A stretch of 64,000 nt of DNA from Candidatus Aenigmatarchaeota archaeon. GTDB lineage: Archaea; Aenigmatarchaeota; Aenigmatarchaeia; CG10238-14; SCSR01. The DNA lies in the NCBI GenBank assembly GCA_014238095.1, contig JABABT010000025.1:39460-103459 (forward strand). Direction: 5' to 3'. Numbering within the stretch: the first letter of the stretch is position 1; every line of letters begins with the position of its first letter. The position numbers were made by a program, and so were the translations under genes. Below the pieces are notes generated by a model. That model was not told the origin of the DNA. It was given only the letters and a program-made list of their open reading frames with translations, and searched no databases. Below, in pieces: positions 1-64,000 of the stretch.

Positions 1-42
1 TTTATAAATTAAAATATTAAATTTTCTATAAAAATATTAAAA

Positions 43-240
43 TTACGTTTTAATAGAATTTTGAGTGTGTGAATTAAATTCTTCATATGTTGAATTTGAA
101 GTTATATTTTTATAATCTGTAATTTCATTTGTAATATCATTTATTTTTTGAGATTGAAGGAAAAATGAAACAGATAAAGTAAATATAGATATTATAATAA
201 TTAATGAAATTATAAAAGATTTTGAATCTTTAATTTTCAT
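43..240 (-). CDS. small hypothetical membrane/secreted protein (hydrophobic N-terminus)
   Basis: 65-aa ORF with an N-terminal hydrophobic segment. Nothing else supports it; position upstream of rpl29 is atypical. Confidence 0.25.
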   Translation of the reverse strand: MKIKDSKSFIISLIIIISIFTLSVSFFLQSQKINDITNEITDYKNITSNSTYEEFNSHTQNSIKT

Positions 241-311
241 AAACTAAATAGAATAATTATTTATTTAAACTAAAGAAAATCATTAATATATTAAGGGAAG
301 TATTTTTAAAA

Positions 312-536
312 ATGACAATAATTAGACCTAAACAATTAAGAGAAATGAATACAAATGATTTAATTTCAAAACTTTCTGATTTAAAATTAGAATTAATGAA
401 AGAAGTTGGTAATACTAGAATGGGTAAACCAACTAAAAATACAGGTAAAATTCATGAATTGAAAAGAGCTATAGCTAGAATAATAACAATTCAAAAAGAA
501 AAAAAGAAAAAAAATATTGGAGTAAAGAAAAAATAA
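312..536 (+). CDS. rpl29: 50S ribosomal protein L29 (uL29)
   Basis: 74 aa. L29-like helical pattern (KQLREM..LKLELMK..IHELKRAIARI). The stop overlaps the SUI1 start, giving a conserved archaeal gene order. Confidence 0.8.
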   Translation: MTIIRPKQLREMNTNDLISKLSDLKLELMKEVGNTRMGKPTKNTGKIHELKRAIARIITIQKEKKKKNIGVKKK

Positions 537-841
537 TGACTGCTGAAGAAGTATGTAAAATATGTGGTTTACCAAAACCATCACTTTGTGTCTGTATTCA
601 AATTGAAAAAACAGAACAAAAAATTAAAATTATTACTGAAAAAAGAAGATATCGTAAAATTACTACAATTGTAAAAGGTTGTAATAATGGAAAAAATGTT
701 TCTAAACAATTAAAATCAAAATTAGCTTGTGGTGGTACTTTTAAAAATGATGTAATTGAATTACAAGGTAATCATGTAGACGCTGTTAAAGAAATTTTAA
801 TTAAATTAGGTTATCCAAATAGTCAAATTGAAATTGAATAA
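536..841 (+). CDS. translation initiation factor SUI1 (aIF1)
   Basis: 101 aa with an N-terminal Cys cluster and a SUI1 core (KITTIVKG..LKSKLACGGTFKNDVIELQGNH). It sits between L29 and Rpp29 as in many archaea. Confidence 0.8.
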   Translation: MTAEEVCKICGLPKPSLCVCIQIEKTEQKIKIITEKRRYRKITTIVKGCNNGKNVSKQLKSKLACGGTFKNDVIELQGNHVDAVKEILIKLGYPNSQIEIE

Positions 842-1218
842 AAATTATTTAATAAATTGAACTTTTTTTCTTTCTTCATATATTTTTTTCAATTATTTTT
901 TTGAAGTTGAAGTATCAAATTTACAAGTATATGTATTAATTAAGTTTTTTCTAAATGATAAATGTTGAGAGTCAGTAAAAATATATTCAATATTTTTATT
1001 TTCTAATTTTTTTGGTTTTTTTTATTAGATGGATTTTGTAATTTAAATAGTTTTTTATTTGTTTTTTCATTTTTTAATTTCTTATATAAAATACGTTGTT
1101 GATTTAAATGTTTTTTTTTCATTTAATGGTTTCATTCCAATTTTTTCAATATATTCTTTTATTTCCATAAATAAACAAATGATATGAAGATATTTAAAAT
1201 TATTAAACAATTTTTAAT

Positions 1219-1497
1219 ATGTCAATAACTCCTAAAAATCTTGTTAAACATGAATTAATTGGACTTGAAGTTAAAATTATTGAATCAAAAAATTCTCTTA
1301 ATGAAATAAGTGGTAGAGTTGTTGATGAAACTTATAGTACGTTTATTATTGATATAAAAGGAAAGGATAAAGTTATGATTAAGAAAGATTGTATTTTTTT
1401 ATTTATATTACCAGACAAAAAAAAAGTACAGGTAAATGGAAAAGTAATTATTGGCCGTCCAGAAGATAGAATAAAGAAAAAAAATGTGAAATGGTGA
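1219..1497 (+). CDS. rnp1: RNase P protein component 1 (Rpp29/Pop4)
   Basis: 92 aa with a HELIGLEVKII..SGRVVDETYSTFII motif typical of Rpp29. Placement between L29/SUI1 and S17 is conserved in archaea. Confidence 0.65.
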   Translation: MSITPKNLVKHELIGLEVKIIESKNSLNEISGRVVDETYSTFIIDIKGKDKVMIKKDCIFLFILPDKKKVQVNGKVIIGRPEDRIKKKNVKW

Positions 1498-1645
1498 ATT
1501 TTTTATATTAAAAATCAATTTTATACTAATTTAATAAAAATTATTAATTTTTAAATTTTGTATTAAAAATAACTAATTTTTATATTTAGACACAAAGCCT
1601 ATCGACTCAAAATCTTTTTAAACATACTTTTCAAATGAAATATCT

Positions 1646-1987
1646 ATGAATAACAATGCAAGATATATAGGAATTGATGTTAATAAACCAAAAGAAGATT
1701 GTGAAGATAAAAAATGTCCATTTCATGGTAAATTACCTGTTAGAGGAAATATAATTAAAGGGAAGGTTATATCTTCTAAATCCCAAAAAACAGTTGTAAT
1801 TGAAAAAGATTACACTCAATGGATTCCAAAATATCAAAGATATGAAAGAAGGCATTCTAGAATATCTGCATATAATCCAAATTGTATAGCAGCGAAAGAA
1901 GGAGATTTAGCTATTATAGCCGAATGTAGACCTTTGAGTAAAACAAAATCTTTTGTTGTTATTGAAAAAACAAGTAAAGGTGAATAA
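1646..1987 (+). CDS. rps17: 30S ribosomal protein S17 (uS17)
   Basis: 113 aa with a GKVISSKSQKTVVIE OB-fold motif. It is adjacent to rpl14. Confidence 0.85.
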   Translation: MNNNARYIGIDVNKPKEDCEDKKCPFHGKLPVRGNIIKGKVISSKSQKTVVIEKDYTQWIPKYQRYERRHSRISAYNPNCIAAKEGDLAIIAECRPLSKTKSFVVIEKTSKGE

Positions 1988-1990
1988 AAA

Positions 1991-2389
1991 ATGAAAGCAA
2001 TTAAAGCAAGAATAAATAAATCATTAAATGTTGGATCAAGAATTAATTGTGCAGATAATACTGGTGCAAAAATAATTGAAATTATTTCAGTTGGAGGTTA
2101 TCATGGAGTTAAAAATAGACAACCTTTAGCTGGTGTTGCTTCTAAAATTAGAGTTACTGTTAAGGAAGGTAATGCAAAATCAAGACATCAAATGTTTGAT
2201 GCAGTTATTATAAGACAAAAACAAGAATATAGGAGAAAAAATGGAACAAGAGTTTCTTTTGAAGATAATGCTGCTATTATTACTGATGAAACTGGATCCC
2301 CAAAAGGAACTGAAATTAAAGGACCAGTTGCAAAAGAAGCAATTGAAAGATTTTCTACAATAGGAAAAATATCTACAATAATTGTGTGA
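1991..2389 (+). CDS. rpl14: 50S ribosomal protein L14 (uL14)
   Basis: 132 aa carrying the CADNTGAK hallmark. Confidence 0.9.
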   Translation: MKAIKARINKSLNVGSRINCADNTGAKIIEIISVGGYHGVKNRQPLAGVASKIRVTVKEGNAKSRHQMFDAVIIRQKQEYRRKNGTRVSFEDNAAIITDETGSPKGTEIKGPVAKEAIERFSTIGKISTIIV

Positions 2390-2781
2390 TAAAAATGATG
2401 TGTGCTCATTTATCAAAAGAATTAAGAAACCAATATAATAGAAGATCAATTGGTGTTAGAAAAGGAGATGAAGTTAAAATAATGCGTGGAAAATTTAAAG
2501 GAAAAACTGCAACAATTGAAGAAATTAATAATAAAAAAGGTAATATATTCTTATCCGGAATTAAATTAAAAAAAACAGTAGGAACAGAAAAACAAGTCCC
2601 AATAAAATCAATTAATGTTGTTGTTATAAATATGAATTTAAATGATAAAAAAAGGAGAGATATACTTTTAAGAAAAGTTAAAGAAGTAAAAATACCTATT
2701 AAAAAAACTGAGCAAATAAAACCAAAAATAGAAAAAAATGAAATTAAAGAACCAAAAGTTCAAAAATCTCCATCTAAATAA
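2386..2781 (+). CDS. rpl24: 50S ribosomal protein L24 (uL24), KOW domain, Lys-rich C-terminal extension
   Basis: KGDEVKIMRGKFKGKT KOW motif. A 4-nt overlap with rpl14 indicates translational coupling. Confidence 0.85.
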   Translation: MIKMMCAHLSKELRNQYNRRSIGVRKGDEVKIMRGKFKGKTATIEEINNKKGNIFLSGIKLKKTVGTEKQVPIKSINVVVINMNLNDKKRRDILLRKVKEVKIPIKKTEQIKPKIEKNEIKEPKVQKSPSK

Positions 2782-2787
2782 TAAAAT

Positions 2788-3495
2788 GTGATACAAATGC
2801 ACTTAAAAAGAATAAAAGCACCAAAATTTTGGAAAATTCCAAGAAAAGAATTAACTTGGACTGTATCTACAAGACCAGGTCCTCATAAAAAACTCGAATC
2901 AATTCCTTTACAAATTTTAATTAGAGATATATTAAATATAGTTGATATAGCAAAAGATGTAAGAAAGATTGTAAATAAAGAAAATATTTTAATTGATGGT
3001 AAAATAAGAAAAGATTATGCTTATGGTGTTGGATTATTTGATGTTATATCAATTCCGAAATTGAAGAAGAATTATAGAGTAGTTCCAACATCTAAATTTA
3101 GAAGTGTTATTGAAATTTCTGATCAAGAATCAAAGAAGAAAATTTGTAAAATAATTAATAAAACAACAATTCAAAATGGAAAAACACAATTAAATTTACA
3201 TGATGGAAAAAATATTTTAATAGATGATAAAAAATACAAAACTGGAGATACAATAATAATTGAAATTCCTTCAATGAAAATTATTGATCATATTCCTTTA
3301 GAAAAAGGTGTAGTTGGTATAATTACAAAAGGAAATCAGGCTGGTCTAATTGGAACATTAAAAGAAATTAAAAAAGCGAGTTCACGTGAAGCTGCAAATG
3401 TTATTTGTGAATTTGATGGAAATAAACAAACTATATTGAAAGATAGATTTTTTGTTGTTGGTAAAACAAAACCAGTAATAAAAATAGGTGAATAA
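2788..3495 (+). CDS. rps4e: 30S ribosomal protein S4e (eS4)
   Basis: MHLKRI.APK.WKIPRKE..W.V...PGPH N-terminus typical of S4e. Confidence 0.85.
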   Translation: MIQMHLKRIKAPKFWKIPRKELTWTVSTRPGPHKKLESIPLQILIRDILNIVDIAKDVRKIVNKENILIDGKIRKDYAYGVGLFDVISIPKLKKNYRVVPTSKFRSVIEISDQESKKKICKIINKTTIQNGKTQLNLHDGKNILIDDKKYKTGDTIIIEIPSMKIIDHIPLEKGVVGIITKGNQAGLIGTLKEIKKASSREAANVICEFDGNKQTILKDRFFVVGKTKPVIKIGE

Positions 3496-4018
3496 AATGG
3501 AAAATGAAATGAAAAAATCTAAAATGAAAGAAATAAAAATAGATAAAGTGACTCTAAATATTGGATGTGGTGATGATAAACAAAAAATTGAAAGATCAAA
3601 AAAACTTTTAGAAATTTTAACAAATCTTAAACCAGTTATTACAAGATCAAAAAGAAGGAGTACTTTTAATGTTCCAAAAGGTAGACCTCTTGGAGTAAAA
3701 ATAACTTTAAGAAATAATGAAGCTGAAGAATTTTTAAAGAAATCTATTGGTGCTGTAGAGAACATACTTAGAAAAGGTCAGATAGATATTGATGGAAATA
3801 TAAATATTGGTATAAAAGAGTATATTGAAATCCCAGGAATTAAATATTCTCATGATGTTGGATTAATGGGTATTGGAGTTTCTGCATCTTTAATTAGAGC
3901 AGGATTCAGAATTAAAAAAAGAAGGATACAACAAAGACTAATAAATAAGAATCATAAATTAAATAAAGAGGAAGTATGTGAATGGCTTATTCAAAAATTT
4001 GGTGTAAAAATTGTCTGA
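3488..4018 (+). CDS. rpl5: 50S ribosomal protein L5 (uL5)
   Basis: KIDKVTLNIGCG and following L5 motifs. Overlaps rps4e by 8 nt. Confidence 0.85.
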   Translation: MNKMENEMKKSKMKEIKIDKVTLNIGCGDDKQKIERSKKLLEILTNLKPVITRSKRRSTFNVPKGRPLGVKITLRNNEAEEFLKKSIGAVENILRKGQIDIDGNINIGIKEYIEIPGIKYSHDVGLMGIGVSASLIRAGFRIKKRRIQQRLINKNHKLNKEEVCEWLIQKFGVKIV

Positions 4019-4197
4019 AGATGAAACAATAATAGAAATAACATCTAAATTATCTGGAGTAATATTAGCAAAGGCAGAACTCCATGGTAATTATAAAGAT
4101 GTTTATAATATGGTTTTGGAGAGAATGTATAAAATGATGGAGTTGAACACAGATGAATTTCTTACAGTACTTGGAAATATTGGTAGTTAAATTTTAG

Positions 4198-4350
4198 GTG
4201 ATATTTATTTCAAAAAAATTTGGTAAAGCAACAAAAATTTGTAGAAGATGTTTAAACCATAGTGGTGTGATAACTAGTTATGGTATTAATTATTGTAGAA
4301 GATGTTTTAGATTAGTTGCTAATAGCATAGGCTTTAAGAAATATAGATAA
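4198..4350 (+). CDS. rps14: 30S ribosomal protein S14 type Z (uS14), zinc-binding
   Basis: 50 aa with a hand-derived GTG start at 4198, preceded by a GGTGA SD-like motif. Sequence: KKFGKATKICRRCLNHSGVITSYGINYCRRCFRLVANSIGFKKYR, with CxxC..CxxC. It is absent from the ORF track, which is ATG-only and has a 60-aa cutoff. Confidence 0.75.
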   Translation: MIFISKKFGKATKICRRCLNHSGVITSYGINYCRRCFRLVANSIGFKKYR

Positions 4351-4363
4351 CTATTTTTATTAA

Positions 4364-5236
4364 ATGTTAGATCAAATAATTTTCTTAACAGCATTAATAG
4401 GTTCTATAATAGCTTCAATTTACGATTTGAAAACTACAGAAGTTCCTGACAAAGTATTTTATGCTATAATGATTGTAGGAATACCAGCAGTTATTTTAAA
4501 AGCAATTATTACTGGTAATTATAATTTATTTTTCATATCTGGAATAACTGGAATAGGATTATTTGCATTTGGTTATATTCTTTATAAAAAAGGTCAATGG
4601 GGAGGTGCTGATATGGTTTTACTTGGATTAATGGGTTATTTAATTCCATCAATTGGTATAGGTGTTTTTGGAAATTTTGTTACAACATTATTACCAATTG
4701 GTATAAGTTTCTTATTTAATGTTTTCATGTTAGGAGCAGTTTATATGTTATTTTATGTTGTTATTATTGTTTTAAGGAATAAAAAATTATTAATCAAATG
4801 TATATCTGAAATAAAAAATTCTTCCAATATATTTTATTCTTTAATTATTTCTACTTCTATTTTATTTTCAGGTATAATTTTATATTTAAATTATTTTGTT
4901 AATGTTTTAAACATTTATGAAATTATTAAAGGTATTTTACTTCCAGTTTTTATAACTTCTTTTCTTTTCTTATTATATAAATTTGCTAAAAGTGTTGAAG
5001 ATTTTGGTTTCAAAAGAAAAATACCAATTTCTAAATTATGTGTAGGTGATATGCTTCTTGACGAAAAAAAAATAGTTGGAATAACTGAAAAACAATTAAA
5101 TAAAATAAAAAATTCTGGAAGAAAAACAATTTGGATTAAAGATGGTATAAGATTTATTCCAGCATTTCCAATAGCGTTTCTATTTACATTATATTTTGGA
5201 GATTCATTATTTATAATAAATTATTTAATTGGATAA
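4364..5236 (+). CDS. A24-family prepilin/preflagellin peptidase-like membrane protein
   Basis: Polytopic membrane protein. It has YDLKTTEVPD in TM1 and QWGGADMVLLGLMG (GGxD) matching the two catalytic-Asp motifs of FlaK/PibD-type aspartyl peptidases. Confidence 0.6.
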   Translation: MLDQIIFLTALIGSIIASIYDLKTTEVPDKVFYAIMIVGIPAVILKAIITGNYNLFFISGITGIGLFAFGYILYKKGQWGGADMVLLGLMGYLIPSIGIGVFGNFVTTLLPIGISFLFNVFMLGAVYMLFYVVIIVLRNKKLLIKCISEIKNSSNIFYSLIISTSILFSGIILYLNYFVNVLNIYEIIKGILLPVFITSFLFLLYKFAKSVEDFGFKRKIPISKLCVGDMLLDEKKIVGITEKQLNKIKNSGRKTIWIKDGIRFIPAFPIAFLFTLYFGDSLFIINYLIG

Positions 5237-5260
5237 TATTATTTTTTAAATTAAATATGA

Positions 5261-6547
5261 TTAATTATTTTTTTTCAAATATTTTATACCATTCATATAA
5301 GGAATAAGTTTATTTGGTATTTTTACACTACCATCTTTTTGTTGATTTTGTTCTAAAATAGCAACCATTATTCTACTTGTAGCAATAGAAGTATTATTCA
5401 AAGTATGTAAAAATCCAATTGATTTTTGACCTTGTTTTTCTTTATATTTTATATTCAATCTTCTAGATTGATAATCAGTAACATTAGAATTAGAAGAAAC
5501 TTCTCTAAAAGTATTATCAGCCATCCAACATTCTATATCAATTGATTTTGCTGCTTTTACTCCAATATCACCAGTACATAATTCCATAACTCTATAATAC
5601 AAACCTAAATTATTATAAATTTCTTCTGTATTCTGTTGTAATTTTTCAAACCATTCATAAGAATTTTCTGGTTTACAAAAAATAAATTGTTCAATTTTAT
5701 TAAATTGATGCATTCTGAAAAGTCCTTTTGTATATTTTCCATGAGAACCAACTTCTTTTCTAAAACATGGACTTATACCAGCAAACATAATTGGAAGTTC
5801 ATCAATTGTTAAATTTTTATCTTTCATCATTGCTACAATTGAATGTTCTGAAGTACCAATTAAAAATAAATCTTCTCCATTTATTTTGTAAATTTGTTCT
5901 TTAAAATCATCCATATCTATAGCACCCATAATTGAATCTGAATTTAACATTAATGGAGGTTCAACAATAGTAAAATTCTTTTTTAATAAATAATCTAATG
6001 CAAATTTTTGTAATGCAATATCAAGTAATACAATATCACCTTTTAAATAAAAAAATGCATGACCTGCTGCTTTTGCACCAGATTCAGAATCAATCATATT
6101 CAAATCTTTTAATATTTCAAAATGATCTTTTGGTTTAAAATCAAATTCAGGTTTTTTACCAATTATTTTTATCTCTTTATTTTGTGATTCATCTTTACCA
6201 TCTGGAACAGAATCATGTAAAAGATTTGGTAATTTCATTAAAATATTTTTTACATTTTCTTGAATTTTTTTTGTTTCTTTTTCTAAAATATCCAATTCTT
6301 TTGGAATTTTAATAGCTTGTTTCATTAAATTATCTATATTTTTTCCTTCTTTTTTTTGTTTTGATATTTCCATACTAATTTTATTTCTTTCAAATCTTAA
6401 TTTAGTTGTTTCTTCTAATTTTTCTCTCCATTTCTTATCTAATAAAATAACTTCATTTAACATTTTTATATTTTCTGTATTATTTCGTCTTTTTAGATTT
6501 TTTTCTACTATATCTAAAGAATCTCGTATTAATTTTATATCAAGCAT
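5261..6547 (-). CDS. serS: seryl-tRNA synthetase
   Basis: 428 aa with an MLDIKLIRD N-terminus, a coiled-coil arm, and class II motifs in the C-terminal half. Confidence 0.85.
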   Translation of the reverse strand: MLDIKLIRDSLDIVEKNLKRRNNTENIKMLNEVILLDKKWREKLEETTKLRFERNKISMEISKQKKEGKNIDNLMKQAIKIPKELDILEKETKKIQENVKNILMKLPNLLHDSVPDGKDESQNKEIKIIGKKPEFDFKPKDHFEILKDLNMIDSESGAKAAGHAFFYLKGDIVLLDIALQKFALDYLLKKNFTIVEPPLMLNSDSIMGAIDMDDFKEQIYKINGEDLFLIGTSEHSIVAMMKDKNLTIDELPIMFAGISPCFRKEVGSHGKYTKGLFRMHQFNKIEQFIFCKPENSYEWFEKLQQNTEEIYNNLGLYYRVMELCTGDIGVKAAKSIDIECWMADNTFREVSSNSNVTDYQSRRLNIKYKEKQGQKSIGFLHTLNNTSIATSRIMVAILEQNQQKDGSVKIPNKLIPYMNGIKYLKKNN

Positions 6548-6574
6548 AAAATAAATTTAATTTCTAATTATAAA

Positions 6575-7657
6575 TTATCTAGTTATTTTAGATTTTTTTT
6601 GAATATCATAAATTTCCTTTGCTTTTGTATTATTCTCGAAATGTTTTCTTATAGGCTCAATTATTTTTGAAATATTAATTGATGTTGAATTCTTCAAATC
6701 TATTGGATGAAGTTTTCCAGAAATAAAATCATTTTCCATTTCATTATAATACTTATAAAAAATGTCTCCACCAAATTTGTTATCTCTTTCTATTTTTACT
6801 TCTTTTATTTTATTGAAAATTATATATTTATTATATTCTAATATGGGATTATTTTTTACAATTTTTTCTGGACAAAATGCTTTAGATATTTTTTTACTTA
6901 TTTCAATTTCAGTATCATGTACAAATATAGCATTATTTGGTTTACTTTTTGACATTTTAGAACTAACTTCTTCGTCAATTATTTGATTTTCATCATAACC
7001 TTCTGCTACTTTCACACCTTCAAGTCCCATTAACATATGATGATTAGCCATTACTGGTTTTTTCCAATTCATTTTTTCAGCAACTTCACGTGCAAGTATA
7101 CATGCTCTTCTTTGATCTAATCCAAGTTGTGTTAAATCAATATCTAATTCAAAAATATCAGCAACTTGCATTATTGGATAAAATAATTGAGAAATTTCTT
7201 TCATTTCTCCTTTCTTTCTACCCATAATTGATATAGCTCTTTCAGCTCTTTTCATTGATGTTATTTTTCCAATCTGAATAACTTTTTTCCAATAATCTGG
7301 ATTTTTTACAAAATCACTTGACCAATGTATATTTACATCTTTTACACCAAATGCTTTCCAGACTTCAATTAAATATTTTCCTGAATTTTGAATATTTTCT
7401 AAATCACTATCTAATTTATTATTAATCCAAGCATGCCAATCTGCAATAAGAATATTAAAATTTACTCCAATTTTTTGCAATTTTTCTATATTAATTGCAC
7501 GTAATATACCAGAACCAATATGTGCCATTCCACTTGGTTCAAATCCATCATAAATATTTATATTTTTTTTACTTTGTAAAAGTGTTATTAATTCAGATTC
7601 TGTTACAATTTCTTCAGCAACATTATTTATAATTTTTAACATTTCTTCAATTTTCAT
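6575..7657 (-). CDS. tyrS: tyrosyl-tRNA synthetase (archaeal type)
   Basis: YDGFEPSGMAHIGS (HIGH-class), YPIMQVADI, KMSKS. The C-terminus (KFGGDI..LHPIDLK..IEPIRK) aligns with archaeal TyrRS rather than TrpRS. Confidence 0.75.
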   Translation of the reverse strand: MKIEEMLKIINNVAEEIVTESELITLLQSKKNINIYDGFEPSGMAHIGSGILRAINIEKLQKIGVNFNILIADWHAWINNKLDSDLENIQNSGKYLIEVWKAFGVKDVNIHWSSDFVKNPDYWKKVIQIGKITSMKRAERAISIMGRKKGEMKEISQLFYPIMQVADIFELDIDLTQLGLDQRRACILAREVAEKMNWKKPVMANHHMLMGLEGVKVAEGYDENQIIDEEVSSKMSKSKPNNAIFVHDTEIEISKKISKAFCPEKIVKNNPILEYNKYIIFNKIKEVKIERDNKFGGDIFYKYYNEMENDFISGKLHPIDLKNSTSINISKIIEPIRKHFENNTKAKEIYDIQKKSKITR

Positions 7658-7743
7658 AATAATATATTAAATCAAGTTTTTTTATTAGTTATGGTAATTT
7701 TCCTAAGATATATTAATATACTAATTCAATTTTATTATTAGTT

Positions 7744-7974
7744 ATGATAGAGAAAAATAAAGATTTAAAAAAATTAGAAGATGATATATCAGGTAATCAG
7801 GAGAAAAGTGAAGCTTATTTTGAAGAAAAGGCTAGAGAGGTTACAGAATCTCCTTTTGAAAGGGAGACTGGACTTGGAATTGAAGAAGAACAAGAAAAAG
7901 GTCAAGAACCTAATCAAGAAATAGAAAAAGCTATGAAAGATCCTGATGAAGAGGATAATGAAGATAAACTTTGA
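7744..7974 (+). CDS. small acidic (E/D-rich) hypothetical protein
   Basis: 76-aa low-complexity acidic ORF in an intergenic position. Not verifiable from sequence alone. Confidence 0.3.
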   Translation: MIEKNKDLKKLEDDISGNQEKSEAYFEEKAREVTESPFERETGLGIEEEQEKGQEPNQEIEKAMKDPDEEDNEDKL

Positions 7975-8003
7975 TATATTTTTTATAAAATGAGTGTTTA
8001 ATA

Positions 8004-9293
8004 ATGACTAGATTAGATTTTTTAGGAGCTATAAATGAAATAGGTTCTAGTTCAATATTGGTTGATAGTGGAAAAAGTAAATTTATATTAGATTTTGGTG
8101 GAAATACAAATACTACTCCATCAACACCACCTATACAACCAAAAGAAAAAGTTGATGCTGTTTTTTTATCCCATGCACATTTCGATCATTGTGGAAGTTT
8201 GCCACTTATAACAAAACCTAATCCTGGAATTCCTGTTTATTCAGCTCCATGTACTCCAGAATTAACTGAAATGCTTCTTTATGATTCTGTAAAAATTAAT
8301 ATTCAAGAAATGGGAAATATTAAAGGTGATAATTTTTCATTACCTTTCACAAATGAAGATGTTATACAAACATTGAGGAGATTTAAAAGAGTAGAATATA
8401 GGAAACCTTTCAATTTTAAAGATTCTAAAGTTAATTTTTTTGATGCTGGTCATATACCAGGGAGTTCAATGATTCATTTTGATTATGGAGCAGATAAAAA
8501 GAAAATTCTTTACACTGGAGATTTTCAATCAATTGATTCTAGACTTTTAAAAAAATTTGATGATAATGTGCCTAATACAGAAATATTAATAACAGAATCT
8601 ACTTACAGTGATAAAGATCATCCAAGTAGAGAGTCACAAGAAAAAGAATTAATTGACATAGTAACAACTACAATAGAAAGTGGGGGTATTGCAATGATAC
8701 CATCTTTTGCTGTTGGAAGAGCTGCAGAATTATTACTTGTATTAGAACAACGAGGAATTGATTATCCTGTTTATATGGATGGTATGGCAAAAAAAGCAAC
8801 TACAATAATTAATAATAATAATACATTATTAAATGATAAAGATGGACTTAGTAATGTTATGAAAAAAGTAAAATTTGTAGCAGGTAATAAACATAGAAAT
8901 AAAATTATAAGAAATCCTTGTGCTATAATTACAACTTCTGGAATGATGGATGGTGGTCCAATAAATTTCTATATGAGCAGACTTTATAATGATGAATCTT
9001 CTTCAGTAACATTTACTGGGTGGCAAGCACCAAATAGTGTTGGAAAATCATTATTAGATAATGGAAGATATATTGGACAAGGAATGGATGTAGAATCAAA
9101 AGTTTTAGTTAAAAGATTAGATTTTTCTGCACATGTTGGAAGACAAGGAATACTTGATTTTATTAATAAAATAAATCCAGAAAAAATATTTTGTGTTCAT
9201 GGAGATGATACAATTAAATTTGCTAATGAATTAACTGGAAAGGGTTTCGAAGCGTATGGACCAAATAAAGATAAATCAAGTTTTACTATTTGA
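8004..9293 (+). CDS. metallo-beta-lactamase fold protein, probable beta-CASP ribonuclease (aCPSF2-like)
   Basis: HAHFDHCGSLP HxHxDH motif. Size 429 aa and a C-terminal His-containing segment are consistent with beta-CASP. Confidence 0.5.
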   Translation: MTRLDFLGAINEIGSSSILVDSGKSKFILDFGGNTNTTPSTPPIQPKEKVDAVFLSHAHFDHCGSLPLITKPNPGIPVYSAPCTPELTEMLLYDSVKINIQEMGNIKGDNFSLPFTNEDVIQTLRRFKRVEYRKPFNFKDSKVNFFDAGHIPGSSMIHFDYGADKKKILYTGDFQSIDSRLLKKFDDNVPNTEILITESTYSDKDHPSRESQEKELIDIVTTTIESGGIAMIPSFAVGRAAELLLVLEQRGIDYPVYMDGMAKKATTIINNNNTLLNDKDGLSNVMKKVKFVAGNKHRNKIIRNPCAIITTSGMMDGGPINFYMSRLYNDESSSVTFTGWQAPNSVGKSLLDNGRYIGQGMDVESKVLVKRLDFSAHVGRQGILDFINKINPEKIFCVHGDDTIKFANELTGKGFEAYGPNKDKSSFTI

Positions 9294-9530
9294 TTATTTA
9301 TTAAAAAATTATGTAAAAACATACAAAAAAATATTATTTTGAAATAAATTTTAATTAATGAATAAATTTATAAAATTTAAATATTTTTTATTTTATCAAT
9401 GATTAAAATATTATATAATTATTATATTTTATATTAAAATTTTGAAATTTAGTTTACTTTTAATACAGACATTTTTAATATAAAACCTATTACCAAAATA
9501 ATTTATTAATTACAATTATAATTATTATAA

Positions 9531-10727
9531 ATGAAAAAGGAAAAAATAGTATTCATTGTAGTAGATGGTATGGCAGATACACCTAATAAGAAAAATGAAA
9601 CACCATTATCAAAAGCCAATATGAAAAATGTAGATTACTTAACTTCTAAAGGTGTATCTGGAGAATTGATAGTAGTTCCAAATAAATATTGGGATAGATT
9701 AGCTAATTCAAGTATAAGTCATGTTGCTGCAATATCTTTACTTGGATATAATCTTGAAAAATTTAAACCAATAAGAGGTCCACTTGAAGCAATTGGTAAT
9801 GATATTCCATATAAACAAGGATGGCTTGCAATTAGATGTAATTTTTCAACTATTGATCAAAATATGAAAATTATAGATAGACGTGTTGGAAGAAATATTG
9901 AAGGTTTGAATGAACTTGTAAAATATATAAATGATAATGTATCTATTGGAATTCCTTTCAAATTTAGTAGAACATATGGGCATCGTGCTGTTTTAATGTT
10001 GAAAATGGGATTAAGTGATAATATTGTTTTAAATGATCCACTTGAAGTAGGGAAATTTCCCATTAAAATTTCTGGAAAAGGACATGAGGGTTTATTTAGT
10101 GCTAAAATTTTACAAAATTTTATAAAAGAGACTCATAAAGTACTTAAACATCATCCAATTAATTCAAAAAGAATTTCTGATGGAATTCCTCCTGCAAATT
10201 ATATTTTAATGCGTGAAGGTGGAAATAATTTACATAATTTACCATGTTTTTCTAAAAAATTTGGTGTAAAACCATTTTGTATTAGTGAACCTGGAGTTGA
10301 TCGTGGTGCTTGTATATTAGCAGGTTTTGAATCTATAAAAGTACCAGATGTTCCATTTGAAGAATCATTGGATTTCATTTTTAAGAATATATGTTTTGTT
10401 TTAGAAGATCATGATTTTATTTTTGTTCATATAAAAGGTCCTATTGATGAAGCTTCTCATGATGGAAATTTTGATGAAAAGGTAAAATCACTTGAATTGT
10501 TAGATAAGAAAATGGAAATTTTTAGAAAATTTAAAGGAGTTGTTATTTTCACAACAGATCATATAACATCATCAATTTTAAAGAAACATATGCCAGGAAA
10601 AGTACCTGTTTTTGTAAATGGAATTGATAAGGATTATGTTAAGAAATTTGATGAAGAACATGTGAAAAAGGGAAGATTAAATAATTACACACCATTGAAA
10701 TTATTAAAATATTCTTTAGGTAAATGA
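9531..10727 (+). CDS. apgM: 2,3-bisphosphoglycerate-independent phosphoglycerate mutase, archaeal type
   Basis: N-terminal IVFIVVDGMADTP motif. Size 398 aa. Adjacent to enolase. Confidence 0.7.
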   Translation: MKKEKIVFIVVDGMADTPNKKNETPLSKANMKNVDYLTSKGVSGELIVVPNKYWDRLANSSISHVAAISLLGYNLEKFKPIRGPLEAIGNDIPYKQGWLAIRCNFSTIDQNMKIIDRRVGRNIEGLNELVKYINDNVSIGIPFKFSRTYGHRAVLMLKMGLSDNIVLNDPLEVGKFPIKISGKGHEGLFSAKILQNFIKETHKVLKHHPINSKRISDGIPPANYILMREGGNNLHNLPCFSKKFGVKPFCISEPGVDRGACILAGFESIKVPDVPFEESLDFIFKNICFVLEDHDFIFVHIKGPIDEASHDGNFDEKVKSLELLDKKMEIFRKFKGVVIFTTDHITSSILKKHMPGKVPVFVNGIDKDYVKKFDEEHVKKGRLNNYTPLKLLKYSLGK

Positions 10728-10731
10728 TATT

Positions 10732-11964
10732 ATGAAAATATTAAAAATAGAAGCAAGAAAAGTATTAAATTCAAAAGCTCAGCCAACAATTGAAATTGAA
10801 ATAAGAACAGAAAAAGGAACTGTTAAATCTTCAGCTCCAATGGGAACAAGTATTGGAAAATATGAAGCATATCAAATGAAAACAGATGATGCTATAAGGA
10901 AATTTAATGTTATAAAAAGATTATTTATTTCAGAATATTTTAAGGGACAAAAAGATGTTGATATTTTTTTAAGGAAAGTAGATAAAACAATACATTTTAG
11001 GGAAATAGGTGGTAATCTTGCAATAGCTATTTCTTCAGCATTTTTGAAGGCTTTTTCATTAGAAAAAAATATGGAAATTTGGAAATATATTGAAAAGGAA
11101 TTTGGAACAATTCCAAAAATACCTCAACCACTTTGTAATATTGTTGGTGGATGGAATGGAAAGAATCAATTTCAAGAATTTTTATTTTTACCAACTCATC
11201 AAAAAAGTTTCACAAAATCATTATTTAAAATATCTGAAGCATATAATGAAATTAGTCATATACTAAATGAAAATGACTCTAATTTCAATTATGGAAAAAA
11301 TATAGAATCTGCTTGGGTAACTTCACTTAATTATAAAAAAATTCTAGAAATAATGAAATCTATTTCAGAGAAATATATGTTAAAAATAGGTTTAGATGTT
11401 GCAGCTTCTCAATTATATAAAAATGGTTATTATAACTATGGAGATGAAAAAATAAATTCACATGATCAACTTAGTTTTATTGAAAATGTAATTAAAGATT
11501 TCCCTATAACGTATATAGAAGATCCATTTCATGAGGATGATTGGTTGAGTTTTTCTACTGCAGTTTCTCGTTGGAGACCTAAAATGGTTTGTGGTGATGA
11601 TTTCTATGCTACAAGAATTAATAGATTATTGAGTAGTGTTGAAAAAAAAGCAACAAATGCTGTAATAGTAAAACCAAATCAAGTAGGAACAATTTCAGAT
11701 TCAATTGAATTTTGTAAGGAAGCTTCTAAACATAATCAAACAACAATATTGTCTCATAGATCTGGTGAAACAGATGATAATATTGAAGCTCATATTGCTG
11801 TTGGATTAGGTTGTGATTATGCAAAATTTGGAATTTCTGGAGAAAGAATTGTAAGATTGAATGAAATTATTAGAATTGAGGAAGAAATGAATAATTTTGA
11901 CTCAAAATCTGAAAAAATTCATACAATGTCCAAAAATTTAAAGGAAAAAATAAATAGAATATAA
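10732..11964 (+). CDS. eno: enolase
   Basis: SHRSGETDD and KPNQVGTISDSIEF motifs. 410 aa. Confidence 0.8.
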   Translation: MKILKIEARKVLNSKAQPTIEIEIRTEKGTVKSSAPMGTSIGKYEAYQMKTDDAIRKFNVIKRLFISEYFKGQKDVDIFLRKVDKTIHFREIGGNLAIAISSAFLKAFSLEKNMEIWKYIEKEFGTIPKIPQPLCNIVGGWNGKNQFQEFLFLPTHQKSFTKSLFKISEAYNEISHILNENDSNFNYGKNIESAWVTSLNYKKILEIMKSISEKYMLKIGLDVAASQLYKNGYYNYGDEKINSHDQLSFIENVIKDFPITYIEDPFHEDDWLSFSTAVSRWRPKMVCGDDFYATRINRLLSSVEKKATNAVIVKPNQVGTISDSIEFCKEASKHNQTTILSHRSGETDDNIEAHIAVGLGCDYAKFGISGERIVRLNEIIRIEEEMNNFDSKSEKIHTMSKNLKEKINRI

Positions 11965-11992
11965 TTTATAAGGAAAATACAATTTTTTTATT

Positions 11993-13390
11993 ATGAAAAG
12001 ACCGGTTTTATCTAATTTGGGTTTTGTGCTCCAATTAGCAGGAACATTAATGATTTTACCAATAATAGCTGGATTTATTTTTAATGAAACTGATGCTTTG
12101 ATTTCATATTTCTTGACAACTGTATCATTTTTTATCATAGGATTTTCTTTTAATGCATTTTCAAAAAGAGAAGAACTTGACTTAAAATCTTCAGCCATAT
12201 TAATTACATCTGTTTTTTTCACTTTAGGTTTAATAGGATCTATACCTTACATTTATTTGGAAATTTTTCCAGGTAGTATTATAGAACAATTTACAAATAG
12301 TTATTATGAAAGTATGAGTGGTTATACAACAGCAGGTTCTACAATAATTGATGATATAGATTTACTTCCTAAATCATTAGTTCTTTATAGAAGTTTAACT
12401 CAATGGATTGGTGGAGTAGGTATAATATTTATTTTATTAGCGTTTTTCTATCCTAATGATAAAAAAATAAATGGAATGTCTAGAATATTTGGTCTTGATA
12501 AAATTATTATTGGTATAAGATTAGTTTTGAGTAATGTATTATTAGTTTATATATTATATGCAATTATTTTAATATCTGTTATATATTTACTAGGATTCAC
12601 GAATTTATCGGATTCTCTTTCTCTGATTTTATCATCACTTTCAACTGGTGGATTATCACCAATAACAGACTTTTATAAATTTACGGATAGTCCATTGTTT
12701 ATTTTCATAACAATTGCTATGTTTTTAGGTTCATTGAATTTCTTCATACATAATAAATTAATAAATGCTAAAATTAGTGGTATATTTAAAACAGAATTTA
12801 TTATTTTTTGTGTTATAATTTTAGTTGGAATATTTTTATTTTATTTAGTTTCAGGTGAAACAATAAAAGATTCCTTGTTCACTGTAATTTCATCATCAAC
12901 AACTTCTGGATATTCTTCTATTAATATATTTGAACTTAATGATGCTTCGAAACTCATCATTATGGCTCTAATGTTTATGGGAGGTATGACTTTTTCAACT
13001 TCTGGAGGAATAAAAATATTCAGAGTAATAATGTTTTTCAAAATGGTACCTTGGGTAATTAAAAAACTTGTTAATGATGAAAAACGTCAAATAAAACATG
13101 ATGGAGATGTGATTGATGTTAAAGAAGTGAATATTTTTATGATTTTACCTGGAATAATTTTATTCTTACTTTTTATTTCAGTTTCAATATTTGTGGCTCA
13201 TGGTTTCTCATTTGAAAATGCAGTTTTTGAATCTATATCTACATATTCACTTACGGGGTTCTCAACAGGACAAATTAATTTAGAAACTCCACTTACTCTA
13301 AAATGGTGGATAATGTTATTATTTGTGATAGGAAGAGTAGAAATAATTGCATTCTTAATAATTTTCTTACGTAGAAAGAATAATAACTAA
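11993..13390 (+). CDS. trkH: TrkH/KtrB-family cation (K+) transporter membrane subunit
   Basis: Four pore-loop-like Gly motifs (GYTTAGS, STGGLSPI, TSGYSS, TSGGIKIF, LTGFSTG) in a polytopic membrane protein. Confidence 0.65.
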   Translation: MKRPVLSNLGFVLQLAGTLMILPIIAGFIFNETDALISYFLTTVSFFIIGFSFNAFSKREELDLKSSAILITSVFFTLGLIGSIPYIYLEIFPGSIIEQFTNSYYESMSGYTTAGSTIIDDIDLLPKSLVLYRSLTQWIGGVGIIFILLAFFYPNDKKINGMSRIFGLDKIIIGIRLVLSNVLLVYILYAIILISVIYLLGFTNLSDSLSLILSSLSTGGLSPITDFYKFTDSPLFIFITIAMFLGSLNFFIHNKLINAKISGIFKTEFIIFCVIILVGIFLFYLVSGETIKDSLFTVISSSTTSGYSSINIFELNDASKLIIMALMFMGGMTFSTSGGIKIFRVIMFFKMVPWVIKKLVNDEKRQIKHDGDVIDVKEVNIFMILPGIILFLLFISVSIFVAHGFSFENAVFESISTYSLTGFSTGQINLETPLTLKWWIMLLFVIGRVEIIAFLIIFLRRKNNN

Positions 13391-13581
13391 TTTAAAATTT
13401 CTAAAATTTTAGCAGCTATTATAATTTCTCCACCAGTTGGTTTTGCTATTATTTTTTCACATTTATCACATTTTATTTCATTCATTGCTTTATTATAAAT
13501 TATTTGTTCATTTTTACATTTCTTACATAATACACGTACAAATCTACTGCGTGGTGATTTAACTATTTGCATAATAATCAT
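13387..13581 (-). CDS. rps27e: 30S ribosomal protein S27e (eS27)
   Basis: 64 aa with a C4 zinc ribbon (CKKCKN..CDKCEK) and a PTGG motif. Adjacent to L44e as in archaea. Confidence 0.8.
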   Translation of the reverse strand: MIIMQIVKSPRSRFVRVLCKKCKNEQIIYNKAMNEIKCDKCEKIIAKPTGGEIIIAAKILEILN

Positions 13582-13871
13582 TATCTTTGGATATTAAACT
13601 TTTTTACTCTAAATCCTTTTCCTGATACAAATTTCTTATTACAGGTTTTACATTTAAATCTCAAATCAAGTCTTCTAGTTGATTTTTCTCTTCCTTTTGG
13701 ATTTGGTCTTGGAAAAGAACCATAACCAGCTAATTTTCTATTGAATGCTCTTTCTCCATGTGTTAAAGCACCTCTAGGTTTCTTTTTAGCTATTTCAACT
13801 TTTGCTTCTACATGTTTTCTACAACTTGGGCAGAATTTATTTGTAACTAATGGAAACTTCATATATATCAC
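13581..13871 (-). CDS. rpl44e: 50S ribosomal protein L44e (eL42)
   Basis: FCPSCRKH..GYGSFPRPNPKGREK..CKTCNKK..GFRVKKF matches archaeal L44e. Confidence 0.85.
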   Translation of the reverse strand: MIYMKFPLVTNKFCPSCRKHVEAKVEIAKKKPRGALTHGERAFNRKLAGYGSFPRPNPKGREKSTRRLDLRFKCKTCNKKFVSGKGFRVKKFNIQR

Positions 13872-13992
13872 TCTTGATAAAATTAGTTTAGAATTTTAGG
13901 ATTTAAGAAGTTAATGATTTAAGATTTTAGTTTTTAAATATTTAGTAATTATTTTTTTTTAAATTATCAACAAAACCTATTATTAAAAAACC

Positions 13993-14002
13993 TTATAAAT
14001 AA
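13993..14002 (+). promoter_or_regulatory. putative TATA box (ttataaataa) ~33 nt upstream of the rpoN start
   Basis: AT-rich TATA-like octamer at the distance expected for an archaeal promoter driving a short or leaderless 5' UTR. Confidence 0.3.
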
Positions 14003-14034
14003 GAACAACGAACATTTTTTCTATTGATGATTAT

Positions 14035-14229
14035 ATGATTATACCCGTTAGATGTTTCACATGTGGTAAGGTAGTAGGTCAATTGTGGGAAGAATATAAA
14101 AAGAGGTTAGAAAATAAAGAAGTTAGTGGAAAAATTTTAGATGAATTAAATCTTAAAAGATATTGTTGTAGACAACTTTTTTTGGGACATGTTGATCTTC
14201 TAAAAGAAATACATCAATTTAAACCATAA
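14035..14229 (+). CDS. rpoN: DNA-directed RNA polymerase subunit N (Rpb10)
   Basis: MIIPVRCFTCGKVVG..RYCCRQLFLGHVDL signature. Confidence 0.9.
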   Translation: MIIPVRCFTCGKVVGQLWEEYKKRLENKEVSGKILDELNLKRYCCRQLFLGHVDLLKEIHQFKP

Positions 14230-14237
14230 GTGATTAT

Positions 14238-14495
14238 ATGAAATGGCCAAAAGATAAATTAACAAGATTTGAAGTTGCACGTATAATTGGTGCTAGATCA
14301 TTACAAATTACATTAGGAGCACCTATTTTAGTAAAAACAAAAAATATAAATTCTATAGATATAGCAAAGGAAGAATTCTTGAATAATTTAATTCCTATGA
14401 CAATAAAAAGAAAATATCCTAATAGAGAAGAATCTATAATAAAAATGAATAGTGCAATTAAAAGATGGATTGAAGAAGAAAAAGATCAAATTTAA
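14238..14495 (+). CDS. rpoK: DNA-directed RNA polymerase subunit K (Rpb6)
   Basis: LTRFEVARIIGARSLQITLGAP motif. Confidence 0.8.
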   Translation: MKWPKDKLTRFEVARIIGARSLQITLGAPILVKTKNINSIDIAKEEFLNNLIPMTIKRKYPNREESIIKMNSAIKRWIEEEKDQI

Positions 14496-14498
14496 AAT

Positions 14499-16241
14499 TT
14501 ACATTTTATTAGGTGCTTCTATACCAAGAATAGAAAAAATACATTTCAAAGTTTCTTGGACTTCTTTTACCAAAGTTATTCTAAAATTTCTTTGTTCTAA
14601 ATTTTCACATTTTAAAACTGATGATTTAGTATAAAATGAATTGAAATTATTAGCTATATTGAAAGCATAATTACAAATTAAATGAATTTTCTTTCCATTA
14701 AAAGCCGATTCAATAACAGATTCAAATTCTGAAAGATTTTTAATTATTTTTTTTTCTTGATCATTTAATTCAAAATAAGAATATTTTTTTATAAAATTAT
14801 CTACCTTATTTAAAATATTTTCACATCTTGTATAAGCATATTGTAAGTAAGGACAATTATTTCCTTCAAGACTTAATATATTATTCCAATGGAAAATAAT
14901 TTTTTGTTTTGGTTCTATTTTTAATATGGCATATTTTATTGATCCTATTGCTATTTTTTCTGCAGACCTTTTCAACTCATCTTCATTCAAATCAGGATTC
15001 CTTTTTTTTATTTCATTATATGATTTATTAATTAATTTTTCAACAACCTCATCTAACATTACAGCAGTTCCTTTTCTTGATGACATTTTTCCTTCTGGTA
15101 AATCAACCCATTCGTAAGAAAAATGTTCACATTTTTTATAAAAATCATATCCTAATAATTCAAATATTTTAAAAAGTCTTTTGAAATGAATATTTTGCTG
15201 TTCATGAGATAACCATATAGATTTGTCTAAATTATATTTGGAAAATTTATATTTAGTCAATCCTAAATCACTAGTCATATAAAGTCCGGTACCATCAGAT
15301 CTTTGAATTATAGTACCAGGTATTTCATCACCTAATTCAGCAAAAACTGCACCATTGTCAGTTTTATATGAAATTCCTTTTTCCAAAGTTTCTAATACTA
15401 CATCTTTTCCTAATTTTCTATAATTATTTTCATAAAAACAAACATCAAATTTTATACCTAATTTATTATATGTTTCATCAAAACCTTTTATACACCAACC
15501 AACAATTTTTTCAAAAAGTTTTGTTGTTTCTGGATCATTATCTTCATATTTTTTTAAAATTATATAGGTCTCTTTTAATAATTTTTCATCTTTCGATTCT
15601 TCTTCATGGAATTTTTTATAAAATTTCCACAACCAAAGATCTGGTTTTGTATTTGGTTCTTCATTATTACCCCATAATTTATATGCTAATATAAGTTTTG
15701 CAACTTGTAATCCTACATTATTAAAATAATTAGCACGTATTACTTTATGTCCTACAAATTCTAATAAATTTGAATAAGAATCTCCTAAAAAAAGATTTCT
15801 TGCATGTCCTATATGCATAGGATGTATTGGATTTGGTTGTGAATATTCTACCATTATATTTTGAGTCAAAATTGATTTTAAATTTCTTTGAGGATTTTTC
15901 AATATTTCTTCAGATAATTTTACATAATCAAAATAAAAATTTACATATCCATTAAATGCTTCTACTTTCTGAATAATATAATGTTCTGGTAATTTTATTT
16001 TTTTAACCATATTTTCTGCAAAATTTTTTGCATTTTCTCCAGTATCTTTCAATAAATTGAAACAAGGTAAACTTACATCACCCATTTTTGGATTTGATGG
16101 AATTTCTAATTGACTTAAAGATATTTTTATATCATTTAGTTTCAATATTTTCAAAACAAAATCTTTAATCATAAAAATAAAACTTATTTTGTAATTAATA
16201 AAGATATTCAATATAGTGATGTTTTTAAAATATAAATACAA
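14499..16241 (-). CDS. argS: arginyl-tRNA synthetase
   Basis: 580 aa. Class I HIGH (PMHIGHARN), an MSSRKG KMSKS-like motif and a C-terminal DALR-type helical domain. Confidence 0.8.
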   Translation of the reverse strand: MYLYFKNITILNIFINYKISFIFMIKDFVLKILKLNDIKISLSQLEIPSNPKMGDVSLPCFNLLKDTGENAKNFAENMVKKIKLPEHYIIQKVEAFNGYVNFYFDYVKLSEEILKNPQRNLKSILTQNIMVEYSQPNPIHPMHIGHARNLFLGDSYSNLLEFVGHKVIRANYFNNVGLQVAKLILAYKLWGNNEEPNTKPDLWLWKFYKKFHEEESKDEKLLKETYIILKKYEDNDPETTKLFEKIVGWCIKGFDETYNKLGIKFDVCFYENNYRKLGKDVVLETLEKGISYKTDNGAVFAELGDEIPGTIIQRSDGTGLYMTSDLGLTKYKFSKYNLDKSIWLSHEQQNIHFKRLFKIFELLGYDFYKKCEHFSYEWVDLPEGKMSSRKGTAVMLDEVVEKLINKSYNEIKKRNPDLNEDELKRSAEKIAIGSIKYAILKIEPKQKIIFHWNNILSLEGNNCPYLQYAYTRCENILNKVDNFIKKYSYFELNDQEKKIIKNLSEFESVIESAFNGKKIHLICNYAFNIANNFNSFYTKSSVLKCENLEQRNFRITLVKEVQETLKCIFSILGIEAPNKM

Positions 16242-16250
16242 ATCAAATAT

Positions 16251-17168
16251 ATGAATCCAATAAAAGATTTAGAAATAACTAAAGGAATTTCTATTGATGA
16301 AATAATGAAACAGATGGGTGAAGGTGGTGGATTTACCGCAAAAAATCTTTCTTTAGCAACAGATGTAATAGAAAAAATGACAAAAGATGTTAATTCTGTT
16401 AATTTTCTTTCTTTCCCAGCTGATATAATAGCAACTGGTGCACGTGGAGTAATTAAAGATATGATAAAAAATAATATGTTTAATGTTATAGTAACAACTT
16501 GTGGTACTTTGGATCATGATATAGCTAGATGTTTTAGAGATTATAATGAAGGAAGTTTTGATGCTGATGATAAAGAGCTTGCAGAAAAAGGAATAAATAG
16601 ATTAGGTAATATTTTTATTCCAAATAGTTCTTATGGAGATATTATTGAAGAAAAAATGATGGAATTTTTATTGGAAATATCAGATGACAAACAAGATATA
16701 TCAACTCATGAACTTTGTTGGGAAATTGGTAAAAGATTGAATAATGAAAATTCTATTTTATATTGGGCATGGAAAAATAAAATACCAGTAATTATACCTG
16801 GACCAACTGATGGAAGTGTTGGATATCAAATATGGCAATTTCAACAAGATAAAAAATTCAATATAAATCTTATGAAAGATGAAAAACTTCTTTCAGATAT
16901 TGTTTGGAATTCTAAAAAATCTGGAGCATTATTAATTGGTGGTGGTATATCAAAACATCATGTTATTTGGTGGAATCAATTTAAGGATGGTCTTGATTAT
17001 GCAGTATACATTACAACAGCAACAGAATATGATGGAAGTTTAAGTGGTGCAAGACCAAAAGAAGCTGTTAGTTGGAGAAAAATAAAACCAGATGCGAAAC
17101 AAGCATTTGTTTATGGTGATGCAACTATAATGTTACCAATGATTTATGGAAGTCTTATTGAAAGATAA
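16251..17168 (+). CDS. dys: deoxyhypusine synthase
   Basis: GGGISKHH and EYDGSLSGARPKEAVSWRKI motifs. aIF5A is encoded at 34815. Confidence 0.8.
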   Translation: MNPIKDLEITKGISIDEIMKQMGEGGGFTAKNLSLATDVIEKMTKDVNSVNFLSFPADIIATGARGVIKDMIKNNMFNVIVTTCGTLDHDIARCFRDYNEGSFDADDKELAEKGINRLGNIFIPNSSYGDIIEEKMMEFLLEISDDKQDISTHELCWEIGKRLNNENSILYWAWKNKIPVIIPGPTDGSVGYQIWQFQQDKKFNINLMKDEKLLSDIVWNSKKSGALLIGGGISKHHVIWWNQFKDGLDYAVYITTATEYDGSLSGARPKEAVSWRKIKPDAKQAFVYGDATIMLPMIYGSLIER

Positions 17169-17302
17169 TTATTTTTTTGTTTTCTTTTTATTATTAAGAG
17201 GGAAAAGTTCATTTTGAATTTTATTAATATCAATATCAGGAAAATTTTTTTTAACTTCTTTTAATTTCTTTTTTACAAAATAATAATTAAGTCCCATTTA
17301 AT

Positions 17303-17845
17303 CTACTCTGAACCAAACCAAAGTTCAATTTCTTTTTTTGCTTCATTTAATTCACCAGAAGCATGAACTAAATTATATACAGGTCTATTTTCTTTATTTG
17401 CTACTTCTATAGAATCCTCGCCAAAATCTCCTCTAACGGTTCCTTTATCTGCTGTTACAGGATTTGTAAATCCTGTTATTTTTCTTGTTAATTTAACTGC
17501 ATCTTCACCTTCTAAAATGCAAGCAACAACTTTACCAGATGTAATAAATTGTAACATCCACTCTCTTAATTTCATTCCAATTTTTTTTGGATTATCTGTT
17601 CCAAATTTATTTACTGTTTGTTCATAAGTTCCATTTTCTTTTGCTGAAAACAATGTCTTAGATCCCATTCCATTTAATTGTTCATCAGTAGAAGCATAAT
17701 GTTTTTCTGCTATTTCAATAGGTAAAATTAATTCTTTTCTTTTAATAATTTTCAAGCCAGCAGATTCATAACGAGAAATTATATCTTCTGTTAAATTTCT
17801 TTTTACTCCATCAGGTTTTACTACCATTAAAGTTCTTTCAATCAT
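17303..17845 (-). CDS. ndk: nucleoside diphosphate kinase
   Basis: ERTLMVVKPDGV N-terminus, a NPVTADKGTVRGDFG segment and an ELWF C-terminus. Confidence 0.8.
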   Translation of the reverse strand: MIERTLMVVKPDGVKRNLTEDIISRYESAGLKIIKRKELILPIEIAEKHYASTDEQLNGMGSKTLFSAKENGTYEQTVNKFGTDNPKKIGMKLREWMLQFITSGKVVACILEGEDAVKLTRKITGFTNPVTADKGTVRGDFGEDSIEVANKENRPVYNLVHASGELNEAKKEIELWFGSE

Positions 17846-17850
17846 AAATT

Positions 17851-18432
17851 TTATTTAAGTTTCATTAATTTAACTATTTCGTTAACAATTTTATCCGTAT
17901 GTTCAAATTTTTTAGTTTCTGGATAACGAAGACTAATTAAATTAATTATTGCTCCAACATGAGAAGCTGCTTCATATGCAAATTCTATCATAATTTTTTG
18001 TGTTTTTTCCATTTCAGATTCAGTTTCTAAATCTCTTTTTCTATTTGGATCTTTTAATCTTCTATTTATAATATCTGATGGATTATATTCACAAATAACA
18101 ATAATATCTGGATTAATTAATTCAGATATTTTTTCACTTAACGTAGGAAAATAACCAAATTCTGTTTTTATTGAAGTATGAGTATCAATCAAAATAAATT
18201 TATCATTCATTTTTGAAATTTCTTTTGCAGCCATTTCTTGATATTTTTTATTCTGTTTTATTGTTAATTTTTTTCTCATTTCATCTCTATCTTTTATATT
18301 GAGTTCTTTTTTAACAATTTCAAAAATAATATTACCAACATTTACAATTCTAACATTTGGTAATTTTTGTTTTACTTTATTTGTTATTGTTGTTTTTCCA
18401 GATCCTGGAATGGCACATAAAATTATCTTCAT
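17851..18432 (-). CDS. adkA: adenylate kinase, archaeal type
   Basis: P-loop AIPGSGKTT, DRDEMRK, DTHTSIKT..GYFP and NPDIIVI align with Methanococcus AdkA. Confidence 0.7.
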   Translation of the reverse strand: MKIILCAIPGSGKTTITNKVKQKLPNVRIVNVGNIIFEIVKKELNIKDRDEMRKKLTIKQNKKYQEMAAKEISKMNDKFILIDTHTSIKTEFGYFPTLSEKISELINPDIIVICEYNPSDIINRRLKDPNRKRDLETESEMEKTQKIMIEFAYEAASHVGAIINLISLRYPETKKFEHTDKIVNEIVKLMKLK

Positions 18433-18525
18433 AATAATTATATTTATTTTATATATAATTATATTTATTTTATATATAATTAATTTATTAAACTAATAAA
18501 ATAATTCATAATTGAGCCCAAGTAG

Positions 18526-18627
18526 TTGAGCCTGGTTAAAACGCCGCGCTCATAGTCTCTATGAGCTTCGACGCAAGGATGAGATAAGAAACGCGGAGGT
18601 CCGGGAGTTCAAATCTCCCCTTGGGCA
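18526..18627 (+). tRNA. tRNA(CAU) with ~36-nt intron after the anticodon loop (Met elongator or Ile2)
   Basis: Acceptor GCCCAAG/CTTGGGC, anticodon stem CCGCG/CGCGG, loop CTCATAG with anticodon CAT, T-arm GGGAG-TTCAAAT-CTCCC. Inserted sequence GTCTCTATGAGCTTCGACGCAAGGATGAGATAAGAA begins with a segment complementary to the anticodon loop (BHB-like). CCA is not encoded. Confidence 0.75.
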
Positions 18628-18760
18628 TTTATTTAATTCAATAAATACACTAATTATATTAAAATTAGTGGGTAAATAAAATATTTAATTCTAGAAATAA
18701 TAAAACTTCATTTAAAAATTTTAAATTAATTATATTAATTATTTATTTTTATAGAAAATA

Positions 18761-19129
18761 TTATTCTTTAAATTTATCAAAAATATTAAATAATTTAATA
18801 TAATTATTTTTTTTAATATAATCAGTTCTTAAAATATAACTTTGAGTTAAAATTTTTGGAATATTATCTTCATAAAAATCATTATTTTTTTTAAAAATAT
18901 TTTTTTCTTCTATTAATTTATTATAAAAATAATTTAAATCAATTTCAAATCCATTTTTATTTTTGTTAATTTTTTTTAATTTTATAATATGTGAAGATTT
19001 CCAAAATTTTAATAATTCTTCTCTTGTTTCTATATATGTAGAATCTTTCAACATATACAAATAACCATCCATTAAAATATTGAAACAACTAGAAGTAGAA
19101 TATCCTATTTCACCAACTTTCATATTCAT
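18761..19129 (-). CDS. hypothetical protein
   Basis: 122-aa ORF with no recognisable motif. Confidence 0.4.
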   Translation of the reverse strand: MNMKVGEIGYSTSSCFNILMDGYLYMLKDSTYIETREELLKFWKSSHIIKLKKINKNKNGFEIDLNYFYNKLIEEKNIFKKNNDFYEDNIPKILTQSYILRTDYIKKNNYIKLFNIFDKFKE

Positions 19130-19246
19130 TACTTTAGGAAATTTTCTTGGTCTTGCCCAATGATTTTGTATTCTATTATATTCTCTATCTACTTTGAATT
19201 TATTATATAAATTTTTTATTTTCTTAAAAATAATATCACCTAAAAA

Positions 19247-19711
19247 TTATATTCTACAACCAAAAAATCCTTTATTTTTACTGAAATAATTTTGATGATA
19301 ATCTTCTGCTTTATAAAATTTCATATTTAGAATAATTTCTGTTGATATTTTTTTGTCATTTATTTCTTGTTGTTGTTTCTTGGATTTTTCAGCTATTTTT
19401 TTCTGTTCTTTATTATGATAAAATATAATAGAACGATATTGAGTTCCAAAATTAGGACCTTGTTGATTTGGAGTTGTTGAATCATGTATTTTCCAAAAAA
19501 CATTTAATAAATATTCATAAGAAACAGTATCTGGATTATATTCAATTTCTACAACTTCTGCATGATTTGTTTTACCTGAACAAACATCTTCATAATTAGG
19601 ATTTTCAAAATTTCCACCTTCATAACCAACAGTAACATCTTTAATTCCTTTTAATTTCCTAAATTCTGATTCTACTCCCCAAAAACATCCTGCTGCAAAA
19701 GTGGCCTTCAT
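19247..19711 (-). CDS. msrA: peptide methionine sulfoxide reductase MsrA
   Basis: GCFWG active-site motif near the N-terminus. Typical MsrA length. Confidence 0.85.
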   Translation of the reverse strand: MKATFAAGCFWGVESEFRKLKGIKDVTVGYEGGNFENPNYEDVCSGKTNHAEVVEIEYNPDTVSYEYLLNVFWKIHDSTTPNQQGPNFGTQYRSIIFYHNKEQKKIAEKSKKQQQEINDKKISTEIILNMKFYKAEDYHQNYFSKNKGFFGCRI

Positions 19712-19766
19712 AAAAAATAATTGTATTTAATATATTAATAGAAATATTATCTATATTATATTTAAT

Positions 19767-19841
19767 GTCCCGAATAGCGTAGCCTGGTTAGCGTACTAGC
19801 CTGTGGAGCTGGGGGGCCGGGTTCAAATCCCGGTTCGGGAC
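19767..19841 (+). tRNA. tRNA-His (GUG) with genomically encoded G-1
   Basis: G-1 opposite C73; acceptor TCCCGAA/TTCGGGA; U8; D-arm GCGU/GCGU; anticodon stem CTAGC/GCTGG; loop CTGTGGA with anticodon GTG; T-arm CCGGG-TTCAAAT-CCCGG. Confidence 0.8.
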
Positions 19842-19860
19842 CTAAAATAAAAATTGATAT

Positions 19861-20298
19861 ATGAAAATATTTAATATAACAAAAATAATTAATTATATGC
19901 AAATTATTTGGAGTAAAACAATAGAAGACTATGCAGAAAAGTTAAAATTGAATAAATTAGAAATTGAAGATACTTATAATAAACCAGATAAAAATCAATC
20001 TATTGCTGGAGTTTATGTTAGTGTAAAATTCTATAATGGTTATGCTATTATTATTACATTTTTTTACAAGGATAATAAAACACATATTATGAATGCTTAC
20101 AAAATTTATCCAAATATGATTACAGTAAATATTGATGAAGTTACTCCTATAGAAATTTTAGAAAATTTTATGAATAATTATGGAATGGAAATAGAAGTTG
20201 AAGGTATTGGAAAAATAAAAATATTTTATGATGAAGCTAATAAAAAATTCTATCAAGGTATTTTGAATGTGGAAAAATATATAGCAAATATTAACTAA
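19861..20298 (+). CDS. hypothetical protein
   Basis: 145-aa ORF with no recognisable motif. Confidence 0.4.
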   Translation: MKIFNITKIINYMQIIWSKTIEDYAEKLKLNKLEIEDTYNKPDKNQSIAGVYVSVKFYNGYAIIITFFYKDNKTHIMNAYKIYPNMITVNIDEVTPIEILENFMNNYGMEIEVEGIGKIKIFYDEANKKFYQGILNVEKYIANIN

Positions 20299-20909
20299 AA
20301 TTTTTCAATATTCCCCTTTAATAAAAAATATTCATCAGAAGATATATTTTTTATTTTATTTTCTCTGTTTTTTATCTCATTAAAATATTTAGCAATTTTA
20401 TAATGTTTAACTTCTTTAATCAAATCTATTGGAGTAATAAAACTAAAAATAGAATTATAATAATCAGATTTTAATAATAATTTTTCTATTTTATTTGAAT
20501 TTATTTTAACTGGACAATTTTTATTTTCTAATATAAAATCAGAAATAATTTCATAATCATTTTCAAAAAATTGTGTGCTTTCTTCTAAAACATTATTTTG
20601 AAATTTCTCATATTTTTCATATGTAGGAAATTGGTTTTTTTGAGATAAAGAAATTTTAATTTTCATTCCTTTATTCATAGATTTATAAAATTCAAATAAA
20701 GAAGATGATGAAAATATACCTATTTTAGAAATTATTTTTTTTACTTCTTCTGGTTTGTTTATATTTGAAGAACCATTTTGTTTAATTATAACCTCTTTTT
20801 TATCATCATTAAAATAAATTTTCTTTTCATTATTAAAATAAATATTATTTTCAAATTGTTTATAATAATCTAATAATGTTAATTTTGCTGTGTAATTTTG
20901 TGTTGACAT
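20295..20909 (-). CDS. hypothetical protein
   Basis: 204-aa ORF with no recognisable motif. Confidence 0.4.
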   Translation of the reverse strand: MSTQNYTAKLTLLDYYKQFENNIYFNNEKKIYFNDDKKEVIIKQNGSSNINKPEEVKKIISKIGIFSSSSLFEFYKSMNKGMKIKISLSQKNQFPTYEKYEKFQNNVLEESTQFFENDYEIISDFILENKNCPVKINSNKIEKLLLKSDYYNSIFSFITPIDLIKEVKHYKIAKYFNEIKNRENKIKNISSDEYFLLKGNIEKF

Positions 20910-20983
20910 AATAAATTCAATTTAAATACAAAACTTAAATATCTATATTTTAATCAATTATCTTTAATTAAAGAGTAATAAAC

Positions 20984-20991
20984 TTTAAATA
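20984..20991 (+). promoter_or_regulatory. putative rRNA promoter TATA box (tttaaata)
   Basis: Archaeal TATA-like octamer ~110 nt upstream of the 16S processing stem. Confidence 0.25.
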
Positions 20992-21180
20992 TTCTTTACA
21001 CTAAAAGATATTTGCCTCACTAAAGTATTAAGGACTTTTAAAGTAACATTAAAATATTATTAATGTTTACAAATGATGAAGTTATTTTTTACTAATGAGA
21101 GCAAGCGAAAATCCTGATTCGCTATCAGGGTAGGTTTGTAAAACAATATTGTTGTAATTTTCAGCAGATGGTTGATGAAA

Positions 21181-21192
21181 CCTAAAGACAGT
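21181..21192 (+). other. 16S rRNA processing-stem 5' strand (cctaaagacagt), pairs with 22795-22806
   Basis: Exact 12-nt reverse complement is found immediately 3' of the 16S. Confidence 0.6.
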
Positions 21193-21203
21193 GTGACCGC
21201 CAA

Positions 21204-22758
<1,555 letters not shown>

Positions 22759-22794
22759 CATTTTAGAGAGAGATCTAGTGTGCAGCGCGAGTCA

Positions 22795-22806
22795 ACTGTC
22801 TTTAGG
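22795..22806 (+). other. 16S rRNA processing-stem 3' strand (actgtctttagg)
   Basis: Reverse complement of 21181-21192. Confidence 0.6.
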
Positions 22807-22952
22807 CATCAATACCATTCTGTTGAGGAAAATAACTAATTTATTTTTAATAATGATTAAATATTTTATCTAGATTTTAGAATAAACTATTTTTTGTATA
22901 ATAAATTATTTTTAATAATATTCTATAAAATTTATCATTTGTAAATGTTTAT

Positions 22953-24413
22953 ATGTTAATAATTCCATTTAATTTTGTGAAAAAGATTAAAAGAACTTCA
23001 AAAAATAAAATGAAAGATGTTTTAAATTTGAGAAAAGAAATTAGTCATGTTATGGAAAAGAAATTTCATATAAGTACTATGATAATTTTAGCTGCTGTAA
23101 TTATTGTTATTGGTTCTTCTCTAATATATATTACTGGAATACAAGCAGGAATGGAAATGAAATTGGATAGTAAAATTATATCAAATTATAATGAAGTACA
23201 ATCAGAAATAGAAAAACATGAAAACAAAAAACCAATTTTAGTTGAAGAATATTATGTAAAAGAATTAGTTAAAAAAGGTATTTTATTATATGATTCTATT
23301 GGTTCAGTAGAAGCATTTAAACAAATATCAGATTCTAATGGTGAATTTATTGAAGGAGAAAAATATCTTTTTGTTCTTAGTACTGATGGAATTATTAAAG
23401 CTCATCCAGCATTTCCTAATTTAATTGGAATAAATCGTACAAATAATGTTGATATAGATGGTTATTCTTATAGTAATGCTATTCTAAATATGGCAACAGA
23501 AAAAGGGGCTTGGATAAGATATAAATTTGAAAATCCAGTTTCAGGTCAAATAGAAGGTAAGAAAACTTGGGTAGTTAGACATGATGATTACATATTTGGT
23601 GTTGGTATTTATGAAGATATTAATAAAATAGATATACAAGATATAGAAGCTAAAGAAATTATTCAACAATCAATTATATTATTTAATAAATATGGAAAAG
23701 AAAAATCATTTGAAATATTTAATAATCCAGAAAATGGTTTTGTTAAAGGTGAACAATATTTATTTGTGATTAATACAGATGGAATTATTGAAGTTCATAC
23801 TGTTTTCCCTAATTTAATCGGTAATGATTATTCTAATTTTATTGATCAAGATAATTATAATGTTGGTTCTGCTATTCTAAATATAGTAACAGAAAAAGGG
23901 GCTTGGATAAGATATAAATTTGAAAATCCAGTTTCAGGTCAAATAGAAAATAAGAAAATTTGGGCAGTTAGAAATAATGATTATATATTTGCATGGAGTA
24001 TTTATGGGGAAGATGTTGAAAGATTAGAAGCAGAAGAAATACAAGCTAAAGAATTTGTAAAACAAGGAATTATATTATTTAATAAATATGGAAAAGAAAA
24101 ATCATTTGAAATATTTAATAATCCAGAAAATGGTTTTGTTAAAGGTGAACAATATTTATTTGTTGAAGATTATAATGGATTTACACGTGTAATACCAGCA
24201 TTTCCACAATATATAGATGTAGATTTCAGTGAATATAGAGATTCTGATGGATTACTTGTACAAGAAATAATTCAAAAGGCTGCAACTATTAATGGTGGAT
24301 GGGCATATTATAAATTTGATAATCCTTCTGGTGATATTGGACAAAAGAAAAGTTGGGTAGTAAAAAGAGGCGATTATATATTTGGTTCTGGTGTATATAT
24401 AGGTCCAGCTTAA
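22953..24413 (+). CDS. membrane-anchored protein with three tandem Cache-like (sCache_2-type) extracellular sensor domains; no output domain
   Basis: N-terminal TM segment (MIILAAVIIVIGSSLIYI), then three ~130-aa repeats each with Y[LI]FV..TDG....HP.FPNLIG...D.D and G.W..YKF.NP..G....KK.WV motifs. Start codon choice is uncertain; alternative Met residues lie at aa 20 and 34. Confidence 0.55.
   Translation: MLIIPFNFVKKIKRTSKNKMKDVLNLRKEISHVMEKKFHISTMIILAAVIIVIGSSLIYITGIQAGMEMKLDSKIISNYNEVQSEIEKHENKKPILVEEYYVKELVKKGILLYDSIGSVEAFKQISDSNGEFIEGEKYLFVLSTDGIIKAHPAFPNLIGINRTNNVDIDGYSYSNAILNMATEKGAWIRYKFENPVSGQIEGKKTWVVRHDDYIFGVGIYEDINKIDIQDIEAKEIIQQSIILFNKYGKEKSFEIFNNPENGFVKGEQYLFVINTDGIIEVHTVFPNLIGNDYSNFIDQDNYNVGSAILNIVTEKGAWIRYKFENPVSGQIENKKIWAVRNNDYIFAWSIYGEDVERLEAEEIQAKEFVKQGIILFNKYGKEKSFEIFNNPENGFVKGEQYLFVEDYNGFTRVIPAFPQYIDVDFSEYRDSDGLLVQEIIQKAATINGGWAYYKFDNPSGDIGQKKSWVVKRGDYIFGSGVYIGPA
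23478..24265 (+). repeat. intragenic tandem direct repeat, two ~393-396-bp units with long near-identical stretches
   Basis: gctattctaaatat..gaaaaaggggcttggataagatataaatttgaaaatccagtttcaggtcaaatagaa occurs at 23478/23499 and again at 23871/23892. tatattatttaataaatatggaaaagaaaaatcatttgaaatatttaataatccagaaaatggttttgttaaaggtgaacaatatttatttgt occurs at 23675 and 24071. Confidence 0.85.
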
Positions 24414-24476
24414 TATAAATTTATTATATAAATTTAAATATAACTTTATTAATTAATAATAATTAAATATTTTTAT

Positions 24477-24550
24477 GGGCCGGTAGTTAAGCTCGGTATA
24501 ACGCCCGCTTTGCAAGCGGGAGGCCACGGGTTCAAATCCCGTCCGGTCCA
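24477..24550 (+). tRNA. tRNA-Ala (UGC)
   Basis: Acceptor GGGCCGG/CCGGTCC with a G3:U70 identity pair. Anticodon stem CCCGC/GCGGG, loop TTTGCAA, T-arm ACGGG-TTCAAAT-CCCGT, discriminator A. CCA is not encoded. Confidence 0.85.
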
Positions 24551-24588
24551 TATATAACCTTTTTCTTATGAAAACATAATATAATACA

Positions 24589-27234
24589 ATGAAAAATTCA
24601 CATAGTATAAAAATAAAAGATGTTTTTAATGAATTGAAAACAACAAAAATGGGTCTTAATGAAAATGGAGTAAAATCAAAATTAATAAAATTTGGATTAA
24701 ATAAAATTGAAGAAAAACCTAGTAAAACACCATTTCAGATTTTCCTATCACAATTTAAAAGCATATTAATTATAGTATTGATAATCGCAGCTGTAATATC
24801 TTTTTCATTAGGAGAATTACCAAATGGTATAGCAATTAGTGTAATTATAATTCTGAATTCTTTATTAGGATTTCACCAAGAATATAAAGCAGAAAAATCT
24901 ATTGAAGCTCTAAGAAAACTTATAATTCCTAAAGTAACTGTTTATCGTAATAAATTACCAATTGAATTACCTGCGAATCAATTAGTTCCAGGAGATATTA
25001 TTGATATTGAAGAAGGTAATAGAATTCCTGCTGATGTAAGAATTTTTGAATCTATAAATTTAAAAATTGATGAATCAACATTAACTGGTGAATCTATTCC
25101 AGTCAAAAAAACTACTGAAGTATTGAAAATGGATATTGAAATTGGAGATAAAACTAATATGGCTTTTATGGGTACATTAGTTCAAACTGGAAGAGGAAAA
25201 GGTGTTGTAGTTAATACTGGAATGAAATCTGAACTTGGAAAAATTGCTTCATTAATACAAGAAAGAGAAAAACCAACACCTCTTCAAATTAAATTAAATA
25301 AATTTGGCTTTAATATTGGGAAAATAACATTAATTATTGCAGCAATAATTTTTGGTATGGGATATTTTTTGGGATTGGAACTTTTTATAATATTTTTAAC
25401 AAGTATTAGTTTGGCTGTTGCTATAATACCTGAAGGTTTGGCTGCTGTTGTTGCACTTACTTTATCTATAGGTACAAAGAAGATGTTAAAGAAAAATGTA
25501 GTTGTAAGGAAACTTGCATCAGTAGAAGCTCTTGGTTCTGCTACTGTGATATGTTCAGATAAAACTGGAACTATGACATCAAATCAAATAACTGTAGAAA
25601 AAATATGGACTAATGGAAAAATAATTGATGTTACAGGTATTGGCTTCGAACCTAAAGGTGAATTTAAAATAGATAATAATATTATTGATTCTACTAAAAA
25701 TAAAAATCTTCAAAATATTTTCAGAATATCTAAAATGTGTAATAATGCTATATTGAAAAATGAAGATAAATGGAAAATTATTGGAGATCCAACAGAAGGT
25801 GCATTAAAGGTTCTTTCAATTAAAGGAAAATTTAACGAAAATTTTAATAGAATATATGAAATTCCTTTTTCATCAGAAAGAAAAAGAATGACAACAATTC
25901 ATGAAATTAATTCAGAATATTTTGCATTTTGTAAAGGTGCACCAGAAATTATTTTAGATAATTGTAAAATAAATAATTATGAAAAAGAAAAAATTATGAA
26001 AATTATACATAATTTCGCTGGAAATGGAATGCGTGTTCTAGGATTGGCATATAAACCTATAAAGAAACCTTTTAATGATGTTGAAATTGAAAAAGGAATG
26101 ATTTTTGTTGGATTAGTTGGAATGATAGACCCTCCAAGAGAAGATATTAAAGAATCTATTAAAACATGTAGAAATGCTGGAATAAGAACAATGATGTTAA
26201 CTGGAGATCATAAATTAACTGCAAAATCTATAGCAAATGAAATTGGAATTAATGGAGATGTTATAACTGGTATTGAAATTGATAAAATGAGTGAAGAAGA
26301 ATTTATAGATAAAGTAAAATATGTAAATGTATTTGCAAGAATTTCTCCTGAACATAAATTAAGAATTGTAAAAATTTTACAAAATATGGGAGAAATAGTT
26401 GCAGTTACTGGTGATGGTGTTAATGATGCTCCAGCATTAAAAGCAGCAGAAATTGGAATTGCAATGGGTATAAAGGGTAGTGATGTTTCAAAAGAATCTT
26501 CTGAAATGATTTTACTTGATGATAATTTTTCATCTATTGTTGGTGCTATTAAGGAAGGTAGAGGTATTTATGATAATATAGAAAAATTTATTAGATATTT
26601 ATTAGCTACAAATACTGGAGAAGTTTTATTCATAACAATTCCAATAATTTTTTTATTTTCACCTGAATTATTACCAACATTATTACCTGTTCAATTATTA
26701 TGGATTAATTTAGTAACTGATGGATTACCAGCATTATCTCTAGGTATAGATCCAAAAAATAAAGATATAATGAAAAATAGACCACATAATCCAAAAGAAA
26801 CTATATTGAAAAATAATTGGTCTTTTGTTTTAATAGGAGGAGTAGCTGCATTCTTAGTAACATTTTTTGCATTTATGATGTTTATTGATAGTGGAATAGA
26901 TAAAGCTAGAACAATTTCATTTTCTACTCTTGTAATATTTGAACTTTTCTTTGTGTTTAATTGTCGTTCTGAAACTAAGGGTATATTTAGATATAATCCA
27001 ATAAACAATAAATGGTTATTAATTGCGATAGTTGCATCTATATTATTACAATTATTAATTGTTCAAGTAGAATTCTTTAATCAATTCTTAGGAACAGTAC
27101 CATTAGAATTAAATGAATGGCTAATTGTATTTGGTTTAGGTAGTTTAGGATTTTTATTAATACCTGAATTAATTAATAAAATAAAAAATATATTAATAAA
27201 AAATAAAAGAAAAATTAAAATTAAATTTTTATGA
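24589..27234 (+). CDS. P-type cation-transporting ATPase (P2-type, Ca2+/Mg2+-like)
   Basis: 881 aa with CSDKTGTMT phosphorylation motif, TGDGVNDAPALKAAEIGIAMG, and 10-TM topology. Confidence 0.85.
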   Translation: MKNSHSIKIKDVFNELKTTKMGLNENGVKSKLIKFGLNKIEEKPSKTPFQIFLSQFKSILIIVLIIAAVISFSLGELPNGIAISVIIILNSLLGFHQEYKAEKSIEALRKLIIPKVTVYRNKLPIELPANQLVPGDIIDIEEGNRIPADVRIFESINLKIDESTLTGESIPVKKTTEVLKMDIEIGDKTNMAFMGTLVQTGRGKGVVVNTGMKSELGKIASLIQEREKPTPLQIKLNKFGFNIGKITLIIAAIIFGMGYFLGLELFIIFLTSISLAVAIIPEGLAAVVALTLSIGTKKMLKKNVVVRKLASVEALGSATVICSDKTGTMTSNQITVEKIWTNGKIIDVTGIGFEPKGEFKIDNNIIDSTKNKNLQNIFRISKMCNNAILKNEDKWKIIGDPTEGALKVLSIKGKFNENFNRIYEIPFSSERKRMTTIHEINSEYFAFCKGAPEIILDNCKINNYEKEKIMKIIHNFAGNGMRVLGLAYKPIKKPFNDVEIEKGMIFVGLVGMIDPPREDIKESIKTCRNAGIRTMMLTGDHKLTAKSIANEIGINGDVITGIEIDKMSEEEFIDKVKYVNVFARISPEHKLRIVKILQNMGEIVAVTGDGVNDAPALKAAEIGIAMGIKGSDVSKESSEMILLDDNFSSIVGAIKEGRGIYDNIEKFIRYLLATNTGEVLFITIPIIFLFSPELLPTLLPVQLLWINLVTDGLPALSLGIDPKNKDIMKNRPHNPKETILKNNWSFVLIGGVAAFLVTFFAFMMFIDSGIDKARTISFSTLVIFELFFVFNCRSETKGIFRYNPINNKWLLIAIVASILLQLLIVQVEFFNQFLGTVPLELNEWLIVFGLGSLGFLLIPELINKIKNILIKNKRKIKIKFL

Positions 27235-27410
27235 TTTATGAATTTTGGTATGGTAAATTCTTAGAATATAAAAGTTAATAATAATTTGTAGAAATTTTAT
27301 AAAATAAATTAATTAATGAATTATAATATTTACTTAAAATTTTATTTGAAGAAAATAAATATTTTTCATAATTAAGTATAATCCTAAATACCTAACATCT
27401 AATATATTTA

Positions 27411-27743
27411 TTAATAAATATCTCTATGTGTTTCATACATAAAACTAGCATCTTTATTTAATTTTTTTATTTCATTTTTGACAAAATTAAAAATTTGATT
27501 TGAATTAACTTGTTTTTTCTTCTCAATCCATTTAATAGAATTCTTCATAATTAATTTACTCAATTTTCTAGCTTCAGAATCTTTCATATGTGAAGATAAA
27601 CATGCAAAATAACATGTCGAATATATTTTTTTGGAATTAAATATTTCAAAATTCCCTTTTCTTTTTACAATATGTATATCTAAAATATTAGATTTACGAA
27701 TCTTTTTATTTTTATTGTTATTTTTTGATTTATTTAATATCAT
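27411..27743 (-). CDS. ATP-cone domain protein
   Basis: 110 aa with a basic N-terminus. IHIVKRKGNFEIFNSKKIY....ARKLSKLIMKN resembles the ATP-cone of NrdR/RNR regulators. Confidence 0.45.
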   Translation of the reverse strand: MILNKSKNNNKNKKIRKSNILDIHIVKRKGNFEIFNSKKIYSTCYFACLSSHMKDSEARKLSKLIMKNSIKWIEKKKQVNSNQIFNFVKNEIKKLNKDASFMYETHRDIY

Positions 27744-27746
27744 TTT

Positions 27747-28457
27747 CTAACCTAAATTAATTGTACCATTTGAAATTAAAATTAATAACCAACCCATTCC
27801 AATTAACATTAATCCTATTAATAATCTCATGAAACCTCTATTATTCATTTTCCATTTTTTAATTTTATGTAATTTAACACCTGCTCCTACAAGTCCAAGT
27901 ATTATAATTAATGGTGCTACAAAAACAACATTATAAAGAATTAATAATAATAAAGCTGTGAAATCAAAATTTATTGAAAGTAAAGTAATTATCGCAAGGT
28001 AAGGTGCACCTGTACATGGAAGTTCAACAGCTGATACAAACATACCAAGTAAAATTACACCAGGTATACTAACATTATTAGTCATTTCATGTATTTTTTT
28101 TGTGAACATAGAAGGAATTGTTAAAGAGAAACCTTTACCATACCAAAAGAAATCTTTTATTTCAAATATACCTGCAATTATAATTACTGATCCTACTATA
28201 ATTGAAATATATTCTGTAATTACAAGAGGTAAATCTGTTAAGAAATATAATAAACCTACTCCAGCTGCAAGATATGTACCAAAAACTGCAAGAATATAAA
28301 AACTACCAAGAACAAGCATTTTTTTTACACTATTTTTACCAGACATTATTACAGAAACCATTAAAATTAATACACCAATTGCACATGGATTAATTGAATC
28401 TATTATTGCTGTTGTTAAAATAATACCCAATGAAGGTAAGAATGCTTCAACTGCCAT
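27747..28457 (-). CDS. ccdA: CcdA/DsbD-family thiol:disulfide interchange transmembrane protein
   Basis: Polytopic membrane protein. It has IDSINPCAIGVL and a second Cys in a later TM (VELPCTGAPY), the typical CcdA pair. Confidence 0.65.
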   Translation of the reverse strand: MAVEAFLPSLGIILTTAIIDSINPCAIGVLILMVSVIMSGKNSVKKMLVLGSFYILAVFGTYLAAGVGLLYFLTDLPLVITEYISIIVGSVIIIAGIFEIKDFFWYGKGFSLTIPSMFTKKIHEMTNNVSIPGVILLGMFVSAVELPCTGAPYLAIITLLSINFDFTALLLLILYNVVFVAPLIIILGLVGAGVKLHKIKKWKMNNRGFMRLLIGLMLIGMGWLLILISNGTINLG

Positions 28458-28459
28458 TT

Positions 28460-29287
28460 TTATACCATCTCCCTTAATTCATTATTTGTGATTGAAATTC
28501 TATTAGTTTCACATATTTTATCGGTTTTGTTTTTCACTTCATCAAATTCAAAAATAATACAATCTCCTGGTGGAATTGTACTATATGGAGACAAAATATA
28601 ATCAGAAGGATTTTCTATTTTTTCTTGTATATAAATCCAATTTTTTAAATCATTTGGATTTATTATTTTATAAACAAATACCTGAAATTCTGATGTTTTC
28701 CCATTACAATCATTTCCATTTATATTCAATATTCCTTGATTTGTTGGTACAATAAATGATTCATTTGTAATAGATCCTCCAATTACATCAAAAAAACTAT
28801 GTAAATTTATGTGTTCATTTTTAACAACTAAACCTTCAACATGAATTCTATCATCACCATGTTCATGTAATACAGGTGTTCCAATTCTATTTGAAAATCC
28901 AGTTGGATTTTTAATATCTATTTTTTCTCCACAATTCCAAATTTCAAAATCAGCATGCCAATGTACTGGTCCTCCTGTTACTGAATTTAAATTTAAATAA
29001 ATAGTTCCACCTGTAATAAATAATGTTATTATTATTGTAGGTGTAATTATACAAATGAAAAATATTTTCTTTAAATTTTCTTTTTTTGTTTTATAAAATA
29101 TAGAAATTATTGTAAATATTGAAATTATTATAGAACCAATAATTATAAAATTTACAGAATAATTTGTAATTAAATTATCAATTCTTTTTTCATTTTGATT
29201 AATATCTGATTGATGTGATAAAACTATTGGTAGTGATAAAAACATAAATGAAAAAAATATTAAAATAAAAATATTTTTATTTAACAA
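28460..29287 (-). CDS. membrane-anchored extracytoplasmic protein with His-rich (HWHAD, HEHGDD) and 4-Cys domain
   Basis: Two N-terminal TM helices, then a soluble domain with HxH motifs and four Cys. The annotated start is TTG; an in-frame ATG lies at codon 15. Confidence 0.45.
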   Translation of the reverse strand: MLNKNIFILIFFSFMFLSLPIVLSHQSDINQNEKRIDNLITNYSVNFIIIGSIIISIFTIISIFYKTKKENLKKIFFICIITPTIIITLFITGGTIYLNLNSVTGGPVHWHADFEIWNCGEKIDIKNPTGFSNRIGTPVLHEHGDDRIHVEGLVVKNEHINLHSFFDVIGGSITNESFIVPTNQGILNINGNDCNGKTSEFQVFVYKIINPNDLKNWIYIQEKIENPSDYILSPYSTIPPGDCIIFEFDEVKNKTDKICETNRISITNNELREMV

Positions 29288-29421
29288 AATTCACATACCC
29301 CTGATTTTTTAGATTTATTTTTTCCATAAGATTTTATACAATTTGATGAACAAAAAGATTTTCCAGATCTTAATGTAAAATCTTCAGTTTTTTTACCACA
29401 TTCAAAACACTTTTTTATCAT
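29281..29421 (-). CDS. small TRASH/YHS-like metal-binding zinc-ribbon protein
   Basis: Hand-translated 46 aa: MIKKCFECGKKTEDFTLRSGKSFCSSNCIKSYGKNKSKKSGVCEFC. The C-x2-C-G...F-C-S-x2-C pattern matches TRASH. Its stop overlaps the start of the upstream gene. Confidence 0.5.
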   Translation of the reverse strand: MIKKCFECGKKTEDFTLRSGKSFCSSNCIKSYGKNKSKKSGVCEFC

Positions 29422-29872
29422 ATATTTAATTAGTAAATATTATTTAAATTTTTATGTTTTATTGATTTATTTAAAAAAAATAGCCATTTTTTATTATTTA
29501 TAAAAAAAACCAAATTGTATAGTTATTGGTAAAGTTTTAAAATTTAGTTTATCAACAAAATCAAACCATACTAAAGCTTTAAATATATTCATCTCCATTT
29601 TATTAAAACGCGGTGTAGTATAAATGGTAGATAATCTTCCATTGATCCTTTAACTTAGTGATGATTGGTTTTCTCTTTCACATTAATTTGCGTTAGAGAA
29701 TTGGACACCTTAAGAGCTAAATAAAATAAGGGATTATTTTTAACATCGTGATACAAATGTATGCAAATCTACAACTGCTGATTGTAGGTTGAAGAGTGGA
29801 TAGGCTGATGATTTTAAATTCGACTCTGATAATATATGAAGAGCGAACTGTCTATAAGAGGCCATTATTATA

Positions 29873-29898
29873 ATGATACTATCATAGGATTAAGTTGG
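29873..29898 (+). other. 23S rRNA processing-stem 5' strand (atgatactatcataggattaagttgg)
   Basis: A 25/26-nt reverse complement is present at 33156-33180. Confidence 0.7.
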
Positions 29899-33155
<3,257 letters not shown>

Positions 33156-33180
33156 CAACTTAATCCTATGATAGTATCAT
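33156..33180 (+). other. 23S rRNA processing-stem 3' strand (caacttaatcctatgatagtatcat)
   Basis: Reverse complement of 29873-29898. Confidence 0.7.
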
Positions 33181-33241
33181 ATTTTATTCCATTTTAGAAT
33201 AAATTTAATTTGAAAAATATTAGAACTTCATAATCATAAAA

Positions 33242-34210
33242 TTAAATTTTCTTATATTTCTTATCTAACCAAAAAAACATAGAAATACCTATTACAAATA
33301 AACAAATTAATAATATGAAGTAACTATATTCATTTTGAATTTCCGGTATATTTACAAAATTTGTTCCATATATTCCTGTAATAAATGTAAGTGGTAAAAA
33401 TATTGTTGCTATTACTGTAAGTTGTTTTGATACCTGACCCATTGAATTTACTTGAATGGATGAATAAGTTTCAAATATACTTCCAATTAATTCACGATGA
33501 GAATCTATATTCAAAGAGAATTTATAAATATGATCATAAATGTCACGGAAATAAATTAAAATATCTTCTCTAATAAAAGGAAACTCTCCATGAGAAATTT
33601 TATTAATAAGATCTCTTTCTGGAACAATAATTTTTCTAATTTGTGATATTTCTTTTCTATGTTCACTTAATTTTCTTAATGTATTTTCTGTTTTTCCAGA
33701 AAATAAATTGTCTTCAAGTTGATCTAATTCTGTATCTAAATCATCAATTATTTTATTAAATGTGTCAACTTCTATATCAATAATATTATGCATTATATTT
33801 TCAGGACCATGTTTTATAATAATATTCTGATTAATTATTCTTTTTCTATATTCTTCGATTTTTTCTATTCCTTCATTATGAAATGTTATTATAAAATTTT
33901 TACCTAAACAAAAATTGATTTCATTTAATCCTATTATTTTTTTATCTTTTTCATAAAAAATTGCATGAAAAATAAGAAAAATATATTTTTTATCAACAAT
34001 ATCTACTTTAGGTAATGGATTATCTGATTTCATGTCTTCTATAGTTAATGGGTGTATATGAAAATTTCTTTGTAAAAAATTATAATCATTATCTTTTGGA
34101 TTAACAACATCAACCCAAATAAAAGTATTTTCATCTTCTATTTTTTTTACATCTATATGATTCATTAATGTACTTGGTTTACCATTTTTTACTAAAATCA
34201 TTCTTAACAT
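33242..34210 (-). CDS. corA: CorA-family Mg2+/Co2+ transporter (GTN variant of GMN motif)
   Basis: 322 aa with two C-terminal TM helices. YGTNFVNIPE lies in the loop where CorA carries YGMNF. Confidence 0.7.
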   Translation of the reverse strand: MLRMILVKNGKPSTLMNHIDVKKIEDENTFIWVDVVNPKDNDYNFLQRNFHIHPLTIEDMKSDNPLPKVDIVDKKYIFLIFHAIFYEKDKKIIGLNEINFCLGKNFIITFHNEGIEKIEEYRKRIINQNIIIKHGPENIMHNIIDIEVDTFNKIIDDLDTELDQLEDNLFSGKTENTLRKLSEHRKEISQIRKIIVPERDLINKISHGEFPFIREDILIYFRDIYDHIYKFSLNIDSHRELIGSIFETYSSIQVNSMGQVSKQLTVIATIFLPLTFITGIYGTNFVNIPEIQNEYSYFILLICLFVIGISMFFWLDKKYKKI

Positions 34211-34244
34211 AATATAATTTATGTATCTTATACAAATTAAAGTT

Positions 34245-34337
34245 ATGAAATATTGTAGTAAATGTAATATTGAACATAATAAAAAATTAAAAAAATGTCC
34301 TAAATGTAATTTTAAATTAACACAAGTTTCTTATTGA
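34245..34337 (+). CDS. putative 30-aa zinc-ribbon peptide (MKYCSKCNIEHNKKLKKCPKCNFKLTQVSY)
   Basis: Hand-translated. CxxC-x14-CxxC in an intergenic region. Below the ORF-track cutoff. Confidence 0.3.
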   Translation: MKYCSKCNIEHNKKLKKCPKCNFKLTQVSY

Positions 34338-34484
34338 AATTATAAAATATATTTTTTATTAATAGAAATAATAAATATTATTGACTATATTTTTAAACAT
34401 TCTAGAATATAAATTAATATATTGAATTAAACTTTATAAAATATTTATAAACCCTAAAATTGAATTTATTATTAAGTGAAATAA

Positions 34485-34748
34485 ATGCAAAGAAAAATGA
34501 AATCAAAGAAAATGATGAGTTCTAGAATATGTTCAAATCCAACTAAAATGATAATGGGTAAAGTAATAATAGCCATTGGTATTTTAATTGGAATACAAGG
34601 ATTTGCCTTACAATTACAATTAGGTGGAACTTGGGGATCTGATCCAGTAACAATAGCAACAGTATTTGTATACTACTTAATTGCTGCTTTCTTAATAGCA
34701 TGTGCTAAGAAATGTTGCGGTTCTTGTTGTAGTTCATGTTCTATGTAA
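34485..34748 (+). CDS. small 2-TM membrane protein with Cys-rich C-terminal tail (CAKKCCGSCCSSCSM)
   Basis: 87 aa with two hydrophobic helices and 8 Cys in the last 15 residues. Confidence 0.45.
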   Translation: MQRKMKSKKMMSSRICSNPTKMIMGKVIIAIGILIGIQGFALQLQLGGTWGSDPVTIATVFVYYLIAAFLIACAKKCCGSCCSSCSM

Positions 34749-34760
34749 CTTTAAAAAAAT

Positions 34761-34800
34761 AAAATTTTTTAATTTTTTTTAATTTTTTTTAATTTTTTAT
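34761..34800. terminator. T-rich tandem decamer tract (aatttttttt x3) between convergent genes; likely bidirectional terminator
   Basis: Three tandem copies of aatttttttt sit between the stop codons of convergent genes at 34748 and 34815. Archaeal termination uses oligo-T tracts. Confidence 0.4.
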
Positions 34801-34814
34801 TTAAAATTAATAAA

Positions 34815-35210
34815 TTATTTTAATTTTTTAAGAGTTTGATAATTTAAAACTTCAAAAAATTCAATATCTGATCCAGGAATAATTTCTTCTTTTCTATCTT
34901 CAGGAATTTCCATTTCCATAACTTCAAAATTTTCCATATCCATTATCTGAGCTTTATTATTTCCAATTAATGAAACAACTTGACCTTTTTTCCTTAAAAT
35001 TATTGGAACTTCAATATTATCATGAGCTGTTTTTATTACACTTTTCCTTATACCATCCAAAATACCTATAGCATCTAAACGAACTTTTGCATGACCATGT
35101 TTACCAGATGAAGAAACATTTACCTTATCAACCTTACATGGAATATTATTTATAATAACAAATCCTCCTGGTTTCAAATGTTTCGCTAATTGTGTTGTTT
35201 TATCTGCCAT
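34815..35210 (-). CDS. translation initiation factor 5A (aIF-5A), hypusine-containing
   Basis: SSSGKHGHAKVRL hypusination loop. 131 aa with an OB-fold C-terminus. Confidence 0.85.
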   Translation of the reverse strand: MADKTTQLAKHLKPGGFVIINNIPCKVDKVNVSSSGKHGHAKVRLDAIGILDGIRKSVIKTAHDNIEVPIILRKKGQVVSLIGNNKAQIMDMENFEVMEMEIPEDRKEEIIPGSDIEFFEVLNYQTLKKLK

Positions 35211-35215
35211 AAATA

Positions 35216-35440
35216 TTACCTATTTGCAATTCGTATATCTTCTTTTTTTATTGTAACACGTTTTGCATGATTACATGCTGCTATAGCATTAATTGCTAAT
35301 TTATTAGACAATTCTAATAAAATAAGCCTCATTTCTTCCAAAGCAGAATAAGATATTCTTTCTGCACCAGCATTTCTAGCTATTTTTTCAAGTGGTGATA
35401 ATGGAAATTCTTTTACCATAAATAAAATATTATTTCTCAC
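35216..35440 (-). CDS. archaeal histone (HMf-like histone fold)
   Basis: 74 aa. LSPLEKIARNAGAERIS....AIAACNHAKRVTIKKEDIRIA closely matches HMfB. Confidence 0.75.
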   Translation of the reverse strand: MRNNILFMVKEFPLSPLEKIARNAGAERISYSALEEMRLILLELSNKLAINAIAACNHAKRVTIKKEDIRIANR

Positions 35441-35639
35441 TTTAATAAGGTTTAGGAATAAAAAATATTAAAAAAACAAATTTAATTTTATTTATATATA
35501 TATAAATTAAGGTTATTATATAGATTTAATCTTATAATAATATATTAAATAACTATAATAGATATTTCTTAAGATTAATGATATAGGTGATTATATACCA
35601 AAAGAAAAAACAAAAAAAATAACTAAAAAAAATAAAGTT

Positions 35640-36608
35640 TTGAAGAAGAAATCTATAGGAAAATTAATGAAACCTAGTGGTAAAAAGAAAGGTAGAGTTT
35701 GTACTGATTGTGGAAGTTCTAATTTAAATGAAGATGCAACAAGAGGTGAAGTTGTATGTGTAAAATGTGGTTTAGTTATGCAACAAAATATTATTGATAC
35801 TGGTCAAGAATGGAGAGCATTTGATTCTGAACAAATGTCAAGAAGAGCAAGAAGTGGCGCTCCATTAACACATACAAAACACGATAAAGGTTTAACAACT
35901 GAAATTGGTAAAGGTGTTGGAGAACTTTATAAAGTTCCTACTAAAAAAAGAGCTCAATATTATAGATTAACAAAATGGCATAAAAGATTAATAAAATCAA
36001 AAGATAGAAATCTTTCATTTGCATTATCAGAACTTCAAAGAATTGTTTCATTCTTAAATTTACCAAAACCAATTCATGAAAAAATTGCTCGTTATTATGA
36101 AGAAGCTGTGAATAAGGGACTTGTTAGAGGAAGATCAATTGAGTCTGTTGTTGCTTCTTTAACTTATGCTGTATCACGTGAATTTGATTCTCCTAGAACT
36201 CTTGATGAAATTGCAGAATCGTCTGGAGTTGAAAAAAGAGAAATTGGAAGAACATATAGGTATATAGCTAGAGAATTAAAAATTAGAATATTACCAGCAA
36301 ATCCAATAACTTTTATTCCAAGATTTTGTTCAATGCTTGGTTTATCAGATAGTATACAAGCTAAATCAATTGAAATTTTGAAAAGAGCAAAACAACATGA
36401 TATAACAAGTGGTAAAGGTCCAACTGGTGTAGCTGCTGCTGCAATATATATAGCAACTGTATTAATTGGTGAAAAAAGAACACAAAGAGAAGTAGCAGAT
36501 ATTGTTGGAGTTACAGAAGTTACAATTAGAAATAGATATAAAGAATTAATTGATAAACTTGGAATTGAAGATGATATAGAAAAAAAAACAGGTAAAGTAT
36601 CAGAATAA
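35640..36608 (+). CDS. tfb: transcription initiation factor IIB (TFB)
   Basis: N-terminal Zn ribbon CTDCGS..CVKCGLV, a B-finger/linker, and two cyclin-fold repeats. Confidence 0.9.
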   Translation: MKKKSIGKLMKPSGKKKGRVCTDCGSSNLNEDATRGEVVCVKCGLVMQQNIIDTGQEWRAFDSEQMSRRARSGAPLTHTKHDKGLTTEIGKGVGELYKVPTKKRAQYYRLTKWHKRLIKSKDRNLSFALSELQRIVSFLNLPKPIHEKIARYYEEAVNKGLVRGRSIESVVASLTYAVSREFDSPRTLDEIAESSGVEKREIGRTYRYIARELKIRILPANPITFIPRFCSMLGLSDSIQAKSIEILKRAKQHDITSGKGPTGVAAAAIYIATVLIGEKRTQREVADIVGVTEVTIRNRYKELIDKLGIEDDIEKKTGKVSE

Positions 36609-36655
36609 ATAAAACATTCCGAAATATTATTTAATTACGATTAACAAATAATTAT

Positions 36656-37204
36656 ATGAAAAAAAATCATATGGGAGATAATGGTAAAACTTCTTTAGTT
36701 GGTAGTAGAGTTTCAAAAGATAATTTATATATTGAAGTTTGTGGTTCTATAGATGAATTAAATAGTTCTATAGGTTTAATGAAATCTTTTTCAAAATTTA
36801 ATGAAATTAATTCTTTTATTAAAAAAGTTCAAGAAGATTTATTTATTATGGGTGCTGAATTATCGAATGTTACAAATGAAGGTAGTTCTTATAAAATTAC
36901 AAATGAAAATGTAAAATTTATTGAAAAGTTTTCAGATGAATTGGAAAAATATATAAAACCATTGAATAAATTTGTTTTACCTGGTGGTTCAAATATAGCA
37001 TCATTATCACATTTATCAAGATCTATATGTAGACGTGTAGAAAGAAAAATTATAAAACTTTCAAAAGAAAAAAAAATTAATCCAATTATAATTTGTTATA
37101 TAAATCGTTTATCAGATGTTTTGTTTATAATATCTAGATATACAAATCAAAAATTGAATATAAAAGAAACAGTTTGGGGTCCTGATAATTTACTTGGTAT
37201 TTAA
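36656..37204 (+). CDS. PduO-type ATP:cob(I)alamin adenosyltransferase family protein (MMAB-like)
   Basis: GDNGKTSLVGSRVSKDNLYIEVCGSIDELNSSIG matches the PduO N-terminal signature. Confidence 0.75.
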   Translation: MKKNHMGDNGKTSLVGSRVSKDNLYIEVCGSIDELNSSIGLMKSFSKFNEINSFIKKVQEDLFIMGAELSNVTNEGSSYKITNENVKFIEKFSDELEKYIKPLNKFVLPGGSNIASLSHLSRSICRRVERKIIKLSKEKKINPIIICYINRLSDVLFIISRYTNQKLNIKETVWGPDNLLGI

Positions 37205-37226
37205 TTAAAATTATATTTTATTTTTA

Positions 37227-38081
37227 TTAACCAATAAATTTGGCTTTTACTTTATTTTTATCAATTTCAATTATAGAAACTTGTCCATTATGACCAAATC
37301 CCGATGCTATTACTGAAGTATTTCCAATCATTTTCAATCCTCTATGTTCATGAAAATGAGAACAAACACAAAGAAGTGGTTTATATTTTTTTATTATATT
37401 TAATGTTACTTTTTCACCATAATTTTTTTTCATTGATTCTAAATAATCAAATGTTTTATATGGTGGGTCATGTGTTACAAATATAAATTTTCTATTATTT
37501 TTAGATTTTTCAAAAATTTTTTCAATATTATTTTTTAATTCATTTCTAACTTTAATAATATTTTTTTTATCAATTACTCCAATATTTTTATATAAATATT
37601 CTTTAAAAGAACTTCCTCTATATCCACCAAAACCAGCTATTTGGAATCCTTTAATATTAATAATATTATTATGAATGAATTTCATATTATGTCCAGAATT
37701 TTTATCAAGTAAAAAATCATTTGGTTTATAATTTGTTTGTAATTCTGTTACAGAATCCCAATTTCCATGTATATAATATATTGGTGTTTTTAATTTCTTT
37801 AAAGTAGAAAATATTTTTTCATTATTTTTTTTTGATAATATACTCCATTTTTTAAATTTCTTTTCTGAATCTATTTGAATTTTATATGGCCATAATTCAG
37901 GAATAGGTCCAAATAATTCTACAAGTTTAAATTCATACTTTCTTGATTCATCTGTAAAATCACCACCTGTAAAATCACCTGAAATTAATACAGCATCTGG
38001 TTTTTCATTTTTTATTAAATTCAAAATTTCTTTTTTTAATTTACCATGTAAACAACCAATAGCTATTAATTTTAATGACAT
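37227..38081 (-). CDS. calcineurin-like metallophosphoesterase (motif I DxH replaced by CLH)
   Basis: Motifs GCLHG, ISGDFTGGDF, IHGNWD, VTHDPP, CSHFHEHRG in canonical MPE order. Confidence 0.7.
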   Translation of the reverse strand: MSLKLIAIGCLHGKLKKEILNLIKNEKPDAVLISGDFTGGDFTDESRKYEFKLVELFGPIPELWPYKIQIDSEKKFKKWSILSKKNNEKIFSTLKKLKTPIYYIHGNWDSVTELQTNYKPNDFLLDKNSGHNMKFIHNNIINIKGFQIAGFGGYRGSSFKEYLYKNIGVIDKKNIIKVRNELKNNIEKIFEKSKNNRKFIFVTHDPPYKTFDYLESMKKNYGEKVTLNIIKKYKPLLCVCSHFHEHRGLKMIGNTSVIASGFGHNGQVSIIEIDKNKVKAKFIG

Positions 38082-38089
38082 AATAAAAA

Positions 38090-39289
38090 TTAGTTTTTCT
38101 TATTAAAATTTTTTGCTAATTCATGAATCAATTTTCTTACATTTTCCCGCATATCATTTATTTCTTTTTCAGATATTTTATGTAATTTATGTTCTTTAGA
38201 AAGTTTCTTCAATATTTCTATTCTATCCCAAATTTCTAAATAATATGGTTCTATAATTTTAGAATCAATAAAATATTTTTTAAATCCATCTTTTAATGAA
38301 ATATTTATTTTCTTTAAAACTACTTCATTATCTGTATCTTCTGGTAAATTAATTATTTTTTTCAAAGAAGTTATAATGGCCTTTTCCATAACATTATGTG
38401 TTCTATCTAAAATTTTTTCCTTTTTTCTCATTTCCAATGCATTTAATAAATTAAACATTTTATCAATGTATTTTTCTGATTTTTCTAACCATTCATCTAC
38501 AAAAGATCCTGAAACATTTATAATTTTTTTATGTTCTATTTCTTTTCTTATATTTATAATTTCTTTTAACCATTCTGCATATTCTGGTTCAAGTATACCA
38601 GAATCTACTAAATATTTTTTAACTTCTTCATATGCTTTATTAGGAACAGGTGGTTCAAATCCCATAAACATTAAAACAGCTTGTGAAGTGTTTAACATTG
38701 CATAATAAGAATCTTCAGCAAGCATTAACAATTTAACTGTTTTTGCACGCATAATTTTTTTTGGAGCACTTTCCATATAACTTTCTATTGCTTCTCTAGT
38801 TGATGGAATTTTACCCATATTTAAAAGTTTTTTAATCGGTTCAAAAAAACCAGTATCATATATAGGAATTCCTTCTTTAATAAAATTATAAATTATTGGA
38901 TGAGCTACTCTAGCATAATCCCAAAATTCTGTAAGAGTATATGTTGGTTGAACAGATAACAAATTAATTTTTTCTGATTTTCCATTTGGTAATTTTTTAT
39001 TAATTTTTGATTCAGGTATTTTTTCAGAAATATTTTCTAAATCTTCATCAATTTTATTTTTAATATCTTCATTCATTTCCATTGAAGTATCATCAATTAT
39101 AACAAAAACATCTATATCACTAATTTCTTTAAATTCTTTTCTAGCAACAGAACCCATCATTACAATTGCTTTAATTTTATTACCATATTTTTTTAAAACT
39201 TCTTTTGAGAATTTTTTAACAATTTCAATTCTTCTATCTATAGATTTTGAAACTTCTTTAGATTTTAATTCATTCTTTTTTTTTGGCAT
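38090..39289 (-). CDS. Pol-beta superfamily nucleotidyltransferase with long helical C-terminal domain (paralog 1)
   Basis: MMGSVARKEFKEISDIDVFVIIDD = GS-x10-DxD NTase core. The C-terminal ~250 aa is alpha-helical. Shares the PTYTLTEFWDY..HP.IYNF...G.PIYDTGF block with the adjacent gene. Confidence 0.6.
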   Translation of the reverse strand: MPKKKNELKSKEVSKSIDRRIEIVKKFSKEVLKKYGNKIKAIVMMGSVARKEFKEISDIDVFVIIDDTSMEMNEDIKNKIDEDLENISEKIPESKINKKLPNGKSEKINLLSVQPTYTLTEFWDYARVAHPIIYNFIKEGIPIYDTGFFEPIKKLLNMGKIPSTREAIESYMESAPKKIMRAKTVKLLMLAEDSYYAMLNTSQAVLMFMGFEPPVPNKAYEEVKKYLVDSGILEPEYAEWLKEIINIRKEIEHKKIINVSGSFVDEWLEKSEKYIDKMFNLLNALEMRKKEKILDRTHNVMEKAIITSLKKIINLPEDTDNEVVLKKINISLKDGFKKYFIDSKIIEPYYLEIWDRIEILKKLSKEHKLHKISEKEINDMRENVRKLIHELAKNFNKKN

Positions 39290-40150
39290 TTATTCATCTT
39301 CCTTTGGTAAATCTTCTCCAAGAACTTCTTTAGGAATTAATTTAATAAATCTATCAATTATTTCACGTGATAATTTCAAAGATTTTTCTAAATAAACTGA
39401 ATTTACATCTTTTATTATTTTATGATCAATATCTTTCCACATTTTATTCATATCTTTAAATTTTTTAACCCATTCTTTTTCAAGTTTTTTTTCACTTACA
39501 AATTTTTCTAAAAATTTTGGTATATCTTTGAAATCTGGTTGTTCTTTATAATGATGCATAACAGATGCTTGAATTATATCACTTGCACAATATCTTAATT
39601 CAAATATCATAGATTTCATATCAATTTTTACTTTTCTATATCTAGCTTCTGCAGCATGTGCCCTTATTGATATTGTTTCTTCGCTTGGTGGTAGAAGACC
39701 CATTTTTAACATTCTTTGTACTGGTTTAATAAAACCACTATCATAAATTGGAAGTCCGTATCTTAGAAAATTAACCAATTCTGGAGATCCTATTTTAATC
39801 CAGTGCCAAAATTCTGTTAATGGGGTTGTTTGAACATGAACATCTTTCAAATTATGAGCAATTAAAAGTATATTATGTTGAACTTTTTCAATATCTTCAG
39901 ATCCTTTAGTAGAAGTATCATCTAAAACTACCCAAACATCAGCATCACTTGTCTTAATAGCATCTCCTCTTACAATTGAACCAAATAAAAGAACTGATTT
40001 TATTACATCTCCATATTGTTTACGAGCTTCATTTGTGAATTTTACAACCCTTTTCATAACTTCTTCCTTATTCATAAAACTATCTGACTTAATATTTGGT
40101 TTTATTATTGATGTATCTTTTAATTCTTCCTCTAATTTATCAAAAACCAT
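39290..40150 (-). CDS. Pol-beta superfamily nucleotidyltransferase with helical C-terminal domain (paralog 2)
   Basis: LLFGSIVRGDAIKTSDADVWVVLDD NTase core. TPLTEFWHW..SPELVNFLRYGLPIYDSGF is paralogous to 38090-39289. Adjacent with a 0-nt gap. Confidence 0.6.
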   Translation of the reverse strand: MVFDKLEEELKDTSIIKPNIKSDSFMNKEEVMKRVVKFTNEARKQYGDVIKSVLLFGSIVRGDAIKTSDADVWVVLDDTSTKGSEDIEKVQHNILLIAHNLKDVHVQTTPLTEFWHWIKIGSPELVNFLRYGLPIYDSGFIKPVQRMLKMGLLPPSEETISIRAHAAEARYRKVKIDMKSMIFELRYCASDIIQASVMHHYKEQPDFKDIPKFLEKFVSEKKLEKEWVKKFKDMNKMWKDIDHKIIKDVNSVYLEKSLKLSREIIDRFIKLIPKEVLGEDLPKEDE

Positions 40151-40228
40151 AGTATCAATTTAAATATGGTTATTTTAATATTTAAAATAGTTGAAATTTA
40201 TATATAGTTAAAATTTGTAAATTAATTA

Positions 40229-40939
40229 ATGAAAGCTGTCATTTTATCTGCTGGTTTAAGTATTAGAATGAGGGAAATTAAAGGTATTGATGAACAAAAA
40301 ACTATGATAAAATATTCTGAAAAACCACTTCTACAAAGAAATATAGAAATTATTAGAGATAATGGTATAAAGGATATAATTATTGTAGTTAATTATATGA
40401 AAAATGTTATTAAAAATTATTTTGGAAATGGGGAAAAATTTAATGTTAATATTGAATATGTTGAACAAGAAAATCCTAAAAAAGGTACAGCAAATGCCGT
40501 ATTATGTGTTGAAAGTAAAATAAATAATAATTTTCTTCTAATTTATGGGGATAATGTTTTTGATTCTAAAATTATTAGTAATATATTAAAAATTAATGAT
40601 TGTGATGGTGTATTATGTGTTAAAAATCTTGAAAATCCAAAAAATTTTGGTGTTATTAAAACTGATGGGGAAAATGTGAAGGAAATAATTGAAAAACCGG
40701 AAAAAATAATAAGTAATCTTGCATTAACGGGTATTTTTATTTTACCTATAGAAATATTTGAATCTATTAAAAAAACTAAAATATCAAAACGTGGTGAATA
40801 TGAACTTCCAGAATCAATTCAAATTTTGATTAATGAAGGTTTTAAATTTAAATTTATTGAAATTGATAATTATTGGTTTGATCCAAGAAATGAAGAAGAA
40901 ATTAATGAAATAAATTTATTATTAAAATTAAATCATTAA
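40229..40939 (+). CDS. sugar-phosphate nucleotidyltransferase (NTP_transferase/GlmU-RmlA-like)
   Basis: MKAVILSAGLSIRM N-terminal G-rich loop and a LIYGDNVFD motif. Confidence 0.6.
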   Translation: MKAVILSAGLSIRMREIKGIDEQKTMIKYSEKPLLQRNIEIIRDNGIKDIIIVVNYMKNVIKNYFGNGEKFNVNIEYVEQENPKKGTANAVLCVESKINNNFLLIYGDNVFDSKIISNILKINDCDGVLCVKNLENPKNFGVIKTDGENVKEIIEKPEKIISNLALTGIFILPIEIFESIKKTKISKRGEYELPESIQILINEGFKFKFIEIDNYWFDPRNEEEINEINLLLKLNH

Positions 40940-41090
40940 ATTGGTTGAATATTATTTATTTTAAGAATTATTTATTTTTATAAAAAAAATATACCATTTT
41001 TTATATAATAAAATATTTTTTTATTAAAAATTTAAATAAATAAACCAAATATATATTGAGTATTTTTCATATTGAATTATTGATTAATAA

Positions 41091-43202
41091 TTAAGTTAAT
41101 TCTGATTTTTTAAATTCTTCTGGTCTCTTACCTTTATCTAATGCCGATTTACTTAAGAAAGTATGTTCTTCTTCTGGTACTGCAAGTAATCCTTTTAATG
41201 GGTCCCAATAATGTTCATGCATTGTTTCTAATTGTTTTTCAACAGAATATATTCCATCTGAAGAAACTCCAAAAAATTTCAATGGAAGATTTTCTGGTAA
41301 TGTATCTTTCTTTAATTGTTCCACTATTAACCTAATTGAAATAACAGATTGACCTAAAAATTCCCCAGGTAATTTACCTCCTCCTCTTTCAAACATAATT
41401 ATACCTTTATTTTCTCCCATACCATAACCTTTTTTTCTCATATTATATGCATATACATAAATCCATCTTTGTGCTTCACTACCAACATCAATTGTATCAT
41501 GACCAGGTGCATAAGTTTTAGGATTACCAACATGAAGTCCATAAAAATCTTTTAAAGCATCATCATCTAAAGATTTAAATTCATCTAATGGATTCAATCC
41601 ATTATGTAGATAATGTTCAATATCAACCCAACCTAAAATATATTTAGTATTATGAACTGATTTAAAAGCTTTAATTAATTTATGAATATCTTTTAAATGA
41701 ATAATTCTTTGTAAACCTTCCATTTGTTCTCCAAGTGGATCTGGATTTTCAAATGTTATGAATATTTTAAGTTGATTTATTTTTTCTAAAGCTGTTTTCT
41801 TATAGAAAGAATCAAGTTTTTGATATTTTAAATCTTCATCTCCAAAATTTTCTACTCTATGATGAATAAATTCAGTTAAATTTGGTCTTTCAAAATGACC
41901 CATAATGTAACGAGCAGCTACCATTGCAACTATATTTGGCATAAGATTAACAATACCACGTTTTTCATCCCAAAGTTTTCTTTCATTATCTCCTGTGTTT
42001 GATATTTTCCAATCTTGTTCTAAATTCTCCATTGATTTACCTTTAAAATATAAATTCCATAATGGTTCTTTAGTATTATCTTTCTGATATTCTAAATATT
42101 TAGCAATTATAGCATATGCAAAATCTTCTTTTTCTATTACACCTCTTGATTTTCTTGTTTGTGTTAAATCAAGCCATTTATCAAACATAAAATCATTAAT
42201 TACATTAACAATTTCATTATCATCAAACTCTGATTCAAAATAATCATTAACCATTTCATTAATGGATAAAGATTGAAATGATTCAATTTTACTATGATTT
42301 ATATTTGATAAATTTTCTTGTTCTTGTTTAAGTTTTTGTATTCTTTCATTTAACTCTTTATAACTTATTTCTCTTTTAGATATGTTTTTATCTGTTATAT
42401 ATTCTTCATCTATTTTTTGTGGTTTTTGATTTTCAATTTGTAATTGATTAGAAATTTCTTTTAATCTTTTATTATTTTTTTCTATTATTTCTCTATGTTT
42501 CTTAATATATTTTTCTAACTTTTCTATAATTTTTCTTGATTTTTTTTCTTTATCAATTTCTTTTTCTTGAAATGCATGTACAATTAATTGCTTTATTAAA
42601 TGTCTTTTATCCCATGGAGCAAAACCTGCAACTTCTGCAAAAAGATATTTTAAAATAGTTTTTTGAAACCAAGATTTAAGTTTTTTATTTTCATTTAATA
42701 ATTTTTCCCAATTTTCAAAACCTCTGAAATCATTTTGAATTTGTCCCTGATATTTATATCTCTCTGCAAGAAGTCCAATTGGATGAATATTAGAAACATG
42801 AAAATTTATATATTCTGGTTTATATTTTGTGTAATCTTTATCTTTTTGATTTGGTTGTCCTTTATTTTTAATAAAATAATCATAAATACCATCAAGATAT
42901 TGATGAAGTCTAATATGAGATTGTTTCCAAATAACTTCTATTCCACTTTCCCATGCCATTAATGAATTAATTTCTCCATGTGCACCCCATCTTATATTAA
43001 GATCTTCTGTAACTTGTCTTATTCTTTCTAAAACATCTGGTTCAACAAATTCAGAAGTATTTTCAAAATCAACTTGAATATAACTTGCACCAGTAGTTGC
43101 AGCTGTTGCTATTTTTTGTGCTACTCCAAGTAGTCCTTTATCTTGAGCAATTTTATGCCAACCACTTGTAATTCCAACTTCATAATTTTCTCCATATCCC
43201 AT
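41091..43202 (-). CDS. large hypothetical protein (703 aa) with central K/E-rich coiled coil and paired GYGEN/GYGMGEN motifs
   Basis: Long ORF with strong coding character. No recognisable catalytic or NTP-binding motif. Confidence 0.6.
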   Translation of the reverse strand: MGYGENYEVGITSGWHKIAQDKGLLGVAQKIATAATTGASYIQVDFENTSEFVEPDVLERIRQVTEDLNIRWGAHGEINSLMAWESGIEVIWKQSHIRLHQYLDGIYDYFIKNKGQPNQKDKDYTKYKPEYINFHVSNIHPIGLLAERYKYQGQIQNDFRGFENWEKLLNENKKLKSWFQKTILKYLFAEVAGFAPWDKRHLIKQLIVHAFQEKEIDKEKKSRKIIEKLEKYIKKHREIIEKNNKRLKEISNQLQIENQKPQKIDEEYITDKNISKREISYKELNERIQKLKQEQENLSNINHSKIESFQSLSINEMVNDYFESEFDDNEIVNVINDFMFDKWLDLTQTRKSRGVIEKEDFAYAIIAKYLEYQKDNTKEPLWNLYFKGKSMENLEQDWKISNTGDNERKLWDEKRGIVNLMPNIVAMVAARYIMGHFERPNLTEFIHHRVENFGDEDLKYQKLDSFYKKTALEKINQLKIFITFENPDPLGEQMEGLQRIIHLKDIHKLIKAFKSVHNTKYILGWVDIEHYLHNGLNPLDEFKSLDDDALKDFYGLHVGNPKTYAPGHDTIDVGSEAQRWIYVYAYNMRKKGYGMGENKGIIMFERGGGKLPGEFLGQSVISIRLIVEQLKKDTLPENLPLKFFGVSSDGIYSVEKQLETMHEHYWDPLKGLLAVPEEEHTFLSKSALDKGKRPEEFKKSELT

Positions 43203-43206
43203 ATTA

Positions 43207-44967
43207 TCACTTCATATTCATTGCAGCTGATTTGAAATAACCAACTGCTGGACCATAAAAATTTTGTGCAATTGTTTTCATTGTTATTGAAGTTATTCTA
43301 TCCATAAATGTTGAATCATATGGTCCACTTCTTGAAAATCTTATATTATTTTGTTTCCAACTTCTATTTGTCATTTGTTTTGGATTTATCAAATTATTTG
43401 GTTTTTGTTTTTTATTATTCATACCATAAAGATTTGGATACTCATCTTCCTTAATTATATCTTCAATTTTCTTTCCCTCTTCAGTGTCTCCAATTATATC
43501 AGTAATATGATTTTTTAGTTCTTTTTCTTGTAAAATTTTTTCTAATTCACGAATAATCATTACATTTTGTGTGTCAAAACATGCAACAAATGGATGATCA
43601 GGAAAACTACCAATAATAAAAGTTTCACCTTCTTTACCTGTTGGTGATCTTGTTACAACTCTAAATGTCTCAACTTCAAATGTAATAAAATAAGGACTTG
43701 GTACCCAATCCCATCTATTATATTCTTTGAATTTTTCTTCTAGATTCTTTCTAGCCTGCATTATATCTACCACATTAAGAGAAGATTTGTATTTATATTT
43801 TCCTTGATAATGTTTAACAAGTTTATCTGTTAAGAACATTACCCAATCATCAACTGGTTCTATTCCAGATGGAAATGTTGAAATAGTTTCATATTTTCCA
43901 CTAACATCAGAATTATTTTTCATTATTTCTTTCAAATTTTCTTTTAACATTTTAGGTAAATTTGATTTCATTAAAAGTTGTTTCTCTTCATATATTTGTA
44001 TTGGAGGTTTATCAAATCCTGGAGGATTAAAACTTCTCCATAACCAATATTCAGCCATATCAATTGAAACTGCTTGTGTTGAAGGTCTCCACCAATTAAA
44101 ACTATTAAGAATTGATGCTCCATCTTCTGTTTCACCAAATTCATGAATCATTTTATGTCTAAGTACAAATGGTCTAACCATTCTTCTATATTCCTTAATT
44201 GATTTTTTTCTTGATGCAACAAGTTCTTTCAAATGATGATATCTACTCATAACAGTTTCTTTAAATCTTTTTTTCCATTGTTGATAAATTTTATTTTTTG
44301 TTGAAAGTACAACACCTTCTGATTGAGAAAATTGATATTTTTCTGCTATTTTATTTGGATCTAAATCATTATCATCAAGACGCATAAAATCAACAATTAT
44401 TGTTGGCCATCTTGGTGCTATTAATTTTAATGCAACACCTTCACCAGTATGAACATCAACATGATCAATGAAAAGTGATTTCAAAGTTTGATTATGTCTT
44501 TTTTCTTCTTCTTTATTTTTTGATTTGGATGCTTTTTCTATTTCTTCAAAATAATGCATATATTCTTTATATCTTCTTATATCATGAGACAAAAGTTCAT
44601 AATCAGATATTGAAGATTGAATACTTGCAAGAGACTGTTTAATTTGTTGTTCCATATTTTGTTTTTGTTGTACAGTTACCTGATAATATTGTGAATGTAT
44701 AGGTGAAATTTCAATTCTTTCTTGAATTTTATCTACATGAAATCCTTGTTTTCTCATATTCCATAAAAATCCCATAAAAATATCATTACCTTTTCCTAAA
44801 TTTGTATCAATAAATATTTGTGTTCTTGCATTTGGTGGACCAATATGCGCAATTTCACCTGGAACAAATCCTTTAATTGGACCATCTCCAGGACCCTTAC
44901 CAAGTATAGATGGTAGTCCTTCACTACCTTTTTTATCATCTGAATATTTTCCACTTACAAAACTCAT
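43207..44967 (-). CDS. large hypothetical protein (~586 aa from MSFVSGKY; track extends to 45042)
   Basis: Long ORF whose proposed start overlaps the stop of the upstream 57-aa ORF by 4 nt (ATGA). No recognisable domain. Confidence 0.55.
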   Translation of the reverse strand: MSFVSGKYSDDKKGSEGLPSILGKGPGDGPIKGFVPGEIAHIGPPNARTQIFIDTNLGKGNDIFMGFLWNMRKQGFHVDKIQERIEISPIHSQYYQVTVQQKQNMEQQIKQSLASIQSSISDYELLSHDIRRYKEYMHYFEEIEKASKSKNKEEEKRHNQTLKSLFIDHVDVHTGEGVALKLIAPRWPTIIVDFMRLDDNDLDPNKIAEKYQFSQSEGVVLSTKNKIYQQWKKRFKETVMSRYHHLKELVASRKKSIKEYRRMVRPFVLRHKMIHEFGETEDGASILNSFNWWRPSTQAVSIDMAEYWLWRSFNPPGFDKPPIQIYEEKQLLMKSNLPKMLKENLKEIMKNNSDVSGKYETISTFPSGIEPVDDWVMFLTDKLVKHYQGKYKYKSSLNVVDIMQARKNLEEKFKEYNRWDWVPSPYFITFEVETFRVVTRSPTGKEGETFIIGSFPDHPFVACFDTQNVMIIRELEKILQEKELKNHITDIIGDTEEGKKIEDIIKEDEYPNLYGMNNKKQKPNNLINPKQMTNRSWKQNNIRFSRSGPYDSTFMDRITSITMKTIAQNFYGPAVGYFKSAAMNMK

Positions 44968-45137
44968 GTAAACACCAAAATACCTATACCTAATGCTACC
45001 ATAATGAAACCAATTAATATTCCAGTATATGAAAATTGCCATGATTGATATTCAGATACTTGAGGAAATATTAAAACCATACCAAGTCCTCCAAGTATTA
45101 ATAGTCCTCCAATTGTTGCTGTTATTAAATCTGGCAT
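44964..45137 (-). CDS. small 2-TM membrane peptide (MPDLITATIGGLLILGGLGMVLIF...), hand-derived
   Basis: 57-aa ORF found by hand in a frame different from the track ORF. Two hydrophobic helices, translationally coupled to the next gene. Confidence 0.4.
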   Translation of the reverse strand: MPDLITATIGGLLILGGLGMVLIFPQVSEYQSWQFSYTGILIGFIMVALGIGILVFT

Positions 45138-45207
45138 AAAATCACTAAAATTAATAGGGAATTAAGAAATTTAAAAGGAATATAAATGTTAAAAACTATT
45201 AAATTTT

Positions 45208-45735
45208 ATGCCTATATTCGCAAAAAACAAAATTACTATTGAAGAGGATTGTTTACTACCATCTCCAAAAATTTGGATGAGTTATTCTGGACCAAACCCA
45301 CATAAGGCTTATGGTAAAATAACAGAAATTTTAAAAAATAATTTAAAATTTAAAAATGAAAATATTCAAGAAAGAGAATTTAAATGGGATAGATCAAATG
45401 TAGTAGAAAAATTTTCTGGTTCTATTGAAGCTTTTAAAGATTTTGATAAATTCACTTACATAATGGCATTTATAGATTTTAGTGGAAATGTAAAACCTAG
45501 TAAAGAGTTTGGGAAAGTTGGTGACTTAAAAGTTGAAATTGATGGTTATATTAGAACAGATTATCCACAAGATACAGTTTGGGAAAGAAGTCTTTTTTAC
45601 GAAGTTATTAGATCTTTTTGGCATAAATTTTTCTATCAAAAAGAAAGATATGCTTTCAAGGAAAGATGTCGTAATATATTATTAGTTGTTCAAAAAGAAT
45701 TGAAAACTTATTTTGATATATTACCAAAGAGTTGA
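45208..45735 (+). CDS. hypothetical protein, paralog A of a tandem pair
   Basis: Shares GPNP, FKWD/FRWD and LKVEIDGYIRTD/LKIEIHGFIETD blocks with the next gene. Confidence 0.5.
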   Translation: MPIFAKNKITIEEDCLLPSPKIWMSYSGPNPHKAYGKITEILKNNLKFKNENIQEREFKWDRSNVVEKFSGSIEAFKDFDKFTYIMAFIDFSGNVKPSKEFGKVGDLKVEIDGYIRTDYPQDTVWERSLFYEVIRSFWHKFFYQKERYAFKERCRNILLVVQKELKTYFDILPKS

Positions 45736-45739
45736 TTGA

Positions 45740-46315
45740 ATGCCAGTTGCAGATTGGAAATCATATCATTTTCCTACAAAAATTAGAGATGAGATACCTA
45801 AAAATAGAGATGAAATTGTAATAGAATATAAAGGACCTAATCCAATAAAAATTTATAAAAATCTTACAAACATGTGTAAAAGAATATGGGAAGTTAAAGG
45901 AACTCAAATGTATGAACCTGATTTTAGATGGGATACTACATCAGATCCTCATGCTTTCTTTTTCCAAATTTATGTACAAAAGGGTATGGATAAATTTACT
46001 AAATATAGAGTTGACATAAAAATGAAAGGTTCCCAACCAAATGATCCTAAAAATAATGGTGAATTAAAAATTGAAATACATGGATTTATAGAAACAGATT
46101 TTAGTAGTTTTCTTGGAGATAAATTTGGAACTCCTGAACAAAAACTGAAAGCTGGTGTTATGAATATTATTTGGCCTATGATGTATTATCCATTTATGAA
46201 AGGTTATTATAATCCACTTAGAAGAAGATATTTTATTTATCATAGAAGAAGAATTGAAAGACTTGCAAATGAAATGAGGGCCATGCTTAATATACCTCTA
46301 AAACCATTATCATAA
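45740..46315 (+). CDS. hypothetical protein, paralog B of a tandem pair
   Basis: Paralogous to 45208-45735. C-terminal basic tail RRRYFIYHRRRIERL. Confidence 0.5.
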   Translation: MPVADWKSYHFPTKIRDEIPKNRDEIVIEYKGPNPIKIYKNLTNMCKRIWEVKGTQMYEPDFRWDTTSDPHAFFFQIYVQKGMDKFTKYRVDIKMKGSQPNDPKNNGELKIEIHGFIETDFSSFLGDKFGTPEQKLKAGVMNIIWPMMYYPFMKGYYNPLRRRYFIYHRRRIERLANEMRAMLNIPLKPLS

Positions 46316-46316
46316 T

Positions 46317-46745
46317 ATGAAACTTTCATCAATTTTTGGTATATTTAAAAAAAAGAAAATAATAGAAGATGAAGAAGATTTTTCTATATTAGGTCTAAAA
46401 AAACCTGAAATGAAAATGCCAAAAAATGAAGATGATGAAAATAAAATTACTCCTTTTCCAGTTTATGAAAATCCAGATACAAGTAAAATGATGAATGATA
46501 AACCAACAGACATAATGACTATGCCTAAAATGGAAGTAATGAAAACACCTGAAATGAAAATGCCAAAAAATGAAGATGATAATCAAGAAAAAATTAAATC
46601 AAAAATTGAATTAATTTCTAGTCATATTGAAAATATAAAAATTCAACAAGATGTAATGAATAATAAAATTACAAATATAGAAGATTTATTGAAAAAATTA
46701 ATTTCTATTACCATAAATAATATTGATTCAAATAATAGAGAATAA
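46317..46745 (+). CDS. hypothetical repeat protein (2x PEMKMPKNEDD) with C-terminal coiled coil
   Basis: The 33-nt DNA repeat cctgaaatgaaaatgccaaaaaatgaagatgat occurs at 46404 and 46548. The start overlaps the previous stop. Confidence 0.45.
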   Translation: MKLSSIFGIFKKKKIIEDEEDFSILGLKKPEMKMPKNEDDENKITPFPVYENPDTSKMMNDKPTDIMTMPKMEVMKTPEMKMPKNEDDNQEKIKSKIELISSHIENIKIQQDVMNNKITNIEDLLKKLISITINNIDSNNRE

Positions 46746-46970
46746 ATATTTTTTAATGTTGGAAAATTTCCATATGTTATTTCCCAAATATTTACAAAAT
46801 TCCAATTTGTAAATGTTGATTGAGTTTGTAATTCTATTTTTATTTTTCCTTCTACACCTTATAATGTTAATTATCCTGATGTTTCAATATCCAATATGAA
46901 TTTGTTATTGTTGAAGAATATATGATTAATAAATGTCAAATAATATAATCTGGAAAACTTTATTAATAAT

Positions 46971-48113
46971 ATGATAATTGGATTAGTTGGAAAACCATCA
47001 TCTGGAAAAAGTTCATTCTTCAAAGCAGCAACAATGATAGATGTTAAAATATCTCCAATACCATTTACAACAATAAAACCAAATATAGGAATTGGTTATG
47101 TAATATCAAATTGTGTTTGTAAAAAATTAAGAATAAAATGTAATCCAAAAAATGGAAGGTGTATTGAAGGGAAAAGGTTCATACCAGTAAAAATTATAGA
47201 TGTTGCTGGTCTTGTTCCAAATGCTCATGAAGGAAGGGGTATGGGAAATAAGTTTCTTGATGATTTGAGACAAGCAGATATTTTAATACATATAATAGAT
47301 TCATCTGGAACAACAGATGAGGAAGGAAATCAAACAAATAATCATAATCCAATGAGAGATATAGAATTTCTCGAAAGAGAAATTGATTATTGGATTTATT
47401 CAATTATACAAAAATCAGATACCTTATTATCACATGCAAAATCAAATTCAGAAATAATAAAAATACTTTTTGATCAATTAAGTGGACTTTCAATAAAAAA
47501 TAAAGATATTGAAAATGCTTTATCTAAATTTAATAATCCAATATCAACTGATTTTGCAACTACATTAAGAGAAAAATCAAAACCAATAATTATATCTGCA
47601 AATAAATGTGATTTGAAATCATCTAAAAATAATGTAGAAAAATTAATAAAATCATTATCTGCTATCCCTACTTCAGCTGAGGCAGAAATAACTTTAAATA
47701 AAGCTAATGAAAATGGATTTATTAATTATATTTCTGGTGGAGATTTTAAAATTTCTAAAAATATAAATAAAGAACAGGAAAAAGCATTAAAAATAATTAA
47801 AGATAATGTAATTGATAAATTTGAATCAACTGGTATTCAAAAATGTCTAAATAAAGCAGTTTTTGAAAGTCTAGAATATGTAGCAGTTTATCCAGTTGCT
47901 AATCCTAATAAATTTTCAGATAAAGATGGAAATATTTTACCAGATGTTTATCTTGTTCCAAAAGGAACTAATGTAAAAGAATTGGCTTTTAAAATACATA
48001 CTTCTATAGGAGAAAATTTCATAGCAGGAATAAATGCTAGAACAAAAAAGAAATTATCTTCTAATTATGAGATTCAACATAATGATATAATAGAAATAGC
48101 ATTTGCCAAATGA
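46971..48113 (+). CDS. Obg-family GTPase, YchF/OLA1-like with C-terminal TGS domain
   Basis: GLVGKPSSGKSSFF P-loop, DVAGLVPNAHEGRGMGNKFLDDLRQAD, and a C-terminal TGS-like segment. Confidence 0.65.
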   Translation: MIIGLVGKPSSGKSSFFKAATMIDVKISPIPFTTIKPNIGIGYVISNCVCKKLRIKCNPKNGRCIEGKRFIPVKIIDVAGLVPNAHEGRGMGNKFLDDLRQADILIHIIDSSGTTDEEGNQTNNHNPMRDIEFLEREIDYWIYSIIQKSDTLLSHAKSNSEIIKILFDQLSGLSIKNKDIENALSKFNNPISTDFATTLREKSKPIIISANKCDLKSSKNNVEKLIKSLSAIPTSAEAEITLNKANENGFINYISGGDFKISKNINKEQEKALKIIKDNVIDKFESTGIQKCLNKAVFESLEYVAVYPVANPNKFSDKDGNILPDVYLVPKGTNVKELAFKIHTSIGENFIAGINARTKKKLSSNYEIQHNDIIEIAFAK

Positions 48114-48147
48114 TTAAAATATAAAATAATAAATTAATTAGAGGAAA

Positions 48148-49494
48148 ATGTATTCTAAAAATATTGATAAGATTCTAAAATCAGAGAAGATAGAAATTGG
48201 AGATAGAATAAAAATTACTAAAAATGAACTTATTGTTGATGGAATTTTACTACCAAGAATTCAAATGGGTAATACTTCATGTATAGTAATAAAACAGGAT
48301 AATGGTTACAATATTGGTATAATGTATGAAAAAGGAATTAAGTTAAAACTTCAAAAAAAAGGTAAACCTATAGAATTAAGACATCATTCGTCCAATACAA
48401 AATCAAATGTAAATAAACCTACATTATCTATTTTAGGGGCTGGTGGAACTATATCTTCAAGAATTGAATATAATACTGGTGCTGTTTTTCCAGAATTATA
48501 CCCAGAAGACTTACTTAATTCATTTCCACAATTAAGAAAAATATCAAACATAAAATGTAGAGAATTATTTAATTTATTTTCTGAAGATATTACTCCAGAA
48601 CATTGGAAAATAATAGCAAAAAATGTTGTAAAAGAAATTAATTCTGGTTCAGATGGGATTATAATTATGCATGGTACAGATACAATGAATTATACAGCAA
48701 CTGCACTTAGTTTTATGCTACAAAATATCCCAGTTCCTATTGTTTTGGTTGGTGCACAAAGAAGTAGTGATAGAGGGAGTAGTGATAATATGATGAATTT
48801 AATTTGTGCTGCTAATACTGCAGCTAAAAGTAATATAGGAGAAATTTCTGTTTGCATGCATGGTACAAGTAGTGATAATTTTTGTTATATACATAGAGGA
48901 AATAAAGTTAGGAAAATGCACACAAGTAGAAGGGATGCATTTAGATCAATTAATTCGTTTCCATTTGCAAAAGTTTGGTTTGATAATAATAAAATAGAAT
49001 ATTTACATAATGATTATAAAAAAATAGGTAATAAAAAAATTAAAATTGATGATAAAATAAATCCAAATGTTGGACTTCTTCAAATACATCCTGGAATTAA
49101 TCCAAAACTTATAGAATATTCAAAGAAAATATTTGATGGTGTTGTCATATCTGGAACTGGTTTGGGACATGTATCTACAAACCCTTCAAAAAATAAACTT
49201 TCAAATAATATAATACCTGCTATTAAAAATTTAATTGATTCTGACATACCTGTTGTTATGTCACCTCAAACAATTTATGGTAGAATTAATATGAATGTTT
49301 ATTCTGCTGGTAGACTTCTACAAAAAGCTGGTGTAATTGGTGATGGTGCTGATTGGTTACCTGAAACTGCTCTTATAAAACTTATGTGGGTTCTTGGACA
49401 TACGAAAAATATGAAAAAAATTGAAGAAATTATGATGACAAACATTTCAGGAGAAATATCAAAAAGAAATGATATTGGTACTTTTTTGGTGTAA
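48148..49494 (+). CDS. gatD: Glu-tRNA(Gln) amidotransferase subunit D
   Basis: Asparaginase-type ILGAGGTISS motif plus an N-terminal extension. Immediately followed by gatE. Confidence 0.8.
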   Translation: MYSKNIDKILKSEKIEIGDRIKITKNELIVDGILLPRIQMGNTSCIVIKQDNGYNIGIMYEKGIKLKLQKKGKPIELRHHSSNTKSNVNKPTLSILGAGGTISSRIEYNTGAVFPELYPEDLLNSFPQLRKISNIKCRELFNLFSEDITPEHWKIIAKNVVKEINSGSDGIIIMHGTDTMNYTATALSFMLQNIPVPIVLVGAQRSSDRGSSDNMMNLICAANTAAKSNIGEISVCMHGTSSDNFCYIHRGNKVRKMHTSRRDAFRSINSFPFAKVWFDNNKIEYLHNDYKKIGNKKIKIDDKINPNVGLLQIHPGINPKLIEYSKKIFDGVVISGTGLGHVSTNPSKNKLSNNIIPAIKNLIDSDIPVVMSPQTIYGRINMNVYSAGRLLQKAGVIGDGADWLPETALIKLMWVLGHTKNMKKIEEIMMTNISGEISKRNDIGTFLV

Positions 49495-49497
49495 AAT

Positions 49498-51351
49498 ATG
49501 GATTATAAAAAAATTGGATTAAAATGTGGAATTGAAGTCCATAATCAATTAAATACTGATAATAAACTTTTTTGTAAATGTAATACAAAAATGTCTGGAG
49601 AAAAACCATTAGTTAAGATATTTAGAAAACAACATCCAGTTGCAAGCGAACTTGGTGAATATGATATAGCTACAAAATATGAAGTGATGAGAAATCGTTC
49701 TTTTGGATATGAATCATTTAAAGATGAAACTTGTAATGTTGAATTGGATGAAGAACCTCCACATAAATTAAATATGGAAGCATTAGAAGTTGCATTAACT
49801 GTTTCTATACTTTTAAATTGTAAAATAGTTGATGAAGTTCATGTTATGAGAAAAAATGTTATTGATGGTAGTAATACAACATCATTCCAAAGAACAATGG
49901 TAATAGGTATGGATGGATTTTTAAATTATAATGGGAAAAAAATACCAATTGATCAAGTTTCTTTAGAGGAAGATGCTTCTGCAATTATTGGAAAAGAAAA
50001 TGGTATTGTTAAATATAAATTAAACAGATTAGGAATACCTCTTATAGAAATAGCAACTGGTTTATTAGAAGAATTTACACCAGAAGAAGTTCAAGATATA
50101 TCTTTTAATTTAGGTATGGTTATTAGATCAACCGGGAAGGCAAAAAAAACTCTTGGTGCAATAAGACAAGATATTAATGTTTCTATTAAAGATGGTGCTA
50201 GGAATGAAATTAAAGGTATACAAGAATTGAGTATGCTTTCAAAATCAATTAAAAATGAAATTACAAGACAATTATCAATTATTCAATTAAAAAAACATTT
50301 AGAAAAATTAAATGTAAAAAAAATACATGATAATCCTATTTCTGTTACATCAATTATTTCAGATACAGAAAATAAAATTTTAAAAAATATCATTGAAAAA
50401 AATGGTAATATTTTTGCTATTATTTTACCAAAATTCAAAGGTTTATTTAAAAGAGAAATTTTTCAAGGTAAAACTTTGGGTAAGGAATTTTCAGATGTTG
50501 CAATAGAATTTGGACTCAAAGGATTATTTCATAATGATGAAGATTTATCAAAATATGGATTAGAATTAGATTTTAAAAAAATTAAAGAGAATTTAAAAAT
50601 AAAAGATGATGATTTAATTATTCTCACAGGTGAAATAGAAACACATGGTAAAGTAGCATTAGAAGTATTAGAAAGAGCAAGACAATTACTAAAAGGTGTT
50701 CAAAAAGGTACAAGAAGTTCTTTACCTAATGGTTTGACAAAATATAATAGACCATTAGCGGGTGCAAAAAGAATGTATCCTGAATCTGATATAATTCCAA
50801 TAACAATAACAGAAGATTTAAAAATGAAATTAAAAAATAATTTACCAGAACCAATAAATAAAAAAATTGAAAGAATAAAAAAGGAATATAATATTTCAAA
50901 TGATCTTACTACACAAATTATAAAATTAGATATTTCAGAATTTTTTGAAGAATTATTCAAAAAAACAAAAGCAAATCCAAAAATAATAGCAAATACATTA
51001 GTATCTACATCTAAAAATATTGAAAAAAGATATAATGTAAATGTAAAAAATATAAAAGATTCACATTATTTTGATATTTTTAATTTGATTGGAAATGGAG
51101 AACTTTTAAAAGAATCTATTCCAGAAATTATTATTTACTTATCAAAAAATCCATCTGAAAATGTTAAAAATTGTATTAAAAATATTGGGATAAAGAAATT
51201 GTCTATTAATGAAATTGAAGAAATAGTTAAAAAAACATTATTAGAAGTAGATAATAAAAAACGATCTGTTGGTATTATAATGAGTAAATTACGTGGTAAA
51301 AGTGATATAAAAACTATATTAGAAATTATTAAAAGGTTTGAAAATAAATAA
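49498..51351 (+). CDS. gatE: Glu-tRNA(Gln) amidotransferase subunit E
   Basis: 617 aa with a GatB/E N-terminal core (IGLKCGIEVHNQL) and an insertion domain. Paired with gatD. Confidence 0.8.
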   Translation: MDYKKIGLKCGIEVHNQLNTDNKLFCKCNTKMSGEKPLVKIFRKQHPVASELGEYDIATKYEVMRNRSFGYESFKDETCNVELDEEPPHKLNMEALEVALTVSILLNCKIVDEVHVMRKNVIDGSNTTSFQRTMVIGMDGFLNYNGKKIPIDQVSLEEDASAIIGKENGIVKYKLNRLGIPLIEIATGLLEEFTPEEVQDISFNLGMVIRSTGKAKKTLGAIRQDINVSIKDGARNEIKGIQELSMLSKSIKNEITRQLSIIQLKKHLEKLNVKKIHDNPISVTSIISDTENKILKNIIEKNGNIFAIILPKFKGLFKREIFQGKTLGKEFSDVAIEFGLKGLFHNDEDLSKYGLELDFKKIKENLKIKDDDLIILTGEIETHGKVALEVLERARQLLKGVQKGTRSSLPNGLTKYNRPLAGAKRMYPESDIIPITITEDLKMKLKNNLPEPINKKIERIKKEYNISNDLTTQIIKLDISEFFEELFKKTKANPKIIANTLVSTSKNIEKRYNVNVKNIKDSHYFDIFNLIGNGELLKESIPEIIIYLSKNPSENVKNCIKNIGIKKLSINEIEEIVKKTLLEVDNKKRSVGIIMSKLRGKSDIKTILEIIKRFENK

Positions 51352-51357
51352 TATTTA

Positions 51358-51771
51358 ATGATAGAAATATCTTCTTTCCTAGAATTTGGATTCTTGTCTT
51401 ATTTAGTTATAAGAACACTAATAGCAGGAACAATATTATTAATTGTTTCAAGAATATTTTTCCCTAAAGGAGGAATAATTGCACCTTTTATTATAATTAT
51501 AATATCAATTATAGGAACAATTATTATTGAAGAAGAGTATATAATACCACTACTTGAAAATGATTCTGAAACTATTGTAGATACATTGAAAAATGAAGTA
51601 TTTGGATATGTTTTATCTTTTGCTGCTCCAATAATTATATGGATATTTGCATTAATGATATTTATGAGAATGGGATTATTTAGTGCTATTGGTGTATCAA
51701 TACTTATAAAAGCTATTGATTATGCTATAATAAAATATGAAATATTTATTTTTGTTGCTGAATATATTTAA
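51358..51771 (+). CDS. hypothetical membrane protein
   Basis: 137 aa with 3-4 hydrophobic helices. Confidence 0.4.
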   Translation: MIEISSFLEFGFLSYLVIRTLIAGTILLIVSRIFFPKGGIIAPFIIIIISIIGTIIIEEEYIIPLLENDSETIVDTLKNEVFGYVLSFAAPIIIWIFALMIFMRMGLFSAIGVSILIKAIDYAIIKYEIFIFVAEYI

Positions 51772-52646
51772 ACATCAGTATGAATTTCCATAATATCCAT
51801 ATCATGTAAAATATAATCAAGACCCACTTTTTTTCCACTATAAATTGTATCATTAAAAATTCTTGCAAATTTAAAATTTTTTAAGAATTCTTTATGAATT
51901 TTCTCTGTTAGTTCTTTTACAGTAGAACCCGGCTTCATTGAAACTGGTGGTAATCTTTTTGGTCCATTTGGAGATTTTGTATACACTCTAATCAAATTCA
52001 AACTAGACCAAATTCTTTTCTTTAGTTTTTCTAAACCAAGATTTTCTTCAGAAGAAATATTCAAATATTTTGATTTATTGTTATATCTTTTATTTCTTAC
52101 AAGAATTATTTTTTTATTTATTGCTTTTTCTACTAATATTTTTTTTATATATTTTTCTTGTTCCAACACATTTTTTGTAGCATCAACTAAAATTAAAACT
52201 AAATCTGAATTTCTGATAATTGAAATATAAATTGGTTCAAATTTAGAAGGTATTTCTATAATTTGAATAGGTATATCTTGATAAAACATCATTCCAATTT
52301 TGGGTATTTTTGTAGTGAATGGAATATTACTAATTTTTACATGTGCATTTGTTATTGATTTAAGTAAAGAACTTTTCCCTACTTGTGTTGGTCCTATAAT
52401 ACAAACTTGAGCAGACCCTTCCTTTTTCAAACTAAAACTAGAATTACCTTTCTTTCCACCACCAATTACTTCTTTTCTAAGTTTTGAAATTCTTTTTTTT
52501 AATTGTGCTATTAAATGATCAGTTCCTTTATGTTTTGGTAATGCTCTAATCATACCTTCTAATGCTTCAATTTTTTGTTCTTTTGATTTTGCATCAGAAA
52601 ATTTTCTTTCTGCTATTGTATATTGTGGTCCAGCATTTATAGGCAT
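51768..52646 (-). CDS. Obg-family GTPase (DRG-like) with C-terminal TGS domain
   Basis: IGPTQVGKSSLL P-loop, a helical N-terminus, and a C-terminal TGS (IRVYTKSPNG..). Confidence 0.55.
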   Translation of the reverse strand: MPINAGPQYTIAERKFSDAKSKEQKIEALEGMIRALPKHKGTDHLIAQLKKRISKLRKEVIGGGKKGNSSFSLKKEGSAQVCIIGPTQVGKSSLLKSITNAHVKISNIPFTTKIPKIGMMFYQDIPIQIIEIPSKFEPIYISIIRNSDLVLILVDATKNVLEQEKYIKKILVEKAINKKIILVRNKRYNNKSKYLNISSEENLGLEKLKKRIWSSLNLIRVYTKSPNGPKRLPPVSMKPGSTVKELTEKIHKEFLKNFKFARIFNDTIYSGKKVGLDYILHDMDIMEIHTDV

Positions 52647-52701
52647 AAATTTTAATGTAAATTATTATTTATCTTATTTTGTTTAAATTGAATATCATAA
52701 A

Positions 52702-53172
52702 TTAATACTTAATTTTTTGTTGAATTATTTTTTCTAATTCTAAAGGATTTTTTATATTTTTTATTTCAAAATTTTTTTTATGTTTATTCAATATTATAGA
52801 TCCAAAATTAAAGATTCTTCCAAATAATCCTAAATGGATATTTATTTTCTTAATTTCAGAATATAAAATTGTTTGTTCTTTTTTTACAAAAAATCCTTCT
52901 GTTTTAGTTATACCATCTTTGGATACTATATAACTTCTCATTTTTCTATCTATAATAGATTCTAAAAATAATAGACTAATTATTAATAATAAAAATGAAG
53001 TTGTAAATACTCCAATATAATCTAAAATATTAGAAGGATTTAAAGTAAAGAAAATATTTAATTTAAAATTTAGTAAAAATAAAAATATTATTATATTTAC
53101 TGAAATTAAAAAATTATCCATATATGAAAATAATGAAGATTTATTTAATTGTCCTTTTATTATTTTATACAT
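52702..53172 (-). CDS. membrane protein with bacterial-type PH (bPH_2/YdbT-like) domain
   Basis: Two TM helices, then a DGITKTEGFFVKKEQTILYSEIKKINIHLGLFGRI segment. Confidence 0.5.
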   Translation of the reverse strand: MYKIIKGQLNKSSLFSYMDNFLISVNIIIFLFLLNFKLNIFFTLNPSNILDYIGVFTTSFLLLIISLLFLESIIDRKMRSYIVSKDGITKTEGFFVKKEQTILYSEIKKINIHLGLFGRIFNFGSIILNKHKKNFEIKNIKNPLELEKIIQQKIKY

Positions 53173-53277
53173 AAAAATAATTATATTTTGAATTATATTT
53201 ACTTTTAGTAAGAAATTTAAATGGAAAAAAAAAATAAAATCCCATTAATAAATTTATTATATGAAATGTTAACTAAA

Positions 53278-53799
53278 TTACATATTTTCTTTATTTTCTT
53301 CTGTGTTAGGTTTGATTTCTTCAGTTGAATTTACTGAATCAATTTTAACTTCTTCATTATTTTTTTCAGTTTTCATTTCTGTTGACTCTGTATCAGTTTT
53401 ATTTTCAGATTTATCTTCACATTTTGCAGAACATTCTGCAATAGCCTCATCTGAACTTTCACTGAGCTTTTTAGCTAGAGCGAATCTTTGTCTTACATCA
53501 GTAATTTCTATTTTTATTTTATCACCTTCTTTAGCTCCATCAATGAATACAACGAAATTTTTAACACGTGCAATTCCGTCTCCTCTTGAACCAGTTTCTG
53601 TTACTGCGACATCATATTCTTCTCCTGCTTTTATTGGTTTTGGTCTATCGTCTTCGAATCTTCTTCCGCCGCCGCTTCCGCCGCCGCCGAATCTTCTTCC
53701 ACCGCCGCCGCCGCCGAATCTTCTTCCGCCGCCGCTGCTGCTGCCAAATCTACCTCTACCATTTTCACTTCCAAAGTCTCCTCTTCTTTCAAATCTCAT
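53278..53799 (-). CDS. TRAM-domain RNA-binding protein with N-terminal Gly/Arg-rich (RFGGGG)n tail
   Basis: GEEYDVAVTETGSRGDGIARVKNFVVFIDGAKEGDKIKIEITDV is a TRAM fold. It is preceded by four GGGRRF repeats. Confidence 0.7.
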   Translation of the reverse strand: MRFERRGDFGSENGRGRFGSSSGGGRRFGGGGGGRRFGGGGSGGGRRFEDDRPKPIKAGEEYDVAVTETGSRGDGIARVKNFVVFIDGAKEGDKIKIEITDVRQRFALAKKLSESSDEAIAECSAKCEDKSENKTDTESTEMKTEKNNEEVKIDSVNSTEEIKPNTEENKENM

Positions 53800-54136
53800 T
53801 AATAATTCCTCCTTTTTAGTTTTAATTCAATTGGTTAGAAAATTAGATAGTCTAAAATCTTACCTTTTGATATAATTTTACTCGAAAATTATATATTTAA
53901 AGATATTTATATATTAGTCTTGTGTATAAATTCTAAAAATCTTAATATTTTAAACATAAAATTTATATCTTAGATTTTTTTAATAATAAATAATGAATTT
54001 TTACTTTTTGAACAAATATGTATCTTATATTACAATTATCTATAAAGTAAAAATAATTATTTTATAATAATTAATTTATTAAAAACTTCATATATTAAAA
54101 TATAAATAATAATTAATAAAAAATATAATTGATAAA

Positions 54137-54613
54137 ATGATATTAGATAAATTATATAATTCTTTGATGAAAAATATAAGGGAACAATTACCTCAAATAA
54201 AAGAATTGAAGAAAATTAAAGAAAAATATAATTCTAGAGCTAGAAAAATTTTTGATAAAAAAAGTAGTATAATATTTATAATAATTACTATATTTACAAA
54301 ATCTATTCCATTAGTATATATAATTGGAGATGGTTTATATTCATGGAAATTATATAAAAATCAACAAATTAAAGAACATATATTAAGATTATTCAGAATA
54401 TTAATAGGTATTATTTGGTTTGTTGGTATCTTAAATCCAATAATTGCTGGTTCATTACTTATAATTGACGGATCATATTCTATATTTAGATATCGTTATT
54501 ATAATGTTACAAAAAGTATTATTGAAGATTCAACTCGTTTTATAAGAATTTTTGTTGGAATTTTAATAATAAGTCCATTACCATTAACATTATCTTCATT
54601 TTGGGTATTTTAA
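54137..54613 (+). CDS. hypothetical membrane protein
   Basis: 158 aa with several hydrophobic helices. Confidence 0.4.
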   Translation: MILDKLYNSLMKNIREQLPQIKELKKIKEKYNSRARKIFDKKSSIIFIIITIFTKSIPLVYIIGDGLYSWKLYKNQQIKEHILRLFRILIGIIWFVGILNPIIAGSLLIIDGSYSIFRYRYYNVTKSIIEDSTRFIRIFVGILIISPLPLTLSSFWVF

Positions 54614-54774
54614 TTTAGTTGTGTAATATTTGAACTCATAAATATTTTTACTATTAATTTTCGAAATTTATTTGAAGAAAAATCCTCAAATGTTATATAT
54701 AATATTGATTACATAATTTTAATAATATTTTATCTAAAAATAATATTGAAATTTAGATTGATAATATTGGAATA

Positions 54775-55458
54775 TTATTTAGGTATAATTGATGTTTTTT
54801 TTACAATAATATATCCACTAGAAGTTTTTGAATCCCAAAACTTATCAAAATCATTAATAATAATTTTGTTTTTAAATATAGGAGAATTTTCAACAAAAGA
54901 TTCTGCTTCTCCACCTTCAAATTGAATATTAAAGGGTTTTTTAATTGACATTTTCTTTAATTCTTTTATATTTTCAAAATTTAATTTTTTACCAAGCCAA
55001 GATTCATCTAATGCATTAGTAGCAACTGCCACAATAATTATATCAAGTCCTTCTTTTAATTCTTCTTTTAGAAGTTCATAAGCATCTTTTCCCCATAATG
55101 GAGATATATTTACCAAACCAAGACTATCACAAATAGAGTCTATTCTACTTTTTTGATAATTACTAGAAACAGCTCCAGTTAAAACACCATCTATTTTCCC
55201 TTTTAAGTTTTTTAAAACATTTTTTAAATCCTCTAATTCTTCATATTTATTACCAGAACTTTTCTTAATTATGTGTTTTATTCCAATTGATTCTGCTTGA
55301 AATTTAGTTAATTTTATACATGGATAATGGAACATATACGAATCTTCTCTTTTAGGAAAAATTGTAATTAAATGAGTTATTTCATTACCATCTTTTTTTG
55401 CTTTTATTATAGCAAATGTTGAATCTTTACCTCCAGAATATAATGCTGCTAACTTCAT
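54775..55458 (-). CDS. PP-loop ATPase, diphthine-ammonia ligase (Dph6/MJ0570-like)
   Basis: ALYSGGKDST PP-loop. ~227 aa alpha/beta protein of the MJ0570 family. Confidence 0.6.
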   Translation of the reverse strand: MKLAALYSGGKDSTFAIIKAKKDGNEITHLITIFPKREDSYMFHYPCIKLTKFQAESIGIKHIIKKSSGNKYEELEDLKNVLKNLKGKIDGVLTGAVSSNYQKSRIDSICDSLGLVNISPLWGKDAYELLKEELKEGLDIIIVAVATNALDESWLGKKLNFENIKELKKMSIKKPFNIQFEGGEAESFVENSPIFKNKIIINDFDKFWDSKTSSGYIIVKKTSIIPK

Positions 55459-55486
55459 ACAATATTATTTCTATTCATAATGTTAA

Positions 55487-57028
55487 ATGTTAATTATGAA
55501 TTTATTTAATGAAGATAAATTGAATGTTCGGGATTATCAAGAAAAAATTTCGAATTCTGCTTTAGAAAAAAATACATTAGTTGTAATACCAACGGGTATG
55601 GGTAAAACTCTTATATCAATATTAATTAGTACTAAAACATTAGAAAAATTTCCAAATAGTAAAATTCTGATTACTGCACCAACACGTCCATTAAATGATC
55701 AGCATAAAAAAAACTTTGAAAAATTTACTAAAATTAACAAAAATGAAATAGTGCTTGTTACTGGAAAAATTCCACCTAAAGAAAGAGAATCTATATATAA
55801 AAAATCTAAAATAATAATTGCAACACCACAAACAATTGAAAATGATTTACAAAATGAAAAATTAAATCTAAAAGAATTTTCTTTTATAACATTTGATGAG
55901 GCTCATAGAGCTGTTAAAGATTATTCTTATTCTTATATTGCAAAAAAATTTATGATACAATCAAAAAATCCTTTAATTTTAGGTCTTACAGCATCTCCTG
56001 GTGGAACAAAAGATAAAATAAATGAAATATGTAATAATTTATTCATTAAATCAGTTGAAGTTAGAACAGACTTAGATTTAGAAAAATATGTTAAAAAAAA
56101 TGAAAAGAATTATATAAAAGTTGAATTTCCGAAAGAATTTGAAAAAATAAGAGATATTTTCAAATATATTTTAAATGATAATATAAGTTGGTTAAAAGAT
56201 AAACATTATATACATACAAAAATTCCTGGAAAAAAAATATTAATTGCAGTTCAAAATGAAATGTCAAGAAAATATACAGAAACAAAAAATTTTATTTATA
56301 TATTACCATTAATGCGTTCTATTGAAGCAATAAAAATTAGTCATGCTATTGAATTAATTGAAACTCAAGGTATTTCTGTTCTTAAAGAATATATTAAAAA
56401 AATTCAGAAAAGTAGTAAAAAAACAGATGAAAAAATGATGAAAAATACACATTTCATAGAGGCTATTGAATTAATTAATAAATTAGATGAGGAAAAATTA
56501 GATCATCCAAAATTTGATAAGTTAATTGAAATTATAAAAGAAATATTAGTTGAAAATTCTAAATCAAAAATTATAATATTTGCAAATTTTAGATATACAG
56601 TTGAAAAAATTAAAAAATATTTAGAAAAAGAAAAAATATTAACTGATGTATTAATTGGTCAGTCTATGAAAAATGGGAATGGTATGTCACAAAAAAAACA
56701 GATAGAAACTCTTAATAAATTTAGAAATGGTGATTTTAATGTTCTTTGTGGAACTTCTGTAAGTGAAGAAGGAATTGATATACCTTCAGTTGATTATGCA
56801 ATATTTTATGAAACTGTTCCAAGTGAAATTAGATCTATACAAAGAAGAGGAAGAGTTGGAAGGCAATCTTTTGGTAAAACTATTTTCTTAATTACAAAAG
56901 ATACAAGAGATGAAACATATTTATTTACATCTAATAAAAAAGAAAAAGAAATGTATAATATTTTGAAAAAAATACAAGAAAATAAAAAATTAAATAAGAA
57001 AAAAACTTTAATAGATTGGATAAAATGA
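55487..57028 (+). CDS. Hef/FANCM-like SF2 helicase (helicase domain only, no nuclease)
   Basis: Motif I PTGMGKT, motif II FDEAHRAV, and motif VI QRRGRVGRQ. Confidence 0.75.
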   Translation: MLIMNLFNEDKLNVRDYQEKISNSALEKNTLVVIPTGMGKTLISILISTKTLEKFPNSKILITAPTRPLNDQHKKNFEKFTKINKNEIVLVTGKIPPKERESIYKKSKIIIATPQTIENDLQNEKLNLKEFSFITFDEAHRAVKDYSYSYIAKKFMIQSKNPLILGLTASPGGTKDKINEICNNLFIKSVEVRTDLDLEKYVKKNEKNYIKVEFPKEFEKIRDIFKYILNDNISWLKDKHYIHTKIPGKKILIAVQNEMSRKYTETKNFIYILPLMRSIEAIKISHAIELIETQGISVLKEYIKKIQKSSKKTDEKMMKNTHFIEAIELINKLDEEKLDHPKFDKLIEIIKEILVENSKSKIIIFANFRYTVEKIKKYLEKEKILTDVLIGQSMKNGNGMSQKKQIETLNKFRNGDFNVLCGTSVSEEGIDIPSVDYAIFYETVPSEIRSIQRRGRVGRQSFGKTIFLITKDTRDETYLFTSNKKEKEMYNILKKIQENKKLNKKKTLIDWIK

Positions 57029-57549
57029 AAAATAAAATAAATGATTTAAAAAATATTTTATGGTTTCTAGTAAAATTAAATATTTTATCTATACCATTAT
57101 ATATTGTAATTTATTTTAATTTTTCTATACCAATAATTCAAGATTTTTGGGCTATATTTCTAAAAAATTCATTATCTTTTTTGGGATATATTACTGAAGT
57201 AGAATCAAATATTATAGCTGTTAATTTTGAGAATAAAATATATGAAATAAATTTTTCATGGGATTCGACTGGTTGGAAATCATTTTATATAATGATATCT
57301 TTAGTAATATCTTCTGGTATAGGTACAATTAAATATAAATTAAAATTTCTTGCTATTGCTTTGCCAACAATAATTTTAATAAATATAATTAGAGTTATAT
57401 CAACAGTAATATTATCTTTAAATTTTGGTTTTGATAATTTTGATTTTATACATACATTTTTATGGAGTAGTCTAATGATTATATTGATAATAATTATTTG
57501 GTATTTATTTTTTGTAAAATTAAACAAGTATAAAAATAATAATATGTAA
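57016..57549 (+). CDS. exosortase/archaeosortase-like polytopic membrane protein (putative; Ser in place of active-site Cys)
   Basis: FSWDSTGWKSF aligns to the A-C-S-G-L-R-S motif and NIIRVIST to the conserved NxxR motif. 13-nt overlap with the Hef gene. Confidence 0.3.
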   Translation: MDKMKNKINDLKNILWFLVKLNILSIPLYIVIYFNFSIPIIQDFWAIFLKNSLSFLGYITEVESNIIAVNFENKIYEINFSWDSTGWKSFYIMISLVISSGIGTIKYKLKFLAIALPTIILINIIRVISTVILSLNFGFDNFDFIHTFLWSSLMIILIIIIWYLFFVKLNKYKNNNM

Positions 57550-57564
57550 AAATAATATATTATT

Positions 57565-58455
57565 ATGGTTAAGAAAAATATTAAGAAAATTTCTAATAAA
57601 AATGTTATTAAGAAAGGTAATAATAAAAATGTAGATAAAATTATTAAGAAGAATGATAAAAAAATTGGTAAAAATGAAAAAAGAATTGAAAAATTAGAAA
57701 ATTCTATTAAATATATAAAAAATATAATTGAAGATGTAGAGAATATTATATCATTAGAAAATAAAGGTATAATTGAAGTAAAAAAAATGTTCAAAGAAAA
57801 ATATAATTTAGATGATAATCATATAAACAATTTAAATGAATTAAAAATTAGAATGGAAGATATGGAAAAAATTGTACAAAAAATACAAAATTTGGAAAAC
57901 TATACAGATTATGGAAATAATGAAATTAAGAAATCTATATCTAATATAGAAATTAAAATAAAAAGTATGGATATAGATGAAATAAAAGGCAATATAATAA
58001 AAATAAGTAGAATAATGACAGAATTACAAGATGATATTTCATATCTTAAAAAGAAGGAAAATATTTCAAATTTAAAAGAAATTAATGAAAAGGTAAGTAG
58101 AATGGAAAATAAAATTGAAATTATTAGTAAAAAATCATCTATGGAAGATTTTAGTGATATAGAAATAAAATTTAAAAACATTAATAATGATTTAAATGAA
58201 TTAAAAAATGGAATTAAATATAAAAATAATGATGTATTAAATATTGAAAATAATTCTAATAATAATTTTGACATGAAAAAAGAATTGAATATATTAAAAG
58301 ATAAAATAAATGAAAAAAATATTAAACCAATTGAATTAATTGAAATGGAATTTTCTGATATGTCTGGAAGAATAATTGCTTTAGAAACAAGATTAGGAAG
58401 AATTGAAAATATATTAGAAAATTTAGGTTCAAAAAAACCTTTAATTTTAGAGTAA
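57565..58455 (+). CDS. K/N/E-rich coiled-coil protein
   Basis: 296 aa, predicted fully alpha-helical with heptad character. Confidence 0.45.
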   Translation: MVKKNIKKISNKNVIKKGNNKNVDKIIKKNDKKIGKNEKRIEKLENSIKYIKNIIEDVENIISLENKGIIEVKKMFKEKYNLDDNHINNLNELKIRMEDMEKIVQKIQNLENYTDYGNNEIKKSISNIEIKIKSMDIDEIKGNIIKISRIMTELQDDISYLKKKENISNLKEINEKVSRMENKIEIISKKSSMEDFSDIEIKFKNINNDLNELKNGIKYKNNDVLNIENNSNNNFDMKKELNILKDKINEKNIKPIELIEMEFSDMSGRIIALETRLGRIENILENLGSKKPLILE

Positions 58456-58491
58456 GTAATGTTTTTAAACTAAATTGTACTATATTATAAA

Positions 58492-60711
58492 ATGCCTATT
58501 GGTAAAACTGTAATAATAACAGAAAAGCCTGATGCAATGAAAAAAATTGCAAATGCTCTTTCTAATGGAAAAGCAAAAAAAATAGAAAAAAGAAATGGTT
58601 TTTGGTTTGAATTTACATATGGAAAAGAAAAAATAATTGTAGGATGTGCTGTAGGTCATTTATTTGGTCTTGATACCATTAAAGATGGAAGTGGATGGAA
58701 ATATCCTACATTTAATGTTGAATGGATTCCTTCTCATACAAAAAAAGGTCATGAATTTTCTAAAAAATATTATGAAAATATGGAAGAAATTGTAAAAAAA
58801 GGTAAAAAATTTATTATAGCAACAGATTATGATACTGAAGGTAGTGTTATCGGTTATAATATACTTAAAATATTATGTGGAAAAGAAGATGCTAAAAGAA
58901 TGAAATTTTCTACAATGACTAAAGATGAATTAATTAATTCTTATGAAAATATGGAAAAACATATAGATTCAAATCAAATTGAATCTGGATTAACAAGACA
59001 TTATTTAGATTTTTTTTGGGGTATAAATCTTACACGTGCTCTTACTATTGCAATAAAAAATTCTGATAAAAAAGGTTTTGCTATTTTATCAACTGGACGT
59101 GTACAAGGTCCAACTCTTGCAATGTTATATGAAAAAGAACAAGAAATTAAAAAATTCAATTCAAAAAAATTTTGGGAAATTGAATCTAATTTAAAAATTG
59201 GTAAATTAAATTTTACAGCACCATTTGAAAAATCAAAAATTTGGAATAAAAATGAAGTTGATAAAATATTAGTAAAATTAAAATCTAAAAATGGAATAGT
59301 TAAATCAATAAAAAAAAGAGAATATAAACAAAAACCACCAATTCCATTTAATACAACAGAATTGCAATCAGAATGTTATTCACAATATAAATATTCTCCA
59401 ACTCAAACATTATCTATTGCTGAAAGTTTGTATCAAAAAGGTTACATATCTTATCCAAGATCTTCATCACAAAAACTACCTTCTAATATTAATTATAAAA
59501 AAATAATCAGATCACTTGGTAATTTAAAATCTTATACTAAATTTGCTCAGGATATTTTAGGTAAAGAAGTTCTTATTCCAAATGAAGGAAAAAAGATTGA
59601 TCCTGCACATCCTGCAGTATATCCAACATTTGAAATTCCAAATCCAAAAAATCTAACATCACAACAAAAAAAAATATATGATTTAATTGTAAGAAGATTT
59701 CTTTCTGTTTTTGGAAGCAATTCTATTAGAGAAAGTAATACAATAAAAATTGATATCAATGGAAATATATTTAATTTAGTTGGAAAAAGAACACTTATTT
59801 CTGGCTGGACTGAATATTATAAACCTTATATGTCAACTGAAGAAATAATTTTACCTAAAATTGAAATTGGAAATAAAATAAAAGTAAATAAAATAAAATC
59901 AACTCAAAAAAATACTCAACCTCCTCCAAGATATAATCAAGGTTCTATTTTAAAAGAAATGGAAAGTAGAAACTTAGGTACAAAAGCTACAAGAGCAGAA
60001 ATATTAAGAACATTATATTCAAGAAGATATATTCTTGGTCAAAGTATAAAAATGACAAAGCTTGGTGAATCTGTTGTAATAGCATTGAATTCTTATGCAC
60101 CAAAAATAATAAGTGAAGATTTGACAAAAAAAATGGAAATGGAAACTGAAAAAATTTTGGAAGGAAAATTAAGTAAAGAAACTGTTATTAGAAGAGCAAA
60201 AAAAACTTTAATAGATATTTTAAAAGATTTTAAAAAAAATGAAAAGAAAATTGGAAATAAATTAATTGAAGGATTATTAGATGCCAGAGAAGAAGAAAAT
60301 AAAATGGGTGAATGTGTTGTTTGTAAAGATGGTCAAATGAAAATTTTAAGATCAAGATTTAGTGGAAAATTTTTTGTTGGTTGTTCTAATTATTTCCGCT
60401 GTAAAAAATGTCATTTTACAAGAAAAGCATGTAAATGTAAATGTAAAATTTGTAAAGATATAAAAGGAAAATGTAAATGTTCTTGGAAAGATAAAATTTG
60501 GAATCCAACATGTCAAACAGGTTATCCATTACCAGGACATGCAAGAAATATGGCAACTGGGAAAAAATGTAACAAATGTTCAACAATGATTATTAATGTG
60601 ATTAGGGCAGGTAAAAGACCATTCCGTATGTGTCTTGATCCAAAATGTGAAACCAAAAAAGATTGGGGTAAAAAGAAAAAAAATACAAATAAAACTAAAA
60701 AGAAAATTTAG
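58492..60711 (+). CDS. topA: type IA DNA topoisomerase with C-terminal Zn-ribbon repeats
   Basis: Toprim N-terminus, active-site GYISYPRSSS, and multiple CxxC C-terminal motifs. Confidence 0.85.
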   Translation: MPIGKTVIITEKPDAMKKIANALSNGKAKKIEKRNGFWFEFTYGKEKIIVGCAVGHLFGLDTIKDGSGWKYPTFNVEWIPSHTKKGHEFSKKYYENMEEIVKKGKKFIIATDYDTEGSVIGYNILKILCGKEDAKRMKFSTMTKDELINSYENMEKHIDSNQIESGLTRHYLDFFWGINLTRALTIAIKNSDKKGFAILSTGRVQGPTLAMLYEKEQEIKKFNSKKFWEIESNLKIGKLNFTAPFEKSKIWNKNEVDKILVKLKSKNGIVKSIKKREYKQKPPIPFNTTELQSECYSQYKYSPTQTLSIAESLYQKGYISYPRSSSQKLPSNINYKKIIRSLGNLKSYTKFAQDILGKEVLIPNEGKKIDPAHPAVYPTFEIPNPKNLTSQQKKIYDLIVRRFLSVFGSNSIRESNTIKIDINGNIFNLVGKRTLISGWTEYYKPYMSTEEIILPKIEIGNKIKVNKIKSTQKNTQPPPRYNQGSILKEMESRNLGTKATRAEILRTLYSRRYILGQSIKMTKLGESVVIALNSYAPKIISEDLTKKMEMETEKILEGKLSKETVIRRAKKTLIDILKDFKKNEKKIGNKLIEGLLDAREEENKMGECVVCKDGQMKILRSRFSGKFFVGCSNYFRCKKCHFTRKACKCKCKICKDIKGKCKCSWKDKIWNPTCQTGYPLPGHARNMATGKKCNKCSTMIINVIRAGKRPFRMCLDPKCETKKDWGKKKKNTNKTKKKI

Positions 60712-60761
60712 TCTACTATAGTAACAAAAACTTTATATATTAGTCTACCCATATACACTAA

Positions 60762-61121
60762 ATGGGTGAAAATAAAAAATATAAGAAAAAAGTAATTATG
60801 TTTACATTCAATATGAAAAGAGAAAATGTTAGTAATTCTGAAAAGACAAAATTTTTCAAAGAATTATATGGATGGACTCAAACTGTTCCAAGTGGAAGGA
60901 AAAAATATGTTTATCATCGTGAGGGTGTTTTAGAAGAAATGCCACATGAAAAAATAAATCAATCTTCTTTTGTAATACCAGAAGATAATATGAATGAAAT
61001 GATGGATTTTTTTGATGAATGGAGTAAAAAGGTTATGATGAGAAGTTTCACAATTTTAAACGATAATTCTTTTTTCAAAGGTTTTAATATGAAGAAAAGA
61101 AAATTATCAATGGAGGAATAA
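60762..61121 (+). CDS. hypothetical protein
   Basis: 119-aa ORF with no recognisable motif. Confidence 0.4.
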
Positions 61122-61123
61122 AT

Positions 61124-63454
61124 TTGTTAGGAAGTAGAGATAAAGATAACAAAGAACCAATAAAATTGAAAATTGGTGAACTTACAGCAAGAGAAGAGGC
61201 TGGAAGAGGAATTGTTAGAATTGATTCTAATAATATGAAAAAAATAAATATTAAAGAAGGAGACGTTGTTGAAATAGAAGGAGGGAAAAAAACAGCAGCT
61301 ATTGCAGTCAGATGTTATCCTGCAGATGTAGGATTGGATTTATTAAGAATGGATGGTATTACAAGAAGAAATTGTGGAGCAGGTGTTGGTGAAATAATAA
61401 AAATAAAAAAAGCTGATATTAAAGAAGCAAAAAAGGTTGTTATTGCTCCTGCTGAAAATGGAATGACTATACATATTAATCCTAATTTGATAAAACAAAA
61501 TATTTATATGAGACCTGTTTTTAAAGGTGATATAATAATTCCGTCACCAGTTGTTAAAAAACAATCTAGAGGTGGTAATAATATTTTTGAAGAATTTTTC
61601 GGTGTGGATTTTGAAGATTTATTTTTTTCACCAGGTATAGGAGAAACAAGATTTATTGTTGTAAAAAATGAACCTGATGGAATTGTAAAAATAACTGATT
61701 TAACTGAATTAGAAATTTTATCAGAATTACCAGAATCAATGAAAATGGAAAATAGAAATGTGCCAAATGTAACATATGAAGATATTGGTGGATTAAAACC
61801 TATAATGAAAAAAGTACGTGAAATGATTGAATTACCATTAAGACATCCTGAATTATTTGAACGTCTTGGAGTAGAACCACCAAAAGGAGTTTTATTATAT
61901 GGTCCACCTGGAACTGGAAAAACATTACTTGCAAAAGCTGTTGCAAGTGAAAGTGGTGCGAACTTTATTTCTATAAGTGGTCCAGAATTTATGTCAAAAT
62001 GGTATGGACAATCTGAAGAAAATTTGAGAAAAATTTTTGAAGAAGCAGAAAAAAACGCACCATCAATCATATTCATTGATGAAATTGATTCAATAGCACC
62101 AAAAAGAGAAGAGGCACAAGGAGAAGTTGAAAGAAGAATTGTTTCGCAATTATTAACTTTACTTGATGGATTAAAGAAAAGAGGAAAAATAATTTTAATT
62201 GCAGCTACAAATAGACCAAATGCTATTGATCCTGCATTAAGAAGAGGTGGAAGATTTGATCGTGAAATTGAAATACCAGTTCCTGATAGAAATGGTAGGA
62301 AAGAAATATTGAAAATACATACAAGAAGCATGCCATTAAAGAATGTGGATATTGATTATTTAGCTGATATAACTTATGGTTATGTTGGTGCTGATTTGTG
62401 GACACTTGCAAAAGAAGCTGCGATGTCATCATTAAGAAGAATTTTACCAGAAATAAAATGGAAAGAAGAAGAAGAAATTCCTAAAGAAATAATAGAAAAA
62501 TTAATTGTAAAAAAAATAGATTTTGAAGAAGCTTTGAAAGTTGTTGAACCTTCTGCAATGAGAGAAGTTCTTGTAGAAATTCCAAAAGTAAAATGGAATG
62601 ATATTGGTGGATTAAAAGAAGTGAAACAAGCACTTATTGAAATGGTTGAATGGCCATTATTAAATCCTGAAAGTTTTAATAAAATGGGAATACGTCCTCC
62701 TCGTGGAATTCTTTTATATGGTCCACCTGGAACTGGAAAAACATTACTTGCAAAAGCTGTTGCAAGTGAAAGTGGTGCGAACTTTATTTCTGTTAAAGGA
62801 CCAGAACTAAAAAGTAAATGGGTTGGGGAATCAGAGAAAAAGATTCGAGAATTGTTTAAACGTGCAAGACAAGTTGCACCTACAGTTATATTTTTTGATG
62901 AAATTGATGCACTTACTCCTAGAAGAGGTTCTGTTGGGCAAGAAAATGTTTCAGAAGGAATAGTATCTCAATTATTAACAGAATTATCTGGTCTTGAAGA
63001 TTTGAAAGGTGTAACTATAATTGCAGCTACAAATAGACCAGATATTATTGATCCTGGTATATTAAGACCTGGAAGATTTGATAGACATATAATGGTACCA
63101 GCTCCAGATTATGATGCAAGATTAGAAATATTGAAAGTACATACAAAAAATATGCCATTAAAAGGTGTGAAATTAAAAGATATTGCAAAAGAATTAAGTA
63201 ATTATTCTGGAGCTGATATAGAATCACTTTGTAGAGAAGCTGCAATGAATGCATTAAGAGAAAATTTCAAAAAAACAAGTACTTCTGAAAAAGATTTTGA
63301 TAATATAATAACAAATAAACATTTCATAGATGCATTAAAAAAAGTTAAACCAAGTATATCAAAAAGTGTGAAAAAATTCTATGATGATTTTATTGAAAGA
63401 CATAGTAAGATTCACACAACAACAGAAGAACCAATACCTGGATATATTGGATAA
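61124..63454 (+). CDS. cdc48: CDC48/VCP-like AAA+ ATPase (N domain + two AAA modules)
   Basis: Two GPPGTGKT Walker A motifs plus DEID Walker B motifs, and an N-domain [11 protein letters not shown] start at 61124. Confidence 0.9.
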
Positions 63455-63467
63455 ATAATTGAGTAAT

Positions 63468-63476
63468 TTTTTTTAT
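63468..63476 (+). terminator. oligo-T tract downstream of cdc48
   Basis: T8 run 14 nt after the stop codon. Confidence 0.3.
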
Positions 63477-64000
63477 AATATAAAAACATAAAATTATATT
63501 GAATAAAAATTATGATAATTTTTACTTATAATTTAATTTTTCTTTATTAGATAAATTTTAATATTTTTTTCTCATATTATTTTTAATATTTGAGTGATAC
63601 ATAAACTAAATAAATATTGTTGGATGATTATTGAAATTTAGATTTTGTATCATTTCTCAATAAAAAACAAATTATTATATTAATAAAACTCATATTGGGT
63701 CATCTTATTGAAGAATCATCCCCAATTAAGCTACCTTCAAAAAATTAAATGTAGATACGATAGGGCAAATGGAATTAATACTGTCGTTCCATACGACTAA
63801 ATTATGAACATTTTTGTTGGTTGATTCCATTTCTATCTAACTGAATATTCTCAATAGTTTATAAAAACTTTTCCCTATTATAGAATATAAATATCAATTA
63901 TAAATTAAATTATATTTTTTATATATTAGAATTAAAAAAATATTAAATTAAATAATTTAATTAAAAATAAAATTTAAATATATAATTATTGAAGTGATAA

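Follow-up and report, generated by a model that had tools for sequence, protein, structure and literature searches.

Cache domains are regarded as input modules for receptors. The paper behind the current Cache models states that the domains had been found exclusively in proteins with output domains, and dCache_2 is thought to derive from a duplication of sCache_2 (PMC4822843). In sCache_2 chemoreceptors a single module lies between two transmembrane helices and is coupled to HAMP/MCP outputs; sensors of this family include PscD-SD (5g4y), Adeh_3718 (4k08), a V. parahaemolyticus MCP (2qhk/4exo) and TlpB (3ub6). In dCache_2 (PF08269), two modules form one bimodular sensor, again between two transmembrane helices. 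Cache domains without enzymatic output, for which a membrane partner has been proposed, are found in stand-alone proteins beside prokaryotic ligand-gated channels (PMC549065) and in alpha2-delta of animal Ca2+ channels. For Cache proteins that lack an output, stand alone or occur in tandem, our literature search turned up only a 2004 note on a stand-alone Cache protein beside a ligand-gated channel. Two further groups bear comparison: the bacterial solute-binding proteins (SBPs; SBP_bac_3/5, Peripla_BP_6), which are extracytoplasmic, anchored binders of small ligands with no output of their own, and arrays annotated as "cache domain-containing protein" (P0002-P0187; NCBI MEM9621633.1, MFO1057590.1).

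Here we describe an archaeal gene whose product shares its repeat unit with the latter arrays (25-44% identity) and differs from them in being AT-rich, in its archaeal context and in its position inside a split rRNA operon. We read the product as a type II (N-in/C-out) anchored, extracellular triple sCache_2 protein that lacks a transmitter and likely binds small molecules, and that carries a history of repeat exchange and probably has a lateral origin. We put the probability of this reading at roughly 60%.

Architecture of the Cache gene product

The gene is real and occupies positions 22953-24413 of the window, by which we mean the whole stretch of 64,000 nucleotides that was analysed. Its parts are as follows.

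22953-24413, plus strand: open reading frame of the anchored triple sCache_2 protein, 486 aa, stop codon included (Pfam sCache_2, 1.5e-31; intact in sister contigs L001 and L085, 487 aa)
22953-23069, plus strand: basic N-terminal tail, aa 1-39, predicted cytoplasmic (11 K+R against 3 D+E)
23070-23141, plus strand: predicted single transmembrane anchor, N-in/C-out, aa 40-63, ISTMIILAAVIIVIGSSLIYITGI (hydropathy, positive-inside rule)
23142-23237, plus strand: acidic helical stalk, aa 64-95, joining the anchor to repeat 1 (AlphaFold2 (AF2) helix 73-89, low confidence)
23238-23624, plus strand: repeat 1 (R1), aa 96-224, sCache_2 module (Pfam 47.3 bits; family HMM i-E 1.9e-41)
23631-24017, plus strand: repeat 2 (R2), aa 227-355, chimeric sCache_2 module (Pfam 39.2 bits; sliding identity)
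24027-24407, plus strand: repeat 3 (R3), aa 359-485, sCache_2 module with a degenerate-looking pocket (Pfam 35.8 bits; alignment to 4k08; column mapping)

The start codon is uncertain, with alternative Met codons at aa 20 and aa 34. The tail is modeled with a pLDDT below 50, and a Pfam scan of aa 1-39 found no domain. Residues 40-63 hold the sole 19-residue windows with a Kyte-Doolittle mean above 1.6 (peak 2.6). The N-terminal flank of this segment has a net charge of +8 and its C-terminal side is acidic (5 K+R against 8 D+E in aa 64-100, stalk included). The repeats are thus predicted to lie outside the cytoplasm, and homologs carry a lipobox or a signal anchor.

A reading made earlier from the sequence alone had proposed one N-terminal transmembrane helix followed by three Cache/sCache_2-like repeats of about 130 aa, a protein end directly after the third, and no signalling domain. 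Each of these points held. The whole protein matched Pfam sCache_2 (PF17200) with 109.8 bits over three stretches, and each ~130-aa repeat taken singly exceeded the gathering cut-off of 25 bits. The ORF ends 1 aa past the R3 envelope. A Pfam scan of the full 486-aa protein returned no domain besides the Cache matches, neither an output domain nor an SBP profile, and hydropathy and Pfam together gave no second transmembrane helix and no cytoplasmic transmitter after the Cache modules. Matches to the NCBIfam models MctS and CtpM covered the Cache part only and fell far under cut-off. An exact look-up of the 486-aa product found no entry on record, and no further paralog of the repeat was found elsewhere in the window.

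The dCache_2 model also matched, with 74.4 bits over R2-R3 (cut-off 26.5 bits). R1 and R3 scored higher as sCache_2 than as dCache_2, and R2 scored about equally on both. Unlike dCache_2 sensors, the protein has three modules, each modeled with N-terminal helices of its own, and it has neither a second transmembrane helix nor a receptor context. The AF2 model contains three domains, each made of N-terminal helices followed by five strands; pLDDT lies at about 80-95 for R1 and R2 and at about 60-90 for R3. Foldseek comparisons of the single domains gave target-normalised TM-scores of 0.72-0.74 for 4exo/2qhk, 0.71 for 4k08 and 0.69 for 5g4y. The protein therefore resembles the sCache_2 sensors in domain family by profile, in fold by model (TM 0.69-0.74) and in its predicted extracytoplasmic location; it differs from them in placing three tandem modules after one anchor, with no second membrane passage and no output.

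Predicted ligand pocket

PscD contacts its carboxylate ligand through Tyr90, His103, Tyr143 and Lys156 (PMC5062169). When we mapped these residues from 5g4y, R1 was found to keep the full tetrad (Y138/H151/Y190/K203), flanked by F140 and F192, and R2 likewise (Y269/H282/Y321/K334). In R3, the corresponding residues are Y401, Y453 and K465, with I414 in place of the His. Trp92 and Trp145, which sandwich the ligand in PscD, are replaced by Phe in all three repeats. The pocket assignment combines weak pairwise alignments (E 0.002-0.04) with family-column mapping. By this mapping, the pockets of R1 and R2 look intact and would have the contacts of the carboxylate-binding PscD/McpP/Adeh_3718 type, although with Phe for Trp, and the R3 pocket, without its His, looks degenerate. 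Probable ligands would be short carboxylic acids or other carboxylate-bearing compounds.

A chimeric middle repeat

The repeat region contains two exact DNA runs, and we list them with the duplicated units.

23495-23555, plus strand: 61-nt exact run, first copy, in R1; second copy in R2 at 23888-23948 (exact-match scan, offset 393)
23672-23767, plus strand: 96-nt exact run, first copy, in R2; second copy in R3 at 24068-24163 (exact-match scan, offset 396)
23375-23767, plus strand: duplicated unit 1, 393 nt (R1 core, linker 1, R2 head; repeat finding)
23768-24163, plus strand: duplicated unit 2, 396 nt (R2 core, linker 2, R3 head; repeat finding, sliding identity)

The sequence-only reading had described runs of more than 60 and more than 90 nt at a 393-396-nt period, both shared by R2 and R3. 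Both runs exist, but only the longer one joins R2 to R3; the shorter joins R1 to R2, and by placing both in repeats 2 and 3 that reading missed the chimeric nature of R2. Because the 96-nt run ties the head of R2 to R3 and the 61-nt run ties its body to R1, we take R2 to be a chimera. Sliding identity gave the same picture, with R3-like N-terminal helices and first strand and an R1-like core. The junction of the two duplicated units falls just past the conserved YLFV strand.

The duplication had also been called near-identical and recent, with homogenisation as the alternative. We found 82.6% identity between the two units in their best register (23375-23767 against 23768-24163), and TRF reported 77% matches for the tandem repeat, so the units are not near-identical. 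Given the same amino acids and the codon usage of the window, the chance of codons being identical throughout a run is about 1e-5 for the 96-nt run and about 2e-4 for the 61-nt run. Outside the runs, residues shared by the units have identical codons about as often as chance would give (20 of 27 observed, 18 expected), and synonymous divergence is saturated outside the two short tracts. A recent duplication is ruled out by the unit identity and these codon statistics. As the units are only 83% identical, the duplication is an old one with homogenised patches, and the homogenisation alternative was borne out by a conversion-like polymorphism in sister assemblies, described below. R1 and R3 share 42% of their amino acids, and R1 is equally divergent from the repeats of other proteins (44%).

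These features would be accounted for by an ancestor with at least two repeats, R1 and R3, in which an unequal exchange right after the YLFV strand produced the chimeric middle repeat R2. The duplicated units would then have drifted to about 80% identity, and intragenic gene conversion would still be overwriting short tracts.

Alleles in sister assemblies

The same population is represented by two further assemblies from two samples (contigs L001 and L085), and each carries the Cache gene intact with three repeats. Both differ from the window between the two exact runs.

23556-23671, plus strand: polymorphic tract of 116 nt between the runs; in L001 and L085 replaced by a copy of 23949-24067
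23949-24067, plus strand: presumed donor of the conversion tract (R2 end and linker 2), in register with the 276-nt repeat of L001 and L085

Within the 116-nt tract lie 33 of the 38 differences between L001 and the window and 33 of the 39 between L085 and the window; outside it, L085 and the window are 99.94% identical. The replacement leaves both sister contigs with a 276-nt exact repeat. This looks like a gene-conversion polymorphism, and its probable direction is from 23949-24067 to 23556-23671. The converted allele may instead be a systematic assembly path error, since the exact repeat is 276 nt long and both contigs come from one project and were presumably assembled alike.

We also considered whether the gene as a whole is a decaying remnant or an assembly artefact: a sensor cut short, without its transmitter and no longer functional, or a two-repeat gene whose third repeat arose by expansion during assembly. 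The stop codon directly after R3 and the missing His of the R3 pocket would suit a remnant, and exact runs of 61-96 nt in the window and 276 nt in the sister contigs can mislead short-read assemblers. However, three independent contigs each hold an intact three-repeat ORF of 486 or 487 aa, usual reads are longer than the exact runs of the window, and R2 departs from R1 as well as from R3 at many positions and so is not a collapsed or expanded copy. We regard this explanation as highly improbable.

A family of tandem sCache_2 arrays without output domains

Scanned in full with HMMER, a set of 1.84 billion representatives yielded 2358 matches, 107 of them at E<=1e-30. The family runs to thousands of metagenomic matches and to at least 526 loci in species-representative genomes. 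The best 188 members hold 2 to 16 repeats per protein with a mode of 3, in line with the copy-number variation that the sequence-only reading had anticipated among relatives. Most of the 188 end in a tail of a few residues past the last repeat, so the short C-terminus that might have suggested truncation is the family norm; with its anchor helix, three repeats and 1-aa tail, the window protein fits the pattern.

In 172 of the best 188 members there is no flank long enough for another domain. We scanned 24 members with Pfam, 16 of them picked for long flanks, and found no transmitter domain in any. The extra domains in the scanned members were SBP_bac_3, SBP_bac_5, Peripla_BP_6/ANF_receptor, 5_nucleotid_C, Laminin_G_3, Ig, DUF285, VCPO and PPC, and in the 16 long-flank members the extra modules are solute-binding or other surface or extracytoplasmic modules only. 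Inspected homologs carry a lipobox or an N-terminal anchor, and at least 4 of the 8 bacterial members read have a lipobox-like N-terminus (LIACGG, LVACGD, IAGACSG, VATACSS). The earlier proposal of a binding scaffold rather than a receptor is therefore the better one, as none of the best 188 members shows a transmitter (172 have no room for one and 16 were scanned), with binding itself a prediction. We consider a surface small-molecule binder, rather than a self-contained receptor, most likely. Three sCache_2 modules would stand on a short stalk outside the cell, with no transmitter attached, and would keep ligand at the cell surface, where it might be taken up or be made available to a partner whose gene lies elsewhere.

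The comparison with SBPs extends to physical fusion, as some members of the family are joined to SBP domains. Unlike SBPs, the window protein has a Cache/PAS-like rather than a Venus-flytrap fold and no adjoining transporter genes. No conserved transporter was found next to family members in five contigs or in 80 GTDB loci, and an SBP-like delivery role is without genomic support, as no conserved transporter or partner adjoins them.

A different role would be that of a surface adhesin, with Cache modules of a DPANN episymbiont binding a polymer or metabolite of the host surface, and with repeat shuffling and conversion serving to vary or extend the surface structure. The organism is Aenigmarchaeota-like, some family arrays are fused to Ig, Laminin_G_3, SdrD_B, DUF285 or PPC surface modules, and one homolog sits amid Cadherin-like and Fn3 proteins. 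The number of repeats varies widely, and internal repeats of at least 90% identity occur in 12 of 187 members, as is typical of surface repeat proteins. Against this, 407 of the 691 repeats in the family (59%) have the full Tyr/His/Tyr/Lys tetrad, and small-ligand pocket residues conserved across the family are more in keeping with the binding of small carboxylates than with adhesion to a polymer. Conversion in the present gene homogenises the repeats rather than diversifying them, and most named members are from Chloroflexota and other bacteria not known as episymbionts. We hold adhesion to be distinctly unlikely and retain small-molecule binding as the preferred reading.

All of the best 80 GTDB loci belong to bacteria, mostly Dehalococcoidia, a bias due in part to search patterns derived from Chloroflexi sequences. 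Since most metagenomic matches carry no taxonomy, archaeal relatives could have been missed. Only the window protein and P0001 are AT-rich among the best 188. Single-protein scans found no close relatives in species-representative genomes or JGI metagenomes; those found came only through the protein index (P0001) and through the contig of a neighbour gene (L085). The nearest relative outside the strain is about 30-39% identical. The gene was probably acquired long ago from bacteria by lateral transfer.

A variable slot between 16S and tRNA-Ala

As the sequence-only reading had placed it, the Cache gene lies in the interval between the 16S rRNA gene and tRNA-Ala.

21203-22758, plus strand: archaeal 16S rRNA gene, upstream boundary of the slot (Rfam SSU_rRNA_archaea, 1380.8 bits)
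24476-24551, plus strand: tRNA-Ala(TGC), downstream boundary of the slot (ARAGORN, Rfam)

A gene for a P-type IIA-like (Ca2+-type) ATPase, closest to Candidatus Aenigmarchaeota, follows 176 nt downstream of the Cache gene on the same strand, with tRNA-Ala alone between them. Three syntenic relatives keep the order 16S...tRNA-Ala-ATPase-ATP-cone-SfLAP (23S confirmed in two), and in them a HAD hydrolase or a TMEM144/EamA-like transporter stands where the window has the Cache gene. The gene appears to be lineage-specific cargo of an Aenigmarchaeota-like DPANN archaeon, lodged in a 16S/tRNA-Ala slot whose content varies. When we looked for a 16S processing stem around it, only weak AT-rich inverted repeats came up. 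Promoter and terminator scans found fewer matches than shuffled sequences, using bacterial-type models that do not apply to archaea. By eye, a TATA-like TCTATAAAA lies about 27 nt before the ATG, which is meaningless in DNA of roughly 80% A+T.

The neighbouring ATPase is the obvious candidate partner if the protein were a co-receptor or accessory subunit, in which the array senses ligand and signals through a separately encoded membrane protein (a kinase, channel or transporter, for instance). Predicted operons that pair a stand-alone Cache gene with a ligand-gated channel are on record (PMC549065), the two genes lie on one strand with just tRNA-Ala between them, and the basic 39-aa cytoplasmic tail and anchor helix could touch a partner. 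However, the ATPase and the genes downstream of it are syntenic in the three relatives without a Cache gene. The two genes are thus neighbours because of where the Cache gene was inserted, and we rejected a functional link to this ATPase. Nor did we find a conserved partner gene above chance, either in the five contigs read or by all-against-all clustering of neighbours in the 80 GTDB loci, where the commonest neighbour, an ABC ATPase, occurs at 15 of 80, about chance. Members with a lipobox-like N-terminus would lack a membrane-spanning segment through which to couple. The locus also differs from the stand-alone Cache and alpha2-delta systems in having no conserved partner and no VWA domain, and in an ATPase that is present in Cache-less relatives. 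We judge a co-receptor role unlikely, though it deserves to be kept in mind.

Implications

No new mechanism is involved: the Cache domain, unlinked rRNA genes in DPANN archaea and the concerted evolution of repeats are all known. The gene offers what looks like a clear natural case of intragenic gene conversion, captured while still polymorphic, and the locus shows a variable gene slot within a split archaeal rRNA operon.

A family of anchored proteins that hold 2-16 Cache modules, and in which no transmitter was found, breaks the rule that Cache domains come with outputs. We offer a wider proposal only as a speculation that may well prove wrong: output-less tandem sCache_2 arrays would be an unrecognised extracytoplasmic capture class, Cache-fold counterparts of SBPs that keep short organic acids at the cell surface. 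A DPANN archaeon would have taken one such array from bacteria into its 16S/tRNA-Ala spacer, in its clade a recurrent landing slot where cargo on the rRNA strand could ride rRNA transcription. If the arrays do bind small acids at the surface, some of what is now counted from Cache domains as "sensory repertoire" would in fact serve capture or uptake, and for a DPANN archaeon of reduced metabolism a protein of this kind would be a candidate metabolite scavenger.

An anchored triple sCache_2 array without an output domain

The Cache gene lies in an archaeal, very A+T-rich setting (∼20-27% G+C outside the rRNA genes) with the following features:

21203-22758, archaeal 16S rRNA gene (Rfam)
22953-24413, + strand, anchored triple sCache_2 ORF, 486 aa, sole ORF between 16S and tRNA-Ala
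23375-23767, + strand, duplicated unit 1 (repeat detection, best register)
23768-24163, + strand, duplicated unit 2 (repeat detection, best register)
24476-24551, tRNA-Ala(TGC) (ARAGORN)
29906-33147, 23S rRNA gene (Rfam)

Pfam analysis of the whole protein yielded sCache_2 in three stretches (1.5e-31). When submitted singly, the repeats R1, R2, and R3 (aa 96-224, 227-355, and 359-485) scored 47.3, 39.2, and 35.8 bits against a gathering score of 25, and the N-terminal 94 residues alone gave no Pfam match. An AlphaFold2 model built from 34 homologs contained three well-defined domains, each consisting of N-terminal helices followed by five strands. In Foldseek comparisons with the PDB, single domains aligned with sCache_2 sensor domains of known structure (4exo/2qhk, 4k08, and 5g4y) at target-normalised TM-scores of 0.69-0.74. 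The protein is thus an sCache_2 protein both by profile and by fold.

Since the single hydrophobic segment (aa 40-63) is preceded by 39 residues of net positive charge (11 K+R vs 3 D+E) and followed by an acidic stretch, the predicted topology is N-in/C-out with ∼420 residues extracellular. The stop codon lies one residue past the repeat-3 envelope, and hence the array has no output domain. The description of a triple, anchored Cache protein lacking an output domain, made in the sequence-only reading, is therefore borne out by Pfam, AlphaFold2/Foldseek, the single anchor, and the end of the ORF. The protein is not a Cache receptor because the second TM helix and transmitter that define that class are missing.

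A family of output-less tandem arrays

A word-indexed protein search returned a single close relative, P0001, along with 40 more distant ones at 25-32% identity, all with Cache-clan domains alone. An exhaustive HMMER scan over 1.84 billion cluster representatives yielded 2358 proteins with E ≤ 1e-3, of which 107 reached E ≤ 1e-30. Using a repeat HMM derived from these proteins, we counted 2-16 repeats (mode 3) in the 188 best; P0042, a member of 2099 aa, has 13 Pfam sCache_2 stretches. Most of the 188 stop no more than a few residues beyond their final repeat, 172 have no flank big enough for another domain, and inspected homologs begin with a lipobox or hydrophobic anchor. Pfam was run on 24 members, 16 of which were selected for long non-repeat regions, and no kinase, MCP, GGDEF/EAL, or other transmitter was found in any of the 24. 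The extra domains in these members were SBP_bac_3, SBP_bac_5, Peripla_BP_6/ANF_receptor, and the 5′-nucleotidase C-terminal domain, as well as Laminin_G_3, Ig, SdrD_B, DUF285, PPC, and a vanadium-chloroperoxidase-like module, all of which are extracytoplasmic binding or enzyme modules. One or another of the first four is fused with tandem sCache_2 arrays in P0097, P0114, P0148, P0098, P0173, P0073, and P0051; these fusions within one polypeptide hint that the arrays work in extracellular substrate capture.

In a profile-derived scan of species-representative genomes, at least 526 loci were confirmed. Nearly all of the top 80 are from Dehalococcoidia or other Chloroflexota, with a few from Acidimicrobiia and one from Limisphaerales, a distribution that is biased because the search patterns were derived from Chloroflexi-like sequences. 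Two members are named in NCBI merely as "cache domain-containing protein." As the named homologs are all bacterial, the window protein and P0001 are the only AT-rich ones among the 188 best members, and the G+C of the Cache gene is host-like, an old lateral acquisition from bacteria is suggested. This agrees with the view that archaeal Cache domains came by transfer (PMC4822843).

An old duplication with homogenised tracts

The sequence-only reading had placed two long exact runs between repeats 2 and 3. Both runs exist; only the 96-nt run (23672-23767 = 24068-24163, offset 396) joins the heads of R2 and R3, and the 61-nt run (23495-23555 = 23888-23948, offset 393) joins the cores of R1 and R2. 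A codon-wise sliding comparison revealed a sharp identity switch at the conserved YLFV strand. N-terminal of this strand, R2 is 77-100% identical with R3 vs ∼50% with R1; C-terminal of it, R2 is 60-100% identical with R1 vs ∼45% with R3. This implies that R2 is a chimera, which could have arisen if, in a two-repeat ancestor, R3 of one gene copy underwent unequal exchange with R1 of a second copy. R1 and R3 are old paralogs, with 42% identity to each other vs 44% between R1 and the repeats of unrelated family members.

The duplication had also been called recent, a claim that does not hold, since units 1 and 2 are 82.6% identical in best register (77% by TRF) and same-residue codons outside the exact runs are no more alike than expected (20/27 identical vs 18 expected from window codon usage). 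Inside the runs, full codon identity has P values of ∼1e-5 and ∼2e-4, conditional on the shared amino acids. The picture is one of an old duplication with short homogenised tracts.

Across the family, the best intra-protein repeat pair has a median identity of 49% (55% in the window protein) and reaches ≥90% in 12/187 proteins. This wide spread indicates that repeat turnover is a family trait in which the window protein is unremarkable. Several members (P0043, P0055, P0067, P0071, P0097, P0098, and P0173) hold Cache repeats that share 97-100% of their amino acids with another repeat in the same protein. Repeats have therefore expanded or been converted very recently on several occasions in the family, to an extent far beyond the window's case.

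A probable conversion polymorphism at the same locus

This locus is also present, with a product of 487 aa, in contigs L001 (ERZ23489137) and L085 (ERZ23489589), which stem from two samples within a single project. Over 10.3 kb, L085 differs from the window at 39 positions, 33 inside 23556-23671 and 6 outside; over 3.6 kb, L001 differs at 38, again 33 inside and 5 outside. This 116-nt tract is the exact interval separating the 96-nt and 61-nt runs. In L001 and L085, the tract matches the paralogous segment 23949-24067 instead; these contigs thus contain an exact repeat of 276 nt (offset 396), and their two units are 90.9% identical. Since no other part of the gene could have been the donor of the window tract, which is also nearer to the canonical family motif (WVVRHDDYIFGVGIY vs consensus WVVRHDGLIFGSGWY), we infer that the window allele is the older state and the L001/L085 allele a gene-conversion product. 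The 276-nt repeat is longer than common read lengths, so this allele may instead be a shared assembler error. The array itself is no artefact, as three repeats are present in all three contigs.

A variable gene slot between 16S and tRNA-Ala

The P-type ATPase downstream of the Cache gene shares 61% identity with proteins named Candidatus Aenigmarchaeota, which indicates an Aenigmarchaeota-like DPANN host. Three syntenic relatives (contigs L086, L087, and L088) share the order 16S ... tRNA-Ala - ATPase(+) - ATP-cone(-) - SfLAP(-); synteny runs on to the 23S gene in L087 and L088, and the L086 contig stops short of any 23S. The content of the 16S/tRNA-Ala interval differs:

Content of the 16S/tRNA-Ala interval (rRNA strand)
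Window, 22759-24475: Cache array
L086, 8040-8852: HAD hydrolase
L087, 6419-8002: TMEM144/EamA-like transporter and 180-aa ORF
L088, 6356-7622: TMEM144/EamA-like transporter

The location noted earlier, in the 16S-tRNA-Ala spacer, is correct and now extends to differing cargo in relatives: across the clade, this interval acts as a slot whose genes vary, and the Cache gene is cargo specific to its lineage. The ATPase keeps its place in L086-L088, which have no Cache gene, and this removes adjacency to the ATPase as a functional link.

Other features of the rRNA region were observed. A block of 5.35 kb (24552-29905) separates tRNA-Ala from 23S and holds a P-type IIA-like ATPase (+) and, on the minus strand, ATP-cone, SfLAP-like, and 275-aa (no Pfam match) ORFs. 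The block is common to L086-L088, and because of it 16S and 23S cannot form one simple operon. Unlinked rRNA genes are common in DPANN, and Aenigmarchaeota are reported with linked and unlinked states (PMC8997704). Immediately after 23S, on the opposite strand, lies a gene for a CorA Mg2+ transporter (window 33242-34210 (-), L087 18921-19880 (-)), so that, with the P-type ATPase inside, cation-transport genes flank the rRNA region. The 23S genes measure 3242 nt (window, 29906-33147), 3503 nt (L087, 15016-18518), and 3514 nt (L088, 14016-17529) against an archaeal model of 2987 positions, implying insertions of ∼250-530 nt that differ among relatives. The L088 16S match (2700-6355) spans 3.66 kb vs a 1478-position model, with a lower score of 1079.8 bits, implying ∼2 kb of insertions or introns within the gene. 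An Rfam tRNA match of 111-114 nt, uncalled by ARAGORN (window 18516-18627, L087 2766-2879, L088 534-644), is kept upstream of tRNA-His in relatives and is probably an intron-containing archaeal tRNA. Lastly, 3.1 copies of a 13-nt unit, ATATAAATTTATT, occupy 24413-24451, beginning on the final base of the Cache stop codon and lying just before tRNA-Ala; they could be TATA-like promoters of the tRNA gene, part of a terminator, or simply the result of AT-rich slippage.

Pocket residues and proposed role

In PscD, the ligand carboxylate is hydrogen-bonded by Tyr90, His103, Tyr143, and Lys156 and the ligand is sandwiched by two Trp; sCache_2 domains are argued to be largely specialised for carboxylates (PMC5062169). 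We mapped these residues from repeat alignments with 5g4y and 4k08 and from family alignment columns:

Equivalents of PscD pocket residues in R1, R2, and R3
Tyr90: Y138, Y269, Y401
His103: H151, H282, I414
Tyr143: Y190, Y321, Y453
Lys156: K203, K334, K465

Each of the three repeats has Phe in place of both Trp. The full Y-H-Y-K set occurs in 407/691 family repeats. Taken together, the pocket residues, the extracellular topology, the lack of a transmitter in examined members, and the fusions to solute-binding domains make a multivalent surface binder of small carboxylate-bearing molecules the best-supported mechanism, a function that we infer, with two predicted competent sites and one degenerate. 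The bound ligand might be handed to a transporter, only concentrated, or reported to a partner; no conserved partner gene was found near the examined family members.

Relation to known systems

The nearest described proteins are the single sCache_2 sensor domains of chemoreceptors, dCache_2, and stand-alone Cache proteins beside ligand-gated channels (PMC549065); solute-binding proteins resemble the array in role by analogy only. The paper defining the Cache models reported Cache domains exclusively in output-domain proteins (PMC4822843), and we found no description of output-less tandem Cache arrays in the literature searched. The Cache domain, repeat homogenisation, and split rRNA operons are already familiar. 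The predicted function aside, what is noteworthy is the family-level absence of output, together with a clean conversion polymorphism. Within this large and unstudied family, the window gene is an archaeal outlier.

Follow-up and report, generated by a model that had tools for sequence, protein, structure and literature searches.

A conserved tandem pair of fused MNT-HEPN nucleotidyltransferase paralogs in Aenigmatarchaeota, and its possible role as a heterodimeric enzyme

Two adjacent genes of Aenigmatarchaeota, here called NTase-A and NTase-B (A and B), encode an ancient, vertically inherited pair of paralogs in which an MNT nucleotidyltransferase domain is fused to a HEPN domain, and both are under purifying selection stronger than that acting on several core informational proteins. 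The pair is best explained, with a probability of roughly 0.5, as an A·B heterodimeric nucleotidyltransferase resembling kanamycin nucleotidyltransferase (KNTase), and as a conserved housekeeping MNT-HEPN pair of the DPANN archaea. MNT-HEPN pairs are among the commonest toxin-antitoxin and defence modules of prokaryotes. Here the combination has become fixed and duplicated, with a conservation on a par with that of core informational genes throughout a genome-reduced archaeal phylum, and, if this reading is true, it would provide a clear example of a conflict module recruited to a housekeeping role.

The genes were analysed in a 64,000-nucleotide stretch of contig JABABT010000025.1 (the window), whose content is of a housekeeping character, including rRNAs, aminoacyl-tRNA synthetases, deoxyhypusine synthase and enolase. 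The features discussed below are as follows.

37227..38081 (-): MPE, a calcineurin-like metallophosphoesterase of 284 aa (Metallophos_3, 64.8 bits against a cut-off of 28.2)
38090..39289 (-): NTase-B, 399 aa, MNT and HEPN domains (intact R-x4-H) with a helical C-terminal extension
38093..38437 (-): helical extension at the C-terminus of B (residues 285-399), without a counterpart in A
38531..38548 (-): HEPN R-x4-H of B, R248-K-E-I-E-H253, read from the sequence
39089..39154 (-): NTase motif of B, G46 S47-x10-D58 x D60 ... D66 D67, read from the sequence
39290..40150 (-): NTase-A, 286 aa, MNT and HEPN domains (degenerate catalytic motif), from the ORF and Pfam
39422..39439 (-): HEPN motif position of A, W238-K-D-I-D-H243, with W in place of the catalytic Arg (alignment A1)
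39917..39982 (-): NTase motif of A, G57 S58-x10-D69 x D71 ... D77 D78, read from the sequence
41091..43202 (-): big703, a TIM barrel (xylose-isomerase/Endo IV-like) with a coiled-coil insertion of ~150 aa
43207..44967 (-): big611, a conserved operon partner, probably 586 aa from M26
44964..45137 (-): small protein of 57 aa, predicted to lie in the membrane and encoded first in the operon (ORF)
45208..46315 (+): p175 and p191, tandem paralogs divergent from the operon

The two proteins and their domains

A previous reading of this DNA, made from the sequence only, had described tandem Pol-beta-type nucleotidyltransferase paralogs of 399 and 286 aa, encoded on the minus strand with a 0-nt gap. 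The sizes, strand and spacing are borne out by the ORFs, with the TAA stop codon of A directly abutting the ATG of B, and the paralogy by Pfam scores, BLASTP and a shared sequence block. The nucleotidyltransferase core reads FGS-x10-DADV...LDD in A and MGS-x10-DIDV...IDD in B, such that both have the hG[GS]-x9-13-D-h-[DE]-h pattern of Pol-beta minimal nucleotidyltransferases and exceed the Pfam gathering thresholds for NTP_transf_2 (35 bits for A and 36.8 for B, cut-off 21) and Polbeta (31.6 and 32.5 bits, cut-off 26.9). The proteins are 30% identical over 262 aa (BLASTP, E 1e-35), placing their paralogy far beyond chance, and the block T-E-F-W...P...N-F...G...Y-D-x-G-F is invariant across both ortholog groups. 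The GS-x10-DxD motif is present in all 83 A orthologs and all 73 B orthologs, and the catalytic positions of the B nucleotidyltransferase are conserved in at least 134 of ~144 aligned family representatives.

The long tails of both proteins, previously read as HEPN/KNTase-like, do have the four-helix up-and-down bundle of the HEPN superfamily, and A gives a faint Pfam HEPN match (E 0.055). The two HEPN domains are not equivalent, as R-x4-H is found in 73/73 B orthologs versus 1/83 A orthologs, of which 60 carry WKx[IVL][DE]H instead. The sequence surrounding the motif is I-R-K-[EK]-I-E-H-K-[EK]-[IL] in B, with R248, K249 and H253 invariant (alignment A2), and W-K-D-I-D-H-K in A. Judged by motif, the R-x4-6-H signature of the RNase subset of HEPN domains would thus be present in B and absent from A. 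Neither protein has a Tyr at the H+2 position (R-x4-H-x-Y; alignments A1 and A2). The C-terminal extension of B is helical in a predicted model and might represent part of a second HEPN repeat, now degenerate, since it gives a weak internal-repeat signal (hhalign probability 60%, E 8.5e-5) with the latter half of HEPN1.

Conservation and neighbouring genes

The neighbourhood survey covered 83 related loci. Every GTDB locus retrieved (80/80) was an Aenigmatarchaeota species locus, and the pair occurs in all 80. Across these 80 loci the A orthologs are 52-81% identical. The sequence-only reading had held that absence of the pair from related genomes would count against it; A is followed by B in all 76 loci with room for both, at a median gap of 3 nt. 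Synteny of the loci extends to TFB, histone and aIF5A, and copy number is one except in two of the source genomes sampled. In shared loci, median identity is 60% for A and 62% for B, as compared to 58% for histone, 53% for an Obg-like GTPase and 52% for aIF5A. Such side-by-side retention and high conservation across a phylum have the look of a core cellular enzyme pair rather than a toxin-antitoxin module, and a scan of IMG/VR viral contigs found no relatives of A or B.

Downstream of the pair, the MPE gene begins 8 nt from B on the same strand. Canonical metallophosphoesterases have D-x-H as motif I and G-N-H-[DE] as motif III. The substitution of Cys for the motif I Asp noted previously (G-C-L-H-G) is confirmed in the sequence, and motif III is G-N-W-D, not G-N-H-D/E; C-L-H and G-N-W-D also occur in the two closest relatives (L004 and L005). 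Going by the family score and these variant motifs, the protein would belong to the family through its fold while having non-canonical residues at the metal site. The proximity on one strand, and the retention of the unusual motifs in the closest relatives, are what would favour the previously proposed functional link, in which the nucleotidyltransferases and the variant MPE make and degrade a second messenger, or tail and trim RNA 3' ends. This proposal is now scarcely credible, as the MPE adjoins the pair in only 2 of the 83 loci, both of them the closest relatives, with the gene 3' of the pair elsewhere encoding the unrelated peptidase M29, a NUDIX protein, a PduO-type adenosyltransferase or TFB. 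In addition, among CD-NTase/CBASS cyclase models, CBASS_cyclase_b, matched by B only, scores 18.6 bits against a cut-off of 200. A nucleotidyltransferase-plus-phosphoesterase system is thus not supported, the second-messenger and tail-and-trim logic finds no comparative backing in the neighbourhoods of the 83 loci, and the MPE appears to be a lineage-specific neighbour and not a partner of A and B, which removes the phosphoesterase as a false lead.

The conserved partners of the pair are instead upstream (big611, big703 and p175/p191). In Aenigmatarchaeota, the pair usually closes a conserved operon at its 3' end, in the gene order small membrane protein, big611, big703, A and B. The big611 gene is present in 58/83 loci, with a median big611-big703 gap of 0 nt, and p175 and p191 in 54/83 and 53/83, respectively. 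The stop codon of the 57-aa ORF overlaps the likely start of big611 (ATGA); ORFs of ~50 aa occupy the equivalent position in two other loci (L001 and L003), and tblastn finds the 57-aa protein in five. The conserved operon and neighbouring p175/p191 genes are suggestive of a multi-subunit machine. In the window, however, a sugar-1-P nucleotidyltransferase gene lies on the opposite strand between big703 and the pair, so that A and B cannot share a transcript with the upstream genes at this locus.

The partners themselves resemble little. There was no match for big611 in Pfam, NCBIfam, PADLOC, PHROGs or the PDB, or for p175 and p191 in Pfam or the PDB, profile PDB searches included in each case, and PADLOC and PHROGs returned nothing for any operon partner. 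The p175 and p191 proteins are paralogs of one another (hhalign probability 100%, E 8e-44); a paralogous relationship between big611 and big703 was considered and rejected. Comparison of big703 with E. coli Nfo, using an approximate Nfo sequence, was not significant (hhalign probability 0.4%), with D-x-x-H and H motifs aligning, and big703 may belong either with Endo IV or with the sugar epimerases.

Relationship to known families

A profile search matched the N-terminal domain to KNTase (E 5e-8), and the two-domain matches of the pair were to AAD(9), ANT(3'')(9), HalB and KNTase. In single-sequence PDB searches A, B, big611 and big703 gave weak KNTase N-terminal matches or nothing, and profile PDB searches of A and B detected the nucleotidyltransferase domain alone. 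The arrangement of a Pol-beta nucleotidyltransferase followed by a HEPN-like helical domain is shared with ANT(4'), ANT(9) and ANT(3'')(9). However, NCBIfam ANT models scored 17-33 bits against cut-offs of 340-500, the best at 32.6 versus 350 with approximately the first 60 residues aligned, and membership in ANT(4') or ANT(9) is rejected because the full-length cut-off is not reached. In contrast to B, the ANT C-terminal domains lack R-x4-H, and, unlike A and B, the ANTs are homodimeric resistance enzymes often found on mobile DNA.

At the thresholds of Pfam and NCBIfam, neither protein matched CCA-enzyme, poly(A) polymerase or CD-NTase families. Identity as a CD-NTase or CBASS cyclase is rejected on the score given above; a PADLOC Cyclase match (E 7.8e-4) is confined to the nucleotidyltransferase core. 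Hailong HalB is likewise rejected, at 15.2 and 20.1 bits versus 190 (NCBIfam), and A and B differ from it in having neither a nearby HalA-like channel gene nor a defence-island context. A known defence system or viral origin was also rejected, with PADLOC and PHROGs yielding generic nucleotidyltransferase-domain and MPE matches only.

The archaeal class I CCA-adding enzyme is rejected since A and B have no neck, body or tail domains (Pfam tRNA_NucTransf2) and fall short of the curated cut-offs, in keeping with the previous view that neither is a canonical CCA-adding enzyme. A non-canonical enzyme that adds or repairs tRNA 3' ends, replacing or supplementing the class I enzyme, is highly improbable as well. 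The translation-rich, housekeeping surroundings are in its favour, as are the tRNA genes of the window. Of the three CCA-less tRNAs reported previously, the count stands by Rfam, including an intron-containing gene at 18516-18627 that ARAGORN missed, and absence of an encoded CCA was seen at 18516-18627, the one tRNA checked. Such genes are common in archaea, which, like the lack of any class I or class II CCA similarity, argues against this activity. A precedent for nucleotidyltransferases at tRNA 3' ends is nonetheless provided by toxins such as MenT (PMC11162799).

Pairing of MNT and HEPN domains is the signature of type VII toxin-antitoxin systems (PMC7641770, PMC13000451), and an ordinary or lightly domesticated system of this kind, with the B HEPN RNase silenced by MNT AMPylation and A serving as an extra antitoxin-like regulator, has to be considered. 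As in HepT/MntA, an MNT nucleotidyltransferase is combined with an R-x4-H HEPN domain, retained in B; as in FhepTA (276 aa), the MNT domain is N-terminal and the HEPN domain C-terminal in a fusion of comparable size; and the nucleotidyltransferase domains match the PADLOC models PDC-S09 and PDC-M05A. The AMPylation acceptor in HepT/FhepTA is, however, the Tyr of R-x4-H-x-Y (PMC13000451), the very residue missing from A and B, and the NCBIfam MntA_antitoxin model scores 22.7 and 22.2 bits against a cut-off of 60. Also unlike HepT/MntA and FhepTA, the A/B duplication is fixed, non-patchy and off mobile elements; its phylum-wide, near single-copy, syntenic distribution, with conservation above histone and aIF5A, is the opposite of a typical toxin-antitoxin system. 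With no relatives on viral contigs and an operon shared with non-toxin-antitoxin proteins, membership in HepT/MntA or FhepTA is rejected, and a type VII system is unlikely. Different again are the UPF0332 HEPN proteins (AF0298, TT1696 and ST0689), which stand alone at ~125 aa and are usually accompanied by a separate MNT gene, whereas in A and B the HEPN domain is fused, extended and duplicated into two genes.

The closest precedent is a published one. Makarova, Wolf and Koonin (2019) listed a DPANN cluster, 'MNT fused to HEPN', in a housekeeping context and as a priority unknown for experiments (PMC6393860); cls.004259 (NEQ050) is given there as one cluster with a one-line description, and the supplement does not mention NEQ050. 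Compared by this published description, A and B are alike in domain fusion, superphylum, unusual conservation and housekeeping neighbourhood, from which match we infer that they belong to the same family. In contrast to the cls.004259 listing, Aciduliprofundum boonei, which is not a DPANN archaeon, also has a B-like member. New relative to PMC6393860 are the tandem arrangement of A and B as paralogs, the R-to-W difference between their HEPN motifs, the C-terminal extension of B, the fusion forms and the operon partners in Aenigmatarchaeota. From the published listing, specific hypotheses can now be drawn up: A and B as a heterodimer, universal nucleotidyltransferase chemistry, an RNase-type site only in B, and defined operon partners.

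A candidate heterodimer and its fused relatives

KNTase forms a dimer whose subunits share active sites. By analogy of fold, A and B would form a heterodimer built like this enzyme (ANT(4')), the helical (HEPN) domain of one chain completing the MNT active site of the other. Because almost all family members keep the nucleotidyltransferase residues, nucleotidyl transfer would be the core chemistry. The two HEPN domains would be asymmetric, the R-x4-H site being intact in B and its W-x4-H counterpart in A degenerate, such that any RNase activity may be restricted to B or gated through it. The favoured substrate is the end of a nucleic acid (RNA) or else a partner protein, rather than a small molecule, and either of the first two would reveal a DPANN-specific step of RNA or protein maturation. 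In a more elaborate and doubtful version, A·B would derive from a toxin-antitoxin module that DPANN archaea have domesticated as an essential housekeeping enzyme. In Aenigmatarchaeota it would form the catalytic end of a hitherto undescribed machine of several subunits that processes nucleic-acid ends, where the B HEPN domain would cut, the TIM barrel of big703 would heal the 3' end, the MNT domains would add nucleotides, and big611 and p175/p191 would act as scaffold or provide specificity.

Two natural fusions (P0256 and P0326) join a B-like unit to a second family unit in a single chain, and, together with the strict A-to-B adjacency, lend indirect support to the heterodimer. P0256 carries, after its B-like unit, an A-like one (W-K-x-x-E-H) whose nucleotidyltransferase motif has decayed, and this natural B-A fusion, as a sequence arrangement, supports joint action of A and B. 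Should A and B instead form independent homodimers with separate substrates, their adjacency would be that of a tandem duplication never separated. Homodimers are characteristic of KNTase and MNT/HEPN proteins, both paralogs have full nucleotidyltransferase motifs, and lone B-like genes exist in other archaea (L087, and Aboo_0131 of Aciduliprofundum boonei), implying that A is not always required. This arrangement is nevertheless rather unlikely, given overlapping or abutting genes in 76/76 loci across lineages down to 52% identity, and given a single-chain fusion whose A-like unit has lost its nucleotidyltransferase motif, as is typical of an obligate partner subunit.

The fusions, together with the intact nucleotidyltransferase sites of A and B, also bring to mind GlnE, which consists of two tandem homologous units of nucleotidyltransferase plus HEPN-like domain. 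In a switch of this type, one unit would add and the other remove an NMP, possibly on an operon partner, and weak Pfam DUF294 (GlnD-like) matches are in line with it. No significant GlnE or GlnD family match was found in Pfam or NCBIfam, however, and a nucleotidylylation switch, which does not explain why B strictly conserves an RNase-type R-x4-H, is quite improbable. For the preferred A·B heterodimer, the role of the HEPN domain may differ between lineages, since among 134 family representatives just 34 retain both R and H, and the Arg of R-x4-H is missing from P0256 in its B-like unit.

The natural B-A fusion comes from another archaeal lineage. Cluster annotations named only Aboo_0131 and a JGI entry, 'UPF0332/nucleotidyltransferase'. 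Joint action is also in line with a divergently oriented gene pair on an unrelated 1.2-Mb contig, where the A-like member lies ~700 nt from a long B-like one.

The paired nucleotidyltransferases and their domains

The two adjacent nucleotidyltransferase (NTase) genes, A and B, and the neighbouring gene for a calcineurin-like metallophosphoesterase (MPE) lie at exactly the coordinates assigned to them by the sequence-only reading:

39290-40150, minus strand, NTase-A, 286-aa ORF
38090-39289, minus strand, NTase-B, 399-aa ORF
37227-38081, minus strand, MPE, 284-aa ORF

The stop codon of A abuts the start codon of B, creating the arrangement TAAATG. By sequence comparison, A is clearly paralogous to B (BLASTP, 262 residues aligned at 30% identity, E 1e-35), and both pass the Pfam thresholds for NTP_transf_2 and Polbeta, bearing out the earlier description of tandem Pol-beta-type NTases. 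Both carry the motif G-S-x10-D-x-D...D-D, as well as a common block, T-E-F-W...P...N-F...G...Y-D-x-G-F, that is invariant within each ortholog group. The helical domain of A aligns with that of B (hhalign probability 97.5%), so that both proteins consist of a minimal nucleotidyltransferase (MNT) and, fused to it, a genuine HEPN domain. B continues into an additional helical tail of ~115 residues, in which the latter half of its HEPN domain is weakly repeated (hhalign probability 60%, E 8.5e-5).

The NTase catalytic residues are retained in all A orthologs (83/83) and all B orthologs (73/73). A rival reading of these two intact sites is a GlnE-like NMPylation switch, of the add-and-remove type. 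The HEPN motif is asymmetric: the RNase motif R-x4-H (R248...H253) is retained in 73/73 B orthologs, and A orthologs have W-x4-H in its place, in the form WKx[IVL][DE]H in 60 of the 83, with Arg in only one.

The domain composition also bears on a second rival, that A/B is a type VII toxin-antitoxin module which has been only lightly domesticated. In HepT and in FhepTA, the fused MNT-HEPN toxin-antitoxins characterised in Shewanella in 2026, the Tyr at H+2 of the RNase motif is AMPylated (PMC13000451). FhepTA is Tyr-dependent and carried on mobile elements (PMC13000451), whereas the ortholog alignments of A and B both lack a Tyr at this position. Curated family models exclude A/B from ANT(4')/ANT(9) (17-33 bits against cut-offs of 340-500), MntA (22 against 60), HalB (15-20 against 190) and the CBASS cyclases (18.6 against 200). 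Neither A nor B matched a CCA-adding or poly(A) polymerase family in Pfam or the curated models, as anticipated from the sequence for the CCA-adding enzyme; a non-canonical tRNA 3'-end enzyme is a further rival for A/B.

Conservation of the pair and its neighbourhood

Metagenomes contain hundreds of close homologs of both A and B, with 60-84% identity, and those that are named are all from Aenigmarchaeota/Aenigmatarchaeota. A scan of GTDB with one genome per species returned 156 matching stretches, of which 80 loci were kept, all 80 from the DPANN phylum Aenigmatarchaeota (kingdom Nanobdellati). In the set of 83 loci formed with three others, A is followed by B in 76 of the 76 loci where the contig leaves room, with a median gap of 3 nt, so that the pair expected in related genomes is indeed present. 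A rival reading of the two genes is that A and B form independent homodimers. A single locus came from 76 of the 78 source genomes, two isolates giving two each. Compared to the corresponding window protein, median ortholog identities are 81% for TFB, 62% for NTase-B, 60% for NTase-A, 58% for histone, 53% for the Obg-like GTPase and 52% for aIF5A. The pair is thus strictly maintained and under strong purifying selection, and no relative was found among the IMG/VR viral contigs scanned. Given this conservation and distribution, and the absence from IMG/VR, A/B behave as a core gene, not as a toxin-antitoxin or defence module.

The MPE gene lies 8 nt from B in the window, and the sequence-only reading had joined the NTase pair and the MPE in a single system. 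However, the MPE adjoins the pair in only 2 of the 83 loci, those of the two closest relatives, and this contradicts the proposed system; the gene downstream of the pair elsewhere encodes a peptidase M29, a NUDIX protein, a PduO-type adenosyltransferase or TFB. The MPE is a member of Metallophos_3 (Pfam), with aq_1956 as its closest solved relative. Its motif I reads G-C-L-H-G, with Cys for Asp (C-L-H versus D-x-H), and its motif III reads G-N-W-D, with Trp for His (versus G-N-H-D/E), both substitutions being kept in the two orthologs found (L004 and L005). The MPE is not a partner of A/B, and its odd motifs lend no support to an NTase-phosphoesterase system. What was observed of the pair holds, and its interpretation survives in part, without the MPE.

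Upstream of the pair is a conserved operon, with a divergent gene pair on the opposite strand and, in the window, a gene inserted between big703 and A:

40229-40939, plus strand, sugar-1-phosphate nucleotidyltransferase gene between big703 and NTase-A, GlmU/RmlA-like N-terminal domain only
41091-43202, minus strand, big703, in 71/83 loci
43207-44967, minus strand, big611, in 58/83 loci
44964-45137, minus strand, small predicted membrane protein of 57 aa at the operon head, its stop overlapping the likely big611 start (ATGA)
45208-45735, plus strand, p175, divergent from the operon, in 54/83 loci
45740-46315, plus strand, p191, divergent from the operon, in 53/83 loci

The big611 protein is conserved across Aenigmatarchaeota; its longest ORF is 611 aa, which probably over-extends the start of a protein of ~586 aa. 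Neither big611 nor big703 has a Pfam, NCBIfam, PADLOC, PHROGs or PDB sequence match. The median gap between big611 and big703 is 0 nt (<=57 nt in 55/55 cases), and that between big703 and A is 63 nt (<=150 nt in 48/65). In 11 loci, including the window, there is an insertion between big703 and A; the sugar-1-phosphate nucleotidyltransferase insertion is also seen in L004 and L006, and thus marks a subclade. The p175 and p191 proteins (~175-190 aa) are tandem paralogs (hhalign probability 100%, E 8e-44) that match nothing in Pfam or PDB and are conserved in divergent orientation to the big611-big703-A-B operon in >50 loci, with motifs such as G-P-N-P and Y-P-Q-D-T-x-W near-invariant (>=90%) in p175 orthologs. 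Some Aenigmatarchaeota have the A-B pair without upstream big611/big703 (L057, L060 and L067): opposite-strand ORFs of ~590 and 448 aa lie upstream of NTase-A in L057 and L060, and in L067 there is a 449-aa ORF, followed by the contig end.

The wider family and a possible mechanism

An exhaustive profile-free search (E <= 0.001) gave 427 cluster representatives of the family, mostly B-like, and residue conservation was assessed in 150 of these. The NTase residues are near-universal (at least 134 of ~144 representatives), and the HEPN Arg and His are both kept in only 34/134, with K249 kept in 121/133 and H253 in 93/133. Judged from these alignments, nucleotidyl transfer is the constant chemistry of the family; the HEPN domain has more the appearance of a partner domain that binds substrate or nucleotide, with the RNase-type site kept in some lineages, including Aenigmatarchaeota.

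The family also occurs outside Aenigmatarchaeota in other arrangements. There are two natural tandem fusions, P0256 and the similar P0326. In P0256 (633 aa; L084/L085, 8001-9902), the B-like unit comes first and its NTase motif is intact, and the A-like unit behind it has W-K-D-Y-E-H and a decayed NTase motif; the fusion gene is surrounded by ThrRS, NurA and TFB genes on an archaeal contig of 45% GC with acidic proteins. On a 1.2-Mb, 30% GC contig (L086), an A-like gene (275 aa, 8001-8828) and a long B-like gene (602 aa, with an N-terminal extension, 5502-7310) are divergent on opposite strands, ~700 nt apart. Lone B-like genes are found amid ribosomal protein genes in another contig, and as Aboo_0131 in Aciduliprofundum boonei. 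HMMs of big611, big703, p175 and p191 had no match in the loci of the more distant family members, making the operon linkage specific to Aenigmatarchaeota.

The pair agrees, as compared by description, with cls.004259, a cluster specific to DPANN whose prototype is NEQ050 and which occurs in 36 of 67 DPANN genomes (Makarova, Wolf and Koonin 2019, PMC6393860). A/B is probably a member of this already flagged, uncharacterised family, and the general phenomenon has been on record since 2019. What is new is the fixed A/B pairing, in which the HEPN motifs are divided, along with the occurrence of fusion forms and a conserved operon of dark-matter proteins.

For the function of A/B, we infer a heterodimer of the KNTase kind: one chain's helical domain would complete the NTase site of the other. 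Such an enzyme may transfer nucleotides to the end of an RNA or to a partner protein, with the intact R-x4-H site of B adding or gating an RNA-cleaving step, and in Aenigmatarchaeota the complex would act with big611, big703 and p175/p191. A/B is a good experimental target, and its toxin-antitoxin domains have likely been recruited to a housekeeping role.

Other features of the window

The window is archaeal, with ~24% GC. TFB, aIF5A and histone genes adjoin the A/B locus, and the window also holds three tRNAs, several aminoacyl-tRNA synthetases, deoxyhypusine synthase and enolase.

18516-18627, plus strand, tRNA gene of 112 nt (Rfam 52.5 bits)
21203-22758, plus strand, 16S rRNA gene
29906-33147, plus strand, 23S rRNA gene

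The tRNA gene, missed by ARAGORN, probably contains an intron, and no CCA is encoded after it. The rRNA genes are unlinked, ~7 kb apart, with genes for a Cache-domain protein, tRNA-Ala, a P-type ATPase and others between them. At 3242 nt, the 23S match is longer than its model of 2987 positions, and the gene may therefore contain insertions or an intron.
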